64,000 nt of DNA from Octopus bimaculoides (GCF_001194135.2 NC_068986.1:30069595-30133594), one strand, 5' to 3'. Positions 1-64,000 are shown, numbered from the stretch's first letter. The notes: generated by a model from the letters alone, not told the origin. Made by a program: numbers and translations.

Positions 1-19
1 TATAATAAAAAGATATCTA

Positions 20-21
<2 letters not shown>

Positions 22-55
<34 letters not shown>
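22..55. repeat. (TA)n microsatellite
   Basis: Perfect TA run seen directly. Confidence 0.95.
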
Positions 56-56
<1 letters not shown>

Positions 57-574
57 TCAAACACACATATAATTATTTAATCAGTTCAACAGGTGGTTCT
101 TAAAAGTTGGAAATATGAATTTTTTTTTTTAACTGAACTGCCAGATAACCAAATAAGAGGTACGACAGATACATCAATTTCTTTTCTTGCAATTTCTTTA
201 GTTTGAGATCAGGAATGTGAGCCACAATAGGACGGGTGGAGGGTCAAGAAAGGATGTGATTCAAGTACAGTACTTCAGTTTAGATGGGGTGATGATTGAA
301 TAGGGTCTCTTACGTTCTGAAAACCCTGTCATAGTCACAACAGAAGAGACAAAGAACAGGGTGGTGTCTTCATAATGACAATAGAGCAGTGTTTTGTGAG
401 TGTAAGTAAGTGTATCTGTGTATCTTGGAGTACATGTGAAAGTGGAAACTTATTGTGATTATCCTTATCTAATGAAGTGTTTAATTAAAAAAAATGAAAC
501 AGTTATGTAGTATTATTGGGAAACTGATACGAACCATTAAAGATTAATATTTTCCCCTTCTCTTTTGGTCTAAG

Positions 575-595
575 ACAACATGTTTCTCTGAATTT
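575..595 (+). CDS. Candidate 21-nt exon (TTCFSEF in phase 0), product unknown
   Basis: Pyrimidine tract ttttccccttctcttttggtctaag upstream and donor gtgagt at 596. No homology recognised. Confidence 0.22.
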
Positions 596-684
596 GTGAG
601 TAATTAATTGTTATCATAAAATTAATTAGTGTTTAAAATTTTTGTTGCTAAAATTAATTTTCAATTAATCTTACCCACTGGCAG

Positions 685-724
685 ATGAACTGTTATTTCA
701 ATGGAAACACATCAATGCCAAAAG
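685..724 (+). CDS. Candidate 40-nt exon (MNCYFNGNTSMPK or DELLFQWKHINAK), product unknown
   Basis: Acceptor cttacccactggcag and donor AAG|gtgatt. It lies 89 nt downstream of the 575-595 candidate. Confidence 0.22.
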
Positions 725-1469
725 GTGATTAAATGCTTTTAACGAACTCCACAAATAAGAGAAAACTTTAAAAGACGTATATTTTTTTATATATTTTCCC
801 AAATTATTTAAAATAATTTAATTTTAATTAATTTTAATAATTGTGTTACATGTTGACAGTTTACAAATAAATATTTTCAATATAAACTTAGGTTGTACAT
901 TAAGTTTATAATATGAGCATTTCAAAGTCTTTATTCTGTGTATGCAATCACTATGAGCAAAATATGACTATTTTAAACTTATATCTTATACTTTTGTATT
1001 GCTGCCACAGAGATTGGGTTGATTAAACTGTTAGATTTAAAGCGGTAAATTGGGAAAGTTGTTAGAATGTTCAATAGAATATCTTGTTGTATAGGTTCTG
1101 ATCCTACCAAGATCAACTTTGCTTTTTCTTCGGGCTCTTAACAAAAGAAAGTGCCTTTCTGGGATGATGCATTGTCAGAATTGTTAGAGTGTCAGGCCAA
1201 ATGTCTTGTGGTATCAGTTCTGCCTCTGTGATTTCCAAGTTCAAATCTCACCCTGTCACCAAAAACAACAATGATTCTTCTGTCAATAGATGCAACCATT
1301 AGATACTATCAGCAATTTGAAAAACCAATGGAATCACAGTTTCATTGCTTCAGTCAGAAGATCGACTGCTATCTAGCACTACATTTAAATCAATCTCAAA
1401 CTGCAATCAGATTCAATGCCTCAATATTATCATTGTCTTTGAAACCATTCATGAATTGGTTCCTCTTTT

Positions 1470-1672
1470 GTTATCATATTTATGTTGATATATACTGCTG
1501 TTGTTTCAATTAATTTAGAAAATAATGAAAAGATTAGCAAAATAACTTAATCATTCTGAGCATAGATTAACATGAAATTTTGATGGAAGGTTTTAATTAG
1601 CTCAGTTTAAAACAGGAAGTTTGTATCAAAGAACCAGTTGTCTCAGGTGGGTTAGTATCCAAAGGATGAATG
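1470..1672 (+). mobile_element. Decayed MITE family 2 (TTAA/CCCTTT-type ends)
   Basis: Shares ttaattttgaaaataatgaa...aaattttgatggaagg...gtctcagg..ggtt..tatcaaaag with copies near 2050-2480, 13070-13195(-), 31215-31360, 33530-33762, 35157-35390 and 46655-46880(-). Confidence 0.6.
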
Positions 1673-2049
1673 ATTAAATGAATTAACAAAAATCTAAAAG
1701 ATTGTTCAAATAGCCACTACATATTTGAACAATCACCCATTACAGCAACAACAACTATATCTTATTCATCTCACAGTTGTGCTAAACAAATTCAATTGCT
1801 TGACCTTTCTCAGGGATATTCATCAATGAATAACGAATCAGATTGAACAATAATCAAAATAGGGAGAAAAATTTTCCTACATTACTATTCATAGCTGTTA
1901 GAATCAAGTGAATTTCTTTTTCACTTAAAATTACAATTGTTTTTAAATTAAGGACTAAAATTGATAATTTAACTTTCTTTAGAACTTTCCGTATTATTTT
2001 GCTACAAATGTTTTCATAAAACCTTTTCATTATCATCTTTCTACTGAAA

Positions 2050-2478
2050 CTCACCCCCTTAATTTTGGTTAACTTTGAAAATAATCCTTTCTACTAGAGG
2101 CACAAGGCCTCAAATTTGTAGGGTTGGGACTAGTCGATTATATCGACCCCAATGCTTCACTGATACTTAATTTATCGACCCCTGAATGGATGAAAGGCAA
2201 AGTCAACTGCGGCAGAATTTGAACTCAGAATCTAGCGACAGGCGAAATACCGCTAATCATTTCATCCACCATGCTAAGGATTCTGCTAGCTCACCACCTT
2301 AGTTAATTTTGAAAATAATGGAAAATTTACTAAAATAATTTTATCATTATTAAGGTTGTGTCTGGAACATAAATTAATGTGAAATTTTTCAGGAAGTTTT
2401 AAACTTTGATCACTTTAAAACAAAGTTTGCATCATAGAACAGGGATTGTCTCAGGCAGCTTGATATCAAAACGGCTAA
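2050..2478 (+). mobile_element. MITE family 2 copy interrupted by a family A SINE
   Basis: MITE sequence resumes after 2301. gttaactttgaaaataat (2068-2085) is repeated as gttaattttgaaaataat (2302-2319). Confidence 0.6.
2086..2301 (-). mobile_element. tRNA-head SINE family A (tail ...gtgcctctagtagaaagg)
   Basis: Reverse complement of taaggtggtgagctagcagaat...ttctgagttcaaattctgcc...gactttgcctttcatcc...gtcgataaattaagt. An 18-bp target-site duplication flanks it. Confidence 0.85.
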
Positions 2479-2571
2479 ACATCCTGCTTAACCTCATCCT
2501 TCTCTCTAATTGGCCTCATTTCACAGTTGACAGCTAATTAATTAGGACTTACATACACACACACACATACA

Positions 2572-2602
<31 letters not shown>

Positions 2603-2824
2603 GTACAAATTTGAAAAATTTTTCTAGTCATAAATGAACAGAAAAAAGACAATGTTTTGTTATCAAAGCAGCTTAATCACTATTAAATGAGACAACGGTG
2701 ATATATAATAATGATGTGTCTATATTAAACTTAAGTCAAGAAGTAAAAAGAAATATCTGTCTTAAGAGAATTTCCTTATATTCATAAGATTAATAGTGAC
2801 AATGATGACGATATTGTAATAGTG

Positions 2825-3010
2825 GCAGCAGCTGGCTCTCCTCTGTCAGTTTTCACAATCAGCATTTAATTGTTTGACCAACTGAACTATCTATTTGTTA
2901 AATTAATGTGTAAGTGGTTGAGTATATCACAGGCATATGTACCTTTAATGTAATTTCAGGCCAAATCAGTATGACACAGTATATAACAAGGTTGAACCTC
3001 TAGATTACAA
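2825..3010 (-). mobile_element. Decayed SINE family C fragment
   Basis: aaattaatgtgtaagtggttgagtatatcacaggcatatgtacc matches 24345-24395 (gaaattaatgtgcaagtggctgagcactccacagacacgtgtacc). Confidence 0.6.
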
Positions 3011-5522
3011 ATACAATCCATCAGATAGGCTTCCATACAGTTTGCACCTATCCTGTGTCACTCACAAGGCTTGGATCAGCTTAAGGAATTGAACTCAGGA
3101 GTTCATGATTGTGAAGTAAACTTTTTAATGACTCGGCCATGCCTGTGTCCCCAGTGTATTAGAAATATAAAACAGAACCTGAAATTTGAAAAGTGAAGGT
3201 CAGAAAGATATTGAGAATTATGTTTTGGGAATGTGACATGAAGCTAAAGGAGAAATTGAGTGAGGAAATATAAATATCAAGTCCCATTAATGAATGTCAA
3301 TTTTGGCACTCTTATTGACGGATCTAATTTGATTTCTAACAATAATAAAAGCCAGGCCAAGTTCTGAAGGCCCTTTTTGCCTTTATGTCTTCCTGGAATT
3401 TGAAAAAAGTGGTACTATGTTAAAAAAAAATGGTGGGGGTGGGGGTTTGACATATTATATGTTGGTTCTTAGAATAAACCAATATATTTGGAAGAGAAAG
3501 CAGGAAAAAGAAATTAATAAAACGGCTATCAAACAATTCCCTTATGCAAAGGCTGACATTTTGACTTCATCAGACACAAGTCATGATGGGAAAAAAATTG
3601 CTCACAAACTGATAAGGTGTGTGAAGTTGATAGAATTCATTCTTTAGCTCTAATTAATGTAACCAATTTAAACTCTCACACACACATAGTTCCACATGTA
3701 CTTTTAATACTTTACATAATATTTTATATTTATTTGACTAGATTATTCTTACAGGTTTCTGTATAGTGTTGTAGTTAAAAATAAATCATCATCACTTAAC
3801 ATCCACCTTTATCTGTGGACTGCAAATATAAACAGAAGTGCACACTGGCATGCCATGAGATGAAGTAAAAACAAACAATTTTGGGTGTGGCTCTCACCTG
3901 AAACATTAGTATCTATTTCATCTTAAGACATACCAACATACACTTCTACTGTTTTTATTTCCATTCTGATTCATTCCAGTGTAGAATCTAGCCTACCAAA
4001 TCTAGTGACTATCATTATCTCTGGACTAAATTTATGAGATAACTATGGAAATTCTATGTAACTATTTATAAATTTAGTTTTGGTGTGAAACAAACTGTAT
4101 AAGGTTCTAGATATTTGTTTCAATAAATTTCTTAATGGTTGACAGGCTATAATTGAAAATCATTTCATACTACAAACCAACGTAGATTGAAAATAAAGTA
4201 GCTGGTATTAAAACTGATTGTGTTTAGTATAAGAGGTATGACGGCTCAATTGTTAAGGTATTGAACTTTCAGCTAACACTTTATGATATTTATATTGTGT
4301 TTTTAGTTGTGGTACATCACTTGAATCAATCTATCTAGCAGCAAAATAGACATCTATTGACAGGGATAAGAGAAGCAACCAGCCATGAAAATCATGATCC
4401 TACAATTCCTGGAAATACATAATTCTTCAGGCCCATCAAAGCATAGAATATTGGATGTAAAAATACTAAAATAATATAGGCATTCAAACTCTTGTTTACT
4501 TTGTTACATTTTTATCTGCTTGAATACACATTTGCATGCACAAAAGCACACACTTATATCACACATATAAATCTATATAACACAGGCATACTATAAAATA
4601 CATACATCATATGCCTGTAAATTGCATGCTACCATCAGTCAATCACCTGTGCAAACACACTCATTCACTTGCACAAATGTATTTATTTCCAAACACATAA
4701 TTTCACACATATATTACAACCATTCATTCATTCCTGCTCTGGTAAATGAATGAATAGTTTTATTTACTTCCAAACATGCACTGCTCATCAATCACACAGA
4801 CATGTTACATGCATGCATATGTATAGAGTCACTTAACTAAGTACTGGCATTTCAACATGATAAAATTACAATACCGGAGAGTAATCAAAACATGGACTGA
4901 TTCCTGAAATATATGCAATGTCCAGAATTACAAACAGATTCCAATATATTAAATGTTATGTAAAGTGATTTTAACAGAGCAACATGTCATACTATCCAAG
5001 CTGTAGGAAGCAATGGATATTAACATTGATATAAATAGGAAAAGTCAATGAACCCCTGGAAATTTCCAGAACATTCATTTTAACACCTAAATCATAACCA
5101 TTATTCTGATTTCCTTTCCTCTTGGTTATTTGGAAGAATATTCTTCACATGAAATTTACTTTGGTGCTGAATAATTAATTCTATAGGTTTGCAATTATTT
5201 TCTATGGACAATTGCACTTGATTTCTATTAATGTAATTGCTCGAACTTGGGTAACAAAATTTATTTATTTCCTTCTGTAGACATCATATGTATGTGTGTA
5301 TGAGGGAAAGAAAAGAAAGAGAGATAGAGGAAAAGAGGGGAAAATCTCAACGCATAAACCCCCCCCCCCACACCCACACAAATATCTGGGCAAGTTTCAG
5401 TTGTGATGCTTAGTGCACTGCTCCATTTGTATGGCACAGTTAACAAAAATAATTAATTAGTTTCTCAACAGCTTACGGAATGGCAACAAGTTCTGCCTAT
5501 TCACCATGGAATAGCTCCTCAC

Positions 5523-5567
5523 CTTCCATCAGATATTGTTAGGAATTCTATAATATATTCTATTCTT
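5523..5567 (-). CDS. Candidate 45-nt symmetric exon (RIEYIIEFLTISDG), product unknown
   Basis: Minus-strand acceptor tgctgtttttctctctaag and donor AAG|gtgagg. Only one frame is open. Confidence 0.2.
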
Positions 5568-5694
5568 CTTAGAGAGAAAAACAGCAATCAGCTGAACTCA
5601 AATCACTGTATTAATTAGCAATTTCTATCATTAGCAGTCATATATAAATATATGTATATATATACATGTCTGTCTTTTCTTCATCACATCACCA

Positions 5695-5697
<3 letters not shown>

Positions 5698-5748
<51 letters not shown>

Positions 5749-5768
5749 NNNNNNNNNNGCTCTCTCTC
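5698..5768. repeat. (TC)n microsatellite with 10-N gap (5749-5758)
   Basis: Seen directly. Confidence 0.95.
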
Positions 5769-5895
5769 CTCCTACTATTTATTGCATCATTATCTCCCTC
5801 CCTTTAATTATTTCAGTTATAAATTATGATACACTGGGACTAAATCGTCTCATTCAAAATCAATCTACAAATAACAATTCTTCACATGCTGCATT

Positions 5896-5896
<1 letters not shown>

Positions 5897-5926
<30 letters not shown>

Positions 5927-5948
5927 GTGTGCGTGCGTGCATGCGTAC

Positions 5949-5996
<48 letters not shown>
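5897..5996. repeat. (GT)n/(GC) microsatellite
   Basis: Seen directly. Confidence 0.95.
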
Positions 5997-5998
<2 letters not shown>

Positions 5999-6140
5999 CT
6001 AAAACAGTATATTTCTTTTGTAAAATAACTTTTTTTACTGTTGTCATACAGTTTGACCATACTGGGACACTGATCTCAAAAGACTTCCGTCGACCATATT
6101 GATCTCAGTAACTATTTGAGTCTGGTACTTATCTTAACAT

Positions 6141-6320
6141 GGAAATGCATGGCTTAATGGTTATGGTGTTGTACTCTTGATTATAAGACTGTGGTTTTGA
6201 TTCCTGGACGAGGTGAGCTGCTATGTCTTTGAGCAAAACACTTCATTTCACATTGTTCCAGTCCACTCAGCTGGCAAAAATGAGTAATCCTGCAACGAAC
6301 TAGCATCCCATGCAAGGGTG
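6141..6320 (+). mobile_element. Decayed SINE, family D-like head and core with a different 3' part
   Basis: A-box-like tggcttaatgg, B-box-like ggttttgattcc, core ttgagcaaaacacttcatttcacattgttccagtccactcagctg matching the family D reverse complement. Confidence 0.6.
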
Positions 6321-7347
6321 TGAACATACATACCACAGAATCTGGAAAACTAGTCTTTTGAGACAATGGCTTGAGAAAAACATTTAATCCTTTTATTGAC
6401 TTATCTTAACAGTCTTTCTATCAAATGACTAGGGAACCTTTAATGTAAGTGGATGTAACATCAGTTCACACTAATAAGCAGATATGAAGATGCATGCACA
6501 CATAAACACACACACATACACAGAGGGTAACCTGTATAGAGTCGGTGTCATGATAAAATGCACCCAGTGCACTCTGTAAATTGATAGGTATTGAAGGGCA
6601 CTTAGCCATAGATCCATCCCTTCAGGGTTGATAAAATAAATACAAGCCATGAACTGAGGTTGAATGAATCAATTATACCCCTCTTTTATGAATTTGGCTT
6701 TATATCAATGGGAGAAATCATTTGTATTTATTGTCCATTTATTTTTTTCCCCCTTTATCTCTCCAGAATCAATAAAATATAATATACTACTCTCATACAC
6801 AACCACTTCCAGAGTAATGGTAGTATATTAGAATTAATGATATTAACTATATTTAACTATACATTCTGCCTTTAGATAAAATGGATGTATACTGTGGCTA
6901 TAGGAAACATCGTTATTACTTTTTGGCAACTAACTTTTCAGAATTGTGTGGTCCTAAACAGAAGATGGCATTGATCTGTTGCTGATATTCTGATAATACA
7001 GCCAGTCAATTTCAATCAATCACGACTGTTACACCAGATAGATAAAATTATTCCACTCTTTCATCTGCTAACTACACTGCTAAAACAGAATGGTTGCTAC
7101 ACATACATCTAAAATAAAATGAAGCTATACATAGACATGCAAACACTCACATTCTCTGTCTGTCTGTCTGTCTCTCTCTCCCAAACACACACGCACATGC
7201 AAAAGCCTGAAGTCCAGTTCCACTTCCAAACTTACTGAAGCTGACTTTGAGAAATGAATGAATGATTTAAGCTCCCATTTTCGCTGCACTATATTGCAAA
7301 TGTTATATTTTTAATTAAGAAATAATTATTTTTGCAGTGATCTGCTA

Positions 7348-7535
7348 TAGTTATTTAGCTCCAGGTCAGCCCTAGTTGAGCAGACTTATGATCAAAGATA
7401 TTTCATGAATAACCACCCTGTCTATTATTTTCATGCATAGTGTATCTAGGATTATAACACCTTACTTCCCTGTTCTTCATTAAGATGATATGATATTATG
7501 TAAGGAAAATTCAGCAGCTATATCTAGTAAATAGA
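7348..7535 (-). mobile_element. Decayed SINE-like family F ((CAA)n tail)
   Basis: ccaggtcagccct..gagcagac.tatgatcaaag and ggaaaattcagc.gctat.tctag motifs recur at 7605-7770, 21430-21925, 26520-26745, 53440-53660. They occur in the opposite orientation at 28105-28180, 28480-28675, 34440-34692, 40890-41100, 47230-47410 and 59870-60645. Confidence 0.6.
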
Positions 7536-8262
7536 ACAACAGTATGTCTAGCAAATAGCACAACAATGTAAAGGATCCTATCGCTAGCTCTTTGTGGTGG
7601 AGTTTGTTGCTGTTTAGTTCGTTTCCAACCATGACTATCCCATCTTTTCATATTTCTTATATCAGACTATATTATGCAATATGTTCTTTATAGCATTAAA
7701 GTTTGATATGTGAGATATTTGGTTGTTATTTCTAGCAGGTCAAGAGACTGCATAGAGATTCCCTTGATACACAATACAATGGCAGTGTAGTTGGTACAGG
7801 CAGCAGAGAATGGATTCTTAAACTTTGTACAGTACATATTTTGTTCTTCTCTATTTTGAGTTCAAGTGAATTGCCTTTCCTAATGTAGGGTTTGATAACT
7901 TGATAATGCATTCACGTATCAATGAAAGCAATCATAATTGAAATTTAAACTATAATCCAGCAGTTGTAAATTTGGAATTAAAGAGAATGGTATGTTTAAC
8001 AAATAGCTTTTATTTCTAACATTCAAGGAAATGCTTATTATGCACTTAATACCCAAACATTTATGCTAATAGTGCAGGATTCAATTAAGGTATCACATAT
8101 ATATACTGCAGAGCACACCTGTGATCTAGCTTAGTGGCTCATTTAATTTCAACACACTTTTAAGCTAAATAGCTTACAGCCACTTAGCAATTGCATCTTA
8201 ATTCATGCAGAGTTAATTTTCATACTGGTGCTTGCATGACCACAATTAATATATGGGATAAA

Positions 8263-8458
8263 TAAGGCAACGAGTGGGCAAAATCATTAGCATGCCAGGC
8301 TAAATGCTTAGTGGTATTTTGTCCATCTTTACATTCTAAGTTCAAATTCTACTGAGGTCAATATCCTTTTGAGGTTAATAAAATAATTACCAGTTGAACA
8401 CTGGTGTCAATATAATCAACTTATCCTTTCCCCAGGTTTGTGCAAAATTTGAAACCAG
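8263..8458 (+). mobile_element. SINE family A (tail ...gtgcaaaatttgaaacc)
   Basis: taaggcaacgagtgggcaaaatcattagcatgccagg...ttctaagttcaaattc...taccagttgaacactgg. Confidence 0.75.
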
Positions 8459-8504
8459 TGTATAGGATAAACTCACTGAATTTTATTCCACAGCCTATGA
8501 ACGC

Positions 8505-8721
8505 TTAACCCTTTAACATTCAGATTACTCTGTCAAGTGTAATGCTTATCGATCCACATAGTTTTGAATTATTGATGCATTATCTTGTAGCTTTGAGAAT
8601 TGAATAATATGATACTAATAGAATGACATGGTACAAAGATCTAGTTGTAAGATCTAGCTTGAACATAAAACAGGAAGAATATTTGAACTGGATATGGCTG
8701 GTTTAACTACTAAAGGATTAA
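8505..8721 (+). mobile_element. MITE family 1, piggyBac-like ends
   Basis: TTAA-CCCTTTaacatt left end, taaaggaTTAA right end, no ORF. Related copies at 24694-24921 and 33763-33957(-). TTAA duplication with CCC/GGG termini is the piggyBac signature (established). Confidence 0.7.
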
Positions 8722-9197
8722 ACATATAAATATACTTAAAAAAAGCAAGTCAAAGATATTATTATCATGTGGCTATGATGCTCAAAATATGCATGCCTAC
8801 AATTATACAAAATATACCTAAGGCTGCAACAGTGAAGGAAACTGACTTTAATTCTAAATTTTTATCTTCAAATCTCTGAAATTTATGTTGAATTTTCAAC
8901 CAGCAGTTGGGTTCAGTTCCAGCATTCAAGTGCTTTGACATGTAAATGTTTATGCTTTTGTTAACCAACCATTTTAGCCTCTGGTGCAGATTCTGATTAT
9001 GGCATTATTCTGCAGAGTTGAACTCATGCTTCTGACTCCGTTTAAGTGGCCCAATTACTTTCAGTAAAATTATATTTTATATTTTGGCTCACATTTTTGA
9101 CATGAATGCTTGAGGCTGCAAAAGTGGAGAAAAACTGGCATTTAATTGCAAATCTTTAAACGTGTATGCATGTATGTATGAGTGAGTGGATTCTATG

Positions 9198-9260
9198 TAC
9201 ATACATATATGCATCATACATACATATGTACATACATATGTACGTACATACATACATACA

Positions 9261-9294
<34 letters not shown>

Positions 9295-9306
9295 CATATA
9301 TACATA
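9198..9306. repeat. (TACA)n microsatellite
   Basis: Seen directly. Confidence 0.9.
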
Positions 9307-9756
9307 TTGTTGCTATTATGTAAAAGTGCCGTTTAGTCCAAAACGTTGCTTTTTAGGAAAACGAGAATGTAGTTTTACCATTCCATTTCTTTTTACATTA
9401 GCAACAGTTTCAGCTTAACAATAATAGTTTGTTGGGTGCATAAAATTGTAACTCCATGCATGTATGATATTTTCAGTCAAAAATATTTTAACAAGACTGT
9501 TGTATTTGGAACTTACTACACTTTTGAAAAATGCTAGGCCATTGTACTATATTTTGACAATTTTCATATCTTGGCATCTGAAGCAGCTGGAGATACAATA
9601 GTTTGACTAAAAGAACTGGCTATTGCAAGCAAAATTAAATAGTGAAAAAACACATTTGGTCAAATTTGGACTTATGACAATTTAACATAATAGCAACAAT
9701 ATATATTTATAAAACTGTTAGTTCTCCAAGAGAAGTTTAAAAAATTACCTGGCCAA

Positions 9757-9788
<32 letters not shown>

Positions 9789-10014
9789 CGTGTGTGTGGG
9801 TGTATATTCTTGCTATGGAAGAACTGTGAGGAATATACACAAAGTTATTGGTTGCACTGCGTGAATGTCAAACCAAATCTACAATTTCAGACATTTTAAA
9901 GTTCACAACCATGAAACAGCTTACAGCCATATAACAGATGCATATTAATTCACACAGGCTGAGTTAATTTTCATATTGATATTAATATGACAATCATTAA
10001 TAAACGGGATACAA

Positions 10015-10250
10015 TAAGGTGGTAAGCTGGCAGAACCTGTAGCATGCCAGGCAAAATGCTTAGCGACATTTTGTCAGTCATTACATTCTGAGTTCAAATT
10101 CCACTGATGTCAACTTTGCCTTTCATCCTTTCAGGATCAATAAAATAAGTACCAGTTACGCACTGGGGTCAATGTAATCAACTTAAACCCTTTGTCTGTC
10201 CTTGTTTGTCCCCTCTATGTTTAGCCCCCTGGGGGCAATAAAGAAATAAT
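10015..10250 (+). mobile_element. SINE family A (tail ...tttagccccctgggggcaataaagaaata)
   Basis: Full-length match to 21581-21816 and 38680-38915. Confidence 0.85.
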
Positions 10251-10567
10251 TATAATGACTAAAGGAAGACTCAGTTTCACAGAGTGGAAGCAATTTGTGG
10301 CAGGAACATTAACTGGTCAGGCAGATGAAGATTTTTTTCATGCCACCATCATTCTCATCATCATTGCTATTGGTACGATCAATTTTAGTATCTATTTTTC
10401 CTATGTTGGTATGAATTGGTGGACACTTCTGCAATACAGCATTTCTCCAGCATGATGCTGAGTCATCTGTCAAGTCTGTTCCAACACACAGACATGTCTA
10501 ATTTAGAACAAGACTGAATGAATTAAAAGCGGACTTAGATTACTGATAAATGACTACTCAAATGGAA

Positions 10568-10589
10568 CTACTACTACTACTACTACTAG

Positions 10590-10644
<55 letters not shown>

Positions 10645-10675
10645 GCTATTGCTGCTGCTGCTGCTGCTGCTGCTG

Positions 10676-10725
<50 letters not shown>
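10568..10725. repeat. Compound (CTA)n-(CTG)n-(CTA)n microsatellite
   Basis: Seen directly. It is the source of the poly-Leu and poly-Ser ORFs. Confidence 0.95.
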
Positions 10726-10855
10726 GACTAATGTAGTATTGATCGAACAATGACTCAAAATTGTCTTTTTGTCTCAATATTACATCACCAGACAGACAAA
10801 TAAACAACAAAACTATGAATATTGATTCTAATCCAGTGTTAGCTTATTATTGGCT

Positions 10856-10893
<38 letters not shown>

Positions 10894-11348
10894 GAAAATA
10901 GTACCAATTTGACTTATTTATTCTTTTACGCTTCCTCTCAGATTTCATCCCGCCATTATATCATATCCAATCCTTCAACTATCATCTAGTTATCGCAAAT
11001 ATAAAAAAAAAAAGATTTTTACCCCTACCCACACACACAGAGAGAAAAGGAGAAAATATAGAAATTATTTGTCTGTTTCCTAATTGGACAACACAATGTC
11101 TAAATATTCTCCAATAAGATATAGGCTAACTCTAGAAATCTGATATTGATCAGATATTTAGAATAATAACTTCATCAATGGCTTCTAGATATTTATTTGA
11201 TAATCAATCACGAATGGCATGCTTCTGCTGATTTCCAAAACTGGAATGATAAACTTTTTGAAAAATTAGCCATTGTTTCCCTGGGTGGAACTATTTTTTA
11301 CTTTCCCTTCCTCAATGTATATTAAATTATCTTCAGTGAGTATTTGAT

Positions 11349-12070
<722 letters not shown>

Positions 12071-12548
12071 ATACTATTTCTTTTTACTTTTTGTGTTGGC
12101 TGGATTTGACTACGTCTGCATTGCAGCATCTCTTCTGGTCTCTTAATCTGGTGCCGTTATGCCAATGGAGCTGAAAAGACCAAGGTCTAAACCTAACTAT
12201 TTCATTGTTTTCTGTAGTCTCACCCTGCTACACATCTTTTCCACCCACAATGAAGCATTTCCCCCAACATCTCATCTTATTATGTTTCTGTACCAAATGA
12301 ATAGTCTATCCTGCATTGTCCAATGGTTTTTGTCGCTTCATTTGTCTTAATTCTCTTACTTTTCTGGTATATTATCATTGTATATTGACCAGATTACACC
12401 CAATACTTTTTTTATTCCAACCACTGAAAATTTTGCACATTTACTGCCCTGTTGTTTTACATTTGTATCATATATTTCTTTTAGTGTATCTTTCACTTAG
12501 AAAGGGAAACTCTTTATTATGAAGGATGTTAATAAGTCGTTCTCTCTC

Positions 12549-12766
12549 TACTCTTTACTCTTTTACTTGTTTCAGTCATTTGACTGCGGTCATGCTGGAA
12601 CACCGCCTTTAGTTGAGCAAATCGACCCCAGGACTTATTCTTTGGAAGCCTAGTACTTATTCTATCGGTCTCTTTTGCCGAACCGCTAAGTTACAGGACG
12701 TAAACACACCAGAATCGGTTGTCAAGCGATATTGGGGGCACAAACACAGACACACAAACATATACG

Positions 12767-12808
<42 letters not shown>

Positions 12809-12968
12809 TACGATGGGTTTCTTTCAGTTTCCGTCTACTAAATCCACTCACAAGGCTTTGGTCGGCCCGAGGCTATAGTAGAAGACACTTGCCCAATGTG
12901 TCACGCAGTGGAACTGAACCGAGAACCATGTGGTTTGTAAGCAAGCTACTTACCACACAGCCACTCCT
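12549..12968 (-). mobile_element. tRNA-head SINE family B with internal microsatellite and (GAGTAAAA)n tail
   Basis: Reverse complement of aggagtggctgtgtggtaagtagcttgcttac...ggttcagttccactgc...gggcaagtgtcttctactatagcctcggg...gactgaaacaagtaaaagagtaaagag. Confidence 0.9.
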
Positions 12969-14262
12969 TAACTCTTTTTATACCAACTTGCCTGAGATCC
13001 TCTCTCGTTCTATGACACAAGTTTCCTGCTTTAAAATAATTGAGATTACAATCTTCCAAAAAAAAAAAAAAACCATTATACAAGATTTATTGAGATAAAG
13101 TTATTTTACTAAATTCTTAATTATTTTCAAAATTAACTGAAATAAAAGCAATGTATTTCAACAGAAATACAGTAATAAAAGACTACACTTGTGACATTCT
13201 TCTTAAACCCTGGCTTCTATAAGAGATGAAGCTCTGTCTCTTGTACTAATTATTTAATGATGGCTACCTTACTCAGGGGCACAACTAATCAGTCCATAAC
13301 CTTTAAATCCATAGCTGTTCTAGTTTATCTTGAGTGCCTAACGTTTTGATTCTGTGTCAATTTGTCAGATAATCCCTCTGCACTCTTTATATACCCATTG
13401 TTTGCATTGACTACACAGTATCATATTCCTGCTTCTCTTTTTCCAGCACACATAAATAGATGTTCTAAATAATATGCACACAAACATGTATACACTTTTT
13501 ATGCCTACAGTCAAAGAAATCTCATACACACATCCATAATACACATGTGTATACACATAGAAACACATACATACACACAACACATACACACACACACACA
13601 CACACGTGTGTACATATACAGCATATATGCACAAGCACTATCATTTCCTCACAAGCTGTTATCACACATCCTTTCACAGTCTCAGAGGTTTCAAATTCAA
13701 TTTGTTAATTTTCTCAAAGGTTGATATCCTAATTCTCACAGACTTTCTCACAGTTTAATATATCACCCATATGTACCACAGTCTCTTCTGTCTCTCCCTG
13801 CATCACTCTTATTCTATCTTATTGAAATTTTCCTTCTCTCTCTCTCACCAATGCCATCCATGCTTCTCCCTACAATATTTTATGGCTCTCTTATTCTGTT
13901 TCACAGAAATTCTATTGCCACTTTTCTGCTGTTTTACTTATATACTAAAATATACGATGCACTTAAAATGCTTGCTTTGCTAAAACCTTCAGACCATTAT
14001 TAATAAAAGAATAAACTGCTGCAGCCTCTTTGGTGACATTAATATTTGATTATCCAGTGCCTAAGCTACATATAAATCATGGAATAGACATTTCAAGTTT
14101 ATAGATTGTATAACTAACTTAGTCATAAATTAGTATTAATGTTAAGGATCATGTTAAAATGTTTATAACTTCCATTGATGCATTCAAGCATGCTAATATA
14201 TAAATATATCGAAGCATTGTGTGTATATGTGAGTGTATGCATATGGGCTAACATGTATTTGT

Positions 14263-14407
<145 letters not shown>

Positions 14408-14435
14408 ATACATGTTTGCATGCATGTGTGTGTGT

Positions 14436-14965
14436 AACTACTGAGTTATCAAACTACTGGACCAAGTTTTGAAAATATCACTTAAAGCACAACTAAATAG
14501 GAAGAAATTAAATAAGATACTATTTGACTTTGTGCCAGGACAGGATTTTGCTGATGGTTCTTTCTTGGTGAGACAACTACAAGAGAGGTTTTTATCAAAG
14601 AGCAAGCCACTATATTTAACATTTAAGGCAGCGAGCTGGCAGAAACATTAGCATGCTGGGCAAAATGCATAGCAGTATTTCATCTCTTTACATTCTGAGT
14701 TCAAATTCTGCTGAGGTCGACTTTGCCTTTCATCGTTACGGGGTCGATAAATTAAATACCAGTTGAGTACTGGGGTTGATCTAACCAACTGGCCCTGCTC
14801 CCCCAAAATTTCAGGCCTTGTACCTAGAGTAGAAAAGAATATTTGGGGAAGATCTTTGATAGAATACCACACACTGTTGTAGTCTTGTGACCATTAAAAT
14901 TATGAAGTGCAGATGAATGCCTCTCAAGAGTTGTTCAAGCCACACACAAAGATATGATCAACAAG
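14436..14965 (+). pseudogene. Decayed RTE-clade LINE reverse-transcriptase fragment, split by a SINE
   Basis: Translates as [11 protein letters not shown]...FDFVPGQDFADGSFLVRQLQERFLSKSKPLYLTF [SINE] LGKIFDRIPH...DECLSRVVQA. This matches the RTE RT motif YRGIKLL...FGFxPGRSTTDAIFxVRQLQEK...PLYxAFVDLEKAFDRVP. Confidence 0.75.
14624..14840 (+). mobile_element. SINE family A (tail ...gccttgtacctagagtagaaaagaat)
   Basis: Full-length family A match inserted in the RT remnant. Confidence 0.85.
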
Positions 14966-15689
14966 CAATTTTAATCTATTCTACACATTTCCAAATGTAA
15001 ACCAATTGAAGAAATTTTTGATATGGTCTCTATAACTTCAATCTCAAATTCACCAAAATTATTTGTGCATTGAGGAATTAAATTTTCCCAAACAGCTTTC
15101 ATATTCCTGGATGTTTAGTCATGCTATGCATCATTAATTCTTTCCATTGCATTCTTTGTGTTAATTCTCTGCTGTAAGGCTTTAAGCTCAATTGCATTTT
15201 CTTTCATTCTTTTATAACCTGGACAAAATTTGTGTATAAGTAATTATCATTTTTTGTTGATATCACTCCCTGATTCACTGGTTGCAAGTTGTGTCATTGT
15301 GTCGTTCTTCTGGGGTCAGCAAATAAAGCACCAGCCTTACATGGTAGACTGATAAAATCAATAGAGTACTGGACAAGTGGCTTTTCAGTATTTGGTTTGG
15401 CTCTTTGTGCTATGAGTTCAAATATCACTGTGGCCTACATGGATGGCAGACTTGCTCTGTCATTCAGTTTAACACTGTTGCCTGGCTCCTGGGTGCCTTT
15501 AGTAGAGTGCATTCTATTGCAAGCATTAAGACTAGGTGTTCAGTATGAGGATCCCTTTTCCCTTCCCTACCACCAGTCTCAATGACCCTGTAAAAGATCA
15601 TGAGCATCATCCTTTCTCACGACTAAGCAGAAAAGAAAAAAAATCAGTGCTAAAAACAACCTTAACTGCTTAAGTAACCAAGCAACATA

Positions 15690-16080
15690 GGTGCATGCAT
15701 AACTGTAGTTTGCTTCCTAACCACATGGTTCTGGGTTTAGTCCCACTGCATGGCACTTTGGGCAAGTGTATTCTACTATAGCCTCAGGCCAACCAAAGCC
15801 TCATGAATGGATTTAGTAGATGGAAACTGAAAGAAGCCCATCATATACACATATGTCTTTGTGTTTGTGTTTGTCTCTCAACACCACCTGACAACTAGTG
15901 TCAGTGGGTTTATGTCCCCATAACTTAATGGTCTCGTAGAAGAGACCAATTGGATAGTTACCAGTCTTAAAAAAACATAATTCTTGGGCTCAATACACTC
16001 GACTGAAATTCTTCAAAGAATTGCCCCAGCGTGACCGCAGTCTAGTGACTGAAACAAGTAAAAGATAGAAGATAAAGAGC
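15690..16080 (+). mobile_element. SINE family B, diverged
   Basis: accacatggttctgggtttagtcccactgcatggcactttgggcaagtg...gactgaaacaagtaaaagat. Confidence 0.8.
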
Positions 16081-16481
16081 AGTTGGGTGACCCAGGGAAT
16101 TGTCCAAAATTAATTAAAGTTTAAAATCTCAATTTATCAACTTACAATATCTTTTGGCTTTAGGACAGAAACTATTCTTGTGCCAAACTTCAAATAAAGA
16201 TTTTATTACACAAGTATTTTTTTATAATTATCAGATTTCTAATAAGATGATGTTAAATGTTTTCTGAACCCTTTAAAAGTGCATAAATTTACCAATCGAT
16301 AGATCAGCATGAGTTTTAATTTCAAATCACTTGTAACATTTCCATCTATTAAAAGTGTTAAGCAATCATTGACTGTTTTGAATCTTTGAATCTAGTTTGC
16401 CGTTTTACTTTCTTTGCCATAATTTGTCTTATGAGGCATTTGTTTCCAGAATTCATTTCACCAACGTTTATAATTTGTTTC

Positions 16482-16667
16482 AGGCATGGCTGTCTGATAA
16501 GACGCTTGCTTCCCAACCACATTCTTGGGTCTGGGTTCTGTCCCACTACAATGCACCTTGGTCAAGTGTCTTCTACTATAGCTTCAAGTTGACCAAAGCC
16601 TTATGAATGGATTTGGTAGATGAAAACTGTAAGAAGCCCATTGTATATACATCTGTGTGTATGTATA

Positions 16668-16704
<37 letters not shown>

Positions 16705-16950
16705 ATGCATGCATGCGTGCTTGTGTGTGTGTGTGTGCATGTGTGTCTTTCTCCTCCACCACTCCTTAGCAACTGATGTTGGTTTGTTTATGTTACCTTA
16801 ACTTAGCAGTTCAGTAATAGAGACCAATAGAATAAGTATGATGCTTAAAAAAAATAAGTCCTGGGTCGATTCATTCAGCTAAAAAGTCTTCAATGCGGTG
16901 CCCCAGCATAGCCACAATCTAATAAGTGAAACAGATAAAAGATAAAAGAT
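16482..16950 (+). mobile_element. SINE family B with expanded (TG)n
   Basis: Family B head, core and (GATAAAA)n-like tail. Confidence 0.8.
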
Positions 16951-17032
16951 AAACACCATTTTCAATAGTTTTTCTTTTTTTTTTCTTAATTTGGTAGGTT
17001 ATCCAGTGCTGCATTATCATTTGCATATGTAC

Positions 17033-17192
17033 TTCCAACAGTTTTGGCATTATAGATTCCAGATAATTTTCTAAACTTGTTGAACTTCCAGGAAAATTTC
17101 CATCCCTTTCAGCTTTAGTTTTGATTTCTTCTCTCCATTTTCTTAAGGCTGCTATGAAGAGACAGGCAGCTTTCATTCTGGTGGTCATTTGA
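17033..17192 (-). CDS. Candidate 160-nt exon (QMTTRMKAACLFIAALRKWREEIKTKAERDGNFPGSSTSLENYLESIMPKLLE), product unknown
   Basis: Acceptor cattcattttaag, 53 open codons with protein-like composition, weak donor GAA|gtacat. Lies in non-repetitive sequence. Confidence 0.3.
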
Positions 17193-18235
17193 CTTAAAAT
17201 GAATGTACTTATAACAACAATCTTTGATCCAAATTAACAAAAAGACATTCTTAAATCATTGCAATGCTTTTGTTACTTGTGGTTTGGAAATCTGATGCTG
17301 ATGCAGCACTTTTCCCTGTTCTTTATAAAGATTCGTGCTCTGAATAATTATTATTATGCACTGTTCATTTACAAATAGTGTGATCACATGCTATTTTAGC
17401 TTTAGTAACACCACTTTCATGCTTGCTGTTTTACTAGTTTTTCTTCCAGTCCTCAACTTTTTTCTCCTTCTCACTGTAACCATTTGTACTAGCATTACTC
17501 AACTAGAAGTCTTAGAGAATCTCATGGTTTTGGAAATCCAGAAAACCCTTCATTATTCTGACTTTGAATAACATGGTTCTCATATAAACATGGTTTGTAA
17601 GTTAATATCAAATCTCTCCAAACACAAAATGTATATACACAGCATGCAAACAATATGACTTCGATTAAGAACTTGATTGAGAAAATATACATTGTGCTGA
17701 TTCATAAAATAATCTAAAAAATCTGTTGGTAAATTTAACTTTCTATCTGATTTGAAATGAACCATGAACTTTATCAACATCAATCAATTTTTATAAAAAT
17801 TTTAATACATAAATATTCTTTAAATGTTTCCTCATGCTAATATTATTTTTCATCTGTACTGAGAAATAAAACATAGAAGAAAATTCATCAATCTTTTCAA
17901 ATGTTTTTATTTACTTCCAGAAACTCTTTCAAGTGCTTTTATTTGCTTGGTCTTCTGAAATATATCAGACTGAAGAGAAAGTGAAACTTCTGAAAAAGTC
18001 TGTTTATGATTATAGAGAGAATAGATACTCAAATAAGGAGGGGGGAAAAAAATTAGCTCATTAAAAATAGTCACAGAAATAAAGTATTATTATTTTTGAT
18101 TTTCCATTATTTTATGAGAAAAGGAGAGAACAAGGTACAGAGTTTTTCTTGCAATGATTCTTTGCTTTGCAAAGAATTTGGATTAACCAATGAAATTAAT
18201 TTATATCAATACATACACATACACACAAGGTATTT

Positions 18236-18288
<53 letters not shown>

Positions 18289-18492
18289 AGATATATTTCA
18301 AAATCAAAGAAACATTATTTCTAAATTATTTTTATTACAATAAATCTTATTTTAAAAAAAGCTATAGTTATTAAAACATCACCTCTCCATTATTTTATTT
18401 ATTTACTCCATTGCCAAAGTGTAAGCTACAGTTAGAGTTCCAGACACCACTTTTGCTCTTCATTGTCTGTTACCACGTGGTGTTGATGACAG

Positions 18493-18647
18493 CTATTCCA
18501 CTTGGTCTTTCACCAACTGAATCTGATTAGAGATGTACATAAATATATATTGGTGAAGGTAGGGCGCAGTGTTGGAAATCCCTGCAGAATATGTATATGA
18601 TTTGTTGATGTCTGCTTTGCAAAGTTCACATGTGATCTGCTGTTCCA
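18493..18647 (-). CDS. Candidate exon (EQQITCELCKADINKSYTYSAGISNTAPYLHQYIFMYISNQIQLVKDQVE*), product unknown
   Basis: Acceptor tttttgctgttaag, 50 open codons to TAG, unique and more GC-rich sequence. Confidence 0.2.
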
Positions 18648-19410
18648 CTTAACAGCAAAAATTCTCAATCCATTGGCAATAAGCATTAAGTTGCAAGAAA
18701 GAAGCCTAGGAGCACACAGCATACTGACAAGCTCTGCCGTCGTCTGTCACCAGGGAGTGATCAAACCAACCATAAAATGGCTTCTGGGTTTTGCAAAATC
18801 TTGTCATCACCATAGTTATTATCATGACAGTCATGGGTGTCATTGTCGTCTTCGTTATTGTTGTCATTGTCATCGTTGTCACCGTCGTCGTCATCATCAT
18901 CATCATCCTCATTATCATCATTGTAATCATCACCTTTCTAGTGCATACTATCTTGTCATTTCTCTCACTTCTGAAATTTATTTATTTATTTCTGCTGCTT
19001 TTATATAGCTTTTCATGGCTGCTTTTATATAGCTTTTCATGGCTGCTCAATCAAAGCTGACTTGAAGCTGAACAGTGACTATTTAAATGATGATCATTAA
19101 AAAAAAATTTTTTTTTTAAATAAAAATGAACATTTTTAGAGAGAATGTTTCTAAATTGATCTAAAACATCAAGGAATTAATTTTACATGTTGCTCAAATT
19201 TACAATGTTAGGACAGTATTGGTAATAGTGGTTGATATAATTGATTAAAAGTCTTGGAGGCATTGTCACAGCTGAAACCGGTAAAAGGAAAAAAAAAAAA
19301 AGTTAACTGAATAAATATTTTACTAAAATCAATCAAGGAGTTAATAAATATCTAGCAATAACGATAATGATGATTTATGTGCATTTCATACTTTTGAATC
19401 TTATCTCTCA

Positions 19411-19597
<187 letters not shown>

Positions 19598-19655
19598 ATA
19601 TTATCGATATTATTATTTAATTGAATGCCACACATCCATTTCCAAGTAGGTCTAT

Positions 19656-19707
19656 ATGCTAGCATGGAAAGCGGACGTTAAACGATGATGATGATGATGA
19701 TGATGAT
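19656..19707 (+). mobile_element. Extreme 3' end of RTE-like LINE with (GAT)n tail
   Basis: atgctagcatggaaagcggacgttaaacgatgatgat, identical to the end of the 36343-37309 element. Confidence 0.8.
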
Positions 19708-19730
19708 ATATATATATATACATATATATA

Positions 19731-20100
19731 TCATCATTTAACATCCATTTTCCATATTGGCAAGGGTTGGATGGTTTGATTAAAAACTGATAAGCTGAGG
19801 AGCTGCACATGGTTCCAATCTGATTTGGCATGGTTCCTACAGCAGGATGCCCTTCCTAATACCAACCACACTATGGGTGCCAGTTACGAAACACCAGCAC
19901 CGGCCACAACTATGATCTCACTTGGCTTGACAGGACTTCTCAAGTACAGTATATTGCCAATAGTCTTAATCACTTGTCACTGCCTCTGTAAAGCCCAAAG
20001 TTCAAAGGCTGCTTTTTACATGTCACTGACATGGGTGCTAGTTATGTTACATTGGCATTGGCCACAACTACAGTTTCCCTTTGCTTGACAGGTCTTGGAC
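19731..20100 (-). mobile_element. Diverged RTE-like LINE 3' UTR
   Basis: tcatcatttaacatccattttccat...ggttccaatctgatttggca...ggatgcccttcctaataccaacc matches the reverse complement of 37150-37309. Confidence 0.7.
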
Positions 20101-20357
20101 TTCTTTTAGTCTCTGTCTACTAATTCCACAAGGCATTGGTTGCCCTGGGACTATAGTAGAAAACATCCAAAGTATCACACTGCAGAACTGAACCTGACAC
20201 CTTGTGGTTGAAAGGCAAACTTCTTAACCACATGGCTACACCTACACCTTGTGTGTGTAAACAGCAATAGATTTGACTTCCATTGGACAACATTTCCACT
20301 CACTAAAAAAACCTGTTATTTTTAGTTTCTCCTTTGTTTTTTTTTTTTATTTGTTAG

Positions 20358-20412
20358 TTTGTTTCCCAAAGTATTGTTTTCCATCTACCAATCTATATTT
20401 GATTATCTACAG
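20358..20412 (+). CDS. Candidate 55-nt exon (LFPKVLFSIYQSIFDYLQ), product unknown
   Basis: Long T tract ending tatttgttag, donor CAG|gtgagg, open in phase 2 to 0. Confidence 0.25.
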
Positions 20413-21326
20413 GTGAGGTCAAAATCTCACTCAAATTTGTTAATAATTTGTTACCTACATTCACAGTAAATAGATTGCCCTGCACTTTTCTTTCAAGTAA
20501 TTTCTTTTGAAATCTAGTTATCAATTACATGTAGTTGCCCTTGATTACTCAATATTTAATTGTTGTTTATTGATGCATATTGATCTTGTTAAAGTAGGTG
20601 ATTTATTTTTTTGTTGCTTTTTTTTTTGCATATGTATGTACAGTGTTTCTTTCTCTAAAGCTTAATATTCAAGTATACAACATGTGCAATAGATTGTTAT
20701 TTATCTCAATGATAGCAATGGTGGTGGTGGAATACAGTTATTGATAGTGTCTCGATAGTAGAGGAAGAGGTGTGTCTGACAACAGGACAATGGTAGGGAT
20801 GATACCTGTGGCAGTAGTGAGGCGGGGCAACATTAGTAATGTGTGTGATGATGACAATAGTTTTGTTGGCAGTGGTGGTGGCAGCGGGGATGATGTTTGA
20901 ATTAATGATAACGAAAGAAATTAACTGAGCATAGAAAATTCATTTATGCATATGTTAGCCAAATTTTAGCATCTGAATCATCAAATTAATTAGGTGTTTT
21001 TTTTTTGTTATTCTATGCATGGCATAAGACCAAGAAACAAGTTAAGTTTTAAAAGATCATTTAATTTATATAATGAATAAATTAATATTTATTTAGGTGT
21101 TACCTTTGCAATAGAGCAGGAGCAAATTGCCAACGAAGTGACAGGGTTTCTTTGTTGTAGTTTATGCAGTGTCAAGTATTTTCTTCCATTATTCACATCA
21201 GTAAAATTAAATAGGGAATGTCAGCAACATTTTGTCACATATTATGAATATTTATACAAATATCAGAAACACAGATGTTCTTAGGTATGTGTACCAGTGC
21301 ATGAATAATTAAAGACTCAACCTCAC

Positions 21327-21350
21327 CTGAGGGGATATCTTTACTAATAA
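21327..21350 (-). CDS. Candidate 24-nt symmetric exon (ISKDIPS)
   Basis: Minus-strand tract ttttctctcatttccttctttctgcaaatacaccaag and donor CAG|gtgagg. Confidence 0.2.
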
Positions 21351-21580
21351 CTTGGTGTATTTGCAGAAAGAAGGAAATGAGAGAAAAAAAAAGAAAGAAA
21401 TGTGTGTGTGTGTGTATTTTAGCTGTATGGTTATTGTCATTGTTCTTGTTTAACCCAAGGTCAGCCCTGACTGAATGCAACAGCACTTTGATAAAAGGTA
21501 TGTACCCATCCAGTAGTACCCAACTCCATGTGTTTGCATATCAGAAACTATATTGTCCTGACATTGCATATCAGAAACTA

Positions 21581-21816
21581 TAAGGCGGCGAGCTGGCAGA
21601 AACGTTAGCATGCCAGGCGAAATGCTTAGCGGTATTTCGTCTGACATTACGTTCTGAGTTCAAATTCCGCCAAAGTTGACTTTGCCTTTCATCCTTTTGG
21701 GGTCGATAAATTAAGTACCAGTTGCACACTGGGGTCGATGTAATCGACTCAATCCCTTTGTCTGTCCTTGTTTGTCCCCTCTATGTTTAGCCCCTTGTGG
21801 GCAGTAAAGAAATAAG
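21581..21816 (+). mobile_element. SINE family A, well conserved
   Basis: taaggcggcgagctggcagaaacgttagcatgccaggcgaaatgcttagcgg...ccccttgtgggcagtaaagaaataag. aaacta(ta) is repeated at both ends. Confidence 0.9.
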
Positions 21817-22715
21817 AAACTATATTGTCCAGTGTATCCCTCTAATTTTCTTTTCATATGATAGGATGTTATTTGAGGGAGATTCAACTGCTATTTCTAA
21901 CAGGCAGTGACCATACAGAGACTGTCTAGTTCATGGTTAAGCAGGCATAAATCTAACAGTTGTCTAATGATAGATGATTATTTTCTTTTTTATGTAGCTT
22001 TTGTTGTTGCTGTTCTTTTGTATTAAATAACATTGGCCACATTGTAGAAATCTTCATTCAATGAAATTTTGAATTGCAAACATCATTCTAATAATATTGG
22101 GCTGATTGTTCTTGGTTTTAGGACCAAAAATGTTGAACTAGAACTAGAAGAAACTGGGATTTGTTCAAGAAAATTTTTTAGTAGTTTATTAATTATTTGG
22201 AAGATGTTGGTAAAAGCTCCTATACCAATTCTGATAATGTATATGATGAGAACACAGGAATGGCCAAATTGTTAAGAAATTTTTTCTTCAATCATCAGGT
22301 CCTGCATTCAGTTCTACTGTACAGCATCCTGGGAAAGTGTCTTCTTATATAGTCTTGGGTTGATCCATGTTTTTGTGTGTGAAATTAGGTTGATAAAAAC
22401 TTTTTGATTGACTGTACTTTGTTTACAGTTGTGGTCTTATATCAGGTAAAAAGTTCATTACTTAACTAAAGTGCTCACAATGGTAATAACCATTATCCTA
22501 TAGGAACCATTTTTGTTGCTAGATTGACATGAATTATCCTGAAATTTTATTATGATTCTCATTTGTAATTTCTATTTATATTTTCAAAGTACTCGTGAAA
22601 ATTATAAACAATCTTTTTTTATCTTCCCTTTAATAAATATCAGACTTTATGCCAACATCAAAAGTCTTAGTCTTAGCTAGAGAGTTGCAAACAAAGAGCA
22701 TTCTTTTTTCTCATT

Positions 22716-22717
<2 letters not shown>

Positions 22718-22784
<67 letters not shown>

Positions 22785-22795
22785 CTCCTTCTCTC

Positions 22796-22833
<38 letters not shown>
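22718..22833. repeat. (TC)n/(TCTA)n microsatellite
   Basis: Seen directly. Confidence 0.9.
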
Positions 22834-22836
<3 letters not shown>

Positions 22837-23559
22837 ATATTGTAATAGTAGTTCTGAAGACTAGGAGTTAAAGACAAATGTAAAATACTTGTGACATTTT
22901 TTACTACTTAATTACTGCTACATTTATCAATTTAGTCCTTCCTCCTTGCTGCCCAATCATCAGAATAGATTAACATTTTTTTCATTTTCTCTTTTTTATT
23001 ATCTGTCCTTCACTTTTCTTCAACAGAACAGAGTTGGATACCATTACAAGACATAAACAGAAAGTTTGGCTCAAATCAAGTTATCTCCGGAAATTTACCA
23101 CGTATTATGTCAAAAAGAGTATTTACTTTTGTTTAATCTTGTAGGATATTGATTAAGTTTCCAATATCTTAATGGCATTTACATCACTGACTCTCCAGAG
23201 ACAAAAGGACAAAAAAATTCTACTTTGAATTTAGACCACGAAATTGTGTGATTATTAATCTAAATACCATAAAACATCGAGTTTAACTCTTTATCCTTTG
23301 AAGTATTCCAACTACTCTTTGAGTAGAATAATGGATTTCTTTTGAAAGGAACTGACATTCCTCTGATGGATAAAAAGAATATTGAATTTTCTCCATTATA
23401 CTCCTGACAATTATTTTATCAGTCCTTGAAGATTTGGATGTGGATTAGTGAATTAATGAATTTTAGTTTCCAAAATTCCTGTTCTTTACCAACTGTTTTA
23501 TTATCACTATTTTCTGTATATCCTCACACACACACAAAATGTCCCGTGTATATACATTA

Positions 23560-23745
23560 TCATTATCATCATTATCTTTTGATATCCATTTTCCATGCTG
23601 GCATGGGTTGGACAGTTTGACAGGATCTGACAAGCTGCAGGGCTGCACTGATCTCTAGTGTCAGCTTTGATATGTTTTCTATGACTGAATTCTCTTCCTA
23701 ACACCAAGTACCTCACAGCATTGTACTGGGTGCTATTTTCCTGCC
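23560..23745 (-). mobile_element. Diverged RTE-like LINE 3' end
   Basis: atccattttccatgctggcatgggttggacagtttgac preceded by a CAT-rich tail. Confidence 0.6.
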
Positions 23746-24061
23746 AATAACAAGTTATAAGAACAGGAAAGAGGCATGAAATAAATCATGTTTGTTGCCG
23801 AGACACTGCATCCTTTAAAACCTCCATGCTTCCTGAAATTTGCCAACACTACACCTGGTATCCCCCCCCCCACCCTCCATACGCATGCACACATGTATAT
23901 CATGACTCATACACTGTTCACTTTCCTGGCTTTTGTACATAATTCTATGTACTGTACATGCACCTTTGATGAGATAAATTGCACCTGAGCACTATATACT
24001 GTAATTTCATTATTATTATTATTATTACTATAGAACTTGAAGTAGATAAAGTTATAAACAA

Positions 24062-24262
24062 TCTTTTCTACTATAGACACAATTCTGGAAGAGGAAGTTC
24101 GTCGATATAATTTACCCCAGTATTCAACTGGTACTTAATTCATTGACCCTGAAAAGATGAAAAGCAAACTCAGCCTTGGCAGAATTTGAACGTGAAATAG
24201 ACAGATGAAATGCCACTAAACATTTTGTTTGGCATACCAAGGATTCTACCCGATCACTAGCC
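24062..24262 (-). mobile_element. SINE family A, head interrupted by a family C copy
   Basis: cttttctactatagacac...ctggtacttaatt...gcagaatttgaac...gccactaaacattttg. Confidence 0.7.
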
Positions 24263-24273
24263 CATTGCCTTAG

Positions 24274-24656
24274 TGTTGGCACTCCGTCACTTACAATGTC
24301 GAGGGTTCCAGTTGATCCGATCAACGGAACAGCCTGCTCGTGAAATTAATGTGCAAGTGGCTGAGCACTCCACAGACACGTGTACCCTTAACGTAGTTCT
24401 CGGGGATATTCAGCGCAACACAGAGTGTGACAAGGCTGGCCCTTTGAATTACACGCACAACAGAAACAGGAAGTAAGAGTGAGAGAAAGTTGTGGTGGCA
24501 GAGTACAGCAGGGTTCACCACCATCCCCTGCCGGAGCCTCGTGGAGCTTTAGGTGTTTTCGCTCAATAAACACTCACAACGCCCGGTCTGGGAATCGAAG
24601 CCATGATCCTATGACCACGAGTCTGCCGCCCTAACCACTGGGCAATTGCACCTCCT
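24274..24656 (-). mobile_element. tRNA-head SINE family C
   Basis: Reverse complement of 26076-26468. An 11-bp duplication cattgccttag flanks it at 24263-24273 and 24661-24671. Confidence 0.9.
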
Positions 24657-24693
24657 AGATCATTGCCTTAGATAAAGCTATGAATAATAGTGT

Positions 24694-24921
24694 TTGACCC
24701 ATTAGCATTAAGATAACTCTGTCAAAGGCAAAGCTTATTTATTCACATTGTTTTCAATTAATCATGCATTGTCCTATGGTTTTGAAGTTTTGCTGATGCG
24801 ATTGTTTATTGTTAGATTGATACTGTAAAATATATGAGAGAAGCTGGACCTGGTCAGCTTCAACATAAAATTGGTAGAATACTTGAACCGGATATGGCTG
24901 GTTTAAATGCTAAAGGGTTAC
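24694..24921 (+). mobile_element. MITE family 1, piggyBac-like ends
   Basis: ttgacccattagcatt ... aatgctaaagggttac; interior matches 8505-8721. Confidence 0.7.
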
Positions 24922-25702
24922 ATGATTGAGCTAAGAAACCTTCTGAATGGAAAAAGTCAAATGCTGCCCTTCCATTCAAAGAGCTTTTTAACCCAATATT
25001 TAAATATTTAAATGCTATTATTCATAGCTTTATCTAACTTCAAGTTCCACCATTAAAAGTTATATATATACTCATTCTTACTTAGATATTTGCCTGTATC
25101 TCCGCAGCACAGTTCTTCAGTTGTCAGGGAGATATTAAAAACAAAGTAAAAAAATTCTATCAGCTTTGCCAATATGATTCAAAGGAAAACAAAGCAATCT
25201 GTCTGTCTGGTTTAGGTAGTTCACTTTCAGACCATTCCAAAGCACATTTTGCCTTCTGCAACAACTGTTTTTCAAATTACTCACTTTCTGACAGAACGAA
25301 ATTTTAATGTCTCATGTGTATAACATTGATATCTTGCTGATTATGGCAGCTGCCCAACCATGTCTTTGAGCAGATGGCCTAATGTCGAAGTCAACAATCA
25401 AACTGCGCATTTTCACAACTCAGCACTTTCATATCAATTTACACCATCAGGTGTGTGCACATCTTTGTTTGCTTATGTATGCATGTTTTGGTGTGTGTGT
25501 GTGTGGGGGGGGTGCATATAATGAAATTTGTCATACGAAGCGGATAAATGGTGGTGGTTGTCACAGTAGTATCAACTACTACTGCTACTATTACTGCTAC
25601 TACCATGACTTTCTGTTTGCAAATTTGAGAAGGAAGAGCAATACTGGTAGCCTTTTCTACCTTTATAAGACAAATGAATTGAAGAAGTAAATGTAATTAA
25701 TA

Positions 25703-25849
25703 TAGGAAGGGCATCCAGCTGTAGAAACTCTGCCAAATCAGATTGGAGCCTGGTGTAGCCATCTGGTTCGCCAGTCCTCAGTCAAATCGTCCAACCCATG
25801 CTAGCATGGAAAGCGGACGTTAAACAATGATGATGATGATGATGATGAT
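25703..25849 (+). mobile_element. 5'-truncated RTE-like LINE 3' end
   Basis: taggaagggcatccagctgtagaaactctgcc...gcggacgttaaacaatgatgatg, near-identical to 37160-37309. Confidence 0.9.
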
Positions 25850-26075
25850 TCAGTTTGAACATATTCATAATAACTAAAGAAAGAAGAAGTGCAGAAAGGG
25901 TGTTTCAAAGGGATTCAATTTAGGAGAGGAAATACTGTATAGTGGTTTTTAGTACAAAATTTTGGAGGCTGATACATAAAAATGGGAGGAGCAGCAGAAA
26001 CAGGTGGATCAAAAGATTTAATTGGTTGTGGTATATGGCAGAGTTTGGCTGTTGAAGCAGTAGTGATAGGGGAGA

Positions 26076-26468
26076 GTAGAGGCGCAATGGCCCAGTGGTT
26101 AGGGCAGCGGACTCATGGTCATAGGATCGCGGTTTTGATTCCCAGACCGGGCGTTGTGAGTGTTTATTGAGCGAAAACACCTAAAGCTCCAAGAAGCTCT
26201 GGCAGGGGATGGTGGCGAACCCTGCTGTACTCTTTCACCACAACTTTCTCTCACTCTTACTTCCTGTTTCTGCTGTGCCTGTATTTCAAAGGGCCAGCCT
26301 TGTCACACTGTGTCACGCTGAATCTCCCCGAGAACTACATTAAGGGTACACGTGTCTGTGGAGTGCTCAGCCACTTGCACGTTAATTTCACGAGCAGGCT
26401 GTTCCGTTGATCGGATCAACTGGAACCCTTGACGTCATAAGCGACAGAGGGCCAATAATAACAATAAC
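26076..26468 (+). mobile_element. tRNA-head SINE family C
   Basis: A box tggcccagtgg, B-box-like ggttttgattcc, (AAT/AAC) tail. An 11-bp duplication gataggggaga flanks it at 26065-26075 and 26469-26479. Confidence 0.9.
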
Positions 26469-26845
26469 GATAGGGGAGACAGGAAAGGTCCAGCTCAGTA
26501 GTAGGCTAGTAGTAACTGTTGTTGCTGATTAGACCCAAATAAGTCCTGACTAAAAAGTCATATGATGAAAGATAATCCAGCCATGGCCATCCAGTTCTTT
26601 TCGTTTCATTTCGTTTTTTTTTTTCAGGAATAATAACGCTTAGACTATATTGTCCAATGTGTGTCTCTTTTTAAGATAGTGGTGTGTGGTTTTAGGGAAA
26701 TTTGGCTGTTATTTCTAGCATGCTGAAGAACCATGCAATAGTAGCCCCATTGGCTCATCTTATAGATTTAGGATGTTGGAGTGTGATTAGCATAACTAGA
26801 ATTTTTTTTTTTTTTAATATATGGAACACAATGTGATGGGAGAAG

Positions 26846-27066
26846 CATCATCATTATCATCATCACCACCACCATCACCAATATCACCACTACCACCACC
26901 ACCATCATTGTCATCATCATCATTATTATCCTCATCATTATTGTCATCATCAGTAGTAGTAGTAGTAGCAGCAGCAGCAGCAGTAATAATAGTAGTAGTA
27001 GTAGTAGTAGCAGCAGCAGCAGCAGTAATAATAGTAGTAGTAGTAGTGGTAGTAGTNNNNNNNNNN

Positions 27067-27130
<64 letters not shown>
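26846..27130. repeat. Compound (CAT/CAC)n then (AGT)n(AGC)n trinucleotide array, with a duplicated ~42-bp higher-order block and a 10-N gap (27057-27066)
   Basis: (agt)n(agc)5agtaataat occurs twice in succession. Confidence 0.9.
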
Positions 27131-27298
27131 AGCAGATGTTGAGGCTGACAAATGGAAGGGGCTACAGTAGTTGTTGTAACGGTAGTGTTAACAAACAGTG
27201 AGAATTACTGTTTGTTGCAGGTGTGTAATGGAATAACGGTAGGCATCTTCAGTGCCTTTGTGAGTAATAATGATGGTGATGGTGATGGTGATTGGGGG

Positions 27299-27519
27299 NN
27301 NNNNNNNNNNNNNNNNNNNNNNNNNNNNNNNNNNNNNNNNNNNNNNNNNNNNNNNNNNNNNNNNNNNNNNNNNNNNNNNNNNNNNNNNNNNNNNNNNNNN
27401 NNNNNNNNNNNNNNNNNNNNNNNNNNNNNNNNNNNNNNNNNNNNNNNNNNNNNNNNNNNNNNNNNNNNNNNNNNNNNNNNNNNNNNNNNNNNNNNNNNNN
27501 NNNNNNNNNNNNNNNNNNN
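27299..27519. other. Assembly gap (221 N)
   Basis: N run. Confidence 1.
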
Positions 27520-27705
27520 AGATTGTTATCTTATGTTTTAACTTTCCTTACAAGATGGCGATGTCCTGCAGCAATGAATTTAATGAGAAGTTGTCAGAAA
27601 GTTGGGAAAGTTTTCCTAAGTAGGCCTGGTTCAGAGGAATAATGTCTGTACAAGAATATGAAATGTAATTTCAATACAAATAACAATAGCAACAACAACA
27701 ACAAC

Positions 27706-27737
<32 letters not shown>

Positions 27738-27791
27738 GAGCCATTGAAGTTTCTGGGTTATCGCACAACCTAGTAGAAACAGTTACTTTCC

Positions 27792-28010
27792 TAAGGCACT
27801 GAGCTGGTAGAAACGTTAGCACGCCAGGTGAAATGCTTCGCAGTATTTTGTCTATCCTCACGTTCTGAGTTCAAATTCCACCAAGATCACCTTTGCCTTT
27901 CATCGTTTTGAGATCAATAAATTAAGTGCCATTTACATACTGGGGTTGATCTAATTGACTGGCCCTCTCCCTGCAAATTTCTGGCATTGTGCCTAGAGTA
28001 GAAAAGAATA
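27792..28010 (+). mobile_element. SINE family A (tail ...gtgcctagagtagaaaagaat)
   Basis: Full-length family A match. Confidence 0.85.
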
Positions 28011-28230
28011 TTTAGTCACATTCCTTTAAGTTTTGAGTTTATATCTTGATGCAGCCAGCTTCGCTTTTTATCTCTCTGAAGTTGAGTAAATAAATACCAA
28101 AACCTGGCATTATTACAGCTGGAATGTCTTTGATCATAAGTCTGTTTGATTAGGACTGACCTGGGGCTAAGAAAAAACTAGAACAAAGCTCCATCCTTTT
28201 GATGCATGATCACATGCAATAATAGCAGTA

Positions 28231-28331
28231 CAGACAGGCTATTTCACATTGTAACACTGGTTCTCATCTGATCATTGAAATAATGCTAAACCTAGCTGGG
28301 TGGGCCCATTGGGAAACTTGGTGCCTTAGGC
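28231..28331 (+). pseudogene. Decayed 5S rRNA-derived sequence (5S pseudogene or SINE3-type head)
   Basis: cactggttctcatctgatcattgaa aligns to the recalled invertebrate 5S segment caccggttctcgtccgatcaccgaa (20/25, all mismatches transitions). Flanks ggctatttcacattg and gggtg...tgggaa...ggtgccttaggc also align, and part of the central region is deleted. Confidence 0.55.
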
Positions 28332-28789
28332 AATTTATAAGAGCCCTTGTAAGCTAGTAAAAGAAACTATTAGTATCATAAGTACCAGTTTCTGAAATGT
28401 TACCATTGCTATAAGTACTACTAACATTATAATTGATAATAACATTGTTGAGCCAACAAAAGAATTTCTATATGCTTTTTTGGCCAGGCAGAAATAGTAA
28501 CTAAACTCCCTCAGATCACTTTATACTGTCTTAAAGAAAGGACATGTTAGATAATATGATCTAAAATACATTATAACTGAAAAGAAAAGGTAAAAATAGA
28601 TGGAATGGTCTTGGAAGGAATGACTTTTGGTCAATGATTTGCTTGATTAAGGTTGACTTGAGGCTTAGCAATAATAACAATCACAATCATATTACAAAAG
28701 CTTTTTATTGATTTAAGAAATGAATAAACTTATTAAATACTAATTGGCACTTATGAAGTTACAGCTATAGATGTTACTGTCTTATATTA

Positions 28790-28982
28790 CTCTTTCTTCT
28801 TTTGGCAGAAGGCCATCAATTTTGAAGGGAGGGAACAAGTCAATTATATAGACATCAATACATGACTGGTATGTTATTTTATTGACCTTTGAGGGACGAA
28901 AAGCAGAATTTGAACTCATAATGTAAAGAACTGAAAGAGTTTCCACTAAACATTTTGTCTGTTGTGCTAACAATTCAGCCTC
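28790..28982 (-). mobile_element. Decayed SINE family A
   Basis: gcagaaggccatcaattttg...gactggtatgttattttattgacc...gcagaatttgaactca. Confidence 0.6.
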
Positions 28983-29286
28983 CTATCAATTCTGCCTTCC
29001 CTAGTGTATTACTGGTACTTATTTTTAGTGATATTTTCAGATTAAAAAGATAAAAGCAATCTGTGCAAGATTTGAACTCAGAACTAGGAAATGGCATGGT
29101 TATACATTTTCAGACTAATTAACAGTTTTGTAGAGGAAAAAACAAAAAAAAAACACTTTAATATTTTCATTTACACTGTATTTCAGCTAATTGGATCTCT
29201 GGTTGTTATCAGGTCTGAAAACTTATAAATTGCATTAGCAACAACTCATTTCAGACATTTGCATTTAATCATTTATGAGAAGTAAG

Positions 29287-29506
29287 GGTTACATATCCAA
29301 GAAGCAGTGGCTGTATGTCTGAGAAGAAATGGTTACATGTCTCAGAAGAAATGGTTACATTTTATGGGTAGTGGTGGTTACATACCTGACAGAAAGTAGT
29401 TACATGCCTGGGAAGTAGTGGCAATATCTCCAGGAAGTGGTGGTTATATGCCTGGACGTAATGGTTGCATGTCTCAGAAAGAGTGGTTAGATGCCTGGGA
29501 AGTATT
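29287..29506. repeat. Degenerate 22-bp minisatellite, 10 copies, approximate consensus GGTTACATGYCTGRGAAGTAGT
   Basis: Units split by eye are 22,22,22,23,22,22,22,21,22,22 nt long and directly abutting, with no spacers. Confidence 0.8.
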
Positions 29507-30012
29507 AGCTGATACAAGCAAGATATCATTTACCAAAGTTCTTTCTCTGTCAGTTGCAAAAACTCTACATCTTATCAAAACGATTTCTTAATTATAATTC
29601 CTAGTTTATAGAAAAACAAAGTGGAATTCTTATATAAGAGATTGGCTGAAATGTAAATGGTTCTAAAGTAATGGAGTGTAACTCAACACTAGTTAATTAA
29701 TAAACAGTGAGTCATCTTACACTATATTTATGAATGAAATAAGATATTGCTCATTTGAATTAATCAACAACTCATTAGATTCAATATGCTGTAATGATAA
29801 ACATATTAAATCTCAATTTTTTTAAAGACTATTACTTCTACTGCTAATTGTATTATTTGTACAAGCAGGGTTTGTGTGGTTAGAAAGTGCACTTTCAATC
29901 ACATGACTTCAGAGTGGCTCCTACTGGGTGATGGTTTAAACAAGTGACTTGTGCAATAGCCTTGAGTTGAGTGATGTTTTGTAAGTGAAACTGTACAAAA
30001 AAACTTGTTATA

Positions 30013-30893
30013 TATGAGGAGATAGCCAAAAGTAACTGGAAACGTTCTCTGTGGAACAAGCCTGTTGTAGTTCGGTTTTCTGCTGCAAGAAGCCATTTGA
30101 TGCAACCTTCAGGCATCAGTCTGCTGACCAGTGTCATCGATTGGAGTCGTACTGCCACATGGTGTATCTTTGTTTTGCAGTGCTTCTCTCCTATTCGTTG
30201 ATTTTTTGCACTGGCTGAAATGAAAGAACAGCATGTTTCCATGAAATTCTGTATTCTGCTGGAGAAAAAGGTAGCTGAAATAGTTGTCATACTTCAAACA
30301 GCTTAGAGGGATGCTGCCATGAGCAAAACACAATTTTATGAGTAATTTTCATGCTCTAAGAATGGTCACTGGTCGCTTGAAGACCAACCTCGTCCAGGAC
30401 AATCATTGATCTCCTGAATGAATGAAAACATCGTGAAAATTCATGAACTGATCTTGGAGGACCATCACTGGATAATTGACGAACTAGATATGATTGGTGT
30501 GTCCTGGAGCTCTTGTCAACGAGTGAAAAGAGTTGCAACAAAATTTGTGCCTTGCTTGCTCATGGAAGTTCAAATGAGTCATGATTAAATGTGTGTTGGG
30601 AACTGAGAGAACAGTTGATCTGGACTTTCTTTTTCAAAAGTCATCACTGGTAACGAAAGCTGGTGCTATGGAATTTGCAGATGTGGAAGAGGAGAAGAAA
30701 AAAGCAGCAGAGTCATTAAAAGGCATCACTTCACAAGAGCTCCAACACTGCTCTGAACAGTAGAAAATGTGTCTGGACCAATGCATTGCTTCAAATGGAG
30801 AATACTTTGAAGGTGATAAAAATGTAAACATGTAAAACTAAGTGAATAAAATAATATTGCAAAATTCTTGTTTCTTTTGGGTACCCTCTCGTA
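30013..30893 (+). mobile_element. Internally deleted, decayed mariner (Tc1/mariner) DNA transposon
   Basis: Imperfect ~29-bp TIRs (tatgaggagatagccaaaagtaactggaa vs reverse complement tacgagagggtacccaaaagaaacaagaa) with TA ends. A transposase relic from 30220 reads MKEQHVSMKFCILLEK...SLEDQPRPG...KFVP...VITGNESWCYG // FADVEE...CIASNGEYFEGD, with multiple stops. Confidence 0.85.
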
Positions 30894-31903
30894 TGTGTGT
30901 GTTTGTCTCTGCATGACTTCACATCACTAACAGTGCAAAAACAAAATTTCCTATAGCTCAGTAGTTTGATGTGTGAAACACTAATAGAATAAAGTTCCTT
31001 ATTTGCAAGAGAAAAAAGTTGACATACAAAAGGACATCCAGTCATGCAATATTGTCTCAAGAAGTCTTGTTAAACCAATATCACCATGGTAAAAGATGTT
31101 GCAAAAACGATGATGAGGATGAGCATGATGTTGATGACAGAAACTTAGGTGAGGGATAATATCTTAGCGAAAGCAACAAGGTTTCAAATCTTAGGTAGGA
31201 ATTGTTTTACTTCTGGTTAGCCCTTTTGTGATCATTTTTCCCAAAGACATATTCTACTTGTGTGTTCCTATTAATTTTGGAAATAATTAAGAATTATGAA
31301 AGGATTCTATAAAGTCCTTTATTCAATGGAACATAAATTGACAGATTTTAACTCAAATATGAACACTTCACCCGCAAAGGTTTTGAACCATAAACTTTGT
31401 GGTGATTCTAAGTGACTTGGTATTGAAAACATTAACATGCTTGATAGAGGCATAAACCAAAAGCTCTTGCAATAAGAAAGGGAGTTTTAATGTCTATATT
31501 TATTATTTAAATCTATAAATAGATTATATATTTCTATCTCTAGTTTACAGGTCTTTAATTTATGAAAATTTTTATAACTTCCAAAAATTATTTTAAATTC
31601 AACAATCCAGAGATGGGGATAGGGGTAACAATATAAGAAACATAAGATTATACCATTCATAGAATTTATGAAGATCTTGCCATGCATCAAGTAATTGGTC
31701 TAATCTATCAGCTTGCCTTTTTTTTTTTGTCTATTTGAAATTCAAATATTTTTAAAGGAATTTTAAAATTACACGGCTCTTTTTTTTGTTTTTGTCTCTT
31801 GTAAAAAGTGTTCCATCTTCTTCAATATAAAAAACCTCAGCAGTTTTCATCTCCACAAAGTTAATGTTACACTTTTATGCATGATATATTTTACTCTATT
31901 TAG

Positions 31904-31911
31904 ATCTTCGA
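31904..31911 (+). CDS. Candidate 8-nt micro-exon ATCTTCGA
   Basis: Acceptor atattttactctatttag and consensus donor gtaagt. Confidence 0.2.
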
Positions 31912-32565
31912 GTAAGTTTGTCATTAGAAGCCATTCTGTTTTTGTTGATATTTTTTATTTGGAGAGTTTTCTCAACTTCTTTCGTTGATACATTGTTGTC
32001 CTTTTGAAAAACTTCATTTCTCTGTGTTCAAAAGCTAGATATCAAATCATAGTATTTATTATCAGTATTTACATTTTCCCTCTCTCTCATATTCTTGTGA
32101 CTTCCATACCTAGGAAGAAAGAAAAACACGACAAAACAAAAAACAAAACTGACAAAAACAACATAGTTATCTGAATTTTATAATTGTTGTTTTTTATTAG
32201 AGTGGGAAAGTATTTACATATGCTACAATGTTAGACTTGTTGTTTAATGGCATTTCATTTAGTATCTCTTTATTCTGAATTCAAACACCTTTGAATATAA
32301 TCAGATAAGCATCAGTAGTATAATGGGGTAATTCAATTGACTATATCCTTCTCTCCATCGAAAATTGGTCATCTGTGTAATTATAAAACAAAAGTAAACC
32401 CAAATTTGTTGTTATTGTTATTGTTATTCGCACATTGGGCCTATTTATTGCTTAATGTTATATTTTGTTGCCAGGGAAGGAACATCTAAATTACAGATTT
32501 CACTATACGCTGAGGTTTTTGTTTTGCTTTTTTCTTTTTTTTTTTCACTAGAAAGGCAAACTTAC

Positions 32566-32604
32566 TCTGTTACTATCTTATCTTTTGCAAATGTTAAATG
32601 GATG
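32566..32604 (-). CDS. Candidate 39-nt symmetric exon (IHLTFAKDKIVT)
   Basis: Minus-strand acceptor ttttctaatgcaaattag, consensus donor gtaagt, single open frame. It is in phase with a very strong acceptor at 32110. Confidence 0.25.
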
Positions 32605-32853
32605 CTAATTTGCATTAGAAAATCATAAAAGAAACACAAACTCTCAATGTATGGAAATAGAGTCAACAACAACTTTTATTTATTAGAATAAGTTTTCACA
32701 CAAAATGATTCCATTAAAAAGATAAATTAAACAATTACTGATAAAATAGATAAGTATATTGGTTTATTGATTGAAATATATATATATGTGTGTGTGTATA
32801 TATATATATATGTGTATGTATGTATGTATATATACATATATATATATGTGTAT

Positions 32854-33023
32854 NNNNNNNNNNNNNNNNNNNNNNNNNNNNNNNNNNNNNNNNNNNNNNN
32901 NNNNNNNNNNNNNNNNNNNNNNNNNNNNNNNNNNNNNNNNNNNNNNNNNNNNNNNNNNNNNNNNNNNNNNNNNNNNNNNNNNNNNNNNNNNNNNNNNNNN
33001 NNNNNNNNNNNNNNNNNNNNNNN
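32854..33023. other. Assembly gap (170 N) inside (TA)n
   Basis: N run. Confidence 1.
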
Positions 33024-33075
<52 letters not shown>

Positions 33076-33341
33076 CAACATTTTAATAATAAATAATAGT
33101 AATATACCAACAGATAACTTTATAGCTGTCATAACAGATAAGGAAGTCGCTAACTTGGTTTATAAATTCATTGATACACAGATATCAATACATAACTTGA
33201 TAAATCAAATGAAATTATTGTCCAAGACTTTGTAATCCCATATAAAATGTTAAATGTCTCCAAAGTTTTCAAATGTTTGTGATAATTCATCATTGCAACT
33301 TGTATGATTTTTATTAAAATTATTTTCTATTTCTTTTTCAG

Positions 33342-33354
33342 GTACTATTAAGTG
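33342..33354 (+). CDS. Candidate 13-nt micro-exon GTACTATTAAGTG
   Basis: Acceptor tattttctatttctttttcag and donor GTG|gtaagt. Confidence 0.25.
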
Positions 33355-33762
33355 GTAAGTATCTTCTAAATTTTACATAAATAATGATTTTTTCAGGCAT
33401 AATTTTGGTGGATGAGTTTTGGTTTCTAAAAATACTTAGAAACAAACACAGAGTTTTGAGGAATTAAATGGAACTTATGGAATCTACTTCTGGAAGAGAA
33501 TATCTACAACTAGTACTTATTTTCTTCTTCTTTTACCATTCTTGTTACAATTTTCTTCCTCTTTTACCATTTTTGTTACAATATTCTACATTAATTTTGA
33601 AAATAATGAAATATTTCATAAAATAACTCTGCTATTATTAAATGGCATTTAAAGCAAAACTTAACATGAAATTTTGATTGAAGGATTTAACTAAAACCAT
33701 TTTAAAACTAGAAGTTTATATTATTGAACCAAGGGTAGTTGCATGCAGATTGGTATCAAAAC

Positions 33763-33957
33763 GTACCCTTTAGCATTTAAACTGACCATAGCTGGCTAAA
33801 ATATTCTACCTGTTTTATGCTCAAGCTATTAAATTCTGGCTTTTCATACCTACCACACATAGTCATTCTAAAAAATCTCAAAACTATGATGAATTCAAAA
33901 CAATGTGAGTAAATAAGTATTAAATTTGACAGATTAATCTCAATGTTAAAGACTTAA
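33763..33957 (-). mobile_element. MITE family 1, inverted and decayed
   Basis: ccctttagcatttaaactgaccat...atattctacctgttttatg at the left, caatgttaaagacttaa at the right. Confidence 0.6.
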
Positions 33958-35721
33958 GGAACAAAAACTAAGTTAATTTTGAGAGAATTTAAGATTTTGA
34001 ACTCCGAAGTGATTCATATTTACAAATATGTTAGACTGAAGCACGGTAGATGAGAAGTTATGATTCTAAATGCAGAATATACATTCAAAACTTATTTATG
34101 CATGATATTCTACTGGAAGTAGGCACAACATGACGAAGTAGATAATGCTAGAAGAGTTTTCAATTATAATAACCATATGCTCCAACTATTAGAAAATATT
34201 TTTAAAAATTAGAAAATATTAAAAAAAGCTAAAATGGAATCCACTGGATGTGTGTTTAATTAGTCTCAATAACACTGAACAGATGAGACAAATATTCACA
34301 GGATAGGATACTAGTCTATCAAAGTTAACTTTCCAGAAAGCTTCTCAGTTATTTATTATGATTTTACCTCCTCAAGACACAAAAAATGCCTATGACCTGC
34401 CATACAGATCTGTATTTATATGATTGTAATCCATTGCTTTATCTACATGTCCTCCTGGCATCCTGCCTCAGTAAACCATCAAGTGGATCTTCTCTATAGG
34501 TTACCCAGACTTCTTGGAATAGCAGCCAAATCCCCTTCAAAATATATCCTATTATCTTAAAAATTGAGAAGGATACAGTGAACAATGTAGTTCAAAGTAC
34601 AAATGCCTGAAAAAAGGCAGGATGGTCATTAGTGGAATAGGTTGATTACAAGTTTGTTTTATCAGAGCTGACCTGAGGGCTAAGTGACAACATCCAGTCC
34701 ATATTGTTATTTCTGTGTGCATATCTTATTTTATGCACTTGTGTGCACTGATATGTATAAATTAAATTAAATTAACTTTGTTAAACATGAAATAGTTTAT
34801 TCCATTTAATATCATTAAATCATTAAAAACACTCTTCATCAAACTTTGAACTCAGCTATCCTCACTGAACCAAGCCAGATACTTATAGTAAGATTATTAT
34901 CCTCTTAGGTGATGGTTAATTCTATCGTTTATGATTGCCATATTTAAAAGTAGATTCAAGATGTGTGTTGGGGAGAGAAGCGATTAATGTAATTATTTTA
35001 ATCAGCAGCTCTACTTTGACCATTATCCTTAATTGCTTTGCCAAATGAGAGTGAATAACACGAAGAAACAAGAAATGGACAAGAAAATGTTAAGATGGAA
35101 AGATTTAAGGAAAATTTCGTTAGAGCTAATAAAATTCTCATTATCTATAGACATTGTTACCCTTTTGTGATCATATTTCTAATGAAATACTCTGCCTATG
35201 TGTTTCAATTATTTTTTAAAATAAACAAGATTTAGTTGGTGTTTTGAAAATGACTTGAGAAAACATTGTTACATAAAATCTTTGATGGAAAGTTTAAATT
35301 TAGATATGAACACTTTAAACTGGGAAGGTTTTTTTTATCATAGAAGCAGGGGCAGTCTCAGGCGGGTTGATGTCAAAAAGGTCTGCAGTAAACAGCTTCT
35401 AACTCTTATGAAAGCTAAATTCTTCAAAAGTCAAGAGGCACAACACAACTAGCATAAGATTTTTTTAATTTGAAAACTCTCGCAAAATTTTAATTTGGCT
35501 AATTAGAACAGAAACAACTTATTAATTTAATTAAAAGTTTAAAAGTAAATTACTCATGTTTCAGAAAATGTGCTTTTAAATTTCACAATCTGTTGCATAA
35601 AAAACATCCAGTCTGGCAGATTATATTACTTATAAACACTTTAATTAAAACTTACTATAGCAATTTTACTACTACTACTATGGTTTTCTTCTCTTCCTTT
35701 TCCTTTCTCTCATTCCTCTAG

Positions 35722-35743
35722 ATTTTGATGAAGTTTAGAATAG
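35722..35743 (+). CDS. Candidate 22-nt exon ATTTTGATGAAGTTTAGAATAG
   Basis: Long pyrimidine tract ending cattcctctag and donor TAG|gttagt. Confidence 0.2.
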
Positions 35744-36342
35744 GTTAGTATTGCTTCATACAGTAATATTTATGCTGGAACTAACATATTGATGGCAATA
35801 CAAGCACTCCAACAAAACTAGAAATTATTACCAGAAATAGCATGGCTAGTTATTATGACTTTTTAATTAGGCATAAAAAAAATGAATAAGGAGTGCCTAA
35901 GGTCATAATACATGTACTTGCATTAAGATATGAGCTCAAAAACCATTAACTAAAAGTCTGTTATCACAGTCACTCATCCATGTTTCTTATTAATATCTTA
36001 AATGAATGCAAAGTATTTCAAATTTAGTTTAATATTTTGCCCAGAGACACAAGCAAATCACAACTGCCAAAGAAAAAGAATGTTTTTCTTTCTACAGTTG
36101 CTTTTCTCAGTTGTTTTCTTTGTTATTTTCTTTTCTCTCATTACCAACAAAATAAAGATATCTAACCATATTTAGCCATTTCATTTCCCTGACAATACTC
36201 ATATTCTTGGAAACCAAATCAAAACGATGTTCAACTCATTAGCATGAGAAAGTTATTGTTGATTGGGCATTATATTTAACCCTTTAACATCTACACCAGC
36301 CACAAGTGCCCTTAATTACTTATTGCATATAACCATCGGGAA

Positions 36343-37309
36343 GGGGGTGGGTGCGCTGAAAGTGTAGCTGTTAGAATAATAGCCTGGGCAAAGTTTAGAG
36401 AGCTCTTACCCCTGCTGGCGACAAAGGGACTCTCACTCAGAGTAAAAGGCAGACTGTATGACGCATGCATACGAACAGCCATGCTACATGGCAGTGAAAC
36501 ATGGGCTGTAACTGCTGAGGACATACGTAAGCTCGCAAGGAATGAAGCCAGTATGCTCCGTTGGATGTGTAATGTCAATGTGAATACCCGTCAGAGTGTA
36601 AGTATCTTGAGAGAAAAGCTGAACATTAGAAGCATCAGTTGTGGTGTGCAAGAGAGACGATTGCGCTGGTATGGACATGTGGTGAGAATGGATGAGGATN
36701 NNNNNNNNNNNNNNNNNNNNNNNNNNNNNNNNNNNNNNNNNNNNNNNNNNNNNNNNNNNNNNNNNNNNNNNNNNNNNNNNNNNNNNNNNNNNNNNNNNNN
36801 NNNNNNNNNNNNNNNNNNNNNNNNNNNNNNNNNNNNNNNNNNNNNNNNNNNNNNNNNNNNNNNNNNNNNNNNNNNNNNNNNNNNNNNNNNNNNNNNNNNN
36901 NNNNNNNNNNNNNNNNNNNNNNNNNNNNNNNNNNNNNNNNNNNNNNNNNNNNNNNNNNNNNNNNNNNNNNGCACCATTTTGAGCATGGCCGTTGCCAGTA
37001 CTGCCTGACTGGCTCCCATAGGATTTTCGAGTGAGATCGTTGCCAGTGCCCCTGAACTGGCTTGTGCGGGTGGCACATAAAAGACACCATTTCGAGTGTG
37101 GCCGTTTTCGTGCGGGTGACACGTAAAAGCACCCACTACACTCTCTGAGTGGTTGGCGTTAGGAAGGGCATCCAGCTGTAGAAACTCTGCCAAATTAGAT
37201 TGGAGCCTGGTGTTGCCATCCGGTTTCACCAGTCCTCAGTCAAATCGTCCAACCCATGCTAGCATGGAAAGCGGACGTTAAACGATGATGATGATGATGA
37301 TGATGATGA
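36343..37309 (+). mobile_element. 5'-truncated RTE-clade LINE: C-terminal ORF segment, 3' UTR and (GAT)n tail
   Basis: Open frame GGGCAESVAVRIIAWAKFRELLPLLATKGLSLRVKGRLYDACIRTAMLHGSETW...ERRLRWYGHVVRMDED carries the RTE motifs YGSETW-like and LRWxGHV. The tail is shared with several truncated copies. Confidence 0.9.
36700..36970. other. Assembly gap (271 N) inside the RTE element
   Basis: N run that hides the ORF stop. Confidence 1.
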
Positions 37310-37879
37310 GTTGTTACACAAGAGTTTATACTTAAAGATATTCCAAAAAATTATTATATAAAATCCTTTAATTTATAAATTTTTCTATGACTGATTTAAG
37401 AAGCACAACAATGGTTGTTGTTGTTGTTGTTATTGCAGCAGTTGTAAAATATTTTTGTGATAGGAAATGTTGTTTATTGGAAATTACATTTAATCCATGA
37501 ATTCCAATATGCTACAGACATCTGTAAATTTCAACTAAGAACTGCAAGTAACTAATTTTCTAAGTATGATATTTCTCTTGCTTTTACTAGATTAATATCC
37601 ACAAAACTCTATGTACTAAATTAGAGCAAATTTTTTTGTTATCTATCTTTTTACCATTATGGTGTATAGTTTTAGGTCATGATTTCACAACTGAAAACAG
37701 TTGGGATTGTTGGTTTGCATGCAGCACCAACACTTGTTTTCACTGAGATGCAACTACTATCATCAACAGTGATAGTAAATAGTTGGAAAAGAGTTTACGT
37801 TGTCATGGCAAAAATCTTCTGGCTTATCAGCTCCTGTTAAACCATCCAATTCATGCCAGCAAAGGAAACAGACATTAAA

Positions 37880-37955
37880 TAATAATGATGATAATGATGA
37901 TGACGATGACGATGATGATGATGATGATGATGATGAGGATGAGGATTTTTACTAT
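37880..37955. repeat. (GAT/GAC/GAG)n microsatellite
   Basis: Seen directly. Confidence 0.85.
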
Positions 37956-38679
37956 TGTTGTGATGATGTGGCTCCTCTTAAATTTCCAAGTCTAAGCCAA
38001 AGTTTCAAGCCAAAACTATTTGGCTTCTAATCTGCAAAAACTCTTCCCATGCATTCTCACATCTTCAAAATAACCCAGTGAGAGAAATTTAAAGTTGTCA
38101 TCAAATAGTAATCTTATAACTTATTTCTAATCATTCTCATATTTCAATTGTTACTATTGTATATTTTTATCCAGTTGCTAACATAAACCAAGTTTCCATT
38201 TTTGAAATTACTACTTCGTTCATGCCTTTCCTTTATAACTTTCTGTATCATTTCCTGTATGTTGTGGTGGTAGTAATGGTGATGGTGTTGACACCATGGC
38301 TAAATTTCATTGATGAGTGAGCATGTTGCTGCTAAGCAGTTATTTATATTTTCAACTCAATTTACAACCATTCAGAAGCCAAGGTGATTTAAATCCCAAC
38401 TAGTTAAGATGTATGAATTAACGATAATCGGTTATCAATCTGTTGCTAATCCATAGTTTAGTGAGAGATTGTCTACAGTGACTGATTTCATGAAGAAACT
38501 GTATACTAGACACTGAGAGAATGTTTTGCTTTTTTGTAATCCTTGTAATAGTTATAGGCGGTTGTAAATACATTGTTTTTGGGCTTCTGATTGTAATTCA
38601 GTTTTATAAATAGTTAATGTAAATGCTTTTGTAGATTATTTTAATTAACCGTATTTTTTAATTAATATTGTCACAACAG

Positions 38680-39119
38680 TAAGGCAGAGAGCTGGAAGAA
38701 ATGTTAGCACGCCAGGTGAAATGCTTAACAGTATTTCGTCTGCCGCTACGTTCTGAGTTCAAATTCCGCCGAGGTTGACTTTGCCTTTCATCCTTGTCCG
38801 GGTCGATAAATTAAGTACCAGTTACACACTGGGGTCGATGTAATCGACTTAATTCCTTTGTCTGTCCTTGTCTGTCCCCTCTATGTTTAGCCCCTTGTGG
38901 GCAATAGAGAAATAAGAAACGTTAGCTCGCCAGGCGAAATGCTTAGCGGTATTTCATCTGTCTTTACATTCTGAGTTCAAATTCCGCCGAGGTTGACTTT
39001 GCCTTTCATCCTTTCGGGGTCGATAAATTAAGTACCAGCTGCGTACTGGAGTCGATTTAATCGACTGCTCCCCCCCCCACTCCCCAAAAATTTCAGGCAT
39101 TGTTCCTAGAGTAGAAAAG
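38680..39119 (+). mobile_element. Dimeric SINE family A (two subtypes fused)
   Basis: The first unit ends gagaaataag and the second starts aaacgttagctcgcc. A perfect 17-bp duplication aatattgtcacaacagt flanks the pair at 38664-38680 and 39120-39136. Confidence 0.85.
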
Positions 39120-39997
39120 AATATTGTCACAACAGTGTTGTTTGTAAATCAATCACATTCAAAATAACTGAGGAAAATGATTCAATGTTGTTCAGAAAAT
39201 GATAATAATGCTACTAATATTAAAGCTTTTGAGCTTAAACTGCCTAAAGGGTAATTCATCTCCCCACAAATTAAGTCTCTAAATGTTTCGTATCTTGTCA
39301 TGAGTATATTATATCTGTTATGAACTTTTTATCCATTAATTGGTATTGCAAGCCATTAATTGACTAGCTTTCAGGCTGACATAGATTACTGTCAGTGTGT
39401 AGAGTACTACTCTCTTTCATATCTACGCCTGTAACACTTAAAATACTAAATCATATTTGATTATGCAATCGTATTTGTTTGATAAGGGATTTAACCTGCA
39501 ATTATGAGTTGTAACGGGAACAATTGCATCAATGCAGAGTCACGGTAAACATTTAGAAAAACACAACTGCTGTTGTTTTCATGTTTGCTTCATTTTGTAA
39601 TCGTATCATATACCTTATTGGTTTCAAGACTAACAGTTTTGGGGGGAAGGATGTAAGTCAATTACATTGACCCCAGTGTTCAACTGGTACTTATTTTATC
39701 GACCCCAAAAGGATGAAAGGCAAAGTCAACTTCAGCAGAATTTGAATTCAGAACATAAAGACAAATGAAATACTTTTAGAAATAATACATTTCTAAATCT
39801 CTCAAAGAGACTTATGCAGTAGTAATACGATGAAGTAGTTGTATGCTGTCAACTTAATGTGACAGTCCCATGAAGGGAATAATACTACTGTTGTTTAGAC
39901 CTGGGAAACTGCACCGCTTCCTGTCAGCCTTGATACATTTCTTGTGTCCTTATGTTTACAAGGGGGAGACAAGCACCTCCACCCAGCTAAGCCTGCA

Positions 39998-40040
39998 TCC
40001 AGAGACATGTTTCTGAGTCTTTGTTCATCATCAGTCTGGA
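39998..40040 (-). ncRNA. Type I hammerhead ribozyme motif (copy 1)
   Basis: The minus strand reads TCCAGA-CTGATGA-TGAA-CAAAGA-CTCA-GAAA-CATGTC-TCTGGA. This gives an intact core, a 6-bp helix I, a helix II with one mismatch and a GUC cleavage triplet. Confidence 0.8.
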
Positions 40041-40415
40041 GTAGCATGACCTGCTAGTCGAAGATGCCTGTCAAGCTCTTGTAAACATATGATAATTCTA
40101 GTGAAATACCTTCACTGATTTCAAATTTAGAAATAATACATTTCTAAATCTCTCATAAGGACACAAGAAATGTATCAAGGCCGACAGGAAGCGGTGCAGT
40201 TTCCTAGGTCTAAACAACAGTAGTATTATTCCCTTCATGGGACTGTCACATTAAGTTGACAGCATACAACTACTTCATCGTATTACTATTGCATAAATCT
40301 CTTGAGAAATTTAGAAATGTATTATTTCTAAATTTGAAATCAGTGACTGTATATCACTAGAATTATTATGTTTACAAGAGCTTAACAGGCATCTTCGACT
40401 AGCAGGTCATGCTAC

Positions 40416-40458
40416 TCCAGACTGATGACGAGCAAAGACTCAGAAACATGTCTCTGGA
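40416..40458 (+). ncRNA. Type I hammerhead ribozyme motif (copy 2)
   Basis: TCCAGA-CTGATGA-CGAG-CAAAGA-CTCA-GAAA-CATGTC-TCTGGA; predicted cleavage after C40452 (GUC). Confidence 0.8.
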
Positions 40459-41222
40459 TGCAGGCATAGCTGGGTGGAGGTGCTTGTCTCCCCCTTGTAA
40501 ACATAAGGACACAGGAAATGTGTCAAGGCCGACAGGAAGTGTTGCAGCTTCCTAGGTTTAAACAACAGTAGTATTATTCCCTTCATGGGACTGTCACATT
40601 AAGTTGACAGGATACAACTACTTCAAACGAAATACTGCTAAACATTTTGTTCAGTGTGCTAACCATTCTGCCAGTTTGCTGCCTTGACATCATATATTTT
40701 ATTAAGAATCAACTTCATTTGTTGTACATCTACAACCTAAACACTGATAGTTATCCCACTACATCTCAGATACAGATTTATGCAGTATTTAAACCCTTAG
40801 GCCTATATCTATTATGAACACCATGTACTTCCAACTAATGGCACTTCACAGTTCATATATATTTCCATAATAATGAATACATCATGACAGTTAACTCTAG
40901 CATATACCAGCTAACAAAGGAATCTTTATGTTGTCAACTGGTCTATTAGAAATAGCAACCAAATCTCCCTTGAATTATATCGAACTTTCCTAAAAAAAGA
41001 GATGGCTATATAAGATGATATATTTTTAGATACCCTTAAACAGGCATGATGGTCAAGGCTGGAAAGCCTTTGATCATAGGCCTTCACTATCAGAACTGTT
41101 AATGAGTTAGTACTTATGGGCTTATACTTAGAAGCATTCCAAAGAGTTTACTACATATAAATTTCCCATTAATCAATTTTTTTTGTATCAGTGAGTGAAA
41201 CAACAACCAGCCAATCAATACC

Positions 41223-41226
<4 letters not shown>

Positions 41227-41264
<38 letters not shown>

Positions 41265-41269
41265 GTCTG

Positions 41270-41310
<41 letters not shown>

Positions 41311-41335
41311 CTCTATCTCTCTCTCTCTCTCTCTT
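41227..41335. repeat. (TC)n microsatellite
   Basis: Seen directly. Confidence 0.9.
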
Positions 41336-41890
41336 ACTCTGTTTACACTAAGCCTGTTTCTTACAATTAAGCACCAAAACATTCAATAAATTTGATGGCT
41401 AAAGTAGCTAGGCTACCCACAAACCACAACTAATATAAATATCATTCTGTTTGCTGTATCAAGTGATAAGTTAGTGGACTAAATCGTTGAATCAACATTT
41501 TCAGTGCATTGTAAATTCAAAGAACTGTAATCTATAATCTATTCAACCATTTGTGTCACATTTACATTTTAGTGGATCACTAACAAATGTTTTATCACCA
41601 AATCAATAATATAAACTGTTTGATCAGAGCATTTTTATGGTTCTTTAGGGGGAAATAGTTCAAAGACTATTCTAAACAGAGATAAATAATATTGTGTCAA
41701 AATACATTTGAAAATTCTGTGTGATGCTCTTGTTATACTAAATCTTTTAAATTTATTAAAATATGATTTCCTATAATATGTTTTGTAGGCAACAGTGTGT
41801 TGTGTGTGTGTACTGGAATAAATAAGATGTGTGAAATTCTGGTTAGTGAATGTTAGTCAAAATAAGCACTTGTACACACTCATACACACA

Positions 41891-41944
<54 letters not shown>

Positions 41945-41982
41945 TACTGATTTTTTTAATGCTGATTTTCATAGATTAAGAC

Positions 41983-42321
41983 AAGGGTAAAGACCCTTTC
42001 AGTCATGAATGACCATGGGATTGCTCCTAGAAAGTTACCCTCTTAGGCACAAGTCCAGTCAAGGTTGTTTATGGAAGACCAGCAGTCACCCATGCATACC
42101 TGCCTCCCCTCTCCATGCCACTGATGTTATCCAAGGAAAAGGAAAAGACCAATACAGCTTGGCACCAGTGACATCACAACTCATTTCTACAAATGAGTGA
42201 ACTGGAGCAACGTGAAATAATATGACTTGCTCAAGAACACAACACACAGCCCGGTCTGGGAATCAAACTCACTACCTCATGATTGTGAGCCCAATGCTCT
42301 AACAACTGAGCCATGCACCTT
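41983..42321 (-). mobile_element. tRNA-head SINE family D
   Basis: The reverse complement starts aaggtgcatggctcagttgttagagcattgggctcacaatcatgaggtagtgagtttgattccc (A/B boxes). It matches 55664-56002 along its length. Confidence 0.85.
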
Positions 42322-42384
42322 AAAGTTCATATGTATTTCATTTCCATCTGTACTTGAAGAATTTAGACTTTGATGTCACAAAAA

Positions 42385-42610
42385 AATTACTAGCCAGGAG
42401 AGAATTCTAGAATGTAGAGGATCAACATCCTGAGTAGGAGGGTAAGAGTGGGTGCTGGGGTGGGGTTGGACACAATATAGGTAGGTGATGAGAGGATGGA
42501 CAGATGTGTCAAGAATGCTTGAGGAGAAGTGAAATGAGATCAGCCAGCTCCAAACAGCAGAGGCCATTGTAACAGTGGTAGAAAAGTAGAGAGAGGAAAC
42601 AGCATGTTTG
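42385..42610 (-). pseudogene. Decayed CR1/L2-like LINE C-terminal fragment
   Basis: Minus frame LSLLFYHCYNGLCCLELADLI resembles the SLFYRYxNGxCSxELA motif of CR1/L2-group ORF2 ends (recalled). Confidence 0.45.
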
Positions 42611-43062
42611 TGTACTAGAAGCTGGAGTGTGTCAATTGAGTATATACATTAGTGAGTCAACTTAACATCAATCCTTGATTCTTTCAATCAACCTGTCCAA
42701 GTTAGGCATTCCTACAATCATATCACAATCACACCTTCGTTGCTGTTGCTGTTCCTGATGTTCTGAATATGGTCAAACATATCCACCCAGATTTAAGAAT
42801 TTAGTTTATTGCAGGTATGACCTGACTTCTCTAATACTAGTGTAGGCAAGTAAAAAGAGAAATAGCAAACAAACATCCCCCAAATTATTCAATCTTCAAA
42901 AAAGACAGATTTATAAAGCAATGTCATCAAGAATACACTAAAATCAAGAATTTGAATAAAATTACTAATTACTGTCTACTAATCAAAGCAACATTACCAT
43001 TTTTGTTCACTATTCCTGACTCTCAGACAAAGGATCAGAGACCAAAACATTAAGTACTTTAC

Positions 43063-43198
43063 TCCTCATGGCAGTTGACCTTATTAAGCGCTTCTAGGTA
43101 CTCTCCTATCGATTTTGGTAATTTGATGACAAATCTTATTTTGGAATTACTTTTAGTATTTGTTCCTATTTGTTGGAACTCCTTGATGCTTGAATCAA
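43063..43198 (-). CDS. Candidate 136-nt exon (DSSIKEFQQIGTNTKSNSKIRFVIKLPKSIGEYLEALNKVNCHE), product unknown
   Basis: Acceptor attatattctttag, 44 open codons and donor GGA|gtaaag. Phase-compatible with 43831-43848 upstream and 32566-32604 downstream. Confidence 0.28.
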
Positions 43199-43265
43199 CT
43201 AAAGAATATAATTTGTTTTTAGTGTTTTTATAGAAAAAAATAGACAAAATAAATTTAGGAAACAT

Positions 43266-43428
43266 AGTGGCTGTGTGGTAAGTAGCTTGCTTACCAACCA
43301 CATGGTTCCGGGTTCAGTCCCACTGCATGGCACCTTGGGCAAGTGTCTACTACTATAGCCTCAGGCTGACCAAAGCCTTGTGAGTGGATTTGGTAGACGG
43401 AAACTGAAAGAAGCCCGTCGTATGTATG

Positions 43429-43461
<33 letters not shown>

Positions 43462-43690
43462 GCGTTTGTGTGTCTGTGTTTGTCCCCCTAGCATTGCTTG
43501 ACAACCGATGGTGGTGTGTTTATGTCCCCGTAACTTAGCAGTTCGGCAAAAGAGACCGATAGAATAAGTACTAGGCTTCCAAAGAATAAGTCCTGGGGTC
43601 GATTTGCTCGACTAAAGGCGGTGCTCCAGCATGGCCGCAGTCAAATGACTGAAACAAGTAAAAAGAAAAAAGAAAAAGAAAAAGAAAAAG
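43266..43690 (+). mobile_element. SINE family B
   Basis: Near full-length, internal (TA)n, (AAAAAG)n tail. Confidence 0.9.
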
Positions 43691-44523
43691 ATTACACATC
43701 TCTTAGAGTCTCTCCCACTCATTTTTTTTTTTTTTTTTTTTACACACACCCATGTAATTTCCTTAAATATATTTCAGAAACCTCTGTGTGCTTTAGATGT
43801 GCAGACAGATGTGTGAATATTTCCCTATACCCATGAGAGAATAGAAATCTGGGAAGAAGTGTAAAGAAATCCTATCCCCCCAAATTGCATACCAAACTCA
43901 CAGCTGTCAGCCACAACATTTTAGCAATGAAAGAAATTCTTCCTATCTTATAAAACCCATTTTAAGCAGTAAAATCCCAGCAAGTAGACATTCTTCAGAG
44001 TAGTTTTAGTCAATAATTTGTATTAGTCAAGGAGTGGTTCCAGTATTTAATTGACTTAGTGCCACAGAAAGCACTGATTAAAATTGCAATAGAAATATGT
44101 AAAATTGTAATGTTCCTAATCTGGTTTTATCTTGGGATAATCTCAGGAGAAATTATCAATTATATCAATAGTGTTTATCTTTTGAAACAGGATATAACAG
44201 CCATAAAGGATAATCTTTTAATTTTAGTTTCAGTGAAAGTTGCTTATTCTTTCTCTTCAATTAAATTTACATGAAGGAAACGAACCCAGGATATTGACAT
44301 ATAAGATAATGTTCTTCAAACCTCTTCAACCTACCATACCAATTTTAGTGCAGATATTTCATGACACACACATCCATAAAGTTGGTCAAAAATAGTATGG
44401 TGAAAATTACATTTTAATAAATTGTTTTATTTAAATATTTGTTGTTTAACTAAAAATATAATTGTACAAAATTATCTTTAAATTATTTGAATGATGAGAT
44501 TAATCATTCTACATCCAGGTGAA

Positions 44524-44648
44524 TATTGGTTTCAAATTTCGGCACAAGGCAAGCAACTAGGGGGAGAAGGTAACTCGATTACATCGACCCCAGTACTTGA
44601 CTGGTACTTATGTTATCGTTCCCAAAAGGTAAAGTCAACCTTGGTGCC
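44524..44648 (-). mobile_element. SINE family A, 3' half
   Basis: tattggtttcaaatttcggcacaaggc...acatcgaccccagtacttgactggtactta. Confidence 0.7.
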
Positions 44649-44763
44649 ACCAATAAATTCAACACTGGCTTTATCAATTATGTTATCAATACATGGTGGC
44701 AGCCCTCCATGAACTAATTTCTATAAACAGTGATTATTATTATAAAAATTCTTTCACAGGGAA

Positions 44764-44982
44764 TATTGGATTCAAATTTTGGCACAAGGCCAGCAATTTC
44801 AGAGGAGGTGGCTAGTTGTTTACACTGGCCCCATTGTTCAAATGATACTTTTTCTTTTCAACCCCGAAAGGATGAAACACAAAGTCGAACTTGATGGAAT
44901 TTGAACTCAAAATGTAAAGATGGATGAAATGCCACTAAGCATTTTGTCCAGCATTCTTACAATTCTGTCAGCTCACCACCTT
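44764..44982 (-). mobile_element. SINE family A
   Basis: Full-length reverse-complement match. Confidence 0.8.
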
Positions 44983-45710
44983 TCTTTCACAAGAAACAGC
45001 AACTTTCCTTTATTGAATGGCAAATGGCAAATAATAACTCTTGAGTTATTTCTCCCTTTTTTATGACTCAAATATAAGCTAACAGCAAGACTTCAATCCC
45101 TTCATTTATTTGTAAAGAAAATCAGGCAGTTCTCTAAAAGTTCCATCATGTGTCTTGCATATTCTTATTTGTTTCATCAATTTATCATATTATTGCTAAA
45201 TGGAATTTTATAGATTATGTCAGATGCTGACTCATGCAACATGCTGCATAGAACTTCTCTAAGAGTTAGAAGAATCTCTGCCAATAGTATATGGCTTTTT
45301 GGATTTAGCAATCAGTAAAGAAATTTTGTAAAAGGTATATAAAGCATCATTTTTTTTGTTTTGTTTTGATGTAGAAGGAGAAAAATGCTTGACAGCATCA
45401 GTTGTTTGCAAAATTGATCTGGAAGTGCTTTAAAATAAGACAAATCTTTATTTGTCTTAGCACAAATTCTTTTCAAGTGCTCTTCTTATCTTGAAGGTTT
45501 CACACATTCATTGGAAAACACTTTATCTCAAATCAGGCACATTGGTTACAGCATGTTTGTAGAATGATGGAATAAAGTCATATCTTACATATTCAATAAT
45601 GTAGTGTCAACATTTCTTCTCCAGTTCTGCCATGGCAATATCTATAAAATAATATATACATGTGTGTGTGTGTGTATCATTATTCTTTTTTTTAACATTA
45701 TTCATTATAG

Positions 45711-46345
45711 GGCAGTGAGCTGGCAAAATTGTTACTGTGCCAGGAAAATACTTAGCAGCATTTCTTCCAACTTTACATCTTGAGTTCAAATGCCACTGGG
45801 GTTAACTTTGCTTTTCATTCTTTTGGGGTTGATAAAATGAGTATCAGTTGAGCACAGGGGTCTATCTAATCAACTTACTCTCTTATCAAAAATTACCGGC
45901 CTTATTCCAAAATTTAAAACCAATATTATTCATTATGGGGCAGTAAGCTAGCAGAACCATTACCACATCAGAAAAATGCTTTGTGATATTTCTTCTGATT
46001 TTATGTTCTGAGTTCAAATTCTGCCAACATCAACTTTATTTTTCACCCCTTCAGTTCAGTAAAATAAGTACCAGTTGAGCACTGGGGTCAATGTAATTAA
46101 CTTTCCAACCTCCATCCTGCTACCTGAAATTGCTGGCTCTGTGCCAAAATTTGAAAGTAATATTATTCATTATAGATATGGCTTGGTAATATTAAAGCAT
46201 TAGACAAAGTACTTTGCAGTATTTGTATTGACGAGGCCAACTTTATTTTTTATTTTCCAGGGATTGATAAGATAAAGAACCAGTCAAGTGTCAGAATCAA
46301 TAAATCATTTATGCTCCTCCCTCAAATTTGAGGCATTGTGCCAAT
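45711..46345 (+). mobile_element. Three head-to-tail decayed family A-type SINEs
   Basis: Units are separated by attattcattat(a/g)g at 45697, 45925 and 46162. Confidence 0.7.
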
Positions 46346-47000
46346 AATAGAAATTATATTTCTCATTAAATAAGATGATGCTCTCTAATTACGCTTAATG
46401 CAATATAGTATTTGAAATACATAGTATTTGGCTATTTATCTTGAAAACAAAATTTTTTAAGGATTTCTCATTGCTATAAACATTTAAAATGTCATAAAGT
46501 TTTATCTACAGAAAAAACAACTGAACTTCAATAACTTTTGGAGTGATTACTTTAGTCTAATTATAAACCTTCAGTTTCAAATTACTTAAGTATTTAATTT
46601 AAATTATATATCTAAAATTACTGAAAGGTTATATGAGTTCATTATTTTGTTTAATCTTTTTAATACCAACCCACATAACATCGGCCCTGGTTTTATTTAA
46701 ATTTCCCATGTTAAATTGATTTAAATCAAAACCTTCCTTCAAAATTTCAGGTTAGTTTATGTTCCAAAATACCAGATTAATAAGGACAAAATTATTTTAC
46801 TGAACTCTTCATCATTTTCAAAATTAACTGAAGCAACTATAACATATTTCAACAGAAATGTGGTAAAAAAGAAGATGGGTGGTTAAGGTTGATAATGGCA
46901 TGGTCTGTACTATACGAAATATTTTACTGCATCCAAAGTTTAATAACACACTTTACCAAGTTCAATTTCTGCTACGATCTTATGTCTTTCATGCTTCCAG

Positions 47001-47026
47001 GGTTGGAAGTGATAATACAAACACTA
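47001..47026 (+). CDS. Candidate 26-nt exon (GLEVIIQTL)
   Basis: Acceptor ttatgtctttcatgcttccag and donor gtaaga. In frame with a strong acceptor at 48220. Confidence 0.2.
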
Positions 47027-47977
47027 GTAAGATAGTGGAATTAAATATATCAGCTATATATTCTTTCTTTATAAAAACTCTCCTATGCCTTGCTAGAATA
47101 AAATCATTGTAAATATTCTCTTTGCCAGTTTCACCAAATATTTTTACGGTCATTTCTTCTATAAAAACAGTGAGAAAAATATTTTTGCAGCTGGGTGGAC
47201 CTCTTAAAAAATGTGACTTCAATTGTGACTGTTACTCAACTGGACAAGAAATAACTGCCAAATTATCTCCAAATCATATTCTGTTATCTTATAAAACTAA
47301 GGGTAGATTAGATAATGCACATTATAGCGACAGAAAGAAACAACAAAAAAGACAGGATGCTTATCACTTTTGATCATTGGATTGCTTAATCAGGGCTAAC
47401 AAAGAACTAAACAATAACAACTGTGAAGATTATGGGGTGAGTTTGATTCCACTGTTCACTACCTTGGACAAGTTCTATTGTAGCCTTATGTTGACTTGTA
47501 CCCTTTTTGTATAGGATTTGGTACAAAGTGAGTGTGCAGAAGTCCATTGCATGTGTGTGTGTGTATGTGTGTACATGCATACATACATACATGGTATAAA
47601 AAAAAGACACACAAAGATGATGTAGAAAAATAAAACACTTAGTGAATTATGTTGATGCTCAGGAAGATTGAAAGAAGTCTTGACTGTTTCAAGCATGCAC
47701 TCTTCTATGGAAAGGATAGATGAGAAGAGAAAAAGATAGAGAGGAAAGAACAAATGTGTTTCAATTAAATGGTCACCACATGTTGAAAATATGTATAGTT
47801 TTTGAAACGGTGTTTATCTCTATGACTTAAGTTTCACAAACTGAAATCTTCTGGTGAGAAGGTCACAGTAGAAGGAAATTCAAATCACAAGGATAAATGA
47901 TTAGTTTCAATAAACCATATGCTCTACAAAATGTATTGAGCCATTCTTTCTCTTACGTTCAACACAATTCAGCATTT

Positions 47978-48077
<100 letters not shown>

Positions 48078-49507
48078 ATGCACATTAATGTGTGTGAGTG
48101 TTCATATCTTTCACCATTGTGTATTGGTGGAGGATGTAACCATATGTGAGGCACCGAAGTTCTTCAAATGAAATCTGTAGCATTGTGTTACTAATGCTCA
48201 CTTGTCTCTCTTACTGTCAGAAACACTGTGAACCAGGGCTTGGTTCACTGGAAATGTAATCAATGATGTCATTGTTCACAAATTACTGAATTAAATGAAT
48301 TAAAAACTCATTATTCTATCATTGCATACTTTCCCCACTATCTCCTTAAAATCTGTTTTACATCATTGGGTTTTGTAAGCATAGGCATTTGCTTAAGTTT
48401 CAGTGGAGAGGAGCTGGCACTTCTCCCGCAGTTAAGTTTTGTGAGGTGCACATTGTAATAATGTAAATTATCTGGGATCATACACCCACACAGTTACACA
48501 ACAATGTAACCAATAGTGAAACATCACAAACATCTCACCATCAAGCTTTTGTTTATTGGAGAAAAACAATAAACAAAACAATAGCAAACAGAATTTAAAT
48601 TCTCATAAAGAAAGTTATGTTAATTATTTATTCATTGCTATTTTATCAATAAATTATTGGTTTTTACACATTCTTAAATTTCTATTCTTGTTATAATTGA
48701 ATATTATAAGATCAGTAAATAGGAGAGGAAAAGAAAATAACTCTCTCTCACGTGAGAAAAGATCACTATGGTTCCTTAGTTTGGTTTTTGTAAAATATAT
48801 AATACCAGCTTTTCAGTTATAAACTCCATAATTTTTCTATTGGCTGTTAAACAAAATAGAATATTGTGATTGCTATTATTATTTCAGACTCATTTTACAT
48901 TGTTTTTATATTTTGGTAATGTTTTAAATATTTGAGAAACATCAAAAATGTTTATTCATTTTATTTATTCATTTTATTTAATTTTATTTATTTATTAAAA
49001 CAAAAACTCATTTTCAATTGTTTATAAAGAATCTCTTTATATTAAATTGACTGGATTAGTTTATGTATATTATCTTTTTTATGTATTTAGTTTTCCTGTA
49101 GCTTATATATGAAATTATTATTTTTTTAAATAGGAATAATTTCATCTTTTTTTATAATAGTCTTTTCTTATATATATATTTATATATATATATATATTTA
49201 TGATTTGTAATTTTTGTTAACCATTTAAATGCCTCACCATTATTCTTTTGTTAATATTAATTCCACTTGAAAAAACATAATGATCTTGTTTTTATTATTC
49301 CCTTTAATATAAAAACAATCTTATGTTAACGTTGAGTGTTTCTTTTCTATTTTTTAAAAACTTTTTATACTAAACTTCTTTTGGTTCTTAGTCTTCATAA
49401 CTATTTTCTAATACAATATATTACAACAGTAACAATAGCAACTACAGCAGTGTTCCTCCTCTGACAAACTAATCGAAGAAAAAGAAGATCCACAAACATC
49501 CACCCAT

Positions 49508-49542
<35 letters not shown>

Positions 49543-49868
49543 TACAAACATTCATATATACACACACATTAATTCACATTTCACAGCAAGCACATTCCTT
49601 AATAATGTGTGTGTGTGTGCACATGCTGTTTGATTTGACTCTCAACATGTTGCAGAATATAAAATACATTATTAGCTTAATTTAGGATATCAAGCATTTT
49701 GCTACAAGGATGTGCAGCAAATATCATTATTGAAACATTTTAAACTTGAGTGAACTAATCTGCAAAATGTCTGCTAGCAGAAAGGTAAAATACCATTTAT
49801 TGCAAAAAAAAAAAAAAAATGCTAAAAAGGTGAGAAAATAATGAGGTAATGTCTGTCTGATTCCCTCT

Positions 49869-49915
<47 letters not shown>

Positions 49916-51005
49916 TGGATTTATGGTGGATTCTTCTGTTGTAAATGACAAATGAGTTCTCAGTCAGAATTCAACCATATTGGGCCACCAATTCACTGAA
50001 TTACCTGCGCAGATGATATGTTTGCAATGATCAAATATTTGAGCAGTACTTTAGCTCATTCTCTCCATCAAATCGACATTGCTTGGACATTGCTTGTGCC
50101 ACATGTTATATATCACGGCGATCATAGACCATATTCAGAATATTAGGCTTGTTCTATCTTACTGGTCTATATACTCATAACTAGTATGGTGTCATTTGCA
50201 ATGGACCATTCTGGGTACAAAATGGGGTGGAATACCCACAATGATCTGTGAAGATGTTTGCTCAAGTACCAACCAAGGAAGAATTCTCACACCTCTGTGT
50301 GAGTATGTGTGTGTGTGTGTGTTTTTGTGTGTGTGTGTGCGTGCGTGCATGCATGTGTGCATGTATGCATGTGAATTTTAACAGTTGAAACCATGTCAGA
50401 ACAGACAATGTAACATGATGCAGTCCTCTAACTAGTCAAATTCTATCAAACCATTTCACCGATGTCACCATGGAAGATGAACATAAATGATGATGACGAT
50501 GATAATGATGATGGTGATGATATATATTCAGCAGCAACACCGATGTTGGTTTAACCTCCACTTTTCCATGCTTTCATAGATCAGATAGAATTTAGTGAGG
50601 CAGATGTCCTAAGACTGGATGCCCTTCCTGTCACCAAGCCTTAACTGTTTCCAAACAAATTAATATTTCCCCATGGCAGACATCTTTCCATGGAAGTTTG
50701 GACACTGTTTGTATGACAGTGACACTTATTTACTACTATTGTTCAATGTAAGACAAGGAGATGCAGTTCCGCTCCCTCTTTCAGCTGAGAGGCCTTTCTC
50801 TCATAAGCTGCTTGGACACCTTGCTGGTGTCTCTGAGTGCAAATCCCATGGTCATTCATGACTGAAGGAGCCTTTACACTAATGAGTAACCCTCCAACAG
50901 ATTGGCATCCCATTCAGAGGCAGCGCTATGATCTTGATCACCAATGCACATAGAAATTTGGTGGCTAGACCTAAGAGTCCAAGAGGTCAATTCAGGAGGT
51001 GATGG

Positions 51006-51039
<34 letters not shown>

Positions 51040-51177
51040 AGACCGAGTTGACCTCTTTGATAACTGAAATCAGAATATAAAGAACTGGAACAATTACTAT
51101 GCAACATTTTTCCAATGCTGAAATGATATAGCCAATCGACTAACATACTAGCTTACTTGAATGTGCGGGTGTGCACA

Positions 51178-51212
<35 letters not shown>

Positions 51213-51328
51213 TGGTGATGTTAGGAAAGAGGAAGTGATGCTATAGAAGAAAGGAATTGTGGCATTGGATGAATGAGTGCAAAGATAGTGGATTAAGACT
51301 CTTTTGTTTAAAAGTACAATAGAAAATT

Positions 51329-51380
<52 letters not shown>

Positions 51381-51638
51381 ATAAATGTACAAGAAAAATG
51401 CTGAAAAATATGGAAAACAGAAATATTACTTGAAAGATTTGGTGTATGGGAAAAAGGAAAAGAATATGAAATGGAAAAGTAAGTGAGGAGGAGTAGGGCA
51501 AAAGAGGAAGAGGACTTGAGTGAGAAATTAACTGAAAACAGAGGGAGAGAGAGAGAGAGAGAGAGAGAGGGTGTATGTGTGTGTGAGAGAGAGANNNNNN
51601 NNNNGAGAGGGTGTATGTGTGTGTGAGAGAGAGAGAGA

Positions 51639-51674
<36 letters not shown>

Positions 51675-52232
51675 AACACACAAACACACATATATATGCA
51701 TGAACATACATATATAAGGTGAACTGGGTAAAGAAGAACTAATAGACTACGTAGAAGCATGAAAAGCAGGAGATAAAGAGGAAGTGGGAGAGGGGAGTTA
51801 GAAAGAGAGTAGGAGGTAAGACAGAAGAGACAAGAATAAGCAAAAGAAAACCAAAAAAAAAAGAGGTACTAAGAAAGAAAGAAAATAAAGTCAGGGGTGT
51901 TGGTGAAAGGAGGATAAAGAAAAAATAAAAATATAAATTAGATAAGGAAAAAAATCCATATTTAAGAAAAAAATCAAAGAACAAAACAAAAACAAGACAA
52001 ATATAAATAAACATGTTTTAAATGATTGTTTTGAATCAATATCTGGAGAACATCATCAAATTTACAGTTTTCCAATGCTGTGATTGGAGGAAAAGATTGA
52101 CTAGGATAAGATAGATATCAGAGTTTGTCAGCAGAAAGTAGCAAACGCTCCGGATGTAGGAATATAGATACAATCAATAAGGGTGCACTTTGAAAAGTAA
52201 TGAGTGAAAAATTATGACAAAACAAACAAAAA

Positions 52233-52275
<43 letters not shown>

Positions 52276-52278
<3 letters not shown>

Positions 52279-52430
52279 TCATCATCATCATCGTTTAACG
52301 TCCGCTTTCCATGCTAGCATGGGTTGGACGATTTGACTGAGGACTGGTGAAACCAGATGGCTGCACCAGGTTCCAATCTGATTTGGCAGAGTTTCTACAG
52401 CTGGATGCCCTTCCTAACGCCAACCACTCC
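52276..52430 (-). mobile_element. 5'-truncated RTE-like LINE 3' end
   Basis: Reverse complement of 37148-37309 with a (CAT)n tail abutting (TA)n. Confidence 0.9.
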
Positions 52431-53760
52431 GCTTTTGATTTGCTAGAATTTAACAAACCATATCTCAGGTCCCAAAAGCCAAATTTTAAGTTTCTCTGGC
52501 TCAGATTTGTAAGTGCACACATTCTGTTGCATGCAAAGAAAAAAAAAAGCTACCCTTGTACAGACTTTATTATAAATTTATTCAATTACAAATTGAAGCA
52601 GCTCTAGTATTGTAAACACAATCAACCGCACACAGTCAATGTATGTGTTTTGCTTGTTTACCAGTTCACTGCAGTATAGTGCTTTGGGGATGACTCCCTT
52701 ATTGCACTGGTTGTTAAAACACATGAAAATCATAGAAAGGTGAGACAACTTGCCTCCAGTCCCATTCAGGAGTGATGGATATTGATAAATTTATATAAAC
52801 CACTGAGGATACGACACAATAAAAGCCTAACAATTTTCTGCATGCGAATGCAAGATATTAAATTACTCATTGTTAACTGTTTGGAATTTTACAGCATAGC
52901 ATGGACATTGTTTAAGACAGACAGACACACACACACACATACACACACACACACACACACACATGCACACACATGCACATACACCTACAGGCACACACAC
53001 GCACATGTGCGCACGCACATGCACATACACACACACACACACACCAAGAAGCACTGTGTTCAAATAATTAATAATCATCTTTCACCTCAGAAAAGATGAA
53101 AATGAAATTAGTTATCTATTGGTGGTTGCACTTCTTGCTTATGTTCGAAACAGAGGTCATAGCTTGGTTCATAGGTTTATAAATAAGTCAAGCTTTCTCT
53201 GGTACTACAGTTAATGTTTATATACACAAATAGATTTTTCAAGAACCAAATAATATTTGTTCAATAAAGACATGATTTTGTTTAAATATAGAGCTGATGG
53301 ATGGGTAGATAGTACCAAGAATGGTAACCCATAATCATTTAGGAAATTAACTAAACATCAAAAAGATTTGGTTTCTCACTTTTCCTTCTCTTTCATATTT
53401 GCATCTACAGCCATTCTTAGATTCTGTTGTGTGGTTACTGTTTATCCCCAAGGTTAGCCCTGGTAAAGGGCTGACAAGGATAAAAGCGTATCCCAGTTGT
53501 GAATACTCCATCTCATTTTTTGGGTGGGAGTATCATAATATATCTGCGAATATATTATACAATGTTTCTTTACTGTTCTCAAGATAGCAGGGTATGATAT
53601 GAGGGGAAATTTGGCTGCTATTTTTAACAGTTTGAGCAACCACATAGAGATTTTCCTGTTAGCTTATTCATTCTTAGTTCTAAATATGTCTTCTACATTC
53701 AGTGCTAGATTAGTTCTTGAAACCAAAATTTAAGCTAGTTAAAAGACATTCAAGCAAGTT

Positions 53761-54048
53761 CATTGCCAGTACCGCTGGACTGGCTCCTGTGCAGGCGGCA
53801 CGTAAAATACACCATTTCGAGTGTGGCCATTGCCAGTACTCCTGACTGGCCTTCGTGCCAGTGGTACGTAAAAGCACCCACTACACTCTCGGAGTGGTTG
53901 GCATTAGGAAGGGCATCCAGCTGTAGAAACTCTGCCAAATCAGATTGGAGCCTGGTGTAGCCATCTGGTTCACCAGTCCTCAGTCAAATCGTCCAACCCA
54001 TGCTAGCATGGAAAGCAGACTTTAAACGATGATGATGATGATGATGAT
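53761..54048 (+). mobile_element. 5'-truncated RTE-like LINE 3' UTR
   Basis: UTR sub-repeats plus the aggaagggcatccagctgtagaaactc...(GAT)n tail. Confidence 0.9.
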
Positions 54049-54850
54049 TGAAGTTACAAATCATAACTGAGATACCACGTGAACAGGATGAAGATGACTG
54101 CTGTTGGGTGTCAGGAAATAAGGAAAATCAGTCAGTAATCATTAAAAAAAACTGTATGAACCCCTCTGCATGAGGGAGTCATGTAAAAAAGTTAGAACTG
54201 ATAAAAACTGTTTCAGATTGAAGATATGAAAATAGCATAACCAAACAGCTAAATATCTATTTTTTCTCTGAAGTCAGATAGAAGTTCATATTGAGAACTA
54301 ATTAAATAGGAAGAAAGTTTGGATTGAATGTAGGGTTATTTAGAGTTCAGTAATTGTTCCTTTTCATATATGGTACATCAGCAAGCATTCTAGGTCTTTT
54401 ATCATAAACAATTCTCTAGTATCCTTTCATTAATGATCCCACCCCAACCCCAATTTCCTTACACCATTTTTGTCCATTATTATAGTCAAGTTTTTGTAAG
54501 TTATTAAGTTTTAAAAGCTTAGATAAATGAAAATCAAAACAAGATAGAAAGCACTAACCATATAAAAAAAAGTAATGAAATGGGTCAGATAATTTACAGT
54601 ATTGGAAATTCAGTTTTGTTTCAAAAAAAGTAAAATAAAAGTTCCCTATTTATTTTCATAGCCATTGAGTCAAAAGTAATATCCAAACATCTTAAAGTTT
54701 CTGAGCTTTATATTAGGAAAGAAGTAGAATATCTGCAGAAATATGTCAGTTTAATTACTTTTACTGGTGTTGCAATACATTCCTAGGCTAAACACATTAT
54801 CCTACATACTTTCATAAAAAGAAATATTAATAGTAATGATGATGATAATA

Positions 54851-55058
54851 ATCTTTTCTACTCTAGGCACAAGGCCCCAAATTTTTGGGGAGGGGGCCAG
54901 TCAATTAGATCGACTCCAGTATGCAACTGGCACTTAATTTATCGAACCTGAAAGGCAAAGTTGACCTCGGTGGAATTTGAACTCAGAATGTAAAGACAGA
55001 CAAAATACCATTAAGCATTTCACCCAGCGTGCTAATGATTCTGCCAGCTTGCTGCCTT
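54851..55058 (-). mobile_element. SINE family A
   Basis: cttttctactctaggcacaaggcccc...gctgccttg, flanked by atgatgataataat / atgatcataataat. Confidence 0.85.
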
Positions 55059-55100
55059 GATGATCATAATAATAAACTAAGACTGCAGTGGATATATATT

Positions 55101-55311
55101 AGTTTCAAATTTTGTTACAAGGCTAGCAAGTTTGGGGGGAAAGAATAAGTCAATGACATCAACCCTAGTGTTCAACTAGTACTTATTTTATCAACCCTGA
55201 AGGATGAAAGGCAAAGTAGACCCCAGCAGAATTTGAACTCAGAATGTACAGATGGATGAAATACCATTCAGTATTTTACCAGGCATGCTAACAATTCTGC
55301 CAGCTCACCTC
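55101..55311 (-). mobile_element. SINE family A
   Basis: Full-length match, flanked by gtggatatatatta / gtgaatatatatta. Confidence 0.8.
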
Positions 55312-55663
55312 GATATGTAGTGAATATATATTAATTTTATATTAGAATAAATGATTGCAAGCATGACTGAGTGGTTAAGAAGTTTACTTTGCACTCATAT
55401 GATTCCAGGTTCAATCCTAGAGTGTGAAACATTGGGCAAGTGTTTTCTACCATGGGCCCCTTAGGTTGATCAAAGGTTTCTCTCAGTTTCTATTTTGGTG
55501 GACAAGATTTGTGCAAAGCTCACTGTCTGTGGGCTGGTTGCAGAATCAGTAGAGTGTTGAATAAAATGCCAGGTGGAATTTCCTCACACATTCTTTTATG
55601 TTCTTAATTTAAATTCTGTTCTGGTTAACAACATCTTTCCTCCTTCTGTGGTCAATGAAGATG

Positions 55664-56002
55664 GGTAAGGGTAAAGACCCTCTTTGGTCATGAATGATCA
55701 TAGGGCTGCGCCTAGAAAGTTACCCTCCTAGGCATAAGTTCAGGCAAGATTTTTTATGGAAGACCAGCAGTCGCCAATGCATACCAGCCTCCCCTCCCCA
55801 TACCACCAATGCTATCCAAAGGAAAGACGAAAGCCAGTACAGTTTGGCACCAATTTCATCACAACTCATTTTCACAGCTGAATGAACTGGAGTAATGTGA
55901 AATAAAGTGTTTTGTTCAAGAACATAGCACAAAGCTCAGTCTGAGAATCGAACTCACTACCTCATGATTGTGAGCCTGACACCCTAGCCACTGAACCACG
56001 TT
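55664..56002 (-). mobile_element. SINE family D
   Basis: Matches 41983-42321. Confidence 0.85.
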
Positions 56003-56132
56003 GGTTTTAATAGCAATCAACTGAATCCTTGATGACTGAAACCATTAAATGAGTGAAAGAACACAACCTTTGTGATTTTATAGAAGAGCCAAATCTGTAG
56101 AAAGGATAAATAAATTTTCTCTATGGGCCCAA

Positions 56133-56556
56133 ACATGACTATTTGATTAAGAAGCTTGCTTTTCAAGCACTAGGTTTCAGGTTCAGTCCCACTGTGCAGT
56201 GTCTTGGTCAAGTGTCTTCAACTATAGCCCTGAACCAACCAATGCCTTGTGAGTGAATTTGGTAAATGGAAACTTTACAGGAGCTTGTCATGTGTGCATG
56301 TGTGTGCGTGTGTATGTGTGTGTGTGTATGTCTGTGTGTGTGTGTGAGTGTCATTGTGTTTATCCTGCTATCATTACTTGACAGCTGGTGTTGGTTTGTT
56401 TATGCGCCCATAACTTAGTGGTTTGATAAATGAGACCAACAGAATAAGCACCAGACTTAAAAACTACTGGGGTCAATATATTTGATTAAACCCTTCAAGG
56501 CGGTGCCCCAGCATGGCCGTACTCCAATGACCGAAACAAATAAAAGATCAAAGATA
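56133..56556 (+). mobile_element. SINE family B, diverged
   Basis: Head, core, internal (TG)n and tail are all recognisable. Confidence 0.75.
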
Positions 56557-56654
56557 TTGCAAAAAGAAAAAGAAAAACTGGGTTTGACAAATGATTCTAC
56601 TCAGGCTAGCAGGAAATATATACATACATACACACATGCATACATACATACACA

Positions 56655-56685
<31 letters not shown>

Positions 56686-57101
56686 CACACAGACAAATGG
56701 AAAAGGAAGCATGAGGGCAGAGAGAACAACTTGAAAATCTACCAAAAATCTAAAAGTGTGACAAAAAAAAAAAAAGAAGTCAAGCATTTGCTATAGTGAG
56801 ATTTATTGCAGATAAAAACCAAATTGGAATATTATGATTGATGAGAGCTGAAGAGAGATTGTGACTTTTTGAAATGCTTTTCCTGCAGCCATGTTCTCAA
56901 CCAGCTTCCCTACGCACCTTTCAGCATCAAGGCCTAACCAAAGAAAAGTGCATTGAGAATGAAAGGTATATAAAACTGAAGGAGCAAGGCGAAGGGTGCA
57001 GGAAATTAGTATATAAGTTAAACATTTGGTAAGGAAGTAGTAATTTTAGCTGAAATGAAATATTTGACAATATGGCATGACTAATATTTCAAAGATCAGC
57101 T

Positions 57102-57494
57102 AGGAGTGGCTGTGTGGTAAGTAGCTTGCTTACCAACCACATGGTTCCGGGTTCATTCCCACTGCATGGCACCTTGGGCAAGTGTCTTCTACTATAGCCT
57201 CGGGCCAACCAAAGCCTTGTGAGTGGATTTAGTAGACGGAAACTGAAAGAAGCCCGTCATATATATGTATATGTGTGTGTGTTTGTGTGTCTGTGTTTGT
57301 CCCCCTAGCATTGCTTGACAACCGATGGTGGTGTGTTTATGTCCCCGTAACTTAGCGGTTCGGGAAAAGAGATCGATAGAATAAGTACTAGGCTTACAAA
57401 GAATAAGTCCCGGGGGTCGATTTACTCGACTAAAAGCGGTGCTCCAGCATGGCCGCAGTCAAATGACTGAAAGAAGTAAAAGAGTAAAAGAGTA
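57102..57494 (+). mobile_element. SINE family B, well conserved
   Basis: aggagtggctgtgtggtaagtagcttgcttaccaaccac...gactgaaagaagtaaaagagtaaaagag. Confidence 0.9.
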
Positions 57495-57532
<38 letters not shown>

Positions 57533-58027
57533 CTCCCCTTTCTCATTTCATTTATGCCACTAAACCAGAATACGGATAAGAACAGTATTTATCTTAGGAT
57601 AAACTGGGATTAGTCTTTTATTTTTTTCTATGATTAATGGTAAACATCAGCAAGGAAGCAATCAATGTTGTGATCTTCATGCATTTCACAATTGGTTGTG
57701 TGATTAAGAAGCCTCACTTCACAACCATTTGTTTTCTAGTTCAGTCCCTCTGCATGACACTTCAGACAAGTGTCTTCTAGTATATCCTCTGATTGACCAA
57801 GGCCTTGTGAATAGATTTGGTTGATGGAAACTGAAAGAAGCTTGTCCATGAAACTGTGGCCAGTTATGAAGAAGTATTACTTGGCTTGGACATGAGTGAG
57901 GATTAGCGACACGAAAGGCATCCAGTCATAAAAGATTTGCTTCAATGAATTCATCTGTGCCACTGAAGCATGGAAAATGGACATTAAAACGATGATGGGA
58001 GAAATGAAATAGTTGTAACTGAATATT

Positions 58028-58430
58028 GATTTCAAATTTTGACACAAGGCCAGCAAGTCTAGTGGAGGAGCAAGTTGATTACATCAACCCCAGTGTTCAA
58101 CTGGTACTTATTTTATCAATCCCTAAAGGACGAAAGGCAAAGTCAACCTCAGCAGAACTTGAACTCAGAACACAGCAGCAGACAAAATGCTCACCTGCCT
58201 TACCTGTGACTCAATATTGGTTTCAAATTTTTGCACAAGGCCAGCAATTCTGGGGAATGGGGCTAAGTCAGTTACATCCACCCCAGTATTTCACTGGTAC
58301 TTATTTTATCGACCCCAAAAGGATGAAAGGCAAAGTTGACTTTGATGGCATTTGAACTCAGGACATAGCGATGAACAAAATACTGCTAAGCATTTTGCTC
58401 AGCTAACAATTCTGCCAGCTCACCACCTTA
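58028..58430 (-). mobile_element. Two head-to-tail family A SINEs
   Basis: Bracketed and separated by tgt(a/g)act(g/c)aatatt at 58014, 58205 and 58433. Confidence 0.8.
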
Positions 58431-58820
58431 ACTGTGACTGAATATTAAAAGCTAAGTTGTAGACTCAGTTTTCTTGGAGATTATCCTCAAACAACATGGT
58501 GCATGCACTGCAGCCTGAATAATGTAGTATTTAATAAATTAGGTTAAACATCTTTTTAAGCCATATATCTTTTGTTAATACTTTCCATAGCTGAGACAAT
58601 AAAGCTCTTATTTCATTTATAGTTTGCAAATTCCAAGAGGAGAAACATTAGCATTTCTTGTATCATGCTTCTTGAATTAATGTTTCACCAATGATATGTA
58701 ATGCCCAACTTATATATAAATAAATGTAAGCGTAGAGAAGTAGCATAAAAAGCAAAACTATTATTTCAGGAAAGAATATGGTTTAACTTTGAACAGATGT
58801 TCCTGAATCAGTCTGGAGAA

Positions 58821-58992
58821 TATACATACATACACACACACATACATACATACATACATACATGCATGCATACATGCATACATACATGCATACATGCATA
58901 CATACACACATACATGCATACATGCATGCATACATACATACATACATACATACATACATACATACATACATACATACATGCATACATACATA
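58821..58992. repeat. (TACA/TGCA)n microsatellite
   Basis: Seen directly. Confidence 0.9.
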
Positions 58993-59293
58993 CAATACAT
59001 ATATAAACAGAAATTTGATATTTTGGACATCAGATAACACCAGTAACAAACCACACCGAGAAATATGATCTTTTTTTTTGAAAAAAGAGGCTCCCAAATC
59101 TGGAATTTCTGCCAAAAGTAATTCCAATTCAAACACCCTTCCTTCCTCTTTACTAGAGTTTTAGATATTTTTTTATTCCTAGATCCTGCTCTTTGATAAT
59201 TCTTACTATTGTATGATTGATGAGAGATGAAAGAAAATTTTTAGTTTGTAAATATTTACAGGCAATTAAACTGAAAAATAATAAACTTAAATA

Positions 59294-59696
59294 AGTGGCT
59301 GTGTGGTAAGCAGCTTACTTACAAACCACATGGTTCTGGGTTCAGTCCCACTGCGTGGCACCTTGGGCAAGTGTCTTCTACTATAGCCTCGGGCTGACCA
59401 AAGCCTTGTGAGTGGATTTGGTAGACGGAAACTGAAAGAAGCCCGACGTATATATGTATGCATATGTATGTGTGTGTATATGTTTGTGTGTCTGTGTCCC
59501 CCCAATATTGCTTGACAACCGATGCTGGTGTGTTTAGGTCCCCGTAACTTAGCGGTTCAGCAAAAGAGACCGATAGAATAAGTACTAGGCATGCAAAGAA
59601 TAAGTCCTAGGGTTGATTTACTCGACTAAAGGTGGTGCTCCAGCATGGCCACAGTCAAATGACTGAAATAAGTAAAAGAGTAAAAGAGTAAAGAGT
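59294..59696 (+). mobile_element. SINE family B
   Basis: Near full-length with (GAGTAAAA)n tail. Confidence 0.9.
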
Positions 59697-60170
59697 ACAT
59701 ACATAGCAGTGGTGGGAGGGGCTTGACATGTTCAGACAACCTTCTGCCCTGTTACAGTTCCATGCAAATATAGATATTATCAAGCATCTATATTAGGTTT
59801 GTAGTTTTTACAAATTAGATGGTGAAACTATTTTAATAATTGAGTACCCCCTTGGTTGATATCCTGGCACTATCCTGCTTCTACATGGTTGCTCAGTTTG
59901 CTAGGAGTAGCAGTCAAAATTCCATTAAATACATCCAACCATCTTTAAAACAGGAAGGATAAATTGGACAGTGAAATCCCTGATATATAAAGAAGGGCTG
60001 GTCATGGCTGGAGTGCTGAGGATAAATAACAACAATTACCTGTTAAATTCAGCCAATGTGAGAGTCGTCTCATTGTTGCTTGACCTTCAAGAAATAGCAA
60101 CCAAAATCTCCATCAAATCACATATTGCCTTCTTAAAAAAAAAATTTCTTTTAAAACATTGTTTAATATT

Positions 60171-60299
60171 AGGAGTACATGTGTGGTAAGTAGCTTGCTT
60201 ACCAACCACATGGTTCTGGGTTCATTCCCACTGCGTGGCACCTTGGGCAAGTGAGTGGATTTGGTAGACGGAAACTGAAAGAAGCCCGTCGTATATATG

Positions 60300-60332
<33 letters not shown>

Positions 60333-60521
60333 TTGTCTCCCCACCATCGCTTGACAACCGATGCTGGTCTGTTTACGTCCCTGTAACTTAACGGTTCGGC
60401 AAAAGAGACCGATAGAATAAGTACTAGGCTTACAAAGAATAAGTCCTGGGGTCGATTTTCTCGACTAAAGGTGGTGCTCCAGCATGGCTGCAGTCAAATG
60501 ACTGAAACAAGTAAAAGAGTA
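60171..60521 (+). mobile_element. SINE family B with a 37-bp internal deletion, nested in a family F copy
   Basis: gggcaagtg is joined directly to agtggatttgg. Family F sequence lies on both sides (59870-60170 and 60522-60645). Confidence 0.85.
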
Positions 60522-63500
60522 TTGTCTTAGATGCACAATACCTGAAAATAAGAAAGGATAATCATGGCTGGAACGCCTTTGATCACAAGTCTGTTTGGTC
60601 AGAGCTTATCTGGAACTGAAACATCAGCAACAACAATAACAACAACCAGCCCTGAGAAATGATAATAGTTTGAATGCACGAATCCATGAATACAGTAACA
60701 GATTGTTATCTTCAATTGTATTTACTTTCTGTTCTACCCATCTTAGTTTCTGGTCCATTATAATGATGAACAAAACGTGTCTGTCAGAGTATTTCTCTAA
60801 TATCATAGCAAGCAAAAACTCATGCAACTTTAATTATTAATAATCACTGGGATTATGGTTAGTTAATCTTTTCCTTTTTCTTTTTATAGAAGATGGCTGT
60901 TGTTATTTCTTAACAGAAAGCCACTTGTTTATAGACAGGAACTAAAAGCTGGTTTGAAATACTAGAAAACAGTGTGCTAATGTCATTTTATTTAATGAAC
61001 CATTGTTATTGAGTAATTAATGGATTATCCATGACAATTGTGTACAGCAAACATTTAGATTTTTCTGAAGAGACATTGAAAATTAAACAGCTGATGTTTC
61101 TAAATATTCAGCTCATTTTCTTTCTAATTGTAACTCATACCTCTAATTTACTGAGATGAATTAAGGGATTAGCAAGGGTACCACCAAGAAGCTATTGTAA
61201 TCTCTTTGACTACATCTGGTTCTTGCACAAAATGATATTACATTAAAAAGTCATTACTGCTATGCATATTACCTGGTATGAAAATAAATGCTAGCTGTTA
61301 CTACAGGCATATCCTACATTATAAAAATGTTGTGATCCTGAAAGTCTTGCTGTACGTTGGAATTTATAATGTGAAACCCATTTCCCATTGACTGCTATGT
61401 TATGTAGAAGTCAATGAACACAGAAGTCATGGGGAAAGGTTTCACTGCATGGAATCTTAGACTACAATAAGATATTCAAGTGCAACACTCCTATAATGTG
61501 AGGATGTTTCTATTAACTTTCTAATGAGCCAATAAGGGAGTTACTACATCCCCATCCATGCACAAAATTTTATCTGCCTTCAAATTTGAAACTGACCCCT
61601 GATAAAGACTTTAAGCAGAAAACAAAATATTGTTATACTAGGGGATAGTCATTTTTTTTTTTTGTCAATTAAACATTTGAACAACTTATTCAATCTTCAT
61701 TCCAGTTTTTATACATATTATTTTTAGTTTATATGTCTATCAAAGTTCTTCCGTCACACATTCTGTGACTTCGGCTGTGGCTCTCTGTCGCATGTGTCTC
61801 CTCTTGTCCTGCTTATTTCATTTTGTTCTTATATGAATAAAAACTGAAGTGAAGATCAAATAAATGATGCATGCGTTTAATTGGCAAAAAGAAAAGTGAC
61901 CATCCCCAAGTATAACAATATCTGTTTCAACACACGATTTCATATCAAGAATCTTGCAAAACAAACACATAAACGTTAAAAAAAAAACCTTTATGGAATA
62001 GCAAATACAAGCAAAATGAGAAAATGATTTAAGACTAAAAAAATCATTTAATATAATTTATATACCCTTGAGTTTGTTAGATTGTGGATTCATTATTTTT
62101 CTCCAGACAATTGTGCCTCAAGACGTTCTTAAGAGGAAGATTTTCTCATTTCTAATTCTCTTTTACCAGATGACTTTAAGAACCTTCCATATGTATTTTG
62201 GTGGAATTTGTCCCACTTTGTGGCCAAATCTACACACATACACACACATACACTCACATGCATGCATGCATACATATACATATGCATAAACAGTCTTTGT
62301 GGTATTGTGCACCAATGCTGTTGCATATCTTCTTATCCCTCTTGCAAATAAAAATGTTTGGTACCAGAAGAATAGAGTGAGATGGGACAAATCTATGAAA
62401 TATGAAGAATTTAGTTGACTTTATCACTTCAAACATTTGATTATCAGCCTTGTATTACATACACATAACCCATATGCATGCTCACACACACTATACACAT
62501 ACACACATGATACACACAAACACACACACACACATACACATGATGCATGCACACATGCATGGGATACACAAAATTTTGTAGGCAAAAAGCACATTTTGTT
62601 AACCATCCATCTATGAAATTTTTGCATCAGCTTTGCATGCTCTCGGAAGCATAATAATGTTACCACACCCTTTCGTAAATTATGCAACAGATGTATACAT
62701 CCTGACCTGTCTAACTGATAATATCATAGAAAAGTTTGGTGCTAAATAAAATGAGACTGATTACAATGATAAGAACTTTGATGATAGTTACCCAACTGTT
62801 ATTTCAATATAGTACCCATTTGATGATTCTTAAACTCTTCAAGCAGCTAAATTTGTTTACTTATATTCCAGCAATAAAATGAAGTCTTCAGTTCTTGTAC
62901 GTGCATCTATAACTGATTATAGTTCTAAAAATACAATATTCTGTATTTATGTTTCTTTCCTTCTTTTTTTTCTACCTTTTGTTTGTTTTTAAATATATAT
63001 GTTACTCTGGGCGTCTTGTTTTCTGTGTGGCAAAATTCCAGCCTTGATTGAAGAGATAAATGTAATAGTCTTTGGCAAAGAATCACCATTACATAACTGA
63101 CATTAGCATCAAGTGAGGTTTCTAGCTTCATCTTGTGAGAGTTTATGTATCTCTCAGAATAGACGTATGATGTCATCAGCTAAAAGACCATTTTCTTTTG
63201 CAATATAGCCATTAATTCTTCCAGAAAGAAAATCCTTTGGAAGTCAGCCAGTAGGATTATGCTGGCTTAAATTCTGAAAAATTAGAACTACAAAAGGGTT
63301 TTGCAGTAAAAAAAAAATAAAATAAAAAAATAAAAATAAAAATAAATACAAAAAACAAACAGATTAACTCTTTGTTTATTCTTGGTCAATCCAAACTGTG
63401 TATTACATTCTCTATTACTGCTTCCTACTTGTTGCATGTTCAGTGCCTGTCTATTTTCTTGTTCTATAATTCTTACACTTTATTTCATGAAATTGGCCAT

Positions 63501-63719
63501 ACGGCCTAACACAAAGGTGCTAAGAAGCAAGTGGGCTGGACACGTACAATAATGAAATGGAAGACGATAATATACATATGACATAAATGAGATGAGCCCT
63601 CAGTGCCCACCAACCGAGAACCCCTCAAAATCACTGTTCTTTTTTACAATATAAAAATTCAATTAAAAGCAGTTGAAATACATAATTCTCAAAGCTATAT
63701 TCAATCAATCAACAAATAG

Positions 63720-63900
63720 GCATGTTAAGCCTCCTAGGTCTTTTCCCCAAGCAGCCCTCTCGCGGCCTGCAGATATGCCTCCTGCGATAATTATTGCACT
63801 TTGCTCAATAACTGCCTTTGGTATGTTCTGCAGCTTCTTGTAAATTACATGTCCATCTGTTTCTTGCTGATTCTCTTCCTGCTCAGCAATTACTATTCAT
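63720..63900 (-). pseudogene. Highly decayed RTE-like LINE C-terminal remnant
   Basis: Minus frame DGHVIYKKLQNIPKAVIEQ...SAGRERAAWGKDL loosely follows the RTE pattern GHVxR...IPK...GRPRKRW...DL. Confidence 0.35.
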
Positions 63901-64000
63901 TACATGTCCACTGATTTCTCCAACTCATTATATGTTCACTAATTATGTGTATGTAGATTGTTTGCTCATTTTGTAGCCACCAGCTTTCTATTCTTCCATT

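What the first reader, a model, noticed from the sequence alone, without database searches (positions are those of the whole stretch)
39998..40458. Hammerhead ribozymes on both strands of a 351-bp repeat: candidate octopod retrozyme / Penelope-like element
Seen: two copies (39998-40040 minus, 40416-40458 plus) of TCCAGA-CTGATGA-[helix II]-GAAA-CATGTC-TCTGGA. The catalytic core and GUC site are intact and helix I is a perfect 6 bp. Each copy has a different single mismatch in helix II, so the consensus TGAG-CAAAGA-CTCA pairs fully. Helix III is the palindrome ACATGT, too short to fold as a monomer. Established: type I hammerheads with short palindromic helix III occur in Penelope-like elements, newt satellite 2 and metazoan non-LTR retrozymes, where they can cleave as dimers and tandem copies yield circular RNAs. 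Inference: a copy of such a family in a cephalopod, with a ~351-nt monomer or circRNA expected from multimeric source loci. The base of helix II is U-A rather than the usual G-C. Each strand has only one motif here, so this locus alone would not release a monomer. I cannot say whether the family is already described.
Basis: partly seen in the sequence, partly recalled or inferred. Interest (0 to 1): 0.88.

Follow-up and report, generated by a model that had tools for sequence, protein, structure and literature searches.

The report
Relic hammerhead-ribozyme retrozyme insertion, inverted pair
Two genuine hammerhead self-cleaving ribozyme motifs sit on opposite strands of an 849-bp fossil insertion made only of a ~351-bp non-coding repeat; this is a member of an already well-described class of animal mobile elements (retrozymes, linked to Penelope-like elements), so it is real but largely ordinary.

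Summary
Both 43-nt motifs are at the stated coordinates. A covariance model built only from four published, experimentally cleaving animal retrozyme hammerheads hits exactly these two sites (29.6 and 29.3 bits, E~3e-6). The next best hit in 128 kb scores 11.6 bits. Rfam 15 finds nothing, but it also misses other hammerheads with the same minimal helix III.

The ribozyme is a canonical type I hammerhead of the newt/axolotl kind. It has a 6-bp helix I, a 4-bp helix II with a CAAAGA loop, and a helix III (GAAACAUGUC) identical to axolotl HHR_Amex1, which needs to dimerise to cleave well.

The locus is one 849-bp insertion (39775-40623) into a SINE-like repeat, flanked by a 13-bp target-site duplication. 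It contains only a 348-351-bp unit, as 1.09 units on the minus strand and 1.34 units on the plus strand. The two arrays lie head-to-head with their 3' ends outward, which is the tandem-plus-inverted signature of Penelope-like element integration.

There is no ORF, GC is 40%, and the monomer RNA is strongly self-paired (z about -5 to -6). My best reading is a dead copy of a non-autonomous non-LTR retrozyme. It is a new member of a known kind. The host organism, copy number, cleavage and circRNA could not be tested.

The parts
39647..39774 (-). 3' part of the host SINE-like repeat that was split by the insertion
   Evidence: BLAST of an intact SINE copy gives query 87-219 = window 39778-39647. 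Alignment with six other copies agrees.
39762..39774 (.). Left target-site duplication, CAAATGAAATACT
   Evidence: SINE positions 87-103 are present on both sides of the insert. It matches the right copy at 12/13, and the one difference is a CpG>TpG transition.
39775..40155 (-). Minus-strand array of 1.09 units. Read on the minus strand it covers unit positions 150-351 and then 1-179. Its 3' end is outward at 39775 and its 5' end is at the central junction.
   Evidence: BLAST of the unit against the window; inverted repeats I1, I2, I4, I8.
39998..40040 (-). Type I hammerhead ribozyme motif, minus copy. Helix II is UGAA/CUCA with an A.C mismatch at 10.4-11.4. The predicted cleavage is after the C at 40004.
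   Evidence: R1 model 29.6 bits, E 3e-6, full length; sequence.
40154..40623 (+). Plus-strand array of 1.34 units. Unit 1-351 lies at 40154-40504 and a second partial unit at 40502-40623. Its 5' end is at the central junction and its 3' end is outward.
   Evidence: (D3); substitutions listed.
40366..40506 (+). Hammerhead domain with its long imperfect extension of helix I. The arms are 40366-40403 and 40469-40506. An internal loop 1 (5' UAC / 3' U) sits next to the 6-bp helix I.
   Evidence: Inverted repeat I10; MFE fold of the monomer; side-by-side comparison with axolotl Ax330/Ax353.
40416..40458 (+). Type I hammerhead ribozyme motif, plus copy. Helix II is CGAG/CUCA with a C.A mismatch at 10.1-11.1. 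The predicted cleavage is after C40452.
   Evidence: R1 model 29.3 bits, E 3.8e-6, full length; sequence.
40624..40636 (.). Right target-site duplication, CAAACGAAATACT. The first two bases (CA) could equally be element sequence, as microhomology.
40624..40685 (-). 5' part of the split host SINE-like repeat
   Evidence: BLAST gives query 42-103 = window 40685-40624; alignment.

Best explanation
The locus is a decayed single insertion of a small, non-coding, non-autonomous retroelement of the metazoan non-LTR retrozyme type. The element is a ~351-nt RNA whose only recognisable functional module is a canonical type I hammerhead ribozyme.

Inferred life cycle of the family, taken from the published model and not shown here:
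- Tandem source loci are transcribed into multimeric RNA.
- Helix III is only a 1-2-bp stem on the palindrome ACAUGU, so two hammerheads pair with each other (a double hammerhead) and cleave after GUC.
- The self-paired circle or multimer is copied by the RT/endonuclease of an autonomous Penelope-like element.

What the sequence shows for this locus:
- A staggered cut in a SINE produced a 13-bp duplication.
- cDNA synthesis apparently started from both nicks, so both 3' ends face outward.
- Each cDNA ran for more than one unit length, straight through the uncleaved hammerhead site.
- The two copies were joined head-to-head in the middle.

The result is 1.09 units on the minus strand and 1.34 units on the plus strand. 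With one hammerhead per strand, and one helix II mismatch in each, the locus is a fossil and not a source of monomers or circles.
For: Hammerhead identity:
- The independent model R1 hits only these two sites (29.6 and 29.3 bits against 11.6 for the next best).
- Helix III GAAACAUGUC is identical to axolotl Ax330.
- Loop 2 is CAAAGA, against CAAAAA in Ax330.
- The loop-1 layout (5' U-N-C, 3' U, then a GC/GC stem) matches Ax330 and Ax353.
- A weak helix II base is tolerated in a validated retrozyme: there is a U.U at the base in HHR_Amex2.

Retrozyme features (criteria from PMC7229834):
- The unit is 348-351 bp.
- GC is 40%.
- There is no ORF above 50 aa in the unit.
- The TSD is 13 bp, larger than 4 bp.
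- The monomer RNA is highly self-paired, with z -4.7 to -5.9, and helix I continues into a long stem.
- The period equals the whole element length, so the element is 351 nt long and not a 3-4-kb PLE.

PLE-type integration:
- A partial tandem plus an adjacent inverted 5'-truncated copy is the arrangement described for PLE insertions (PMC8557442).
- Pairs of hammerheads on opposite strands, 100-700 bp apart, were noted for PLE-related elements (PMC4209133).
- Metagenome contigs L004, L006, L007 and L012 hold hammerheads with the same helix III in the same head-to-head orientation. L007 has an exact 13-bp TSD, and L006 and L007 have a one-sided ~37-nt tail.
- The outer termini are at different unit phases (179 and 122), as expected for priming at arbitrary points of a circular or multimeric template.
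Against: - Only one locus was available. No other copy of the unit exists in the window, and none could be retrieved from any collection. Multi-copy status, tandem source arrays, core conservation and the true ancestral helix II are therefore untested.
- Rfam hammerhead models do not match.
- Neither array holds two hammerheads, so the defining 'tandem of at least 2' is not met here.
- No PLE RT/GIY-YIG ORF is in the window, so the partner is inferred from architecture and literature only.
- The terminal partial unit 40502-40623 carries 7 private substitutions, against 0 and 2 in the other two copies of the same 122 nt (binomial p~0.025). This fits a heterogeneous multimeric template, or later gene conversion between the arms, better than rolling-circle copying of one circle.
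- Divergence inside the hammerhead (2 of 43) equals the background (17 of 321), so nothing shows constraint at this locus.
- Cleavage and circRNA were not tested.
Confidence: 0.75

Rival explanations
1. The locus is the remnant of an autonomous Penelope-like element. On this view it is two severely 5'-truncated 3' ends (pLTR fragments) in inverted orientation, and not a separate non-autonomous retrozyme family.
For: PLE insertions are mostly 5'-truncated and often carry an inverted copy. PLE pLTRs carry hammerheads. Retrozymes and pLTRs are homologous in Xenopus. The metagenome comparators L006 and L007 look like such truncated pairs, with the PLE 'tail'.
Against: Both arms exceed one unit and repeat with a 348-351-bp period. 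In PLEs the tandem period equals the full element length of 3-4 kb. The hammerhead is the canonical type (6-bp helix I, 4-bp helix II). It is not the PLE 'min' type with a long helix II, short helix I and a bulged base. There is no RT or GIY-YIG remnant.
Confidence: 0.12
2. The locus is a piece of hammerhead-bearing satellite DNA, like newt satellite 2. It would have been placed here and inverted by DNA-level rearrangement (segmental duplication, replication fork switching), not by retrotransposition.
For: The 351-bp unit with a newt-type hammerhead resembles satellite 2. Satellites and retrozymes overlap conceptually.
Against: The insert precisely splits a SINE whose two halves share a 13-bp duplication. 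There are only 2.4 units in total. The arrangement has 3' ends outward and 5' ends inward, which matches target-primed reverse transcription from both nicks and recurs in unrelated loci with TSDs.
Confidence: 0.05
3. The locus is a foldback/MITE-like DNA transposon, or a generic inverted repeat, in which a hammerhead-like string occurs by chance.
For: There are long inverted arms (259 nt at 95%, 150 nt at 97%) and flanking direct repeats.
Against: The outer termini are not inverted repeats of each other. The left end is at unit position 179 and the right end at 122, and the left arm carries 56 extra nt. The hammerhead match is 18 bits above anything else in the window under an independent model, and it shares loop and helix III detail with validated ribozymes.
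Confidence: 0.03
4. Exapted hairpin-RNA locus. Read-through transcription of the ~380-bp inverted arms would give a long dsRNA hairpin that is diced into small RNAs silencing the retrozyme family. This is an add-on to the main reading and is not exclusive of it.
For: The arms are 95-97% complementary over about 380 nt with a short junction.
Against: There are no expression data. Inverted pairs are a by-product of the integration mechanism. Nothing indicates selection on the arms.
Confidence: 0.05

Closest known systems
Axolotl / newt retrozymes (Rtz331 with HHR_Amex1; newt satellite 2 hammerhead), PMC7229834
   Same: Both are type I hammerheads with a 6-bp helix I and a 4-bp helix II closed by a 6-nt CAAARA loop. 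Helix III (GAAACAUGUC) is identical: a single A-U pair closing the palindromic CAUG loop. The loop-1 layout is the same (5' U-N-C / 3' U). The monomer is about 330-350 nt, non-coding and highly self-paired. The published ribozymes cleave poorly as monomers and well as dimers.
   Different: The only sequence similarity is the 73-nt hammerhead domain, at 66%. GC is 40% here against 51-57%. The base pair 10.1-11.1 is U-A or C.A here, not G-C. Axolotl copies form large tandem arrays (about 120,000 motifs), whereas this locus has 2.4 units in an inverted pair. The host is evidently not an amphibian.
Invertebrate non-LTR retrozymes (Mytilus Mg353, Acropora Amil224), PMC7229834
   Same: The element class is the same: short AT-rich units with one type I hammerhead, TSDs larger than 4 bp, and 170-400-nt circRNA intermediates. 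Mytilus would be the same phylum if the window is from a mollusc.
   Different: The published invertebrate hammerheads have a more stable helix III (a 2-bp stem plus tetraloop or longer) and cleave efficiently as monomers. This one has the vertebrate-like minimal helix III. There is no similarity outside the core.
Penelope-like elements and their pLTR hammerheads (PMC4209133, PMC8557442)
   Same: The hammerhead has a palindromic minimal helix III. The insertion architecture is a partial tandem plus an inverted 5'-truncated copy. TSD length is variable. Opposite-strand hammerhead pairs lie a few hundred bp apart.
   Different: There is no RT/GIY-YIG ORF, and the unit is 351 bp and not 3-4 kb. 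The helix I/II geometry is canonical, not the 'min-HHR' form (long helix II, bulged base, short helix I). No 30-40-nt tail is seen here.
LINE-1 twin priming (from general knowledge, not tested here)
   Same: Both nicks of a staggered target cut prime reverse transcription, giving an inverted 5' segment joined internally and flanked by a TSD.
   Different: It involves a different RT/EN family, a linear polyadenylated template, and no unit-length periodicity or ribozyme.

Membership tests
Hammerhead ribozyme, type I (canonical metazoan) | Conserved catalytic core CUGANGA ... GAAA ... and a cleavage triplet NUH | tested here: met
   CUGAUGA, GAAA and GUC are intact in both copies. The alignment to model R1 is full length.
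Hammerhead ribozyme, type I (canonical metazoan) | Three helices in type I topology: helix I open, about 6 bp; helix II about 4 bp and capped; helix III 1-2 bp with a small palindromic loop (definition in PMC4209133) | tested here: met
   Helix I is UCCAGA/UCUGGA, 6 of 6 paired. Helix II has 3 of 4 paired in each copy, with a different mismatch in each. Helix III is A-U (+C-G) on the palindrome ACAUGU, identical to Ax330.
Hammerhead ribozyme, type I (canonical metazoan) | Match to the curated Rfam hammerhead covariance models at gathering score | tested here: not met
   There is no hammerhead hit at gathering threshold, nor at E<=10 on 1.5 kb or 86 nt. Rfam also misses every R1-positive hammerhead with this helix III in L004, L007, L008 and L010. 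The failure therefore looks like a limit of the models for minimal helix III.
Hammerhead ribozyme, type I (canonical metazoan) | Loop 1 / loop 2 nucleotides for the tertiary contact | tested here: inconclusive
   The layout and most bases match Ax330 and Ax353 (loop 2 CAAAGA against CAAAAA; loop 1 UAC/U against UGC/U and UUC/U). The published contact positions are in figures that I could not read.
Hammerhead ribozyme, type I (canonical metazoan) | Mg2+-dependent self-cleavage after C17 | not testable with these tools
   This needs in vitro transcription of monomer and dimer constructs.
Metazoan non-LTR retrozyme (PMC7229834) | Type I hammerhead inside a 150-450-bp unit of low GC (<45-50%), non-coding, without LTRs | tested here: met
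   The unit is 348-351 bp. GC is 0.40. The longest ORF is 50 aa and has no homologue. PBS and PPT were not examined.
Metazoan non-LTR retrozyme (PMC7229834) | Head-to-tail tandem of two or more units, so that two hammerheads flank a monomer | tested here: not met
   The arrays hold only 1.34 and 1.09 units, with one hammerhead per strand. The periodicity is nevertheless present in both arms.
Metazoan non-LTR retrozyme (PMC7229834) | Target-site duplication longer than 4 bp | tested here: met
   The 13-bp TSD CAAAYGAAATACT (12/13) lies within a split SINE.
Metazoan non-LTR retrozyme (PMC7229834) | Highly self-paired monomer RNA | tested here: met
   Circular MFE is -101.6 and -108.6 kcal/mol, against shuffle means of -74.7 and -78.9 (z -4.7 and -5.9).
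Metazoan non-LTR retrozyme (PMC7229834) | Multi-copy family expressed as linear and circular ~unit-length RNA | not testable with these tools
   The source genome and transcriptome are not available. No copies were found in the window, in metagenome contigs or in protein-indexed collections.
Penelope-like element (autonomous) | Single ORF with a telomerase-like RT and a GIY-YIG endonuclease | tested here: not met
   The TSD-bounded insert is made entirely of the 351-bp unit. No RT- or EN-like ORF was seen in the window listings. Eight window ORFs were sent to Pfam without a significant hit.
Penelope-like element (autonomous) | Insertion architecture: partial tandem (pLTR) with an adjacent inverted 5'-truncated copy | tested here: met
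   The arrays lie head-to-head with 5' ends at 40154/40155 and 3' ends at the TSDs. This matches the description in PMC8557442.
Penelope-like element (autonomous) | PLE 'min-HHR' geometry: helix II of 6-8 bp, helix I of 2-5 bp, an unpaired base 5' of helix II | tested here: not met
   Helix I is 6 bp and helix II 4 bp, with no bulge. The metagenome comparators do show the PLE geometry.

The most novel reading that the evidence does not exclude
The 351-nt unit would be an undescribed retrozyme family of a cephalopod (or other invertebrate) that carries the 'vertebrate-style' dimer-dependent hammerhead. This locus would then be a clean fossil of its integration: a 13-bp TSD, priming from both nicks, and more-than-unit-length copies running through the uncleaved ribozyme site. 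That would be direct structural evidence, outside vertebrates, that retrozymes are integrated by Penelope-like element machinery. It would also predict abundant ~351-nt circRNAs in that animal's tissues.
Probability: 0.4. Interest if true: 0.45.

Novelty: new member of a known kind. Interest (0 to 1): 0.3.

Why it matters
If the family proves multi-copy and expressed, it would add a further animal lineage to the hosts of ribozyme-bearing circRNA retroelements. The literature searched here shows no retrozyme description for cephalopods, only a count of Rfam hammerhead-1 hits in the giant squid.

The more useful point is mechanistic. A retrozyme insertion with a clear empty-site reference (the split SINE), a TSD and the PLE-style inverted/tandem layout supports the hypothesis that retrozymes ride on Penelope-like elements. 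That hypothesis is still largely correlative. The 2026 preprint states that it did not examine invertebrates.

The locus also shows that Rfam-based annotation misses this hammerhead subtype, so genome-wide counts from Rfam are likely underestimates.

Tried and rejected
- **Rfam 15.** I ran cmscan on the whole window at gathering threshold, on 1.5 kb at E<=10 and on 86 nt at E<=10. It gave only spurious snoRNA/miRNA hits and no hammerhead. I treat this as a sensitivity limit and not as evidence against the motif, because Rfam also misses the same-helix-III hammerheads in L004, L007, L008 and L010.
- **Finding other genomic copies.**
  - The exact family pattern in JGI metagenome contigs gave 0 hits.
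  - Exact look-up of the two ORFs that overlap the hammerhead was not on record.
  - A homologue search with the 50-aa ORF found no candidates.
- **Identifying the organism.**
  - A LINE-like ORF gave only a 73%-identical anonymous ENA contig and a butterfly protein at 42%.
  - ARAGORN found no tRNA.
  - Pfam on eight window ORFs found nothing significant.
  - 'Octopod' remains unverified.
- **Six-frame Pfam scan of the flanks.** I did not pursue it, because the insert itself is fully accounted for by the unit.
- **Thermodynamic modelling of the 43-mers.** Homodimer and monomer MFE structures pair core bases non-natively. The double-hammerhead cannot be evaluated as a nested structure. Only the -6.0 kcal/mol ACAUGU self-duplex is informative.
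- **Readings rejected.** I rejected a chance motif, a TIR/foldback transposon, an assembly palindrome artefact and an autonomous PLE. The artefact is excluded because the arms differ by about 5%, are out of phase and are flanked by a TSD.

Full report

Yes. The window reads TCCAGA CTGATGA CGAG CAAAGA CTCA GAAA CATG TC TCTGGA at 40416-40458 on the plus strand. On the minus strand at 40040-39998 it reads the same string with TGAA in place of CGAG.

In hammerhead numbering the plus copy has:
- C3-A9 at 40422-40428;
- helix II at 40429-40432 and 40439-40442, around the loop CAAAGA;
- G12-A14 at 40443-40445;
- A15.1 at 40446 and U16.1 at 40451;
- the cleavage nucleotide C17 at 40452.

The minus copy cleaves after 40004. 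The two copies differ only at 10.1 (C against U) and at 10.4 (G against A).

A crude core scan finds these two sites and no others in the window.

**2. Is it more than chance, and is it a hammerhead by an independent test?**

There is no hit at gathering score over the window. There is none at E<=10 on 1.5 kb or on 86 nt.

I therefore took the four retrozyme hammerheads whose constructs and cleavage sites are printed in Supplementary Table 2 of Cervera & de la Pena 2020 (PMC7229834). These are coral Amil224, mussel Mg353 and axolotl Ax353 and Ax330. I aligned them (A2), annotated the three helices and built covariance model R1.

With filters off over both strands of the window, R1 gives:
- 29.6 bits for 39998-40040 (-) and 29.3 bits for 40416-40458 (+), both full length, E~3e-6;
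- a next best hit of 11.6 bits, E 0.6.

The model contains no window sequence. The helix I and II bases of the window copies differ from the model's yet still pair.

Rfam also fails to report any of the R1-positive hammerheads with the same minimal helix III in four metagenome contigs. I therefore read the Rfam negative as a sensitivity limit for this subtype.

**3. What kind of hammerhead is it?**

PMC4209133 defines the canonical metazoan type I hammerhead as follows:
- helix I of 6 bp;
- helix II of 4 bp;
- helix III of 1-2 bp capped by a small palindromic loop;
- inactive as a monomer, but able to form an active dimer with a neighbouring copy.

The window motif fits this exactly. Set side by side with the published sequences, it is closest to axolotl Ax330 (HHR_Amex1, the newt satellite 2 type):
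- GAAACATGTC is identical;
- loop 2 is CAAAGA against CAAAAA;
- 5' of helix I both have GCU-N-C, and 3' of it both have UGC. This gives the same internal loop 1 (three nt on the 5' side, one U on the 3' side) followed by a continuing stem.

PMC7229834 reports that these amphibian ribozymes cleave weakly as single motifs and efficiently as dimers. It also reports that HHR_Amex2 works despite a U.U at the base of helix II. A U-A or C.A at 10.1-11.1 is therefore not disqualifying.

With two copies each difference is a coin toss. The C at 10.1 lies in a CpG (GACGAG against GATGAA), so C, and hence a C.A mismatch, may well be ancestral.

**4. Anatomy of the locus**

The unit is 348-351 bp (D3, D6). 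The arrangement on the two strands is:

| Strand | Window span | Unit positions covered | Units |
|---|---|---|---|
| Plus | 40154-40623 | 1-351, then 1-122 | 1.34 |
| Minus | read from 40155 down to 39775 | 150-351, then 1-179 | 1.09 |

The two arrays therefore meet head-to-head at 40154/40155, and both 3' ends point outward. The outer ends are at different unit phases (179 and 122). The left arm has 56 nt with no mirror partner at the right end. The termini are therefore not terminal inverted repeats.

The flanks are the two halves of one SINE-like repeat, of which the window holds at least 15 other copies. SINE positions 87-219 lie at 39778-39647, and positions 42-103 lie at 40685-40624. 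Positions 87-103 are therefore present twice.

Allowing for microhomology with the element ends, the target-site duplication is the 13-mer CAAATGAAATACT (39762-39774) / CAAACGAAATACT (40624-40636). Its single difference is a CpG transition. The insert is thus 39775-40623, 849 bp, and is made of nothing but the unit. Its longest ORFs are 48-50 aa and have no homologues.

**5. RNA properties**

A monomer permuted to start at the cleavage site folds into a long, mostly rod-like branched structure:

| Monomer | Circular MFE (kcal/mol) | Mean of dinucleotide shuffles (kcal/mol) | z |
|---|---|---|---|
| 348 nt, from the plus array | -101.6 | -74.7 | -4.7 |
| 351 nt, from the minus array | -108.6 | -78.9 | -5.9 |

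Helix I of the hammerhead is continued by the arms 40366-40403 and 40469-40506 (also I10). The antisense strands give z of -3.4 to -4.7. The ACAUGU self-duplex is worth about -6 kcal/mol.

GC is 40%. These are the properties listed for metazoan non-LTR retrozymes: 150-450-bp units, low GC, no LTR/PBS/PPT, TSDs above 4 bp, and highly self-paired 170-400-nt circRNAs.

**6. How it most likely got here**

The layout is a partial tandem plus an adjacent inverted 5'-truncated copy. This is the insertion signature described for Penelope-like elements (PMC8557442, Fig. 2 legend). Cervera & de la Pena noted PLE-related hammerhead pairs 100-700 bp apart on opposite strands.

A relaxed pattern search of JGI metagenome contigs returned 12 loci, evidently eukaryotic DNA, with hammerheads sharing this helix III. 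They have PLE 'min' geometry: a bulged U, GGCC/GGCC in helix II, and a short helix I.

In L004, L006, L007 and L012 these hammerheads occur as inverted pairs. In every case the minus copy is on the left and the plus copy on the right. That is the same orientation as here. The flanks show:
- L007: an exact 13-bp TSD (TCCAACTCAAAGA) plus a 37-nt one-sided tail;
- L006: a ~9-bp TSD with the same tail on the other side.

The head-to-head pair with a TSD is therefore a recurrent product of one integration event.

My inference for the window locus is as follows. A staggered cut 13 bp apart was made in the SINE. Reverse transcription was primed from both nicks on a circular or multimeric template. 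Each cDNA ran for more than one unit, and the two were joined in the middle. Both arms read straight through GUC|UCUGGA, so the template was uncleaved or religated at that site.

What distinguishes this locus from a truncated autonomous PLE is the periodicity. In PLEs the tandem period is the whole 3-4-kb element, whereas here it is 351 bp. The element is therefore 351 nt long, which makes it a retrozyme-type non-autonomous element. No RT or GIY-YIG ORF was seen in the window ORF listings. Eight ORFs were sent to Pfam, and it found nothing significant.

**7. What does not fit neatly**

- **Uneven divergence among the copies.** Over the 122 nt present three times, the terminal partial unit (40502-40623) has 7 private substitutions. 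The full plus unit has 0 and the minus copy has 2. Under a star tree this has p~0.025 by my binomial calculation. Either the template was a multimeric transcript of a heterogeneous array, and not one rolling circle, or the inverted arms later homogenised each other by gene conversion.
- **No sign of constraint.** Plus and minus copies differ at 17 of 321 aligned positions plus one indel. In the hammerhead they differ at 2 of 43, which is the same rate. The locus shows no constraint, as expected for a dead copy.
- **No monomer can be released.** With one hammerhead per strand, no monomer can be excised from a transcript of this locus.

**8. Comparison with what is known, and novelty**

The class is well described:
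- PLE hammerheads in 2014 (PMC4209133);
- metazoan retrozymes and their circRNAs in 2020 (PMC7229834);
- the PLE origin of vertebrate retrozymes in a 2026 preprint (10.64898/2026.07.22.740005).

Outside the 73-nt hammerhead domain (66% identity to Ax330), the unit resembles none of the four published retrozymes. It is therefore a separate family.

Full-text searches found no paper describing retrozymes in cephalopods. The giant squid genome paper merely counts 235 Rfam hammerhead-1 loci. I could not verify that the window is from an octopod, or indeed identify the organism at all. The window is clearly an AT-rich (34% GC), microsatellite- and SINE-rich draft eukaryotic assembly with N gaps.

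**Verdict**

This is a real hammerhead pair, a new member of a known kind, and a fossil locus. Its modest added value has two parts. It is a clean example of PLE-style integration of a retrozyme. It also shows that Rfam misses this hammerhead subtype.

Noticed in passing
L007:4700-5212; L006:11284-11745; also L004:3989-4548 and L012:2195-2645: JGI metagenome contigs, evidently host eukaryotic DNA, carry PLE-'min'-type hammerheads (CUGAUGA-U-GGCC-AAAUA-GGCC-GAAACAUGUC) as head-to-head inverted pairs. L007 has an exact 13-bp TSD and a 37-nt one-sided tail. L006 has a ~9-bp TSD with the same tail on the opposite side. Rfam reports none of them.
   Followed up: partly
window 38675-38860, 38914-39066, 21575-21800, 10010-10234 and at least 11 more sites: A ~180-bp SINE-like interspersed repeat with a tRNA-like box (GAGTTCAAATTCC) occurs at least 15 times in the window. 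One copy is the target of the retrozyme insertion. ARAGORN calls no tRNA in the window.
   Followed up: partly
window 40502-40623 versus 40154-40275 and 39954-39833: The terminal partial unit carries 7 private substitutions in 122 nt, while the other two copies carry 0 and 2. This suggests a heterogeneous multimeric template, or gene conversion between the inverted arms.
   Followed up: partly
window 36481-36700 (+), followed by an N gap to about 36980: An ORF fragment (MLHGSETWAV...RLRWYGHVVRMDED) resembles, from memory, the C-terminal part of a non-LTR (LINE) reverse transcriptase. Its best database relative is 73% identical, on an anonymous 1.1-kb ENA contig. It has no Pfam hit.
   Followed up: partly
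window 12613-12700, 43540-43611, 57380-57458, 59290-59600, 60225-60493; and 19780-19900, 25575-25700, 36591-37229, 52341-52450, 53753-53983: Two further interspersed repeat families are visible as recurring pseudo-ORF translations (…KSTPGLILWKPSTYSIGLFCRTAKL… and …RLQSDLAEFLQLDALPNANHS…). The window is also dense in microsatellites (TA, CA, CT, ACAT) and has 920 N in assembly gaps.
   Followed up: no
window 40126-40148, 40310-40332, 39775-39797: Each unit contains a perfect internal palindrome, TTTAGAAAT-N6-ATTTCTAAA, which forms a 12-13-bp hairpin in the predicted monomer fold. One copy lies next to the head-to-head junction and another at the left end of the insert.
   Followed up: no
L010:2475-2592: A long hairpin matches Rfam mir-5014 at 64 bits, below its gathering score of 101. 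It is probably just an inverted repeat in the same contig as a hammerhead.
   Followed up: no
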